Of a stretch of DNA of 64,000 nt, positions 1 through 64,000 are shown piece by piece; positions within the stretch are counted from its first letter, which is position 1; each line of letters begins with the position of its first letter. The position numbers and the translations under genes were made by a program. Origin of the DNA: Trichoplax adhaerens. Taxonomy: Eukaryota > Animalia > Placozoa. The stretch is taken from the NCBI RefSeq assembly GCF_000150275.1, contig NW_002060956.1, positions 124,001-188,000 on the forward strand, read 5' to 3'. The notes under the pieces are model-generated. The model was not told where the DNA came from, searched no databases, and saw nothing but the letters and a program-made list of their open reading frames with translations.

Positions 1-3000
1 GTTGTTTTAACGTAGAAGCAAAGGCGTCTAAATTCTTGTGAGGTAGTTAAGGGATACTGAATCCCGGGGACTATAGTAATTTAGAGATTTGTTTTACGTT
101 ACCCTTGTCACGAAGCTGGTTTGTGATACTGACAAATAAATATTGATCTCCAGGATGTATCATTATTTTTTTAAGTTTGGACATAATATTTTGTTGCTAC
201 GTAAATGGAAATCGATTCGGTAGCTTCGTAATTCAAAACTTGACCTAGTTTTATTTCGCTGAGATATCTTAATTTACTAAATCGATGGTAGTACTAGTAA
301 TTGTTTACGAATTATTTAATCTACCAACAACGAATCATTATCGATAAAAAAGCTGCTCAACTAGAGTAGAATATATTACGATTAGTACCATATAAAAATT
401 TCTCTGGTTAAAATTTATGAAAAAATATTAAAAGAAATGATTGCTAACATAAAATTATAAACAATTTAGCCTATTGCTAATTACGTCAGGCCGTTAATTG
501 TATAAAGAGATAGTCCATATAATAAATTACTACCGTTTGATACTACTCTCTTCATAAGCAAGACCACACTGTTGTGCAAAAATTCAATTCAGTTTACAAT
601 TAGTAGAAATAAAATATTACTGTAAAGATCAAACTACTAGCAGCGATAGGAGTTCTCTAAGCAAAATTTGCGTTCAGTATTGGAATACAAGATAGGGTGC
701 CGTAATACAATTTTACTGTTAAATACCTATTATTTTTTGTTACGATACGATTACACAAAATTGTAAGAAATTTAGACTGTAACTATACAAGCTGTCCATA
801 AGGATCGGAAAGTTATATTTTACTAAAAGGTTTATTTGTTTGACGGATCAGCTCACTGCTATAAATTTTGGATAGCTAATTAGATCATATTACGTGTCAT
901 AGAATTTTCAAGTGAGCAAAAGGCGAGGTAAAATTTACCAGGGAGTGTTTGCTCTTAGACGGACTTAACTTCTGCTATAAAAAATTAAAAATTACAACCC
1001 ATTCAATCCATTTCAATGAAATATGAATTACTATGAATTACTGGAATACATTAATTCATCAACGGTAAAAAAATGCGTCAATTAGATCAGGTCAGCAATC
1101 ATCTAGAATCCAAACTTAATGAAAAATATTGCTATATTAGCAGTTTCTATATACGAGTAGATCCTAAAATTGCTATAAAAACTATAATATTTCTTCATTA
1201 TAATAAAAGTATTAATATAAATTTAGAAGGATTTTACTGATTAACAGATCCCATTGTCGATATAAAAACTACGGCTTTTTTAATTAGATCCAATATCAGA
1301 TAAATGCTACTTATAAAATTAGTCTATTGCTGATGAAGACGATCAGTTAAAGTATGAAAAAGCTTATTAGTAATCGATATATTAAGTTACCTTGATAGTA
1401 AACGGTTTACATCGTACGAGTATAATCAAAAGTTTCTTAAATATATCTTACCAGGCAGAAAATCAATTGCTATCAATGAACTTAAAGACTCTGGCTAAAA
1501 CACCTAATCTTCTTCTTGTATATGTCATGTATTAGTCAAACACCCAGCTCGCGATACTTCGCATACTCGTTTACTGATCATAATGTTTCAGTATATGTTT
1601 AATATAATACTTTTGAAAAGCTGTCTACCTGTCTGTTATGCTTACATTTCACCGAGCATGATCAGTCTTTGAAATCTGAACTCACAATGATTTTTTTCTT
1701 AATTTTGATAATAGAATAGACACTATTTAAGATGATATCTTTATGTAAAAAGGTGCTAAAAATGACGAACTATTCCTGTTCACTGTGAACAGATATTAAT
1801 AGCTAGCTAAAAAAATAATCCCGTAACATTAATACGGTTAAATCATAATTTTACTCACAAAAAACTGACTATGCATCTATGTCCTTGGGTACACGACCTC
1901 TTCACTGAATTCTTTTCGTATTAGAATAGACACTGCCGATATTTTAGCATAAATAACCATCGATCGGTAACAGTTTGCTAATAGAATTTCCAAAATCAAA
2001 TTGAAAGAATCTAAGAAATTCGATTAATTCTAATCCAACATTCAAAGCTAACTGCAAATCGATGTCAATTAGAAAAAAATTCTCGGCAGTTTACAGTTGT
2101 TCAATTAATAAATTTAAATAGAATGAATAGTACTAATCATAATCAGTAATCTCTTAAAGTGATATCACTTAGCATCTTCATAAACCTTAGTACAGAGCGT
2201 AGAGTTTAATGAAATTGCCTGATTAAAATTGAAATGAAATCGTGCTATTCTCGTCAAATAAGCAATTAACAAACACTGTCGTCTCTATTATGGCATATCC
2301 CTAATGAATAGCAAAGTGATTTGCAGACATCAATTACCATCGTAAGCTTTTAAGAAAACTATGGATGAATTCGAAAGTTAAGGCTTATTATAAAGCTATA
2401 TCTTTAGTGCCCTTGTCTCAAATAACAATATGTTATGTTGATTAAAAGCAATGCTATTACTATTGAAAAAGATTTGCTATTTGAAAAAGTGGAATAACAA
2501 AAAAAGTCATGATATTTGCCTTCAATGTATTTGCTTCTAACAAACATTTTTACACTAAGCAGATTGTTATTTTCATTATAAGAGATGTACTCCCGTAAAT
2601 TATAAAATTAAACAATAAAAATAGGACGCATTTCAAAAACAGTTACCGATTTAACCTCAAAATATTATTAAGGAGTGATTTAATATAGGGAAATTACGGT
2701 ACTATCTAGTTTTTGTTAAATAAAAACTTCGATATGGTCTGATCTTGAAACTCCTCAGCTGTTTGATGTTTTCCTATAACATCCTGCATTTTTACTGTAA
2801 ATTTAAGTAGAATTCTATTGTAATATGATCTAGATTAGTTTAATTGACGCTTTACAGGCAATGTGTAGTCTAAATACACATTCTGTGGTCGATCTATGAT
2901 TAAGGTAGCAAATCGCTCAAAATTTGGGAGATATTCGTGATTACTGCAGCTTCTAGACAATAGATAGAAGACAGATCTAATAAATAGTCAAAATTTCGAA

Positions 3001-6000
3001 TTTACGACAGTTAAGATGCTGAGAATGACGTTTTAGGTTGTAGATTCGTCGTTTTGCTGTCGTTGCAAAACATTGTGAGCATAGATGTACCCTAACGATG
3101 AGAGATTAATACTTTGTAAAGGACTTATTTGTTTTAGCTGGTCTTCGTGACCTTTCCAAATACTGAAACAGGATATACGCATATATTGGATTAAATATTT
3201 AGCTAGCGAAAATTACATTTACTTTTGTCCGTCGATAATCGCATTCAATAAAATTGATAGATAAAGATGATATCATTCAATCCATTTTTAAAGCTTAAAT
3301 TTTGTTTATGGTGTCTACGATACCTCGTCTGAGTAGAAAATTTCCATTAATGTACCGCTATACTACACTTCAATTACATAATCTTAAGTAAAATTTTGAA
3401 ACTTTGATTTAATATTCCGAGATTAGTGATTTATATAGAAGGCATATCAGAAAATTAGAAGAGTAACATTATTTATATGTCAGATCTGCAGGTAGTAAGT
3501 AAATTTATCACTCAAAAAACGGATAATATCATGACATGTTATGTTATTGATGTTTATCGATACTAAAATAGGCTCTAATAAGAAGTATTTAGCAACCGTA
3601 ATATCATTAGAGTAATTATAAGATGGTTTCTCAAATCGAATACTAGTCTTTTTAGTAATTCTTTCAATTATTCTTATAAACGATTATTAATTCCTGGTTT
3701 AAATTAGGATATTTATACAAAAGCTTTATAGAAAATTGAATTTAAAGGTAATCTATATTATATGATTTACATAATTACTAGACTAGGCGTAGCCAAAGTT
3801 CCCGACTTCAATTATTTATTCCTTTTTGGACATAAGGTCGCTACGATATCCCTTTACTCTCAGCTATGTAAAAGGGACTTACATTGCAATATAGATTAAC
3901 GCACCTAAAGCCTTAGCAACAATTATCAAAGTCATCAATTAGTTTTAGCAGTTGAAATGGAAATTATGTTCATATTATTAATAGTTGCGGTAAGGATTGA
4001 TCGGTAAACTATCTGGAGATAAGTAATCATAATAGCGGTATAGAAATTAATCTCCATTAACCTTTTTTCTTCGTGATTATTTTTCTGACCTCAAAGCGGA
4101 GCTGAAAAATTATTAACGATCCTTGATACAATCAATTTGTTACTATACTATTACAGAATGAGAAATACTATAAAAGCTGAAATAAAATAGTACGGTACTA
4201 TGGCAGAGCTAAGGAAATTACTAATATTAAATGCCTTCTTTCATTTTAATACCGCGATAGTCATACAATAATTATATCTTTCCATAAAAAATTAGGTATC
4301 GGGAAAACTAATTTTTACATTTTATCCTAAATACTTAGACTTGTGCTGTACGATTTTAAATAGAACACGGTCAACTCAATTGTAAATGATGGCTGAATAT
4401 TCGTCATTTTAATTTTTATATCAAAACTTAATTAGTGATAATAAACTAATTGCAGATAAAAGATAACGCAATTTCTTTATGAATAGTTAAAAATCTCACA
4501 GAAATTCTAGTTCAAATATCGCAGTTGTAACTGAGGTCTACAATTCTTAGGGCCATCATGATGAATTATAACTTACCTATCTAAAGGTGGTATAGAAACG
4601 AAAAATTTGCCGCTTTAAACGAGAAGAATAAGTAATTGAGGTACTTGACCACAACGATTTGACTACTGAATGTAAGATTGCATTTATTATTCGTCAAGAC
4701 TAGCCGGATTGAAATTGGTATCTTAATAGCTACTATTTAAGAAATTTTATTAAGTTATTATTTCAAACCCAACTGACACACCGGATCTATTAACATACAA
4801 TAGGAGAAAACTTTATCCTTCTTTTCCGACTGCAATGATTTGACAGACCTCACTAGTAAAATATTATTCTTTACAAAGTTACTAAAGGTAATTAATAATC
4901 GAATTGTGGGACATTTTCACTTTTATGTAGTTATTATAAAGTCACCATATTCACTTTATTACAATAATAATTGTAACAATAAATTCAGTGAATTTTAACT
5001 GTATTAAAATTATTTATAGCAAATTAGTTTATTGATTAGATATAGAATAATAATAGTGTCTATTCGAATAAAACTATACTATTCAGTTTATTTATTTTCT
5101 ATCACTGCATTTATCTTAAAGTAATTCTTGCATTTACAGTAACATTTTCAGCATATTCATCTTCAACTTATAAAATAACAAACTACAAAAAAAAATTAGA
5201 CTCTAATGTCTGATTTGATAATGATACAAAATATGGCGATCATTTTAAATAAGAAATTGTTAACCTAACTACGTGTAGTTGAAACTACTATACAACTGGC
5301 TATGTGCCCTTCTAAGTAAGACCAAGTAAACTTTTTATATCTTATAATTCTAAATCAATCGTTAAGGATTTCAATAAACAACTTACGCTTTGTCTACCAT
5401 ATATCAGTAGATATATTAAAATTTTAATTTAACACTCCTTTCTCTCATTTAATTGATGTCGTGAGTTAGATTGATTACCTCTAATAGCTACAATTGGACG
5501 ATAAGAGATAATCGAATGTAAACTATTTTTACTATATTTACATATCGATATAAATTCACCGGACATACTATAGAATATAGATATAGAATACGTTTACGTA
5601 GTTGCTTTACCTAATTTTTTAACTTTTCAATAAGAATATTGTTTTGTTTTAACTTTTCTAGCAAGCTAAGTTAATTTACTAACTTCCACCCGTATCAATA
5701 CTGTGTCATCTATAATTCTAGCTAACTGCGTACTACACGACGCTATAAACTGTTCTAAATTACATTCACACCCTGAATTATGACCAGAAATGAATTAGTC
5801 TATTTGTTGTACAGCTAAATATTGCAGTAAACTAAGAGATTATTTCCTTATCGTTGTCTAAATTTAATTCTAATTCATAAATTAATTGAATTATTATCTT
5901 ATCATACGATTGCTGACATGCTTCCAAGTACCTCTGAAGATTCAACTTTTATTTTATCGATCGTTTCTAGATCACTATTTTATCTTCTCTTATCCTATTT

Positions 6001-8017
6001 TGCTAATCATCGATAAAATTACTTTTATTGGCTATTTACAAAGTAATTATGAATCACAGACAATAGTTTCTTTTTTTATTTACCAACTGTTATAAAGCAT
6101 ACCAAAAATAATTAATTTTTATTACTCTATTTTGATATAGGATAAATAAATAAAGCAATGTCGTTTAAGTATAGTAATGGAAGTAATATGAAAAATTCTC
6201 CCGTTACATTTTTATAAACATGATAAATCAAAGAAATCATTGCTTTGTTACTTATCTTTATTTTATATAAACGGTAAGTGTGTGCAGTATCATCAATTTA
6301 TGATGCTTAAGAATCATATTTGATTTGCAAAAGTTTAATAAAATTTAGGCGGTAATCGTAATTAGAGTCTTGATAATATAACTTAAGATAAAAATAGCCT
6401 AAAAAAGAACTTGCTAAATCATTATTAATGTTTTAATGATGCGCTCTGATTGTGTTAAAACTATCATTATGGAATTCAACACCCTATAATTTATTTATAA
6501 ACTAAAAGCAATAAATGTTAATCATCACCTCTTATGTGATCGTGGAGAAACAGCAACCAAATAGGATAGTAATTTATCTTCAGTAATTGCGAATAAAATT
6601 CCTTAATAATAATATTCTGCGATCTGTTATTTTGCGATATTTGTACATTAATGCATTATTCTCTTCGATCAATCTATCATTATTGAGAACACCAGTCCTT
6701 CTTATTTTGATCTTTAACTCTACTCTACCTTGCTGGCATATTATACTGAGAAGCCAGATGTGTGGTAGCTATTTCAAGCTGAATAAATAAGTATATACTT
6801 GCGATACACTTAATTATAGACTATAAGATATGTAGAGTATCCGATACCCATAAGGCTAAATAAGACACTAAGGATCTATTATACCTAAACATTTTAGCTG
6901 AAATACGTTCTACTACGCGCCAATCAAATCTTAAATATTAAAAATTAAATCGTTTGCCAAAGACCTATTTGATCCAAATAATTTTATGTGCCAAAATTGT
7001 GATTATCCTATAACAAAGCACGTTAAAGCCATATTAAATATTCCAACTAGGAATCGGTACCGGTAATAGATAAGGGGTAAGTAGCACAGATAACTAAATA
7101 AATAATAGATAGTTATCCAAGAATCCGTTCAATGTGTAATGAAATGAAATGTGTAGAGATCAAGCTACGAAACTTTAACAAACTTTGATTCTACTTTCGT
7201 TGCACTCCGGTCGACTTAACGCTAATACTTTGACACCAAATAAAATTTGGGGAAATAACCGAACAACAATTTATTTCAAAACAAAAATGGAGAGAAGTAT
7301 AAACCGAACAACCTTACAAATACTTAGCTTTAAGTATTATTAAAATAAATGACAGACTTAAAAACTGTCAACGACCAAACAATCTTTCAAAAAGAAGAAC
7401 GTTTTAACTTACGACAATTCGACCCCGAAGGCCTTTTAAATTCAACAAGTTCTTCAAATAAAATCTTCTTCTACTCTCCCCCTAAATTTTCTAATTGCAC
7501 TATCATTTATAGGCTTCGTAGAGCCGTCAGAGGTATTTAAAACTAAACATTTGCTAACCAATCGCTCTTAAGATCCGTTTTACAAAACTACTTTGCACCA
7601 TTTAAGAAAACAAAAATCATTCAAAGTTCAGACACAATTTACCCTACGATTCCCTTACAAAACACTATAAAAGTAATAAGCTAACTATAAAAATACATCA
7701 AACTTCATTTCTAACATAATTTCTATCATTAATACACTATAAAAAGCTAAAAATCAACCTTTAAACATCAAGATTTAGTCATAAAAACAACATTCTAACT
7801 ACCTAACAATCAACACAACCTCTGCCAATTTCCATCTTATTTTCTATTTTCCTCACTAAATCTCCTAATGTGACTTCAAGTCACGTCATAAAATTCCAAA
7901 GTTTCAAATTCATAACAAAAAGTCCAAACCTCAAAAATCAACTCTTACGATATTTTTCATGAACAAAAATCCAAAAATTAAAACAGAAAAATTATAATTC
8001 AGACATAAATTAAAAAT

Positions 8018-8099
8018 AAACCCGACCGGTTCCAAAACAGGAAAATTATATCGGACACAAACCCGACCGGTCCCAGAATCCGAAAACTATATCGGACAC
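8018..8099. repeat. Two 41-bp tandem repeats (AAACCCGACCGGT...TATATCGGACAC), with a degenerate partial copy at about 7980-8010
   Basis: Units 8018-8058 and 8059-8099 align directly. Confidence 0.9.
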
Positions 8100-11000
8100 A
8101 AATCCGGAAAAATTCGCTTTTTATGAAGATCACAGTAATCGCTTATCAAAAAAATTTATATGACTACTACGACTACTTTTCTGACATTAGTACCGCTTAG
8201 TATTCGCGAGTATTGACAGTTGATGTTTTAGCGTCAGATTGTACTGTAACTGTACGAGTATAGACTACCTTACAGTACTTTATCGTCATGTTATAAATCC
8301 CCTTTCTCTAAGGATAGGGTTTTGCTACTAAGTCAAATTTCTTTACAATTTGAATAGACGATCAAACGCCCTTTCTTTAGATTAGGCATTTGCTCTATAG
8401 GGCTACTTGTATAGTAATCTATATAATACCTTGTAAAATAATGAAGAAGAAAAGATGGCGACATGATGATTTGGCAGGGTAAAACTTAAAGACACTATCA
8501 CTTTCTAGGTATTTTGTATAGTAAAATAATACTAATTACATACTAAAAACTACAAAGGACTCTACTTTTAGTCCTTTTACTACAAATGGATAAAAATTCA
8601 TGGGCAAGTTTCAAGAGTTGCATCATATGCTCTAGTCATTCATAAGATATTTAGAGAGAAAGAGGAGCATTCATTATTGGCGCAATGACCGCCTAATACC
8701 CTAAAAAGGGAAGTTTCTTTGTGGTCATTACCGCTGAAAGGTATGGTAATTTTCAATATATCATCAAAATTCATTTGCAGATCTATTTTAATCAGAATTT
8801 TAGGATATCCATTTTAAAATAATGCTACCGGTGTATACATTTATAATACCCTTGCAATGAGTTAAAAATTCTAACAATTAATAGTTATTACAGTTTTGCG
8901 ATATCTAAAGGATTAAGGTTTATAGCTCAGTGAGCAGCAGCAATATGAGATACAGTATTCGTGATAAGTGTAGCATCATCAAAATTAATTTAAAATTATT
9001 TACATTCTACATCAACTTTTTATAATTATCTACCTTTGTAAACATCCTGTACGGGAATAAGTTTTAAACATAAAATCTACTTGTTTCTGAATCATAGTTG
9101 AAAAGTCCACGTGTTTGGCTTTAATCTACTCTAATGAATATTGATTATACATGTTAACAATGCAAAGAGTGAATGATAAAATTACTGATGTCATAAAATA
9201 AGCGACTGCTTTGAAATAAAATAATATCAATACTTTGATATCATGAAGATATTTTTAAGGATATCTTCCGAGCTGAACACTTGTCATTCTGACGAATAGC
9301 TAATAAATCTTGAATTTAATATAATCGATGACGTCAAAGTCATTGATTATAATCTTAATCTCATTCCAAATATCTCATGCTAGAAATTGGGACAAAAACA
9401 CCTCTAAGATAACTTTATCGCCTTTTCAGACGTCAGATGTGACATTTATCTGTTTTAGATGAAAAGACACAGAATAGCTTAAAAATGAATTCTATTCTCA
9501 AAGTTGTAATTTTAGCCATAATTTTAAATTTTAGTTACTATATCATTTTAAAGTAAATTCATTAATATTCTACATAAAATAATAGTAGTTTTGAGGTTTT
9601 TCACTATTGTCTGCCCTAGTAATAGTTTGATGCGCCTGCGATTTAACCGCTTAACATATCTCAGCTAATACTGATACTACCTTCTCGTACTGTGCCTTAC
9701 TAATAAACTTTTCATAACGTAAAATTATTTGTTTCAATATTCTGCATCCAAGAATAAGGAATAAGAATCTGTTAATTAAATTATCTATTCTTAGCATACA
9801 TACGCGTATATGTTTTTAGCTATATAATGTCACAATAAAGCTACGCTTATTTAGTTAAAGTAAGTAAGAAATATTTTAAAGTACGTCATTAAAAGTATAA
9901 CTTTACCAATATTTAGGTTGTATATGTCCCATAGTGTAGGTTTACCATCAATTGCCTAATAATTAATAAACAATTGCTATTTAAACCATTGAATTATAAT
10001 TGTGCTTTATTCTATAAATCAATTTATTGTCACTAATTCTAACTAGAAAAAATGATTAAATATTAATCTGGATAAAGTAATCCGATTTTATTAGGCAAGT
10101 TATAAACCAGACGCAAGGGTAGATCTTGTTGTTATACAGTAATTAGTAATGACGACAGTATTATTGTAAATGGCAAGTAGATGGCATGTAATAATATGAC
10201 CTCATATTTATTGCTCTCTGTGTGTATCGCAATGTTCAGACCTTATCATCATCGTTTAGGAATGCAAAGTTTGTAGATAGAGAACCTACATATATTTTAT
10301 TGGTACGCTGAATAAAGAAAGCAGTAGGTAATCTCTAGATAGATTCGTGCTTTTTTTTAAAAGTAATGAAAAGATCCAATACCCTTCATAAAATAAATAC
10401 TAATAATAATTAATTTACGTCGTAACGTAATTAAGTCCGGCATCAATTGTTTAATTATTGTACTAGATCTTAGAATTGATACCGATACTTTTGCGACTTA
10501 ATCTTCAGCCGTTGACTGAATTTTATTATTTACGGTCCTTATCCAGTATCTTTTAATTTATCTTGCATTTCTATACTGTAGATTTTCCATAGCAATCAGT
10601 TTCATCTATTTCTTAAATTTCTCAGCACTGTTAATAGCAGTAACATTGTGCTTCAACCTGTCAGTGAATCAATACTTTATTAAAGCTTTAAAATCTAAGC
10701 CCAAGAAGCTTTTCGACATCAAATTTAAGACAATTACATCTCTTCATAGAGAATACACCAAGAGGACATAATAATATAGCCGATTGATAGTTTTATACAC
10801 CTAATACGACGAAAAACAAATTGTGTGATTTTCATATTACTAGAATATATCATAACTTCAACTCTATACTCCAAGAATCAAATAGAATTTTTGGTCAAGT
10901 TTTACACTATCGCCGCACTACCTCGCATCTCTGTACATTGTTCCCTGCTACTAATAATATAATGATATAATTAAATACATGTGTTTACTGTACTTTCCCT

Positions 11001-11673
11001 GATTCAATAATAACTCGAAACAGGCAAACAATATCATAACCGTGATCTATAAACATGTATTTGTTCTACACAGCTAGCCCAGCATTACGGTGATCCGCAT
11101 ATACGAGAGAGATCAATATGATGTAGTCAACTACAACTACCTCTAAAGCGTTGAAATAGACATATCCTACACTAATAATAATCTGTAAATCAGTATAAAT
11201 ATACCGGGGCAATATCGAACATATGGTACTATCTTTATCTAGAATTAAAATATTATCAATACCGTCCTATTTATAATATCGATCTCGCCTTTAAAATACT
11301 CTGTTACAGGTAGATATTTATCTAATTAAAGCATTAGTTTCATTTAAGTCAAGAACTCTAATGCGTTAGAAACAGCACTTTGATGAAATAGCGTTTGATA
11401 CGTGAAGTTAGCTCAATGTCGAGGATACATGTTAATTTTGTTAAATAATTATTTATGTAATAATTAATTCACTGCGACTACTTGTCTACGATGTCGAAAT
11501 CATTTACTCCTTTCATATATTAGATACTTTTACAACTAATACGGTATATTAACTTCTGTGATAACATCTTTTAGGGTATAATACTGATATAATTTGACAA
11601 ACTGCCTTTCCTTAAGGTCTAATTAATTACGGATTAGATCAAGGGAAAGCATCTTATTCTTTCTGATGTTGTA

Positions 11674-14600
11674 TCAGCCTGCAATGTCTTTTAAAGCTCT
11701 ATTAATAAGTGCAGTAATCTGATCAATATTAACATCACTCGCAGACGACGGACTGTTATAAAGACGGCACATATTAGGATGAGGACGATGAATTCGCCTA
11801 TCATTGCTTGATTGAACAGTAGAATCTGGCGCAGCATCTGCAGCAAAAAGGTAGCGAGTAATATAATCTCCACAACCTCTCGGATCATGTTCACTTTCCC
11901 GGAAAGGTTGTACCCAGAAGTTCGCTTGAGATTGACTCAATTGTTCACTCTTATTTAATTCAATTTCATCCAATAGCCAATTGCACAAGTTAATTGGAAA
12001 TAGATCAGTAAATAATGGTTTTAATTGTGCTGGTGTCACCAAGCGAACTTTAGCGATTGTTTGCGGAGTTAAAAATAGTTTCGCCGTTGACCAAATACTC
12101 GAAAATATCCAATTGTAATTGATACAAAGCAACTGGCCAAGCCGGCATGGATAATGATTAGATAATAAATTCATAACCTTAGCGTTTAATTTATTGCATG
12201 TTGAAGACATTGTAATCCCTATAAATACATGGTATTATTAATACTTAATAATGTACAGAAATAAATAATTTAATGAAGGCAATGAAAAGATTACTCAAAA
12301 TTAAAAAAGAAATATTAAATACCAGTGCAGTCAAGTATCCAGATCCAGGTACAATTGTCATCTGGCATGGTTGCAATCGCATTTTCAATTAAGTAAACCA
12401 TATGAACTATTGTATCTTCTATGGTATCACTTTTCGCTTGTTCTTGAGCAAAACACGAATAAATTACAGGCCTACCAGTCTTATCGAAACCTACCTGCCT
12501 CTAGAATATAATTCAATTAATTGAGTAATGAAATATGCGAAGTAAAACGTATTAATTACAGGTAAAATAAGTTGCGTTAAAATTTTCAAAATATTGAGTA
12601 ATTTACCTATAATACATTCGAAATATAACTATGATTTGTGCACTTTCGTGATATTAAACTATATTTCAGACTTAATCTGATTGTTTTTACGAACTGATTG
12701 GAAGAATGATTAGATTTATTTACATAATGCGGTATAAAAGATTCAATACCATACTATCTAAAATCATTATAAGATATACGGTACGCGTACGGTAATTATA
12801 ATTATACAGTACTTCCGCATCTATGGATTTCGCACACAACTTCTCACGAAAAATATAATTCTTGCATCACGTAGGATGCATAATTTTAATCATTCAACGC
12901 GAGATGTATAATAATTTGAGATTTCGATGTGAATACACACAGTAGTAGAACTAACAACCACAGTATATGATGAAGTTTCATGGTTAGATGTTATATAGCA
13001 AGTGAGTGGTTTCAAATAGTAACAACAGTAAATCATTCTGATGGCAATTACTCGTTAGCTTACGAACAAGCTGACATTTTGGTACAATGCTCGTATACTA
13101 TATAGGATTATGTAGGGAAGATTATATTGTATGAATACGCGTACGTCCCTTATTTTATTGCAGTACAATGGCGCGTTTACTATACAATTTAATTGATGTA
13201 AGGCTGTTGACAATTTAAAGAATATTAAAAGTAAATGGTATTATTGCGTGAGTTAACTTAATACCGTTTCTAATTTCAACTCTTGAAAAAAAGGTACCGT
13301 AAATACAATAAACTACTGGTGTACCTTGATTTACCTAAAGTTAGCTAAGCTAAGTGGTACTTTTACTGTATTTATAGTATAAGCGAACTCGTATCTATAC
13401 GAACTTAATCCACATTGAAGCGCATAATTTCTTAAATCTGAGCTGTTGTGGATAACATATTAACTTTCGTGAAGTATATACGATTAAAGAACTGTCTGCG
13501 TGATATTATACGTATATTTACAATGTTAAATTTTTACCCACGCATGATACCCCGGTGTTTCAATACACCATTTACATTGCCACAGTTGAGGTTGATGTTT
13601 GATACGCCACTTTAAAGTCCTTAAAATCATTTCTTCTGCTTCATCAATATTCCAATGATTTGCTTGCAGGTAGCGATGAATCCTATACAAATGTATACCA
13701 TCATTTATATTTTCAATAAAAACAGTAAGTAATCTGAGTAACATCAATACTATTCATATCTTTCATAAAGTCCTTGCTATTAACAGCAGATACACGAGTA
13801 GACTTTAAAGTTACTATCATTATTCTGGAAGATAGCAGATGTATCTGTTTAAGCGTATTTTGTGGTCAATTAAATAATTAAAACCTGGAAATAACACAAA
13901 ACAAAAAAATACGAAATGCGCTACTACGATAGTTGGGTGACTATTGTCATTGCCGGCATTCAAGATATTCATACTAATTTATCTCAGCTTGCGATATCAA
14001 AAGTAATAGCTTATACAGTAAATAATAGCTCCGTAGTTTTTTAGTAAAACTTCAAAAAAGAATATACTTGCTTCGTTATTTTCTATCTTGAAAGACAATC
14101 AAAGTAGTTCTGAAATATATTGACGCATACCGCATGATATTAAGCAACTTTGAAAACATTAAATTGTTCTTGTTTACGCGTACACACTAGGGTCAGTAGC
14201 TATGTATTCGATTCGAAAAAAAATCTTCATATTCCCACAGGATAATCAGGAATTTTTACTCATGATACCGAATCAGTATCAATGGAGAAAAAATTATGAG
14301 ATTATTCTACACTTCCATTTCATTTCACTTTACTTCATAATAATTACTAGTATGAAAGATTTATGGGTGGGGACAGTTACTGTTTGGTATTCAAAAAAGG
14401 ATCCTAAACTGGGTTAATTCCAAAGCAAAAGATTACTAATGTGAACTCTATCAATCTAACATAGAGAAAGTTGCATAATAGCAGTACACAGATGTGATAT
14501 TTTAGACCGTCTATTGATGCTTAGAATGAAAGGAAGAATGTCGCAATTAATCATCATCTCGTAATTATCAGTTACCCGCAATAGCGGATAGAACTGAAAC

Positions 14601-14907
14601 AGAAAGTTGTCTACAGTTTATTAAAAAGGGGAATAATAGAGTAATAAAACCTACATCAGGAAAATAAAGCAACTAACTAACTTTTGAAGTAATCTACGAA
14701 TTCAAGATGAGCCAGCAATGCTTACGTATTTAAGGTAATAAAATTTTCTGGGTCTTTACGATGACATAGACGGCGATGGAGATCAGTCATCTTCTTTTGT
14801 TGTATATCTTCTTCATCTAAGGCATATTCATGTGAAAACGATTTGCTGGATTCCTCCTTTTTTCGGTTAAAATTGGTCCATAATCCATTGGATACTTTAG
14901 TCATCAT
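11674..14907 (-). CDS. CRAL-TRIO (Sec14-like) lipid-binding protein, 4 coding exons: 14907-14726, 13682-13538, 12500-12323, 12218-11674
   Basis: The exons join in frame at GT-AG boundaries. The translation has a CRAL-TRIO N-domain pattern (IHRYLQANHWNIDEAEEMILRTLKWR), GFDKTGRPVIY, WIWILDCTG and NHYPCRLG...IFSSIWSTAKLFLTPQTIAKV, all typical Sec14/CRAL-TRIO motifs. Confidence 0.9.
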
Positions 14908-17900
14908 TTTGAAGATTTGTTATTCTTCACAATTTTGTTTGTTTGCTTCTACTATGCTAAATGATACAAAAATGTTCAAGATTAATCTCCGTAATGATAT
15001 AAACACCTTAACTAATAGTAGTGCCAATCGTTAAATTGTCGAGCTTCTTTTTTTCATGTAGAAATGTAATTATAAATTAATAACAATTGCAATTCCTTCA
15101 ATATCCTTCAAAGAAATGATGTCCATTTACATTGGCGAAAATAATAGCCAACTCTTCTTTTATTCTTTTATCATCATAGCATGTACTACGGTTTGCATTA
15201 ATAATGTCAATTTTTAAAATTATCCATTTATATTGTCGTTCGGGAATCGAGACTGTACTGTACTCCTTTATTCCATTACAAACAGTAGGAAAGTTTGAAA
15301 ACAAAAGCTATGATTAATCGATTATAGATCTAGTAAATAACAGGATAACGATATTAGGACAAAGGATATCAATGAACTGGCAGATTAAAACGATATCTTC
15401 AAATTACTCGATAGTAATAGTTGAAATTAAGATAATTAAGAAATAAGAAAGACCTGCAGTAGTGCAGGTGTACGAGTATTTGTCAGTCAAATCTTCACTT
15501 AATTACTCTAGATATACGAAGTGTTGTTACTGATATGAATTTCATCAATGAAAAATGTTTCATTTTTTCGCTACTACCAGTCAATTTATACGTTTGTCAA
15601 AATCCAGACACAATGATCGTTCTAATTTTTTTTTTCTTATAGGCTAGTAAGACGAAATTGCTTACAACATGGAGGACTATGCATTATTCGCCTATCCAAC
15701 ACATTATACCAACATTATCCATATGCAGGGATTATACGTAACCGAAAACTGCAGTAAAATTAGGGAAAATTTCATTTTATCGTCTAATTGTGCTTAACAA
15801 TGCACCCATCACGATAACATTCTGGACTACAAATAATTAATTAGAACGGTACATAATGTTATCGCCAATCTGGACGCGTCCAAAGTGGCATCTAGTAGTC
15901 TACAGTATTGACGATACTGTCTGCAAGCCTTTTGTTTACATTTTTGAGACTGTATAATTGAGGCTTGGCGAAGGATATTTCGCCAAATTTGGCTACATGG
16001 ATAACCTGTATATTTCTTGACTACAGTAAGTTGGCACATACAAAGAATTCGCTTGTCGAAGTGAAGGAAAAGTAAAAAGGAGACGAGTTGAAAATCTGTC
16101 AATGCGCATACGACGGGTTGAAAAGTAATTAATGTTCTTCTTCTTCTTGACAATCACAGAAACGTACTCCAATGATTGTCATGGAATTTTCCTTTCTTTA
16201 CAGTGGTATTTCTTTTTTTCTCTTTCTGTTCACATAATATCCAGTTATGTACAACAGGATGAGATGATATTTACCTAACTGATTATAGTCTTACCTTAGT
16301 TCTGTTCTTGAATGAATGATCAAAAGCATTGAATTGATCCCACTTACACACTAGCAATAGGAGAACAAAATTGTGATGGAGTTAATTAGATTACCAATTA
16401 ATCTGCAGTCAAGGTAAAGACGAGGATCACTACTTCCACCTTGATCGAAATGATGGAATAGCCGATAACCGTCGATATTTATAATGTTATGTCATATACA
16501 CATTGATCGGCAGACTTGTGTTGATTGGATCACCTAGGTGCTGTCAAGCGTTTCACGGTCACCTGCCAAAGTTCGCTCACGTTGTGTTACTGTACTGTAA
16601 TCTATAATAAGACAATACAGAAAAAAATCTTTCTTCGACAGTAGTATAATCCTGATTTAAAGTACTGTATGTGTACAGTGAGAGTGTACACTCCTACTGT
16701 AGCCACAGTACTGTACATTAGTGAACGAGTTGATGGACGAAAGTAGGCGTACAGGACGATCATCGAGGTCTAAAAAAGGTTTTTACCTCATAATCGTCTG
16801 TCGCCTGTACCATGGATTAATCGATCTTACCGCGAAGATTTTGTAAAAAGCCCATGACTGATGGATGACTGCTGGTTACACAACTAAATTAAATTATGAT
16901 TATTAAATGAAATGAATGGCACTATCATCAATTTTAATATATCAATGGAAATGGATACTTGTGTACGGCGTTTCTTTACCAAAATGTGAAATGCAAATAA
17001 CGTCGTACTCCAATACTACTAGCACATCACCAATTCACAATACTCAAGTATTGTTTTGGTATTGAGTGTCATTACATGGCAGACAAATATCATAAATTGA
17101 AGTATTCCATCAATAAAACAATGGCATCCATCGATGGATGGACCCGATGCACTATAGGAGATAGCACAAGAAAATAAACTATTTCCCTTACTCCAGTCAC
17201 TTTTCTCCTGCTTACTCTTTTAACGTTATAGAAAAAAAATTTACTAATGTTATTTCCCCAACAATATCAATCAATGACTAAGGGTGATAAAGTAAGAGTG
17301 GCCCGATAACCCTTCGATAATACTCATATACGAATAATCCTCGAAAGAAAATAGCAAATACTGTTCACCGAGAAGCAAATTCTAAGTAAATCCCAAGAGC
17401 ATTGTGTCGATAATTTTACTGCTATTGAATTATGCTTTGCCAGTAAAGTAATCTATGTTGCTATAATCAATATGGACCATTTCGGTAGTGACATAGTGCC
17501 GTATGAGTATAATTTTTCACTATTTTATGGGTAAACAAAAGATGGACGATACAACTATTCAACAGTCACCCGATCTGCAGCTATTTTCATGGTGCTATCA
17601 CAGTAAAGTAATTAATTACGTTCCTGCAGTCGAGACTGACAGTTTTGGTAAAGGCTTGTCACAGTAAGGCCTGTACACTTTTAGTTTTTTAGTTTCCCCT
17701 ACCATTAAAAAAACGAAATGGACTATGCAATTATCTAATAATCACGATTTCCTTTTTAGTTCTTATGTATTGCAGTTAGATTGTATATCGAATGAATTCA
17801 TTATGAAGTCGCTTAGAGTAGTGATAGTATTCGCGTAAATTGAACGACAGTTATGGAGTAAACTTCATCCGTCTGAGTTTACGATATATTAAATCAGAAT

Positions 17901-19168
17901 GTTTATTAGTTTCACTGCTACTGGCACTCTTTATCATTAAATTTTAGTCACTGCATGGCTGATCACATTCTCCTGGATGGCTATTCTCTTACAGTCTTAA
18001 AATTATTATTTACTTTATTCTGATTTTTGTGCGGTTGATGAGCTACTTTAGTAGAATTGTAAACCAATACTCTGTCCCCAATCATCAATAAATGGATGCG
18101 AAAGTTAGAATTATAATAATACGATTAAATTGCAACTAATTCTGACATTAATGCAATCTTGGGAATCATTTCGATATGGATAAGATGCATATACCGTACT
18201 TGTCCTTGCCGATACAATAGTATACTATAGATTTAAAGATTTCTAGAACTCTCATTTCATCTACAAGAAAGTTATCAGAAACTGTTTTCCTAAAGGTTAA
18301 GAACCGACTACAATTGCCCATATCAAATATACGGACTGCTTAAAGAATGCATCGCTAATCTTCCATAATCCACTCAAATTTCAGCCTATCTACAGTTAAT
18401 TGACTTCTTCGCATTGCTACATGCGTGTTAACGCTTTATCGTATTATAGTAAACTTTAATCAGAAACAGAAACAACTAATTTTTATAACTTAAAATTGTC
18501 ATTTTTTATAATAAAAAAGACCGAGTAAAAATGAAACAATATAGATGTTGCTATGAATTTAATCAGTGATACGTGAGACAATGGTAGATTTATGTATCCA
18601 ATGTTAGAGCAAGTCCATCTTGATCGACACATATTTCAGATATATGGGCAATTAAAATCTATAACCTATAAACCTCACGCTATATGATGCAAACTCGATC
18701 AAAGCAATAGTTATAACAGAGATATCATACTACGTATAACTATGTACAGGTAACTAAAATGAATAACATGATATAACAATGAAAGACAATTCTTAACATA
18801 ACAGTTTAATTGAAAAGATATGACGTCTAATTAAGTTATTATCTTGCACAAATATAGTCTTAAAATTACATACCAATCAAGTAGTGCTCGATTAATCGAC
18901 GATGCTATATATAATCTATTCTCCATATATGGCCTAATAAATGCATTTATCTGCTGCTAGAACTTCAAATTTAAAAATTTGTTACTGTAGAAAATTTAAA
19001 GAGCGCTATTATGGGATACAATTTTTTGCAAATGTCATCATATAATTGTTAAAAAATCTACGTCAAAGCTTTTATGTATTCTAACGTTATCAGCGGTAAT
19101 TTAAAGTCATTTAAACGCAAGAAGGAAGTATTCTATTGACTGATAGTGATGACTTTAGCAAGAGATGC

Positions 19169-22100
19169 TTAGCAATTTTCTTTATCACAAAGAGCCTGAG
19201 CAGTACTTAAAGGCCCTTTACTTAAAGTAACCTTTGAAATTTCTTGTAACTGCTTGATATACTTTTTGCATTGTTCAGTCTTACCTGCCAACTCGCTCTT
19301 TTGTTTGCAAATTATCTAAATAAATACAGGATATAACTTGTACGTTATACCATATCATGTATGATGATAATTTATGAGTAAAGGCTATTTTAGCAATCAA
19401 ACTTTACCTCCTTGAGTTGATTGTTTTCCTTTTTAACCGCAATATGGTGCTGGATTCTTTGTTTATAGTTTTGCTGACCAACAGATTTTTCGAGCTTCAA
19501 GGATAAAATTTCGTTCTTATTGGTAAGGTCGGTGATTGCCTGCATAAAATGATAATATTTCGTATATACGCCTATTGGAAAACTAATGCACACTCTAATT
19601 TCAGAAAATATCTACCTTTTCGGAGCGTGCGTTCTGCTCTCGGGTACTTTCTAACTCTGATGTTACAGTTTGCAGTTGCTTGAAATATTTGGCTTCTAGA
19701 GATTCCGATCTAATGAATATAGTATGAGGAACTTTATTGTAGCCAATAAAAAAGAGCACTTTAGATAATTAATACTTATTCTTACCTTGATAACTTATCA
19801 AGCGTAGCTTTCAATTTAGCTTCGATATCGGTAGCATTATCATTTGCTGTATTTAGTCTAAAGCATTTGAAGTATAGCACATGAATATATTACATCTCAA
19901 GGTTTTTCATAGATAATTTTCAACATGTACATCAATAACCATTTCAACTAATACTTACGATTGTTGCAGTAAATTATTCTCTTTCAATGTATTATCCTAT
20001 AACATACAATACAATACATATTTCCAGATATAGCATGATACTTTATAGTCATTCTTATTTCAGATATTTACTTACTATTGTACGCTTCAAGTTTCCCACT
20101 TCAGTGACAGACTCTATAGCTCGTGAATTAGCTTCTTGTAATTCTGACTGTAAAATTTGATATCTATAGTAGTAATACGAATTTTAATTATAGGCAATCA
20201 CAATCTTTGAAGAATATTATACAGTAGCATCAATTTCATTCTACTTTAAATAAATTATCAACAATAAACCTATGTGGGACGCATACTTATCATTCCACTC
20301 TGTTGTTTCGATCTCAAACTCCATTTCAAGTTTATTATATTTATTCAATAGAACGTCGATGTCACATCGATTAGACAACTGCGCCTACATAGATGGTCAG
20401 ATTTTTTTCGTTTCAATTATAACAGAGTAGCAGTTATCAATCATGACGTTATCAATACATGTACCGATGGCGCTATTACATAGCAGAATTATCATCTTAC
20501 TTTAAGAGATTGTATTTCTGAATTTTTCTCTTCACGACCTCTTTCATACTCCTCTATTATTTTGGATAGAACCTGAAGCTTCTCTTTTAACGTTAATATT
20601 AATTAAGGACATTAACAATAAAAAGTAATGACAGTTACTATACGCGTATAGATATCTAATTATTTCTGTACTCAATATAACGAACGGTGCAACTAAAGCT
20701 TCTTAAATAGCTAGGATATTGTTCGATCTCCAGCGTTAATTTGCAAACATCGTTCGGATCTGCCTTCTTTGACATCTGATCAAAAAGAAAATTGTAATTT
20801 AAAAGTCTCATTATGCTTAAAACACGAAAGAAGCCAAGATTGTGCACCAGTATGATTTGCTCGCGTTATAAATTACCTCATCCTGGAGATCTTCCAATCG
20901 TCTCCCGTAATCTTCTTTTAATTCATCTAATTGTTTCTTTCGAGATTTTAACTGAGTAGATTAAAATACGTTTATGCATGCAAAAATTAAGTGCCCTAGT
21001 TTATGATTACTTGAATGCCAAATAAAGATTCGTATAAATAATATAAAGAAGTAAACATTTTTTTTGTACCTCAGTTTCTAGAGAGTCCAACTTATTAGTT
21101 AATGACTGTACTTGATCCTATTAATAGTGAAAGGTGCAGATTCTTTAACTTTAATACAATAACCAATCTCTTAAAGAATAATTTTTGATAAAATATTGTT
21201 GATTCTTTGAACCTGAGATGCAGCTAATTGTAGCGTTTGCTGATCCAATACAGCCGATAACGATTCATTGTCGTCCATTAAAGCTTCAACCTACAGGCGG
21301 AGTTATAAAACTTAGACCAAATTCAATTAGCTAGCAGAATAAATCACAGTTTACATTATGATATAACCTCCAGTTGGTACGATGCTTCCATTTTAGCGTG
21401 CTTCTCCTCTAATTCAGTAACTTTGGAGCGCAACATTGTTATTAACTTATCCTTTTCGTTTATAAAGACAACGTTAGAATCTAATAGCATTCATCTAGTA
21501 ATGAAATGTTTACATATGCATATTACAACACATTAAGCACAAAGTCCTTAGGACTATTATTTTGCATACCTGTTCAGATTCGTACTTCTCAAATTCGGTA
21601 ATTTGAGCTTTTGCTTCACTTAAATCGCTTTGCAAAGCTATCAATTGTTCCTAGGCAGAATAAAAGATGTGATAATTTTGTGCTGACTACATAACCTGTA
21701 TCCAAAGTAAAATATATAAGTATTACATCTTTCTCTGATAGTTCTGTCTTTAAATCGCGCAGGGCCTGTAATAAACCCATTGTTTCGTTCTAAAAAATAG
21801 GACCAGAACATGAATATCTTTGTTTTTAACGTAAGCCAATAGTGTAGAATTTAAAAAAGTATTAACCTTCTGTTCGGTCTCTTTCTTTTGTAACTTTGAT
21901 ATTTCAGAATTTCTTTCTTGTAACTCTTCTTCCATTTTCGATGTCTTATTTAATTGATCTTTATATTTCTCAGCTATTTCGCTTATTTCTACCTGCAAAG
22001 CAGTATTCTCGGATAGCTTTTCCTTAACAATTTCTGTGTTATCATTCTCCAATTGTATCTTTGCTAGCAATTGCGTGCTTATTTGTTTTTCATTATCGAG

Positions 22101-25100
22101 CATTGCCATTAGGTTTCCAATCTTTTCATCTAAAACTCTTTTAGCCTCAATTTCTACGGACAGTTGTTCCTCTAACTCGCCTGTCATATGCTTAGTAAAC
22201 TGTAATTCTTCAGATACTGTTTCCAGTTCATCCTGTCCAATAACCAAAAAATTACCAAAATAGTCTTCTGACAATCAATAATGATAAAGAGAATAACCTG
22301 CAGCCTTTGCTTATCTTCCAAGATAGTCGATAGTTCACTTTGCTTCGAAGACAGTTCTAGATCTGCACTTACAATTCTGGATTCCAACTTTGCAAGTTGA
22401 CTAGAAATTTTATTTTTATCTTCCTCTTTTGTTCGTCGAAGTAAGTGATTTTCGGCACGAGCTTCCTCCAGATTAGACTCAAGTTTCATAATTTCGCCTT
22501 GAAAACCTAATATTAACGTTAAGCACTTTGTGAAACATCGATAATTTGATAATCCATTATACTACAGTTATTGATTCACCAAGTACGAGTATGGAATAAT
22601 TAGAAGCTAATCAGTTGATACTCAAACTCAAAAAATTATTCAGTACCAACATATTGCAGTAGATGCAGCTACCTCGTAATTTCTCATTTCCTGCTTGGAT
22701 GCCTGCACTAAGTTCTTTCACTTTATCATTAAGTTCAGTCTCTATTGCATGATGCCTGTTAATTTCCTTCTCTAGATTCTGCGTTATAATTAAAATCAGT
22801 AAGCTATGAATATATATTTAAAACATTATTCACAATAAAATTTAATATTGATTTGTAAGAGATTTGCAGAATAACCTCTTCTTGAACCCGCTTTGCTTGG
22901 TCCAATTTGCAATTTTCTTGCCGGAGTTTCATAACAGTCATTTCGTAACTTTCTAGTTGTTGAACGCATTGCGTTAACTTTTTCTAAATAAGAAACACTG
23001 AAATGAGTACATAAATTTTATGATTATAAAACATGCATGTTGTGTAATTATACGCCTACTTGTACTGTGCCTAACTCTTCTGTGAGTGCTTCTGCACGTT
23101 TTTCTGCTTCTAATAGTTCTAACTCTTTATCGGTGTTGACATCAGTTGGTATCTGTGTATGCACAGGTAATGATGATAAAGTCTGTTGATCTTCTGAACT
23201 TCTCCTTATTCTACTGCTTTTCGGTGTTTCTGGAATATTTTGACTCGTTGGTGTCCCAATAGACAATCGTATTGTCTTTCTCGTAGGCGTTGTGATAGTC
23301 TTAAGATGAGCAATAATCACACATTTATCTCATTTTTAGCTAGTTACACAGCATTCAGAATATGTCCAGTCATGTTTGTAGCACCTTAATAGTTTTTAAA
23401 TGTAGGTCATTCAAAGCATTTCTTTCCATGTTTGTTTTTAAGCGTAAAGCTTTTATGGCATTCTAGGAGTAAGATATTAACGAATTCATCACGAACCAGC
23501 AATAAAATCTGATTTATATTTAAAGACCGTACCTCCATTTCCTCTAGCATTTTCTTATTCGAAGTTAATTCCGTTTCATATTCTGCCATTTTTCTGTTAG
23601 ATATTTCTTGTTGCTCGCTTGATTCAATCTTTACCTATATCACAACAAAATTTAGTAATGACCAAGGTAAAATAGCATGTATTGCTAGGTAATCACGAAT
23701 ATAATACAAGCTACATACCGCCTGTAGTTCGGATCGGAGGTCGTGGGCTAATTTCCGTAGGTGATCTATTTCTGCATTAACTTCATCTTTATTCACTTCA
23801 GTCTTAACTTCAACTCCTATTTAAAAGAAAAAGCTATATTGTACTATATGCATGGCTTACTAGTACGGTTGGGTATATGATAAATAGGGAAGTATAAGGG
23901 TTTGTAATATGTAATCAATTAGAAGCATAGTATAAAAGAGGCAAGGTATTCATTTTATGCACCTGCATCGCCAGTAGCATTTCGAATTTTTCTCTCTAGT
24001 AATAATGTGTACTGGCGGATCTTGGTAAGCTCTGACGATAAACTACTATCATTCGGTGTACGGCTCCGTAACCTTTTTAGTTCCGCTGTAAAATTATATA
24101 AATTATTCATGGATAGACAAGATTATAGTTAACAATGGTATTAGCTTTTCGTTACCCCTTAAATCTAAATTTTCCGTGGCAAATCTAGTAACATCAGGAT
24201 GATGTTCAATCTGATATCGAAGCTGTTCGATCTCCTTTTCCATCATCTCCTGCAGCACAATTTTAAATGAATTATCTTTATTAAATGTTTATAAAGATAT
24301 CAGATATCAGTATTATCGATAATTATAATAAAATGAGTACAAATATTCAAAGAGTCCACATTTTTGAGCTTTAAGTAATCTTTGAAGCCTTACAATTTTG
24401 CTTTCGATGTGTTCAGAGTTTAAGACACTTTCTTTGTTTGATTCTAGTTTCGCTATTAAATTGTCTCTGAATTTTAAAATCATCTTGGTACTCTATATAA
24501 ACAATTAACAACAGCCTATCGTATTAAACTTTTATATTCCAGAATTTCTTAAAACTCTAACCATTTACAGACATTTTAATCCATTACCTGAAGCATTTTT
24601 TCCTTCTTTTGGCATAGTTCTCCATTTTTCGATAATTTATCGGCAAGATACTTAGAGAATGAGGACATTCAGAATATGTTATAATTCTAAGATAGATCAG
24701 TTATGACATAACAATTAACAATAAGGAATAAGTAAGTTCTTTAAAACCTTCTTTTCCTGCTCAGCTTTATCGCGAATTTCCATAGCTGCTATACACATTG
24801 CCTGCCAATTGTCGCCGCTACTTCCAGTTGATAGTGTGCTGAGATCACTGGTAGAGAGAGCTAAAATACGGTATTCCAGTGTGTTACAATATGTATTATG
24901 GACACTTTCACCTTACCGTTATACACTTATACAGTACTACTATAATTATGATAACAGAGGCATGATAAAATATGCTATCAATAGTTGAAGATGTCAATTA
25001 CTAATGCAATCAAAAGAGAAAACCTTTAGCGCTGCTTAATTCTTCCTTCAGCTGTCTGATTTCAGACTGTAACTGTTCAATGTTTCCCTGTGTATCTTCA

Positions 25101-28100
25101 TTTACTACAGCCTTAAAAATTATACAAAAAGCAAATTAGAGAAAATTAGACAACTTTTAAATGACAAATTATGAATCAAGATTACCTTAGTTTTAATTAA
25201 TTTCGCTTTTTTTGCAAAATTTAAGGTAGAAAACGTTTCACCAAAGCATCTGATTAATAACACAATTAAACAACATTAATCAAATAACCGACAGTTATGC
25301 AAGAGTTACAATTAACGACCGTTAATGCAAAGAATTACTTTTTACTCGGATGGACGTTTGCAATCATAAAAGTTTTCGCATTGCCTCCAAGTGAATCCTT
25401 GTAAAATATAGTAAATATGCAAATTGATAAAAATCTTACAAGAAGTATACGTCAAAAATAATATTTCCCTATAATTACCCTCAGTAAGAAAGTTAACTTG
25501 GAATCTCTGTATGGAACATGACGAGCTCGTCCATGATCAATATTAACTAAAGCCATAATGGCATTTCCTAAGGCGGATAACGATTTATTGATGCTACCGG
25601 CTTCCTAATTGAGTATTTTACATTCATAACAGTTTAATATATTTTAAGATTAAAATCTTTTAGAACTATTAGTTGAACTTGCCTTTAGTCGAGCACCTGA
25701 CGCTTGTGTATCTTTCTGCCTCTCAGAGCCAGCTAAATCAACGAGATTTAACCGAGAAGTGCGAATATTTGTAACTTTTCCTTTTTTTTCCTTATTACGT
25801 AACAATAAGTAATATTCAGATTATATGATGTTAGTAATAAAAATTATTTACTGTATTATTCAAAACATTACGTTTAAGTGACATACAGGAAGTATACAAA
25901 AATGTGCACAGAAAGTCTGTAGTTAAATACTTATTATTTACCTTTAATTCAACAGATAATGAAAAAACGGCATGGCTTCTGCTACTTTCGCGGTTCATCG
26001 AAGTAGAAGCAACACGTCGATTCTTTAAGCCAGTCATTAATTCCTGAATTTTACCAGAATGATCAATAACTTAGTAATATCAATTGTTTCATAAGTTTAA
26101 TTTTATTAACGAGAATAGCATTTTACCTGATAAGCATCTCGAGCATTAGTTATATACCGTTCAGTGAGCCCATCCACATACACCCCCTTTCTAATATCTT
26201 CTCTGAGATGTTGATATGGTTAAAGAAATATGAATTCATATTTAAACTATAGCAAATGTGCAATACGTATTCTCCGAGAATGCAAACAGTACACTTAAAT
26301 GCAGTACAGCAGTTTTTATTTTTATGTCGTAGATATGTAATCCGGAGGACGTTATGGATGTAACATCGAGTAAATCATATATTTGTTCGTTATAAATTTC
26401 CAGAAATGAGCATTTACATAAAAATTCTATATTGTCCCCATTCTATGTAGATATGTCAAGTAAAAAGAAGATGATAGACAGTTAGAAGATAGTATTCTTT
26501 CTGATTTAGCCAAAAAATACCTATAAAAGATTGCTTAGGACGTTTAAGTTAGCTATAACTCAAAACAATTACTCCTGAAATATGTACGTACTTTTTGTAA
26601 TTCCCTATTTAGGAGATTAAATAAATACTCAAAACACCTAGGGGTAATACCACGTAATTGATGTGTTAAATTATCAGACTCTTCTGAAGGCCCTGCATTT
26701 ATTGTCATTTGCAAGTCAATAATATTTAAAGAAAAGATATGAATATCGATGTCAATTTATGAAATTAATGGCTACATAAGAAGAGTATTTATTGTATGCT
26801 GCAATAAAAAAATATCGTTGATAAAGCCTACGTCTTACATACCAATCATGGTGAAAGTTTTACCAGATCCAGTTTGGCCACTGCACCAATAGCGTAATAA
26901 GTAGTAATTAAAATTAGAATTAAAGCATAAAGTTCAACGTGTTATGTACTTGTATGTATCGGTGATAACATTATACGTACTATGCAAAAATTGTACCATT
27001 GTAGCCTGCCACACAGCTGTCTACTATTCCTTTTGCAACAGAAGCAAAGATTTCCTCCTACGAGAATATTAGTTCCATTAGTAAAGTTATTGGGCAGAGC
27101 GGTTACAATGAACACTTTAAGCGATGATATAAATTCTATATTGCAGACATTTTTCAGCCAGTTGATAATTTTTATTCTACTTGTATAACATTAAATCATC
27201 AACATCGCTCAGTAAAATTAGCTCATTACCCATATGACTGATCAACTGAGCTATTAAGGAACTCTTGAAAGTTTTGGCTTATGAATGTATGAAAGTAATG
27301 AGTTTCTAACTCTTAGCACTAATATCAATTGTATAGTATACTGTATGTGGTGTCTTGCAAAGGTTCAGTAATATTATTACCTGGGTGGCAGCAATATCTG
27401 CTACATAATCATAGGTGAATATTTTATCATCTGGTTTACTTTTAAGCAGCAATGAAGTGGTATTCTTAGCAGTAATGCAGCATTCCTTTTCGACACGATT
27501 AGTATCGATTCCTTCTGGTGGGCGTATCCGAACGCAAACGTTAATTGTATCTTCTTCTCTATAGCCATACAAGGTTTTAACACGTTACATCAAACAGTGT
27601 AATTTTTCGTATGTGTATGGCTACTATTCTTGTTCACGACTCTATGCTATACCATGGACTACCGTACTGTAAAGTGTAGGTACTCATTGATTTGTCGACG
27701 AACATGGTTACTTTAATTTTTTGAGTCAACTTTTCTATCAACTGTACATTTAATAATAAAAGTTCTGTCGCTAGCACGCACAGTATCATACGCAAAACTT
27801 AATGTCCCTTTACTTGCAAGATTTTAATCGACGTTATTGTCGACTCGTCTACAGTACTGTACTCAACAAGCTAAGTTGTACAACTCATCCAATCGGTATT
27901 TTGATATGATATATTAATTATCACGACAGAAGGATGAATTGGTTAGGTTATGCTGTAATTAATTCTTAATTCATTAATAATTATAATTATTAGTCAATCA
28001 GCAGGTAAGGAAAGCATGCAAACGCTCGATTAACCAAATATTTAGCATAGCACTGATCAATAATCAGTAAGATGACATGGATAACTTACCTTGAATTTTC

Positions 28101-28109
28101 TTTTGGCAT
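19169..28109 (-). CDS. KIF15: Kinesin-12 family motor KIF15/Xklp2 orthologue, about 41 coding exons; N-terminal motor, long coiled coil, C-terminal HMMR_C-like leucine zipper
   Basis: The spliced translation starts [21 protein letters not shown]. It contains the P-loop [11 protein letters not shown] (26843-26880), switch [12 protein letters not shown], switch [36 protein letters not shown] and [13 protein letters not shown]15-like stalk segments [14 protein letters not shown] and [12 protein letters not shown] follow, and the tail is [24 protein letters not shown]. Stop TAA at 19171-19169. The frame is kept across all introns if two AT-AC introns and one GC-AG intron are used. Confidence 0.95.
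20592..20719 (-). other. U12-type AT-AC intron (128 nt) in KIF15
   Basis: The minus-strand 5' end is ATATCCTAG, a branch-like TCCTTAAT lies at 20609-20602, and the 3' end is ...ATTAAC. Splicing gives in-frame LEIEQ|[10 protein letters not shown]. Confidence 0.88.
26210..26336 (-). other. U12-type AT-AC intron (127 nt) in the KIF15 motor domain
   Basis: The 5' end is ATATCTAC, a branch-like TTTCTTTAAC lies at 26228-26219, and the 3' end is ...ATCAAC. Splicing restores the conserved kinesin [14 protein letters not shown]. Confidence 0.8.
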
Positions 28110-29082
28110 ATCTATCAAAAAGGACAAATTCACAATAAGGCCAAGTGTTGTTATCTTAGGAAATTAATTTACCCATTACTATTCAAGTTTACCCCGTTTG
28201 TATACTAAACTACTGTACTGTACACTGTACAATTTATGATATTTTCACGTAAAAACACAGTAAACATTTGAATTTTGATCAATGCATCCCCTTTAATACC
28301 ACACTATACTATTTTAAGTCTACTCTATGTTTGCTGAAGAGTATAGTATACGTGTAGAAATCATGTATAAACTACGAAGTTTATTTAAAATCTTCTGTAA
28401 CGGATGCAAAGTTGATACCATTAACACCATTTTAATTTGCATCGCTTGATGAAAAATGACAAGACTACTGCTGCAAACGTATTGATTATTTCTGCATGAT
28501 TTCATACCTGTCCTCTATCTATTCTACAAATTTAGGCAATTAATAAACTTGAGAAAACGAAGAAAGCCTCCAGCCACTGATGTTGTTCAGTCTACCACGG
28601 GCTACAAAACGAGCCGCTACAGTGTCGCCAGTTCAACCGTAGAATGAATCACTTCAAAGGTGACGTTCGCAACGTTACAACCTTGAATACAAAATTTCAA
28701 TTAAAATTAAAGCCAGTTGGCTGGATCACTGCGCATTTACAGTACTGTACGTTGCAAGGGGATGTAGCACAGCTGGTACACTCACAGTAAATAACGTACA
28801 CTTTTTTGAATTTGGCGCTTTCTCCGTCTTCTGTCCTGTAGTCTGTAGCGGTAGAGTACTGTAGAGTGTAAAGTGCATTATACACAGTAGTTAGCACTGT
28901 ACACTGTGCAGCACCGCTAACTGTGGACTAGTGGGTAAAATACTGCAGTGTAAATACTGTAATTTTGGCACGAGCACCGTGCAGCACGTACTGTACTGTA
29001 CATTAATTAAAAGACAGCCATCTACAGTACTGTACAGTACAGTATTTTGCTGGAAAAGGTCTAATGTACTGTAGCCTGTAGC

Positions 29083-29416
29083 TCCCTGTTTCAGATGACG
29101 ACAGGCCTGGCTTGTCCTTGACAAGGTTTACATTTAAAATTCTGCATGCAAAATTTCCCTTTAGCGATCAGTGGATAGAATTTTTCAAGAGAATAATTAT
29201 AGCCGTCGGTAGAAATATCATGTACTTATACAGCATTAATACTGTAATGCTATAATACTACTAGGTCCCTGATTCAGATGACGACGGGCCTGGCTTGTCC
29301 TTGACAAGGTTTACATTCAAAATTCCGCATGCAAAATTTCCCAAGAGAATAATTACAGCCATCGGTAGAAATATCACGTACTTATACGGCATTAATACTG
29401 TAATGCTATAATACTA
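29083..29416. repeat. Tandem duplication, 178-bp and 151-bp copies, upstream of KIF15
   Basis: 29083-29260 and 29266-29416 share TCAGATGACGAC.GGCCTGGCTTGTCCTTGACAAGGTTTACATT and ...TTAATACTGTAATGCTATAATACTA. Copy 2 has an internal deletion of about 27 nt. Confidence 0.92.
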
Positions 29417-29954
29417 AGAAAAGAAGCTAAATAGTCTTTCTAGCAGCTAGTCTAAAAATAAAACTAATACAGAAAATTCTCTCATCCACGGATCACTTAC
29501 CGTTCAATTACATACAGTATATTCATTAATAGTCAAGGACTTGCAGATGTTAAGCTTGCAGCATCTCGATGGGGTCTTGAACAGTTATTGTCAACAACAG
29601 AATATTACTTTTTAATGAACTTATCATTAATTTGAGCTGTATATTTACGCGTATAATACATTGTATCACAAACAGTTGTATGTACACTACATCTATATCC
29701 ATATACAATTTTTACGGTTTTATCATAGCAGAGGACAAAATATCAGTCCTTGGTTGCCTATCGTCCTATGCATGATATTCCAAATATTGAGAATCAGGCG
29801 TACATCATTTTACAATTCTCTATCGCTTGATCATTGATTGACGCAGTTGTGCCAATCCATTCTACCCTTTTATAGCCTACGCTATACGTATACTAATATT
29901 TATACAATGCAAGACAGCGACAGTCTATGTCATTAATTCACATGGCAAATACAG

Positions 29955-30940
29955 TTATTCCTCCAAGCCTTCATCATCAAATGATAGCAATTTTGTATTC
30001 TTGATGCTCTTCATGTCACTCTTTTTAGATTTTCCATCCGAACTAGCCGAACTTTTCGTCGAAAATTTACTATTATTTCGTTCATTCGAATTTTCACTGC
30101 TCTTGGCTCTCTTTTTGAATACGTGTTTAGTCCCGGACACCTCGCTTGTAGATTCATGCTCTTCGTCTATTTAATTATATTACATTTTAAATAAACAATC
30201 ATATTGAAGCTTGTAGAATATGTATTTCATTATTCAAGTATTGCTCTATAACTATCAATATCCATTGCATTTTTTTAATGCGATTGCAACACATTAAAGT
30301 TACCAAGTAGATAGTCGATTACTGACTACTATACTGTACTGTGCAGTGTACACTGTGCATATAATATAGCACGTTTCGAGCAGTCTAAATTTGGACAAGA
30401 TAATAACTGAATTAGTAAACCGCAAATCAGAAGACTGTACTTTTTACAGTCCCTGGTAGAGCACTGCTGAACTGATTGGAATTGTTCACCTACATCACGG
30501 TTATCAGATACGCGCAGATGGTATAGATAGCTTCAACTTCGAGTAGAGTAGACAAGTAATGGACGTAAAATAGCACCAATATCCCTATTGACTGTACCGT
30601 ATTTCACTAACTTCAAGGTAATAGTTTCATATGATCGATTGTATTTGCGTCTATGATCAATATAATCTATAATCATACCGTCATGTTGCCTTTTTTGAGA
30701 AAGTTGCTCCTTAAATCGATCGGCTTCATCACAAGTTACTTCCTTAGGATCAAAGACGACAACAGGCTGTTCGTCTTCTCGATCAATTTCATCTTGTAAA
30801 TCTTCCAAAGTTGGTATATTCTTTTTAGTATTTATGGTCGGTTCATCGACATAATTTACTTTATCTTTAAACTTCTGTATGAATTTAGGCACTTGAGGTT
30901 TGATATAATTTACGTCGCTTCGACGACCACGACCAGCCAT
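29955..30940 (-). CDS. KIAA1143: KIAA1143 homologue (DUF4604 family), 2 exons: 30940-30679, 30166-29955
   Basis: N-terminus MAGRGRRSDVNYIKPQVPKFIQKFKDKVNYVDEPTINTKK, internal DREDEQPVVV, and C-terminus KNTKLLSFDDE match the KIAA1143/DUF4604 pattern. Phase-1 GT-AG intron at 30678-30167. Confidence 0.88.
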
Positions 30941-31590
30941 TTGCGTATATGATATTGACAGGCCGATGATATTTTCCTGTGAGTAGACTGACACTCCACT
31001 CCGACCCAGGCAGATGGACGTACGGATACCCATTTACGTATATTGATTGATACTGACAGGCCGATGTTTTCCTGCGAGTAGACTGTTACTCAACTCCGAC
31101 CCAGGCTGATGGACGTACGGACACCAACTCAACTATACTGTATCGTAGTTCCGTCGCTTCGACGACTGCGACCAGCCATTTATGTACAGTATATTGGCTT
31201 GATATTGACAGCCCTACGTTTTCCTGTGAGTAGACTGTCGCTCAACTCCGACCCAGGCAGATGGACGTGCGGACACCCATTTACGTAGATTGATTGATAT
31301 TGACAGGCCGATGTTTTCCTGCGAGTAGACTGTTACTCAACTCCGACCCAGGCCGATGGACGTACGGACACCAACTCAACTATAGTTCCGTCGCTTCGAC
31401 GACTACGACCAGCCATTTACGTACAGTATATTGGATTGATATTGACAGGCCTATGTTTTCCTGTGAGTAGATTAACGTATATTGATTGATATTGACAGGC
31501 CGATGTTTTCCTGTGGGTAGACTGTCACAGTGTCACTCAACCTCAACTTAACTTGACCCAGGCCGATGGACGTGCGGACACCAACTCAAG
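30913..31590. repeat. Higher-order tandem array: 3 units of about 238 bp (starts 30913, 31152, 31389), each with two subunits of about 85 bp, overlapping the KIAA1143 start codon
   Basis: CGTCGCTTCGACGAC..CGACCAGCCATTT occurs 3 times. The subunit GATA.TGACAG.CC...TTTTCCTG.G.GTAGA... occurs 6 times (one copy truncated), most copies continuing to GACCCAGGC.GATGGACGT.CGGA. Confidence 0.93.
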
Positions 31591-31837
31591 TGTACAGTAC
31601 ACTTCAACAGTACATAGTATTGAACTGGTTGTACAATGTACTGTACGCTTATACGGTGCTGTACTGTACTGTACAGTACACTGTAACCGTAGAGGTTATG
31701 ACAGTATCGCAAACAGCCCTTGAGTATCATATCAATCACAAGCTCACGTTGAGCTCCACGCTGTCTTATTACAGCTCCATCAATGCAATCAATGATTCCA
31801 TACTGTACTGTTAATTGAGGCAGAATTGGATGCGATC
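31590..31837. promoter_or_regulatory. Putative bidirectional promoter (KIAA1143 / IPO4) with TACAG/ACAGT tract
   Basis: Head-to-head ATGs at 30940 (-) and 31838 (+), with a cluster of TACAGTAC/GTACTGTA at 31592-31690 and 31800-31810. Confidence 0.55.
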
Positions 31838-34800
31838 ATGGCCCAAAACGAAGCTGCTAAACTTGAAAATATACTTGGCAGGCTGTTAACACCGGATAAT
31901 ACAGTCATTCAACAGGTTTAAATTGATCTTAACATTTCGTTCATGATATCATGTTATAAAGAGACTAAATTTAGAAATGTTCTACAAACACAGTCGAGCA
32001 CGGTATGCATGATTTTCATAGGAAAAAAACTTGTCAAATTTTAGGGCTAACAGTGAAAGTGAGTGAGTTGATCATTAGCTTTAAGCCTGATAGATGACAG
32101 TGTATAAAACTGCAATCGCTATAGTAAACCAATTCTATTGAACGGGATACTCACCTAGGACTATAGGAATGAATTAAAATTTCAATTTGAATCGTTTATG
32201 CATGAATCGAAAATGAAGTACTTGTAATTTTAGATGCAGCCGACCCACCCATCATTGAATCTCCTCAATCAGCGATAGTCAACCCGTTGCTTAGCTGAAT
32301 TGCCAATTTTTAGCTGTATACCCTAGTAACACTATAAAACGCAAATGGCACTGCAACACGAGCCATTAACCACTAGGTGTGCAGCTGTTACCATGGAACT
32401 AAGATCTGATTTGTTCACGTATACTGTACAATGGATAAATATGGACGTAGATATACGTATGAACTAAAATTGATTACATCGAAGAGTGTACAATGTACAT
32501 TTTTGAACCTGATATACCCAAGTTATGACAGTGAAGGCATTCATCCACTGTATTAAGTGCAGTCATAAATTAGCCATTTTTTCTTCATAGCCACTGTACT
32601 GACTGCATAGACACAGTACAGTAGGAGTAGCACAAAATCAGAAACCAAATTTACAGTAACATAAGACCTTACACAATACAGTCGATCATTAATAGCTCTA
32701 GACGTATAATTAATTTAATCAATCATTTATATACAGTAAACTATGATGATGAATAATACGGTTCTGCAAGCTTTTGCTATTGATTGTACTGTAATTAGTT
32801 CGAGTCATCTTGTTGTAGAAGCTAATGCTAAGGATATATTCACTGTAAGATACTAATTATGACCTTCTCAGATTAGTCAAGCAAGTAATAAAGAAATTTT
32901 CTAACGCATCTTGGGAAATTATTCTATCATACGAATACTCTATTCTTCTTAGGCTACCACAGAATTGAAGGAAATCCTTAAATCTCCTGCCGTAATAGGA
33001 CAACTTGCTTCTTTGTTAACCGTTTCCCAATTTCCACAAGTGAGAAATGTTGCTTTTTTCTATCTTTTCATATGTTTACGAAGCAGGAAAACTGTACGAT
33101 TCTTATCTTTTGACCAATCTTCTGTGACCCACTACACATATATAAAAAATCATTAAATCTATTAGCTAATTTATATCTTATAAAGGTTCGACAGTATGCC
33201 GCTATCTTACTTAGACGAAAGATATCAAAGTTGTGGAATAAATTGGATTCTGATTCACGTTTCAGGTAATTTAAACCTAACATGCCCGAATATACCGACG
33301 TTAATCGTGCAACAAATTCTGTATGCCTCATCTATTAAATATAAATCATGCAGTAGACGTGAATGTACCTCTGAACTGGAGAACTTAATAAGCCATCACC
33401 AAAAATCATTAAAAAATATTTAACATTTTTGCAAGCAGAACTCTTATAATATGTTCGTCAATAATAATGGCAATATCATGTTACGTACATTTTGAGTAGC
33501 CTCTAAAATATCGCAATTTAAGATCAACGAACGCTAACGTTAGAGTAAAGGTGTTTAGAACACTAGTAATTACCTTAATAGATATATGGCGGTATTACAT
33601 GCAGTCAGTGAAACAATTGATTATACTAGCACACATGTTCATATACTCATATAATGCATTAATACTTTTACAATACGTAGGATGAAGCAATTATGTTTAC
33701 AAGCATTGACACAAGAATCAATGTAAGTCTGAAAATGAAATAAATGTAACACTACTGTACTCATATGCTATCTCTAAACGTTGCTGTGTTGATTTAGTAT
33801 TCCTAATATGAGATATTTACTGCTTGTAAGTAATATATAGACTGTAGACCATAATAAATTATATTATGGTATCAAGTACAATGAAATATCAAGCTCTGGC
33901 TAAAAATAGCTCAAGGGTTAATTAATTTTAATTAGTACTTACCTTTATTCTCAAATATAGCAAAATCGTTCAACACTCTATCGCCGAAATTGTAAGTTTT
34001 TATCGATGATAATGAAATTTCTTCTTCTGCTGTACTATAAACCTGTATGTTATCAATTACTCTATTTTACAAATGCCATGTATAAACATACACATTTGCA
34101 CTATACCTAGATAAGCGTAATTGCAAAATACGACTTACCTGAAGGAAATTGGAATGAGTTGATGATCCTTCTTAGTGAGTATACCAAAAGTCCCGATGGA
34201 AAGCTAGTAGAAGTAAGGAGTTATTCGACAGTTGAGATAACAAAATTTCAGTAGTACATTGATTACTGCGATATTTAACAGTCTACTCTTGAATTTGTCA
34301 CCTCCAATTAGATTGGAATGCACGTGTTAAAATCTATTTCGTCTAATGGTGGAGAAACGGTAATCATAATTTTGAAGCAATATTAATCTTCATTATCATA
34401 TGAGAATTAAATCATGTCATTAAATCCGGAGTTAATTGAAAATAGCAAATTAACCCCCGTCACATTGATTCTATTACAGCTAAAACCTTATTTGTCGTCA
34501 CTATTTCCTTTATTTGGTGCTTGCCTAAGTAATACTGACAACGTCATTATAAGCTCATATGCTTTAGAGTAAGTCGAATACATTTATACTGGCATAGGTC
34601 TTCAGCTAATGTTTATCATAAGGCCTTGTATATAGTAATACCATATTCATTTTTTCAGAGTAATGACCAATATTATGGATTATTTAGGTCCTAATGATAT
34701 TGTAAGTTTGGCTGCAGATATTTGTTCAGTACTCATACATAGTCATTATTAGTTAAGGATCACATATATGAACTACTATGGCAATATATCTATTCATGAG

Positions 34801-37800
34801 CTACAGTTATGTTCGACGTATGAAATTTTATTTAATGAATAAGATATCTCTCTAGGCTATCATAAAACCTTTCATTCCCAAAGCCATAGATGTTATAAAG
34901 AAACTGTTAACAACTGATGAGGTACAGCACTATAATTTTAATATACGGATGAAATTTTGCATGAACTAGCAGAATGATACTAAAATCTTAAATCCATTAT
35001 CACATAGATCAGAGCTCAAGAAGCTATGGAATTCTTCGACCAAATAGCAGAGTCTAATATTAACTTGTTAAATTCCAATCTATTAGAAGTTATTCAATTT
35101 TGTCTTCAGGTAAAATCTAGATGGTATCCTTTATTGTCGGTTACTATTACGGTTAAAGTTATTATAAATTACTTTACATATTTCATAAGCGATAGAAATA
35201 TAGATCTTATTGCCACTATATTAGTACGAATTACTTCCCCATTTTAGATTGCTCAAAATGATCAATTTGAAGACAGCACACGTTGCAAAGCCTTATCGTT
35301 TATAAGTTGGGTAACAACTCTTAAAAAGAAGGTACTGTTAGATATCTATTCATTCCTAAATGTTTCCATTCCTTCGATTAAAATAAGTTATTTTTAAATG
35401 TTTACAGTCGATGTTAAGATTAAACCTGGTTCCAACGGTACTGGAAGTGATATTTCCTATATTGTCATCTTCTGCTTCGAGCGATGACACTGATATGGAT
35501 GATGATGAAAGTGAAAACTCTGTTGTAACGAATGCTGGGCAGGTATATTAATAGTAGCAAACAAGATCCATTACTATGCTACCTTGAATTTCTTATCAAA
35601 ATACGCGCTTTGCAATCGATAACTACGAAATTTATGTTTTTATTTGTTACTCACTAGCTTATTGACGTCTTTGCCCTACATCTACCGCCTGAAACGTTCT
35701 TCTCTTTCTTAGTAAGTAGCATCTTATCGCTAAATTCATAAATTGATATAAAATAGATAAATATACGAGAATATTTACGGTGTACATACAGGCTTATCAG
35801 AATCTCTACATTTTTTCAGTTTCCTTATATTGATCGATACTTCAATAGCCAGGAACCTTTAAAAGTGAAAGCCGCACTTGTTTCTATCGCTGTCGTGGCT
35901 GAAGGCTGCAGTGAATATATACGATTCAAGTAAAGGCTATATATTCATATGTACCCATTCTTGTTTTAATAATCTTTATCACCATATGCTATTAATGTAC
36001 ATTATTTGTATTTTTTATGCCGTAAAAACAACTACTGTAGATTGTTAGATAGAATGGTTATGTGCATTGGGAAAGGTAAGAATATAAGACTTATATAAAT
36101 GGTTAATCAATTACCTTATCCTTAAGGTTTACAATATTATCAAATTTTAGGTATAGAAAGCCATCATGAGATCGTACAGAACGCTGCATTGTATGCTTTG
36201 GGACAATTTGCTATGTATTTACAGGTAAAGTTACCTAATCAAATCTCTAGTAGCATTCTAATCGTCATAAAAAAATTTCTATTTTTCAATTATTTTTGCA
36301 GCCCGATGTAAATAAATATGCACCAAATATACTGCCACTACTATTCAATCATTTGGGGAATCTAGTTAAGAAAGCCACTGCTAACAAAACTTTCGCAATC
36401 TCACGTGCCTACTATGCGCTTGAACAATTCTGTGAACATTTAGGTAAGTAATTGTGGTAATTGTCATGCATACTTAATGAAGAAGTTGATCTAAACAAAA
36501 TTATTTCCATTAACAGATGCCGATATTAATCCATATCTTCAGTCCCTTCTAGAAATGCTTTTAGCGACTTTGAATAATACACAGGTAAAGTCACACAATC
36601 ATACTACAGTAGATCAAGTTCTGAGTTCTGAAATACAGGACTGCGAAATACCTCAATGATAGATCAGAAGCGATTTCACATACATCATATAAAACTATAA
36701 TAATTCTAATAAGAATATACTTTTCTTGATTACATTATCGATTTAGATTTCGTTTATTAAAGAATTAGCCATAAGTGCTCTCGGCGCTACAGGTTTTCTA
36801 CTTAGCTTTTATCTTGAACGAATCATTCATAATACTAGATTACATGTATTGTACGAATTTGACTGTTACGGAATATTTAAACAATTAAAAAACTTCTCTA
36901 AATGTACTTTTTTTTCTCAGTTAATGCTGCCAAAGATGCAATTAGACCGTATTTTCAGGGCATTGTGGACATTTTAAAAGTTAGCTAACTGTTACTTTCT
37001 TCCTTACGTTATACTTAGTTGCTTATGTATAAATTTGACCTTCTCATATTTAGCCTTATATCATATTGCACGTGGCCGATTCCGGAGAATGTTTTGACTT
37101 AAGACTTCAGGCCATTGGTACGAATACTACTCAACAAATATTGCTTTAATAAAATCTAATTTGTTCTCTTATAGATGATTTACCAAAAAGCTTATTTTAT
37201 CGCATTGATTCATTGTAGTAAATGTTTCTATCATATGATTGTGTGTTATAAGATACCCTTGGGTGCCTAATTCGGTGCACCAATGAAGAAATTTTGGGCA
37301 GCTTTGCCGAAGAGTGTGTCCAATTAGGCCTGGTTAGATTTTTTTAACTAATAATGCAGTACTACACCGTAATGTATATATGGTCATTCTTACTAATTCT
37401 TACCCATAGAATCTTATTAATGAAGTTGATGATCCTGATTTAAGGCGGTGCATGTAAGCTATGCTTAGTACTCTTTACAGTAAATGTTCATATTCGTCTA
37501 CCTGATGAGTAATGTCATCTTAACATTTCCGCCTTAGATACTCACTCATAGCAGCGATCTCAAATCCCACTCCAAATGTTATTCGGAAATACATAAATAC
37601 AATTGCTATGCGTATGATCTCAAGCATTCAATCACGCGATGGACTCTTGGTATCTCACTACCAGTACACAATTCTTGATAGTAAAATTTTAATTTAGCTA
37701 ACATATTCTCAATTGGTTAGATTCCAACTGGTATTGGAGACGGTCCATTGTCTGGTCTTATAGACTTCGAAGATAACGGTAGTGATGATGACGATGATGA

Positions 37801-40637
37801 TAAGTAAGTAAATAACTTCTGTAAAAGGTATTGGGTCTATAGTAATCTTATCTAATTATATTAAATAGGTATTGCGAGGTTTCTAATGCGTTTCTCGCTG
37901 AGAAAGAAGATGCGTGCAATTCGATAAGTGAAATTGCAAAAAACATAGGGTAAGAAGTAATTCTGTATAGCAATTCTATATAGACTTTTATATAGTGTAC
38001 ACCTCACCCTGCATCCCTACAAAAAGTTGACATAGATAATAGCAGCTATTCGAATCTTCCTTGGAGTACACGATACTATTACCAATTGAAAAACTGCCAC
38101 ATGATGAATTGATTGATCTATGTCTTTAAATCAGTTACGGGGGATTGTTCGTAATATGCTAAATTGCATGATTTGCACAGAGAGTACTTTTTCGAGCTAG
38201 CTTTGCTCCCTTTTACACTGTTTTAGAAATATCAAAAGATTAACATAGTGATATCTAAATTAATCGTAACATTTTATGCTATATGGACTAAGCTACATCT
38301 TGCCAATCTTAATTAAATCACTCGATGTTACTAATTTCAAATAACTGATATTTTTCTAATGACGGACTATTGTCAATGCTATTACAATTTACAGTAATAG
38401 CTTCCTCCCCTATCTTGACGAATCATTAATTGAAGTTAACAAGTTGATAACGGTAGGTCTAAGCTATCTATTATACTCTTATAAATGCAGGACCAAACAT
38501 TGGCAAACTTGACGATTAGCATCATCTAATGTATTATTCACTTAAAAATAATAGTCTGAATGGGAAAATATCCGAAAAGCTGCAGTATCATGTTTAGCCA
38601 CACTTTGCCGCCTTCTGTATGCCTGCCACCTACAATTTAAGAGTGGAAGTGCACCAAGTAAGACTGTACATCAGATAATAAATTTTATCCTAAGATTTGG
38701 CATCCGTAACACCAAAATTTAATCTGAATTTTACTTACTACAGCGGTTTTTAAGGCGTTGGAGAATTTACTAAACACCGTAATACAGATAATTGGAGAAG
38801 ATCCAGATCGAATAGTGGTGATAGCTGCCTTGGCTGCTGCTGAAGAAATCATGCGTGATTTACGGGAAGACTTTGTAAACCAATGCCCAGAGTTATTTCC
38901 TGGATTTATCAGAATTGTAGCAAGAGTCTTAAACAATGGTGTTAGTGAATAATTTTTGGAGAATTCTCTTAGATTATTTTCACGTATAAATTGCTGCTAT
39001 TGTTCAAAATATTTCGTATACGCATAATAATAATAAAAAAAATTTATTATTAATGTGAATATTATTGATTTATAATTGATTTCGTTACAGGTTGCTTGTC
39101 AAGATAATAGCGATAATGGAGATGCAGAAGAAATTGATGAAGGCATTGTAAGCGAAAGCGTTAAGCAGTAGTAATGCGTACTACTTGTGTCATAAGAACT
39201 CTTTTGATCCAGAAAAAAAATTCCACTAAATATATCTTGCGTTTTGTGTTTTACATTTATATTAGGCGGAGTACGATGGATTGGTGGTAGAACACGCTGG
39301 TAATCTATTGCCAATAATTATAAATTTAGTGGGCGGAGAAAATTTTGCCCCTTCATTTGGTGAAATTTCGTCCTTACTAGTAAAAAGAAATGTAAGCTCA
39401 ATACTGATGCAGCAATATTTTTAAGAGTTTGCAGTAACTCTTATTTATATTTTTGTGTATTATATATCAACTGTTTGATAGCGTCCATCCTCTTCAGTAT
39501 CGGAGCGTTCGTTTGTTATAGGAACCTTAGCTGAGGTTGGTTAATCGATTTTCCATTATTGTAGTTAATATATTAAAGGCTAGCATGATATCAACGTTAA
39601 TATCAATACCACAATTGTGGAGTAGATGAGTGCTTCAATGAGGTCTGCAATAAAACCGTTCGTGAAAGATTTATATCCACTCTTTTTGTCATCAACTGAT
39701 GACGAAGAAGATGATGTTTGCAATAATGCAATTTATGGATTAGGTTTACTAGCGCAGCATGGTGATCAAGTTATGTACGGGTAGGTTATTATTGTTTTGT
39801 TTACCTTCGCCGACTATTGTAAAATAGTCGCAATTATCCAACTCTAATGTATAATTGTCCCTTTAATATAGAAACTACATGGCTATTTTACAAGCATTAT
39901 TTCGCGCAGCACCTAAACGAGGCAATAGATGCCGCCAACTATTGGATAATATATGTGCTTGTGTTTCCAGACTAATTATAGCAAATGATACACTTGTGCC
40001 TATAGATAATGTAAGTTTGCTGTAATTGCTATTCAGCCATCGTTAACGAGAAGTAGTTAAGCTTAATAATCATAATGCTATTATAATAAAACAATATCTG
40101 CTATCTGAATAGGTATTCCCACAAGTTGTATCTAATTTACCACTAGTAGTGGACAAGGAGGAAAACAAAGTAGTTTTTACAAGTATCCTCAAATTACTAA
40201 ATGCTGGACATGCTCAGGTATATTCATAACGAATTGTGAATTTTAGTGCAAATTTTTCTTTTGTCATAAAGGAATATAGGCTTTAATATAATCCGAAATA
40301 ATTTTTATTACTTATCGGTTAAGGTATTTAGCCATATGGACCGTTTAATAGTCATCTTCGCTACGGTATTATCTGACAGCGAAGTCGATGAGGGTAAATA
40401 ATTGAAAAAATATTATAGTGTTGCTTGTGTTAACGATGATTGTGCAGTACTGACTGCAGGAAATGTACTAATTCATATCGTATCTCATTCATGCTATTAG
40501 ATACTGTCACTATTATCCATCATATTGTAGCTAATGTGCGTCAGCGCTTTCCTGCCGAGTTTGATAAAGTCGTTGCAACGATGAATGCATCTCAGAAAGC
40601 TGCTATGCTAGCTGTTTTTGAAGGAAAATCCAGCTGA
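31838..40637 (+). CDS. IPO4: Importin-4 (karyopherin-beta family, HEAT repeats), about 38 exons
   Basis: The spliced N-terminus MAQNEAAKLENILGRLLTPDNTVIQQ|ATTELKEILKSP...PQ|VRQYAAILLRRKI is an IBN_N domain. Further IPO4-like segments: LALHLPPE, AVVAEGCSEYIR, NAALYALGQFA, DDPDLRRC, EKEDAC, SERSFVIGTLAE, NNAIYGLG, DNICACVSRLI, LPLVVDKEEN. Stop TGA at 40635-40637. Confidence 0.93.
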
Positions 40638-41025
40638 TTACAGAAGCAACTGTTTTTTCTAACCTAAATAATCGTACTGCGCAAAGCGTGTAAAAATCTT
40701 TCTTATTACTGCTTTGAGTCATTAGGCCCATATTTGCATAATAATTATTTAACTAAGTCAAATTATTACTGTACTCTACAATTCAATAAAGGCTATAATA
40801 ATTTACTACTCATTATAGATTTATCATCGTAGAAAATTTCTCATTATTCCAATCATGATATAGACAATGACCGAATGGCTACAAAAAATAGTTTCTTTGA
40901 CTGTTAAAGGTTAACTTTTCTATCATAACTTAGTCATTATTGATCTACATTATATCTAGTCTTTTCCTAATGGAGTCATACAGAAGGTGTCATTACGTAC
41001 GTATTGATAGATGCGAATATGCTGT

Positions 41026-41050
41026 CATATACATATACATATACATATAC
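41026..41050. repeat. (CATATA)4 microsatellite
   Basis: Read directly from the sequence. Confidence 0.85.
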
Positions 41051-43708
41051 AGATTAAGAACGTTATTAGACACGATGCTTTTTGATACTCATGACATATT
41101 CTGAAAAATGGTACAAATGATAAATAAATTTATGTTGCTAGTATGTAAGAAATAGGATTATAAAAGCTAATTACTTTTTGTGTATTGAAGTCCTTAGACA
41201 CTCTCCTTTTGGATATTCTTTATTATTTGCTAACCTTATTTACGTTATTACTTACTGAAATTTTCGTCCGGATCAATAATCTCTTGCGTGCTAATTTAAT
41301 TCAAATAATTTTGTAGCGCAGTAATTATAATGTGAATCTGTACCTTTGATACAGTATTATCATTGATGCTACGTATGCTCCTGAATCTATTGCCGCAAAT
41401 TCTATCCATCTTAGTAAGAAAAGGCCCAGAAAGTGTAGTAACGTATATCGTATGTTCTACCCTAGTTATCATATATCTGATCATAAAATTTGGAATAGCT
41501 ATGTAATAAAAATTATATCCGCACTTCCTAATTACTGAATATACTTAATAACAGTCAAATTCTATCCTTCTTTCTAACTGTAAACTAACTTTGACAGCTT
41601 TCGAGTATAATCGCGTCACCATTTTCGAGAAAGTTGTACTGTATGCTTTTACGAAACGTTCATGTCCGTTACTGTATTCCTTACCACTTAAAAGCTGCAA
41701 ATTACACATTTATAAGCGTTTCCGAATCTTCTCATCCTTCTGTATTAATCGTATAATGTACCAATCTCTCGCCTTATTGTATATTTATTAATCTCAGGAA
41801 ATAACCCGATATTCGAAAGTTGATCAAAATTACGGTACTTTTAGTAAAATACAAAATGACTAAGTTCGTTTAGAGCACTATTAGGGAAGTTTAAATGATG
41901 AAGTTTTGTATATAGACTTAGATAAGAGATATTGATCATTCAGTAGATATCGTAATTTATAAAAGCTATAGTGAATAGTAAAAAGGTCAAAATTGATCGA
42001 TAATTTGTTTCACTGATAGAAAGTACTGCGTTTGAAGTTCGTAACAGCTCGCTTTCAAATTTTTAGTCACCAATTTATTGCAATGGCTGCACCTCTAATC
42101 ATGTAATCCATGATAAGCCCCATACAGTCCTATAGTAAATATATTGATATAAATTATTAATAATAGGTCATTAATCGATTATAATTATTAACCTTGAGTT
42201 GCTATCCTTGCTTCCTTCACTGCATCATTGACCATATGATTGTAATTTATTTCTTAAAATTTCAACACATTATACCATTATTCCGCTATGTAGGGCGAAT
42301 TATTTGTGCCCTAACTTCCATATCTACTGAATCACTTCTTAGACTAATAGGTACCTGGCATGTACCCTATTAATTAATTAGCGTACAGTAGTTGTGGTGC
42401 CTTGAAATCAAAGATAGGCAATAAAATCTTTTAAACATTAAGCCAATTCAAACACTACTTCGATCTGACTTTGTCGTACTACATGTAGTAATTTATTGCT
42501 ACCATATTCGGAAGGTTAAATTGTCATAAACTTTAGGCGCCATTCTGAGGCTAGAAGGGAAATGCAGATGTCCAGTAAACTCAATGCTGTCCAAGTCTGT
42601 TCCGTAGTTATGCACAAAACGATTATTAATATGTAAGATACCGCAGTTTACCTAGAGATGTCAATCTGAAGCTTATTACACTACAGAATTTTATACCAGC
42701 GGCCTATTTACAACTATTCACCTGATTAGAATAAATCAGAAGTGAAGTATTGCTACTATGTACGTTTATGTGTAACTATGTAAATATTAGTAAGTATAAG
42801 AGTACATGATAGGTAAACAAAGTACAAATTAGTGATTTCATTGGATTAGTCATCTGCTGATACAGTGTTGCTTTTATTAATAAAGTAAGGTTAACTGTAG
42901 CATCAATTAAAAAAATAAAAAGTTGGATCATTCTTCCTTCACATTTTTATATACATAGAGCTAAACGCGTGATCCATCAGTATTACAAACACTGATACGA
43001 ATAGCATGGGTATAATTCATATTATATCCTGTGCATAAATGTTAGGACACTGAATAAGGTGTGTATGTGTTTTATTTCGTCTTACAGCCTAGGCAGATCA
43101 GTCAATTGCCATTGATGGTGCGGAAGTTATGCTATATCAGCTTGGATCATTGGCTACGTGATTGAACCTAATAAAAAGGTAAGCAACTCGTTCGTCCTTC
43201 ATCTGCAAACAATAGCTTCTAGAAGATAAAATTTTATTGATTTTAGGGTATCACAAGAGCGGAAAATTCTGTATACGAGTATGTTAAAGCAGTACACACA
43301 CGATGTGGTAACTACAATTATTGCAGTAAAGGTGCCAAATTGGCCAATCGTTCAAAGAAATTGATAAAATAGTTAATCTTTCCAAATTAAATTGCAGCGC
43401 CCTACTAGCCAAGAAGCCAGTTAAAATACATAACACAGCTACTGTAATTGTATTGTATGTAGCGTTGAATTACGCCCGAAAACTAAGTTATTTCCTTCTG
43501 TGATTAATTATGTACACAAATAATTGAAATCCATTTCACTCAGACATTTGAGTAACTCTGTTTCCAACACATACAATCAAAGATTTGTCAATTGCTATAC
43601 CGTATTAATAATATTATTATCATTGAATGAAATATAGAAACCAGCTCGGGATATAGAATAGTGCTACAGTATACCATGTTAGGTTTATGAAAATTCTCGA
43701 ATAATTGC

Positions 43709-46700
43709 TCAATTATCTTCACACTTCTTCAACCAGAAGTGTACTTTATCATCAATATAATGGCGAAAATGTCGCAGAACACATACACCAACCGAATTAT
43801 AGGATTCTTTTATTACCTAGAAAAATATTTGGGGCAATAAATAACCCGACAATAAGCGTGTTGTATGTGTATTTATTGCATCGCAATGAATAATGAGATT
43901 ACATCAATACTGTAAAGTATTGATAAAATTTAAATACTTACTTCAATCTCAAGTTCTATATCTTTTATTTTAAAAACCCCAGCGTACAGCTGCTTTTCTA
44001 CAGTAGAATGGACACCATGGCTTGTGACAGTTCTTATGATATTTAATCCAAGAATTTCAACTATTTCCGGTTGAAGTGTCACAACATCACTACCTGTGTC
44101 GATTAAAAATGATTTCTGAATGTACATGCTATCCTCTTCAGGTGATCCAACTGCTGCCTTGATGCATAAGAATTCGTGTTTAGCGTTACTTAAGGCCTCC
44201 GGTTTAATCCAACTCCCAACACCTAAAGGCTCTTCAGGCTCAGTAATCCGGACATTTCCTTCTTTTAACTTTTCAACTATAAACAGCGATGGTGACATCA
44301 AAGTGAAATCTTAATAGATGTAAACTATGTTATAACGATTTCTAGGATTATCAGATCACTATCTAACGAAAAATTCTGAACAAGTTAAAAAGCACAACTT
44401 GCGACATATTAAGTAAAGTCCGCTTAATAATAATCAATTAATGTTACGATATTTTCACCATATCACGGCATAGTAATTTCATACTGTAATATATTTCTTA
44501 CGATCTGTTGTGAAACAAATTTACGTTACACTTACTCATTCTTGCAATTCGCTTGCGATGACCTGGAATCATGATTTCCACTTCATCCATAAAATCATCT
44601 ACTTTAACTATTTGTTTACATTTACGGAGGCTGTCATAGCCTAATTGTACAATTTTAGAATGATACTTTTCTAATGCAAATTGGCGCAGCCAATGATATA
44701 CTTCACCAGAGCCACTCCTACAATATGTTTTAGCTGCATTTTGCAAGACAATTTTGGTTTGTAAATAAAGTGCATGGCAAATAATTTAAAAGAAATAAAA
44801 ACAGATTCTATTACGATTTACTCTATCAATATTACTCATAAAATATTTCTTCAAAAGAACTGAATAAAGTTTAATTTTTTCATAGTATCCGTTCAAATAC
44901 AGCTTTATTAACTAGTTATACATATCATAAATTAACCACGGTATAAAACAAATGGGTGTTAAGAATAATTAATTTATCGTCAATTGTATACATATAATGT
45001 GTATAAGTTAATCTATTTCAAGGAAAAATCGAAAGCTCGTGTAAATATCTCAAGTAGTGAAATTAAGAACTATCTAATCATCGTAATGTATATGCATACT
45101 TATAGAATTGCATGCATGATAAAGCTGATGTAGCTGTATAATTTCAATATGGTACGGATTACATCTCTTTAGGTGTAACCTGGCGTGATTTGATTATTCT
45201 ACTTAATGTATGTAATTCCAGTCTTATAGGTAATATTCTTATTTAACATCGATCAACACCAACTACTTGATAATCATCTATATACTGTTGTAATGTTATT
45301 TAATGGTATCATTTAAGACTATCTTGAATGCTTGTTTTATTTGATACAATTCTTATTTTTCTTATCCATAAGTACCCAATTATGCTTGTGATCTTTCATG
45401 TGCGTATACAAGTACTGTTCTAGTATCATGTTATTTTACAACTCAATGCAGTATCATCATTTTGAATGCTTATTTTATTTGATACGCTTGATATACGTAC
45501 TTTAGTCTACATTACTGTACGCTGTACTAAATATCATCGAGCGGTTCGCAAAGAGGCATGTCATCAACATTTCCATCTCCCATATTTCACAGTGTTAATC
45601 AGGTAGGTTCAGTGGTATTCTATTTTATGTACATCCACAGGTGTGCGCGTATTTCTACTTTTAAATTTTGCGGGTTTGCATGCTACTGTATATAACACAT
45701 CTTTGTGATTTGTAAAGGTTATTATCATACAGTATAGAGCTATTATGCGTATAATAAGGGAGGAGATCGTACAACATTAATATTCTGCTTTGGACAAGAA
45801 ACTAAGCAAATGCTCTTTGGCATGAGAATATTAGTTAAGAAACTGAGATCGGAAGAGTTGACAGGCAATGATTCTATCATACGGCAAAGTCGATAGAATC
45901 GCTGCCAATCAAGTAATGCATTTATTTTGATACTGTATTGAATGATAAGCACAACTAACTGAATTACTATAGGTAGCTTCTATCCTGCACAACAGAAAGT
46001 ATGGTAAACATTGGCCTTATCTCCATATGTCTATACTGAACGAATCCATTCGATCCGATTATACAGTATAATCATCCTGTAGTCATTAACAACAAATATC
46101 AGCTATTAGCAACATTAGACAAATACGAAGACTGAATGATAGGGCGCTAAGTACAGTAACAACGGAAAAAGGAAGCGCAAAGAATTTACACAAATAGAGA
46201 CTCTTTTCAGTTCTAGCTAGATCAAGGTGATCCTTTTAATAATATAAATAAAAAAATGGAAGACCGTAGTTGAACAGACTTAATGCAAGCTTTACTGTCT
46301 ACTTACACTAATAAACTATTAGGATGATGCATTATAAATTTGAGAAGCTACAAGTGATATGTGATTCAAAATGGTTATTGCCAAGGAGTGATTCATTCAC
46401 TATCCATGTATATAGTATGATTATTATACATCATCATATTCAGAACAATAAAAGAAAGATTCATATTTAAACAGCCTTTCAACTCGTCGGAGAAGCCAAA
46501 GCAAATCACAAGTCAATACTTGAATCATACCTATGGATTGATTAATGTATCATTTAACTAGAATGGCGGATAAAAAGTTACCGATGTGCATCATATTGAG
46601 TAGAACTACTCTACGTGTAGATAATAGCAGGTAGTTACGATAGTAACTTATTAAGATGAAAATGCTGACTGTCACTTTTATTGTAAAAACGGATTATTCT

Positions 46701-47083
46701 CTTGCGACTAGATAACCTGACCAATAAATAATGCCTGCACTGCGTGTCAGATAGGACAAGTGCCTACGCCTGCTCGTCATGGCACCAATTTCAAGAGTCA
46801 TTGAAATGAACTGCAAATGTAGTAGACTAGCTCTAAATTGAACCATCAAGGTAGCACCTTTAGGCATATTACAATTGTGTTACTCACCTGCAGCTAAAAT
46901 TTCACATCTATCAGTTGGATTTTTGATCTGCATTTGATCTAAATCGCTTTCATCTAGCATGCAAAGATCTTCTTCACAATCGTATCCTTGAGATTCAAAG
47001 CGGCTATGATAGCGATCATATAATCCAATGGGTTGTAACAACTTTTTAATGACCACGGTTGTAAATTCATCCCTACTGGACAT
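43709..47083 (-). CDS. Tandem SAM-domain + retropepsin-like (clan AA) aspartic protease, 278 aa, 4 exons: 47083-46888, 44733-44536, 44276-43942, 43816-43709
   Basis: The exons (196+198+335+108 = 837 nt) splice in frame at canonical GT-AG sites. SAM1: KKLLQPIGLYDRYHSRFESQGYDCEEDLCMLDESDLDQMQIKNPTDRCEILAA. SAM2: VYHWLRQFALEKYHSKIVQLGYDSL...IMIPGHRKRIARMI. Protease: FLIDTGSDVVTLQPEIVEILGL (DTG at 44100-44092) ... SVGVCVLRHFRHYID. Confidence 0.85.
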
Positions 47084-47136
47084 TTTAGCAGTACTTTTTG
47101 ATCAACTTGCATGCACAAAAATGAATGGATTGTTAT

Positions 47137-47295
47137 TGCCTTTGGTAATCGTTGATCAATCAATCAGTCGTCTGTTATTCGACGCGCAGATTGATCACTT
47201 TAATTGACAGTCTGGATGCCTTTAGTGATTGTTGATCAATCAAGCAATCGTCTCTTATTCGACGCCAAGATTGATCAGTGTAACAGACAGTCTGG
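47137..47295. repeat. Two 80-bp tandem repeats just upstream of the SAM-SAM-protease ATG
   Basis: TGCCTTT.GT.AT.GTTGATCAATCAA.CA.TCGTCT.TTATTCGACGC..AGATTGATCA...GACAGTCTGG at 47137 and 47217. Confidence 0.9.
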
Positions 47296-48037
47296 TTGGA
47301 AAATTGGAACTCTCGTAGTGATTAATCGATGAATAAAAGACTAATTATTTATATAACGCGACTGTACGATCTACCGGTATTAAGAATGATCTGATTGACG
47401 TCTTTTGAACTATTCAAGTATCCATTTTTCCATTGAAAGTTGCAGTATATCGAAGAAGAAAAGAGATGCTACTACATTCCACACTTGCAATGGAGACTGC
47501 TGGCATTTCCTCTTTTAAAGCGATATCGCGATCGCTTTAATATTGATTCTAAGCTGTTTTTATTTTCAAGCCAAATCAATGTGTCATACTGAGCAGGTTT
47601 AAGCTTGTCGGGTTGTCGTTGTCACTTGTCATTCGTCACCAATCATTTGAATGGTATGACTTGAGTCACAGGATACCAATTCCTACAATCGTCGTACTGT
47701 ACAGGACAGAACTGATGTGACGCACTCAGGAGTTATGAGTCATAACATGTACAGTCAAAGTATGAGAGATACTGTTGACTATAGACTAGAAACCTTTCGA
47801 TTCCTTTCACACTACAGTACAGTACACTGTAAGCGCTACAATGCACTGCACACTCAGTGAGTGCACAGTACAGTACAGTAGTACAGTACGTCACTGAACA
47901 GTGAATAAGTGGGACTCTCCGATTAATTCAATTCAATAAATTAACGTGTAGAAACATGATCACATCATCTTGAGATTTTCATTTATTCTTCCATCATCTG
48001 ACTTCAAGTCGTTGTCATTATTTTCTTTTTCTAAGAC

Positions 48038-49138
48038 GAGTCGATTGAGTAGTAAACGATTCCAACGACAGCCAAAATCGGACTACTGTATAACCTATCA
48101 TATTGGATAGTACTGTACCATGTTAATGTACATTGTAGCAGTAAAGTAGTGCGTCTCACACGCCTTACTCATCCTACTCAATCATTGAAGTGTTCAGTCA
48201 AAATCTGACCATAGCCTGTCATACCGTATTCTTCAATGTACAGTACTGAGTACTGTACTGTACTGTACATTGTACAGTAAATGTACACTTGAAGTGGTGC
48301 AGCGCGTACGCACTAACGACACTCGTCCTGTGGATGAGTCCGATTGAGTAGTAAACGATTCAAAACGACAGCCAAAATCGGACTATAGCCTATTCTATTG
48401 GACAGTACTGTACAGAATGTACGCTGTAGCAGTGAAGTAGTGCGTCTCAGACGCCTTACCCATCCTAGTCAATCATTGAAGTGTTCAGTCAAAATCTGAC
48501 TATAGCCTGTCATATTCTTCAATGTACAGTACTGAGTACTGTACTGTACTGTACTGTACATTGTACACGTGAAGTGGTGCAGCGCGTACGCACTAACGAC
48601 ACTCGTCCTGTGGATGAGTCCCATTGAGTAGTAAACGATTCAAAACGACAGCCAAAATCGGATTATAGCCTATTCTATTGGACAGTACTGTACAGAATGT
48701 ACGCTGTAGCAGTGAAGTAGTGCATCTCAGACGCCTTACCCATCCTAGTCAATCATTGAAGTGTTCAGTCAAAATTTGACTATAGCCTGTCATATTCTTC
48801 AATGTACAGTACTGAGTACTGTACTCTACTGTACAGTACATTGTACAAGTGAAGTGGTGCAGCACGTACGCACTAACGACACTCGTCCTGTGGATGAGTC
48901 CGATTGAGTAGTAAACGATTCAAAACGACAAGCAAATTCCGATTATAGCCTATCATATTGGACAGGAAATGATTCAAAACGACAGCCAAAATCGGACTAT
49001 AGCCTATTCTATTGGACAGTACTGTACAACGTAAATTGTAGCAGTGAAGTAGTGCGTCTCGCCTTACCCATCCTACTCAATCATTGAAGTGTTCAGTCAA
49101 AATCTAACCGTAGCCTAGCATACTGTACTGTTCAATGT
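48038..49138. repeat. Tandem array of 4 units of about 280 bp between the divergent SAM-SAM-protease and GMDS genes
   Basis: ATTGAGTAGTAAACGATTC at about 48044, 48343, 48623 and 48903 (periods 299/280/280), with high identity through the units. Copy 4 is rearranged and truncated. Confidence 0.95.
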
Positions 49139-49511
49139 GAGCGGCATTCTACTCCAATCCAGTCTGGAGTAGAATGCGATTCCAAACTCATTGATATTCG
49201 TCCATCCAGCATCTACGCATGCGCGATATCCAATCCTCCACCTCATCATTAGACCAATGATACGTCATACAGTACCGTACTCTGCTCGCTAGTGGCATGA
49301 ATGAGGGACATGTTGTCCATAGAAGGCCATGATTTTTTCTGGTGGTTCATGCGTACGCCAGCTTACACCTCCTGTCGACCACTCTGGTAGTACAAACTGT
49401 AACAGCAGTACAGTACAGTAGAGTGGACTCCGCTCAGTAGTGTGCACTCACCCGCAACGACCGCCTTCAAATTGCTGTGGATTCGTAGACTTTGTAAACT
49501 AATCTTTGAAA

Positions 49512-53919
<4,408 letters not shown>

Positions 53920-55269
53920 ATATTTTTGATATTCCTACAGTTATTTCAAAGATAGTTTTTGTTCCAACTTTACTAAATCTTTAGTCAACTGTTGACGCTT
54001 TTACAGTTATATTTGGGTTCATGTATCAATATAGAACTTTTTATATGTTTGCATGGCAAAAGTCATTCTCTTGAAAATGGATGAATACGGCATCCCTTGT
54101 ACTTAATCGACAGCTAAAGCCTAATGTTTTAGTTCTATTTATCTCGATCCCTTTGAGCAATGAGGATTTAATACGATGTTTGTTTGCCATTGAAAGTTAG
54201 TCGATATTTCAATTCTAAAAGTTCACTAGTTGTCCTGGATTGTTTTTGAATTTAGATCTTCTTGAATAAAACTACGTCTAGCCTTATTACGTATTGTAAG
54301 AAGTTCATTTTGCTACGTATCTTGTCAATGAAACGAACAGCCTATGAGATTAATAATAATATAATGGTAGGCGTTATGGATAAGTGGAAATTGTTATTCA
54401 TATTGATAACCCTCCTAGTTTCGAATATTATCTACTAGCTTTAATGCAATGAAAAGTTAAATTTCTTTTAAAACTAAAATGAAGTCTAATTTTTCGACCA
54501 GAGGGAGGTTGTTTAGGTAGGGAAATGTGTGATCCTCTGGCTGTGCAGCATTTCCCTAATTGGCTAAAAATATTGAAAAAGATACTTTCTGATTAGATTA
54601 GTTGATCTGCCAGTCCTCCGGTCGATTGTATAACTACCAGTTCAAGTTGTATAATGTGTATTGTACAGTATATGACATATATACGTCATTAACACTGCAC
54701 TATTGCCTCTGTGTCCGTCAGGACAGTATAGTACAACACGAATTCCGGTACGTGCATTACACAGTACTAAGCAAGAGGACCTAATACTAGCTATTACATG
54801 GAATAAATACCATACCAGTAGTTACATTTACTGATATACTTTACAAGCAATTGTAGAATTGCCAATTTTGGGATTGATAATCTTGCACCGGGATCAAAAG
54901 CAGTCCCAGTACAGTACCACGTACCAACATACAGTATAGTATACCGTGCATTAGAGTATAGAGCAAGTTAAAGGCATACTGTACACTATACAGTGGAGTA
55001 TTAAGACAAACAGATCAACCAAAAAGTATAATTTGCAATTTCGTATACAGTACGATGAAGGTCTGTTGCTATTGCGGCCGTGTGGTGTATTACTATTGAT
55101 GGTTAAGTGCCCATACGTAACTATTGAGGCCGTATGGTGCACAGTCCAGCACAGTACGCCAGATCAAAATACAGTACTGTAAGTGAAAAAAAATATCGAA
55201 GCAGTAAAGCTCGATATGCAGATAACTCAATAAAGTGTTTTAGGCGCTCCGAACCAAGCTACACTCTAA

Positions 55270-56190
55270 ACTAGTTGGAACTGTACAGAGCAGAGTACTG
55301 TACAGTACAGTACTGTACTGGACTGTGAATAGAAGACTTTTCACTGCAGCGTACAGTACTGTAGTCTGTAATTACAGTACAGTACTGTACAGTACGTACA
55401 AGCTGGAAGAGAAGAGTAACAACGCTTTGTACTGTACTGTAGCGTACTGTACAGTACTGTACAGTGTACACTAGGCCCAGCCATAATAACCCCGATTACT
55501 CAGATACTCAGCGTAAATAGCTTAAACGATGATACTGTACATTACAGTACTGTACACGCAGTCTGTATTCTATACAGTACTGTACAGTGTACAGTACAGT
55601 GTGCAGTACAGTGTATTGTACAGTACAGTACTGTAGTCTGTAATTATAGTACAGTACAGTACAGTACAGTACAGTACTGTACAGGCTGGAAGAGAGAGTG
55701 ACAAACCCTTTGTACAGTACTATACAGTACTGTACTGTACTTATTCCGTACCGCAGTGTACCAGTAATTTCTAGTAGCGCATGGTACAGTACGTACAGTA
55801 CACGCAGTCTGTAGTCTTTACAGTATAGTACTGTACAGTACAGTACTGTATATTGGGTACAGTACAGTACTGTACTGTACAGTAGTCTGTAATTACAGTA
55901 CTGTACTGTACTGTACTGTACAGTACAGTACTATACAAACTGGAAGAGAAGAGTGACAAGATCTTGTACAGTATGCATTGCGCAGTGAAAAGTTTTTCGC
56001 TCACAGCACAATATTACAAACCACACCCAAGCTACAGTACAAGGATTTCCCAATTTTCTCTTTGTAACTGTACTGTACGGTACTGTACTGTACAGTACAA
56101 TGTACGGTACACTGTGCTGTACCGTCACAGCTAAACCTTTGAATGATACAGTACAGTGCAGTATCTTTCAATCCTGCGCACAGTACAGTA
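55270..56190. repeat. ACAGT/TACTG pentamer-rich satellite with 3 larger units of about 250-280 bp
   Basis: Dense (TACAG)n/(TACTG)n tracts. The unit markers TAGTCTGTAATTA (about 55362, 55634, 55884) and CTGGAAGAGA (55403, 55686, 55940) recur. Confidence 0.9.
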
Positions 56191-59049
56191 CTGGTACCGT
56201 AAAAGGGATTTTTGAAAGATTTTTTAATCCAGGCGCCATCCTGACAGCGAAACCTTTAACGGGCATTGTGCGTACTGCACGCTTCAACGTTCCCATATCA
56301 ATCAACGGTTGGAACGACTTTGAACCTGGAATATTGACAACGCGTTGCAACCGCGCACTTTACTATACTGTGCAGTATATACGTGTCTCAGCCAATACCT
56401 AACCAGGAAGATTCAGTAGGGAAGGAGATCCCTAGGGCGAACATTGAAAGTGCCTTGAAAGAACTGCTGTGCCTCTCCAAATCCACAATTACAAATATTA
56501 CTATTTCTACCATTTTCTTGTAGTACTGGATAACATTGGATGTTGGAATAAAGAAATCGGCTCTACTCTTTCTGAAGGCTTTAGGTAAGTGGCAGTGAGT
56601 AAATTTTCTTGTTGAAAGATCTACTACAATGCAGTCAGTGACATTATTAAATATGCAGTGTTGATTTGGTTAAGAACAACAGCCCCAAAGTTTAAAAGCA
56701 TTCTACGCGCGTGTTTTCTGTCGGCATGGTTTAACTTTAATTACTGTACTGAAGAGAAATTGAAATCAACGAACAATATTTTTGTGGATGAACAGGACTG
56801 TTCATAAAAGTAATGGAGCGAAATAGTTCAAAATTAGCCTAATCAAATCCTTCCTTGTTCATAAAGTCGATACTTTACCGGCAATGGTTAATATAAGGAA
56901 TCTTAGCAATTGAGAAAATACTCTACTTCGTTCGACTTTTCAATATACTTCACCATAATAATTCAGTAGACGATTTGTACAGTGCTGTTACTCATTGGAA
57001 AATACGCTATCACACTCTTATATTTCACAATCGCCATGGCTGACTAACGTTCATTGACATCAGTTACATAACCAAATCTACGGTAATAACAGTTGATGCT
57101 TGATCTTTCTGCACTTCAAGTAGTGTGATGTAAACCGTAACTATCACAATGATTGTCTCAAAATACGTGTGTCTGCTTACCCTATCACGTAATCTACAGT
57201 ACATATACAACGTCTAAGCTATATTAGGTAGGATAAAAACGTAGAAAACGCTCACTTTCATACAGCCAACTTACTGTGATGTCGATAAAGGCTGTAATTG
57301 TTGGACGACAGGCATCAATGTGCGCAAAATTCATACATCATTCAGGGTTAAAATCGCGCTTATATTGCCTGCAGCGTGACTAAAATACAAGAACTTTGAT
57401 ATGGAAAAGCTAATGATACCTAAAATAGCAACATCAATGCATACTAGCACTCGTAAATTACATTACTTGATAAGATAATGGACTTGATCATGTTCCATGC
57501 AATAATGATAAGCTGATAACTGTTAAGTAATACTGGACGGTACTGAAGATTACTGTACTGTAGTCTTCTTTTGCCTCACTGTCATGACAGAAATCAGTAC
57601 AGCACGTTCTCGTCTCTACGATATACTGTATATATATACTGTATGTCTGTATGACTAATGTACTGTACATAGCAGAAGATTCAGTAACACATAAAATCTG
57701 CGATGAAAGTCCAGTGATCCCAGCTACTTATTCATTGAAAATATCGAAAATTGAGACTTGTAGAGTAGGTACAGTAGGTTTTGTTTCGATCACCATTTCT
57801 ACAGTAATTTGCAAGCTTCAACGGAGGCAGCAGTAGTGCTCAGCCACCTCTCCTACAACACCGTCTAGTAGCGTACAGTACTGTAGTATCGTGGACGCTG
57901 TGCACTGGCAGTATTGTACTTGATATCTTTTCGCCACGATAGCATAAGTTGAAATGAGTACACGAAGAAGAAATTCTAGAATTATACTGTAACAATCATT
58001 GAAATGCGTTGACTATCCAATTAGTAGAACAATGTTGATGATACGCTAGTTTTAAGTTCAATAAACCATTTGTACATTGAATAAAAATCATAAAATAACA
58101 ATGTCTGGAAATGGCAAGTCGATAGATCAAGTGTATCAGTCTTTAGTCAGTATCATCACCATACTGGAAAAAGAAAAGCCACTGACAACGGTGACTGTGC
58201 TCGTAGTGAAATCTCCATACAGTACAGTACAAAGCATGGAGGCTGTCATTAAAACAAGCTTTCACCATGAGCACACTGTACCGTTGTCAGTTGCTTTCTT
58301 TTATGTCTATAGTATGAATAAAACGTGGAGTGAACTTACCTCACTCACTACTGAACATTTAGCCGTCACAGTGATTGTACTCCAGTTTGCCATACACAAC
58401 CCGACGTCTACGACTAAGATGAATAAAGAATGTTTTCTTTCTTGTTGACCTCAACTCTTCACTGAAATCAGACACCTGAATGGGTCAAGAAATGAATTGG
58501 AGGTCGACACAGTCTAGTCCACCCTGGATTGTACTGTAAACTACAGTACAATCCACTGTCCGAAATGACACAATAGGATCGGTCGTACAGTACGGTACTC
58601 TACTGTACACGTAACAGTATCTACAACTTGATAGAAATCACTATTAGTCTCTAGTAGTCCCAACATACAGTATGAAAACAGTCCACTACAAAATGTGGTC
58701 CAGTGCGGCTAGTACAGTACGTTAGTTGCCAATCAATCCTAATACAATACCATGATGCGCATAGACAACTCCATGCAGTACGGTAATGGTAGATCGAGTT
58801 TTTTATGGATGGTAAGAGAATATCAACCAACTACCTATCTGGCGAAATGTAAGAAAATGCTTGTCGATTTTGCAAACGTTACATCACCATTAAGGATCTA
58901 TGGACGCATGTACAGTATGCAGTACCATCAGTTGTTAGCCAAAGTCGTCCATCAATTAGACATTGTCGTTCAGTTTCTAGTCTATGGAACACCGTGTAGT
59001 TATCATTAAGATACACCAGTCTTACTAGTAACCAAGTATGAAGAACTTG

Positions 59050-59069
59050 ATATATATATATATATATAT
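59050..59069. repeat. (AT)10 microsatellite
   Basis: Read directly from the sequence. Confidence 0.9.
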
Positions 59070-60098
59070 GCAACACATCAATACCTTTTAGAACATAACA
59101 TTATGCGACAAAAAAAGTACACCGTGTTTTATGACAGCACTTCTGCGTTGTCACAAAGTTATCAACTTCAACATTCTAATGAATGACGATATAGTGGATT
59201 TCCTAATCGATAATGAATTAATATCACCTTTTTACTTGATATCTTATCAAATTCTCTGCCTTTTTGCAAGACAGCAATTGTAATGTTGACTGTGATGCTA
59301 TGATACTCCGGATCAAGTCCATTATACCTACCACCTTAACTACTTTCCATCTGTCCAACCTGGTTTCTAGTCTGGCAGTTAATTTTACATGTAATTTCGA
59401 CCCACTTGAACATTCAAAGCCCAGCATCATTATGCTATTGCATTAATACACGTAGATAGCAACTTCTTCAATAAATAAATGAATTACCAATATCCTATAC
59501 GTATACGGTTACCGTTCATCACCACTCATGAATAGGTGACTACCTTCCTTCAGAAGAGCCTTCTATTTCTTTTTACTAGTCCAAACATCTTTATTTCAGA
59601 GAGGCTGTAATTATTCGTTTAAACTATCTTGACTAACCATAAAACGTTAAATCTCGCAGTAAAATACGGTAATAGCCTAGCTTTCACTCTAGTTTTAAGT
59701 GATCATTTTATCCTTTCGCTATATACGGAGTATATATTATATCTACACATGTATGAATGTCATTAACAAACTAGAGTACCCTGTCTTCTACTGTAAGTAA
59801 TATTTCTAGATTTTTGAAAAATTTGCAACTATCTCAGTTTTAGACGTCATACCTAACATATCATACTGTATAGTGATGAAGAGATAATTTATAATAGTTC
59901 ACTACGTCTTATATCCCTAATGACGTAAAATATCCGATTTATTTTCCAGCGTTGTCTGTATAAAGACTGTAAATGAATGAAATTTTAATTTCATAACGTT
60001 CAAAGGAAGATCGTTCAGTTCTATTCTGCGGACTTGAATGCTACGTTTATTATAATTGGATATCAGTACTTACAGAACTTGACGACTTCCTGACCGAT

Positions 60099-64000
<3,902 letters not shown>

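What the first reader, a model, noticed from the sequence alone, without database searches (positions are those of the whole stretch)
43709..47083. Intron-containing host gene encoding a tandem-SAM + retropepsin protease: candidate oligomerisation-activated cytosolic protease
Seen: three separate ORF-track fragments plus a fourth exon splice at canonical sites into one 278-aa ORF, SAM-SAM-protease. It has an intact FLIDTGS catalytic motif, a single protease lobe, no signal peptide or TM segment, and no flanking gag, RT or integrase sequence. Established: single-lobe clan AA (retropepsin-type) proteases such as HIV PR, Ddi1/DDI2, ASPRV1 and NRIP2/3 are active only as homodimers. SAM domains self-associate into head-to-tail polymers, and in SARM1 tandem SAMs form the ring that controls an enzymatic effector. 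Inference: SAM assembly could switch on the protease by forcing dimerisation, giving a caspase-like or SARM1-like signalling, immune or cell-death switch built from an aspartic protease. I do not recognise this architecture among characterised animal proteins. The spacing after the motif (DTGS..VTLQPEIVEILGL...SHGV...LYAGVFKI...SVGVCVLRHF) looks to me more like stand-alone prokaryotic clan AA proteases than LTR-retrotransposon proteases, so old lateral transfer or domestication is possible.
Basis: partly seen in the sequence, partly recalled or inferred. Interest (0 to 1): 0.88.

Follow-up and report, generated by a model that had tools for sequence, protein, structure and literature searches.

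The report
Ancient animal SAM-SAM aspartic protease gene
This is a real, expressed four-exon gene of the placozoan Trichoplax adhaerens that joins two SAM protein-binding domains to an HIV-protease-like half-enzyme, and it belongs to an unstudied family found from sponges to amphioxus but not seen in vertebrates, insects or nematodes.

Summary
RNA contigs show three GT..AG splices on the minus strand (46888|44733, 44536|44276, 43942|43816). They give an 837-nt, 278-codon reading frame from ATG 47083 to TGA 43709.

- **Domains:** exons 1 and 2 each pass Pfam's SAM cut-off. Exons 3 and 4 carry a single-lobe retropepsin-like domain with DTGS (Asp191).
- **Genome:** Trichoplax adhaerens. The public model TRIADDRAFT_60127 (259 aa) has the same first three exons but a different, unconserved last exon.
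- **Family:** relatives with the same SAM-SAM-protease layout occur in a sponge, cnidarians, molluscs, a brachiopod, nemerteans, an annelid, echinoderms, hemichordates and amphioxus. All are labelled uncharacterised or mis-named.
- **Conservation:** the catalytic Asp is kept in 51 of 51 sequences. Intron positions and phases are shared with a sponge and a brachiopod, and the tree follows animal phyla.
- **Fold:** an orthologue's domain folds confidently. It matches retropepsins best (Rickettsia APRc, Z 11.3) and is predicted to form a homodimer.
- **Context:** no reverse transcriptase or integrase lies nearby, and the gene is single-copy.

I found no paper on this family.

The parts
47084..47403 (-). 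5' untranslated region (minimum extent); contains an 80-bp unit repeated twice (47137-47295)
   Evidence: RNA contig X10 record 6 runs 46888-47403 without a break; tandem repeat
46888..47083 (-). Exon 1 coding part: ATG at 47083, residues 1-65 plus the first base of codon 66; SAM domain 1 (about 46892-47044)
   Evidence: Translation; Pfam SAM_2 2.8e-5 and SAM_1 8.2e-5, both above cut-off; donor CAG|GTGAGT; joint 46888|44733 in RNA contigs
44734..46887 (-). Intron 1, 2154 nt, phase 1, GT..AG
   Evidence: Joint in X9 and X10; same phase and aligned place in Oscarella and Lingula orthologues
44536..44733 (-). Exon 2: residues 66-132 (split codons at both ends); SAM domain 2 (about 44540-44704) with a G-H-R-K-R helix-5 motif
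   Evidence: Translation; Pfam SAM_1 2.1e-9; best solved relatives are Caskin-2, SHIP2/EphA2 and ANKS1B SAM domains at E 1e-9 to 1e-8
44277..44535 (-). Intron 2, 259 nt, phase 1, GT..AG
   Evidence: Joint 44536|44276 in X9 and X10; identical position and phase after H-R-K-R-x-x-x-x in Oscarella, Nematostella and Lingula
43942..44276 (-). Exon 3: residues 132-243; linker, conserved G-x-W-x-K-P strand and the N-terminal two thirds of the retropepsin-like domain
   Evidence: Translation (in-frame part 43942-44274); Asp_protease_2 4.3e-4; aligns along the whole family; single copy in the genome
44089..44100 (-). Catalytic motif D-T-G-S (Asp191 of the 278-aa product)
   Evidence: Read directly from the sequence. 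In the family: Asp 51/51, S/T 51/51, Gly 47/51, Ser 51/51
43817..43941 (-). Intron 3, 125 nt, phase 0, GT..AG; splits the protease domain
   Evidence: Joint in X9 and X10 plus a matching loose end in X19; same place and phase in Oscarella, Lingula and a second placozoan scaffold L005
43709..43816 (-). Exon 4 coding part: residues 244-278 and stop TGA (43709-43711); C-terminal third of the protease domain (S-x-G ... R-H-F-R-H ... H-x-W-L)
   Evidence: Translation; aligns with the family's conserved C-terminus; 79% identical in another placozoan lineage, with the stop in the same place. Missing from the public model P0106
43244..43708 (-). 3' untranslated region (minimum extent)
   Evidence: RNA contig X9 record 13 is continuous from 43244 to 43812 and then spliced to 43938

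Best explanation
The region is the Trichoplax adhaerens orthologue (public model TRIADDRAFT_60127, whose last exon is mis-called) of an old, vertically inherited and so far unstudied animal gene family.

Its 278-aa product has no signal peptide. It consists of two ANKS1/Caskin-type SAM domains, a short linker, and one retropepsin-type lobe with an intact D-T-G-S site.

Shown here: the splicing, the domain identities, the fold (on an orthologue), the conservation of the catalytic residues, strong purifying selection, and the absence of any transposon context.

Inferred:
- The protein is an active intracellular aspartic endopeptidase that works as a homodimer, with one Asp from each chain as in all retropepsins.
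- The SAM pair serves as its docking or assembly module. It either brings copies together or ties the enzyme to another SAM-bearing protein, and so decides where and when it cuts.

Substrates are unknown.
For: - **Splicing and expression:** RNA joints for all three introns.
- **SAM domains:** both above Pfam cut-offs. The nearest solved relatives are Caskin, ANKS1 and SHIP2/Eph SAM domains.
- **Family:** 71 representatives in an exhaustive search of 1.84 billion proteins. The match starts near residue 130-160 wherever the N-terminus is complete. Of the 31 relatives scanned, SAM_1 hits 27 and Asp_protease_2 hits 20.
- **Taxa:** named members come from Porifera, Placozoa, Cnidaria, Mollusca, Brachiopoda, Nemertea, Annelida, Echinodermata, Hemichordata and Cephalochordata.
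- **Catalytic site:** Asp 51/51, D-[ST]-G-S nearly invariant.
- **Pfam threshold:** two orthologues exceed the Asp_protease_2 gathering score of 24.3 bits (Oscarella 26.3, Nematostella 24.8).
- **Fold:** AlphaFold2 model of the domain has pLDDT 89.8. Foldseek's top hits are retropepsins, with two-lobed pepsin-type enzymes (cathepsin D) further down. An independent all-against-all search gives APRc Z 11.3 with 112 residues aligned, retroviral proteases 9.0-9.5 and Ddi1 9.0.
- **Dimer:** homodimer score 0.77 against a best control of 0.43. Runs agree in at least 84% of contacts, partner pLDDT is at least 85, and Asp58-Asp58 and the Ser/Gly loops touch. That mark was reached by 21 of 30 proteins solved as homodimers and 0 of 23 solved as single chains; on eukaryotes by 17 of 29 and 0 of 30.
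- **Age:** intron positions and phases are shared with a sponge and a brachiopod. The tree follows animal phyla.
- **Selection:** dN/dS is 0.055 against a second placozoan lineage.
- **Context:** no reverse transcriptase or integrase nearby, and single-copy.
Against: - No enzymatic or cell-biological data exist for any family member.
- The fold and the dimer were predicted on orthologues, not on the Trichoplax sequence.
- The dimer pass may reflect the predictor's memory of solved retropepsin dimers.
- Sequence similarity to any solved or curated protease is weak: PDB profile search E about 0.1, and the Trichoplax exon alone is below the Pfam cut-off.
- Placozoan copies lack two otherwise well-kept residues. 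The Gly of the I-G turn is K or R, and the Arg after S-x-G is missing.
- Four relatives have D-S-A-S instead of D-S-G-S.
- Nothing shows that the SAM domains self-associate.
Confidence: 0.72

Rival explanations
1. One reading: the protease lobe is inactive as a monomer, and head-to-tail SAM polymerisation is the on-switch. It forces dimerisation and gives a caspase-like or SARM1-like signalling, immune or death switch.
For: Retropepsins need two chains (established knowledge). The tandem SAM pair is conserved in front of the protease in every complete family member. Tandem SAM relatives include Caskin, whose SAM pairs polymerise (own knowledge). SAM domain 1 is strongly acidic in all members (median net charge -7), as expected of one face of a head-to-tail contact.
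Against: The protease domain alone is predicted to dimerise with confidence (0.77 against a best control of 0.43). Ddi1 and APRc dimerise without such help (own knowledge). SAM domain 2 is not generally basic (median -4), so simple charge pairing of SAM1 with SAM2 is not a family trait. ANKS1-type tandem SAMs can be closed, non-polymerising units that bind other proteins' SAM domains (own knowledge).
Confidence: 0.2
2. The retropepsin-like lobe is a non-catalytic binding or dimerisation module (a pseudo-protease), and the protein is a SAM scaffold.
For: No activity is known. Four relatives carry D-S-A-S. The placozoan copies have lost two conserved structural residues. Sequence scores against curated protease models are marginal.
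Against: The catalytic Asp is kept in 51 of 51 sequences, and the neighbouring S/T and Ser in 51 of 51, across lineages that separated before the Cambrian. dN/dS is 0.055 between placozoan lineages. The predicted dimer places the two Asp residues face to face.
Confidence: 0.12
3. The protease part is a remnant or recent domestication of an LTR retrotransposon or retroviral protease that happens to lie next to, or is mis-spliced to, a SAM gene.
For: Retropepsin fold. Pfam's second-best family is gag-asp_proteas.
Against: RNA joins SAM and protease exons. There is no RVT_1 or rve match in the window, and the protease exon is single-copy. The same architecture, with the same introns, occurs in a sponge, cnidarians and bilaterians. 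There are no hits to transposon polyproteins among the 71 relatives.
Confidence: 0.02
4. A reading about origin, compatible with the main explanation: the protease lobe entered the animal stem lineage from a bacterial stand-alone clan AA protease and was fused to a tandem SAM module.
For: The best solved match is bacterial APRc, more than one Z unit above the retroviral and Ddi1 proteases. The best Pfam family is Asp_protease_2. All nearest ESM Atlas clusters, by features (0.94) and by shape (TM 0.73/0.80, rmsd 2.1 over 126 residues), are bacterial.
Against: The Atlas is dominated by bacterial metagenomes, and the tool warns that rows from another domain are no sign of transfer. There were no prokaryotic proteins among the real matches of the exhaustive search; two long bacterial-looking hits that match short stretches repeatedly were not followed up. 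The domain-only profile search found nothing between E 1e-11 and 0.1. Short, fast-evolving domains give unreliable deep trees.
Confidence: 0.15

Closest known systems
Bacterial stand-alone retropepsin-like proteases (Rickettsia conorii APRc, PDB 5c9b/5c9f; Pfam Asp_protease_2, PF13650)
   Same: Single lobe of about 125 residues with a D-[ST]-G-[AS] site. Best structural match (Z 11.3, rmsd 2.7, 112 residues aligned). Best Pfam family. Nearest Atlas clusters.
   Different: Only about 15% sequence identity and no significant sequence match. To my knowledge APRc is a membrane-anchored bacterial protein. This family is animal, has no signal peptide or membrane segment, and always follows two SAM domains.
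Retroviral and LTR-element proteases (HIV-1, HTLV-1, EIAV, FIV, XMRV, foamy virus)
   Same: Same fold and catalytic motif (Foldseek probability 1.0; Z 9.0-9.5). The predicted homodimer has the two Asp loops in contact.
   Different: Not part of a gag-pol polyprotein. No reverse transcriptase or integrase nearby, single-copy, with introns conserved across phyla. It has family-specific conserved residues: G-x-W-x-K-P before the barrel, S-x-G-V-H in the flap region, and R-H-F-R-H ... H-x-W-L at the end.
Ddi1/DDI2 (UBL-HDD-RVP-UBA; MEROPS A28)
   Same: A cellular, cytosolic, single-lobe retropepsin fused to protein-interaction domains. Structural match to the Ddi1 RVP domain at Z 9.0.
   Different: No UBL, HDD or UBA domain and no Pfam Asp_protease (PF09668) hit. 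The targeting module is a tandem SAM rather than ubiquitin-related domains.
ANKS1A/B (Odin, AIDA-1) and Caskin-1/2 tandem SAM modules
   Same: Two consecutive SAM domains. Exon 2 matches Caskin-2, ANKS1B and SHIP2/EphA2 SAM domains at E 1e-9 to 1e-8. The orthologue model matches tandem SAM structures at 24-27% identity. NCBI auto-names several orthologues 'ANKS1A-like'.
   Different: No ankyrin repeats, PTB, SH3 or CASK-binding parts. The relative placing of the two SAM domains in the model differs from Caskin (rmsd 9-11 over both domains). Here the effector is a protease.
SARM1 (ARM-SAM-SAM-TIR)
   Same: A tandem SAM pair placed next to an enzymatic effector. This is an analogy for assembly-controlled activity.
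   Different: No ARM or TIR domain. No evidence here for a ring or any SAM oligomer. SARM1 did not appear among the top SAM matches.

Membership tests
Clan AA single-lobe aspartic proteases (retropepsin-like) | Catalytic hydrophobic-hydrophobic-D-[TS]-G-[AS] motif | tested here: met
   F-L-I-D-T-G-S at 44089-44100; Asp 51/51, [ST] 51/51, Gly 47/51 and Ser 51/51 in relatives
Clan AA single-lobe aspartic proteases (retropepsin-like) | Retropepsin beta-barrel fold of one lobe | tested here: met
   Tested on orthologues that align residue for residue with exons 3-4: AlphaFold2 pLDDT 89.8; Foldseek top hits are retropepsins; VIA Z 11.3 to APRc and 9.0-9.5 to retroviral proteases.
Clan AA single-lobe aspartic proteases (retropepsin-like) | Homodimer with one catalytic Asp from each chain at the interface | tested here: inconclusive
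   Prediction only: score 0.77 against a best control of 0.43, with Asp58-Asp58 and loop contacts. The tool warns that the pass may come from memory of solved retropepsin dimers.
Clan AA single-lobe aspartic proteases (retropepsin-like) | Score above the curated Pfam threshold (Asp_protease_2, 24.3 bits) | tested here: inconclusive
   Trichoplax exon 3 alone scores 21.4 bits because the domain is split by intron 3. Orthologues from Oscarella (26.3) and Nematostella (24.8) pass; most others fall just below.
Clan AA single-lobe aspartic proteases (retropepsin-like) | Peptide-bond cleavage that depends on the Asp and is sensitive to pepstatin-type inhibitors | not testable with these tools
   Needs recombinant protein
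SAM domain (PF00536 / PF07647), two copies | Profile match above the curated threshold and a five-helix bundle | tested here: met
   Exon 1: SAM_2 24.6 bits (cut-off 20.5) and SAM_1 23.3 (cut-off 23). Exon 2: SAM_1 38.1. The orthologue model shows two helical bundles at residues 4-60 and 66-125 with pLDDT above 90.
Retroviral / LTR-retrotransposon protease | Encoded within or next to gag, reverse transcriptase and integrase; usually multi-copy | tested here: not met
   No RVT_1 or rve match in the window; protease exon single-copy; spliced to SAM exons
Ddi1/DDI2 family | UBL and helical HDD domains before the protease; Pfam PF09668 | tested here: not met
   Only SAM and Asp_protease_2 or gag-asp_proteas hits in the 31 relatives scanned and in 8 scanned at E up to 5
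SARM1-like assembly-controlled enzymes | Tandem SAM ring or polymer that controls the effector domain | not tested
No SAM oligomer test was run.

The most novel reading that the evidence does not exclude
Animals ancestrally had a cytosolic signalling protease built from a retropepsin half-enzyme and a tandem SAM assembly module. SAM-mediated clustering, with itself or on a SAM-bearing receptor or scaffold, turns on cleavage, by analogy with proximity-activated caspases or SARM1. The system was lost in vertebrates, arthropods and nematodes, which would explain why it has gone unnoticed.
Probability: 0.2. Interest if true: 0.85.

Novelty: new variant of a known kind. Interest (0 to 1): 0.62.

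Why it matters
Cellular retropepsin-type proteases are few (Ddi1/DDI2, ASPRV1, NRIP2/3 and domesticated gag-pol genes), and each has proved biologically interesting.

This is a further, sharply delimited family with its own architecture. It has been kept under strong selection since before sponges, placozoans, cnidarians and bilaterians split, yet it is labelled 'uncharacterized' or mis-named in every genome. It appears to be missing from the standard model animals.

It offers a tractable test of whether SAM assembly can control a dimer-dependent protease, in organisms with genetic tools (Nematostella, sea urchins, amphioxus, and now Trichoplax).

A practical result: the public Trichoplax model truncates the protease domain. 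That helps explain why domain databases list only SAM for it.

Tried and rejected
1. Sequence searches against solved structures gave nothing significant. Exon 3 alone returned only chance hits such as ribosomal protein L3. A domain-only family profile returned plasmepsin and foamy-virus protease at E 0.1-0.3. The fold assignment therefore rests on predicted structure and motif, not on sequence homology to a solved protease.
2. The idea that an acidic SAM1 pairs with a basic SAM2 was dropped. It holds for Trichoplax (-7 and +5) but not for the family, where SAM2 has a median of -4.
3. Paper searches found nothing relevant. I searched for the locus tag, for SAM together with retropepsin, and for retroviral-like protease architectures.
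4. A look for the gene number in the supplements of the placozoan cell atlas paper (PMC10580291) found only an unrelated string. Cell-type expression remains unknown.
5. Earlier notes of this scan hold nothing on this place. Two notes from other parts of the genome were unrelated.
6. A domain-only profile search for outgroups or stand-alone versions found only family members and fragments.
7. The joined 278-aa model was not sent to any search, fold or complex tool. Exons were searched by reference, and the public model P0106 and orthologues served as proxies. In scripts, only orthologues' published exons were spliced, to locate their introns.
8. The public model's last exon (43171-43218) has no support in the contigs laid. 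An alternative isoform is not excluded, because the contig ends at 43244.
Full report
**What is in the sequence**

The window is AT-rich (about 30-40% G+C). It is part of a 105.6-Mb, 1414-contig assembly. The public protein that matches the gene is TRIADDRAFT_60127 of Trichoplax adhaerens, so the genome is that placozoan.

Between 47083 and 43709 on the minus strand lie four coding pieces. I derived splice sites from the sequence and then tested them with RNA.

**Splicing**

One search found 19 public runs that hold the stretch. I laid four of them on 43200-47500.

- Contigs of two RNA-seq runs (X9 and X10, same study) show three joints: 43942|43816, 44536|44276 and 46888|44733.
- All three are GT..AG on the minus strand (GTAAGT...CTAG, GTAAGT...ATAG, GTGAGT...GCAG).
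- One 666-nt contig carries exons 4, 3 and 2 together.
- The exon 1-2 joint is seen with overhangs of only 25-30 nt, just under the tool's 31-letter rule. However, the public model uses the same junction, and orthologues have a phase-1 intron at the same aligned place.
- A third run from another study (X19) covers only exonic stretches. It has a loose end that reads into exon 4 at the exon 3 boundary.
- Introns are also partly covered in X9 and X10, which means pre-mRNA or some DNA in those libraries.

My first guess for the exon 3 acceptor (44309) was wrong. Contigs extend the 5' UTR to at least 47403 and the 3' UTR to at least 43244.

**Domains**

Searched exon by exon, exon 1 passes the SAM_2 and SAM_1 cut-offs and exon 2 passes SAM_1 (38.1 bits). 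Exon 3 hits Asp_protease_2 (E 4.3e-4, 21.4 bits against a cut-off of 24.3) and gag-asp_proteas. The shortfall is expected, because intron 3 cuts the domain.

The motif F-L-I-D-T-G-S is intact, with Asp191 at 44098-44100. No stretch is hydrophobic enough for a signal peptide or membrane helix (maximum 19-residue hydropathy 1.11).

Exon 2's nearest solved relatives are the SAM domains of Caskin-2, SHIP2/EphA2 and ANKS1B (E 1e-9 to 1e-8). Exon 1's are SASH1, SAMSN1 and ANKS6.

**A conserved family**

An exhaustive HMMER scan of 1.84 billion representative proteins with exon 3 gave 71 matches. In proteins with a complete N-terminus the match begins near residue 130-160. Of the 31 relatives I scanned, 27 hit SAM_1 and 20 hit Asp_protease_2.

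Name look-ups place members in these groups:

- a sponge (Oscarella);
- Trichoplax;
- sea anemones and octocorals (Nematostella, Actinia, Actinostola, Dendronephthya, Xenia);
- many molluscs, Lingula, two nemerteans and the annelid Ridgeia;
- echinoderms of four classes, three hemichordates and Branchiostoma.

Every name is 'uncharacterized', 'hypothetical', or an automatic mis-naming (ANKS1A-like, ANP32E-like). No vertebrate, tunicate, arthropod or nematode member appeared; the only vertebrate hit was a true ANKS1A matched through its SAM domains. This absence is not proven.

A domain-only profile found nothing between E 1e-11 and 0.1, so the family is sharply set apart.

The four Trichoplax exons align along the whole family. 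Conserved features are:

- the catalytic Asp, 51 of 51;
- the following S/T, 51 of 51; Gly, 47 of 51; Ser, 51 of 51;
- family-specific positions: G-x-W-x-K-P before the barrel, S-x-G-V-H, L-Y, I-E-V, S-x-G, R-H-F-R-H and H-x-W-L.

**The public model is wrong at its end**

P0106 (259 aa) is identical to the RNA-supported product through residue 243. It then reads 16 unconserved residues from an exon at 43171-43218.

The RNA contigs instead splice exon 3 to 43816. That exon encodes the family's conserved C-terminal third of the protease.

A metagenomic scaffold from another placozoan lineage (L005) has the same two exons, the same intron place and a stop at the same position. Over exons 3 and 4, dN/dS is 0.055; synonymous sites are near saturation (pS 0.73), so the value is approximate.

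**Age and inheritance**

I located introns in three orthologues by matching their published proteins to their loci.

- Oscarella has all three Trichoplax introns at the same aligned positions and phases (1, 1, 0).
- Lingula has the same three plus one more.
- Nematostella has the second at exactly the same place, the first three codons away in a gapped region, and lacks the third.

A maximum-likelihood tree of 32 members recovers hemichordates, echinoderms, lophotrochozoans and molluscs (SH-aLRT 97 each). It groups most non-bilaterians, though Nematostella falls apart on a very long branch and the other non-bilaterian branches are also long.

The protease exon is single-copy in the genome. No RVT_1 or rve match lies in the window.

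The gene is therefore an old, vertically inherited host gene. It is neither a transposon remnant nor a chance fusion.

**Fold**

The joined Trichoplax model could not be handed to the tools, so I folded orthologues.

A 151-aa fragment that holds only the protease domain (P0006) gave pLDDT 89.8 with a 52-row alignment. Foldseek against the PDB returned retropepsins at the top: HIV-1, HTLV-1, XMRV, foamy virus, EIAV and Rickettsia APRc, at E about 1e-3, probability 1.0 and TM about 0.6 by target. Two-lobed pepsin-type enzymes such as cathepsin D came lower in the list.

An independent search of 48,161 chains ranked the matches as follows:

| Match | Z |
|---|---|
| APRc (rmsd 2.7, 112 residues aligned) | 11.3 |
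| Bacteroides endopeptidase | 9.6 |
| EIAV, HTLV-1, SFV, FIV, HIV-1, XMRV proteases | 9.0-9.5 |
| Toxoplasma Ddi1 | 9.0 |
| Pepsin-type two-lobe enzymes | 7-8 |

The full-length Lingula protein folds as two SAM bundles, a long basic helix, the barrel and a disordered tail (pLDDT 87). It matches Caskin and Eph/SHIP2/Odin SAM pairs as well as retropepsins.

The nearest ESM Atlas clusters are all bacterial stand-alone clan AA proteases, by language-model features (0.94) and by shape (TM 0.73/0.80). That library is mostly bacterial, so this shows likeness and not descent.

**Dimer**

Two copies of the domain (P0006, residues 10-145) scored 0.77 (median of three runs) against a best control of 0.43. 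The runs agree in at least 84% of contacts and the partner pLDDT is at least 85.

That mark was reached by 21 of 30 proteins solved as homodimers and 0 of 23 solved as single chains. On eukaryotes the counts were 17 of 29 and 0 of 30. The tool warns that a pass may come from memory of solved relatives.

The interface includes Asp58-Asp58, Ser59 and Gly60 of both chains and residues 118-133. This is the canonical retropepsin arrangement.

**How it most likely works**

Shown: a spliced, expressed, selected gene for a SAM-SAM-retropepsin protein with intact catalytic residues.

Inferred: it is an intracellular aspartic endopeptidase, active as a homodimer, and the SAM pair provides docking or assembly.

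The domain's own predicted dimer makes a strict SAM-dependent switch less necessary, and I give that model about 0.2. A pseudo-protease reading is unlikely given the invariant Asp, and I give it about 0.12.

**Novelty**

The parts are known kinds. The combination and the family are not described in any paper I could find. Orthologues exist in public databases but only as unnamed predictions, with SAM as the sole precomputed Pfam domain.

I rate it a new variant of a known kind, with interest 0.62. It is a solid and surprising family with an open mechanism, but the high-interest part (an assembly-triggered protease switch) is unsupported so far.

Noticed in passing
window 43171-43218 (-): The last exon of the public model TRIADDRAFT_60127 (16 unconserved residues, then TAG) lies here, inside or just beyond the 3' UTR seen in RNA contigs. 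The contigs laid splice exon 3 to 43816 instead. It is either an annotation error or a rare alternative isoform that truncates the protease.
   Followed up: partly
window 48038-48965 and 47137-47295: A 280-bp unit repeated 3.2 times (92% matches) sits about 1 kb upstream of the gene's start codon. An 80-bp unit repeated twice lies inside its 5' UTR.
   Followed up: no
P0010, P0009 (sea anemones), P0054, P0070 (unnamed assemblies): Four relatives carry D-S-A-S or D-T-A-S instead of D-[ST]-G-S in the catalytic loop. They may be a paralogous branch with altered or lost activity.
   Followed up: no
window 44734-46887 (intron 1): RNA-library contigs cover much of the 2.1-kb first intron in pieces at lower depth. 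This means pre-mRNA, DNA carry-over or an unannotated transcript; it was not resolved.
   Followed up: no
P0021 (1387 aa) and P0051 (784 aa): Two long proteins outside the family match short stretches of exon 3 repeatedly (11 and 3 stretches). Pfam hits found in single members of that alignment were bacterial-type (MBG_3, TnpW, MgtT, PutA_1st) and probably belong to these two, though I did not assign them. The matches look like repeat-driven chance similarity.
   Followed up: no
window 60099-61511 (+): A 470-aa open frame very rich in Gln, Ser and Asn. It looks like a low-complexity exon of a neighbouring gene.
   Followed up: no
P0008 (148 aa): A fragment resembling the echinoderm members in which the stretch from the catalytic motif to S-R-G-V-H occurs twice in a row. 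This is probably an assembly or gene-model artefact.
   Followed up: no
family alignment A3, positions 88, 126, 129 and 136 of P0006: Four histidines (flap-region G-V-H, R-H-F-R-H and H-x-W-L) are kept in about two thirds to nearly all of the members. This is unusual for retropepsins and could mean pH sensing or metal binding.
   Followed up: no
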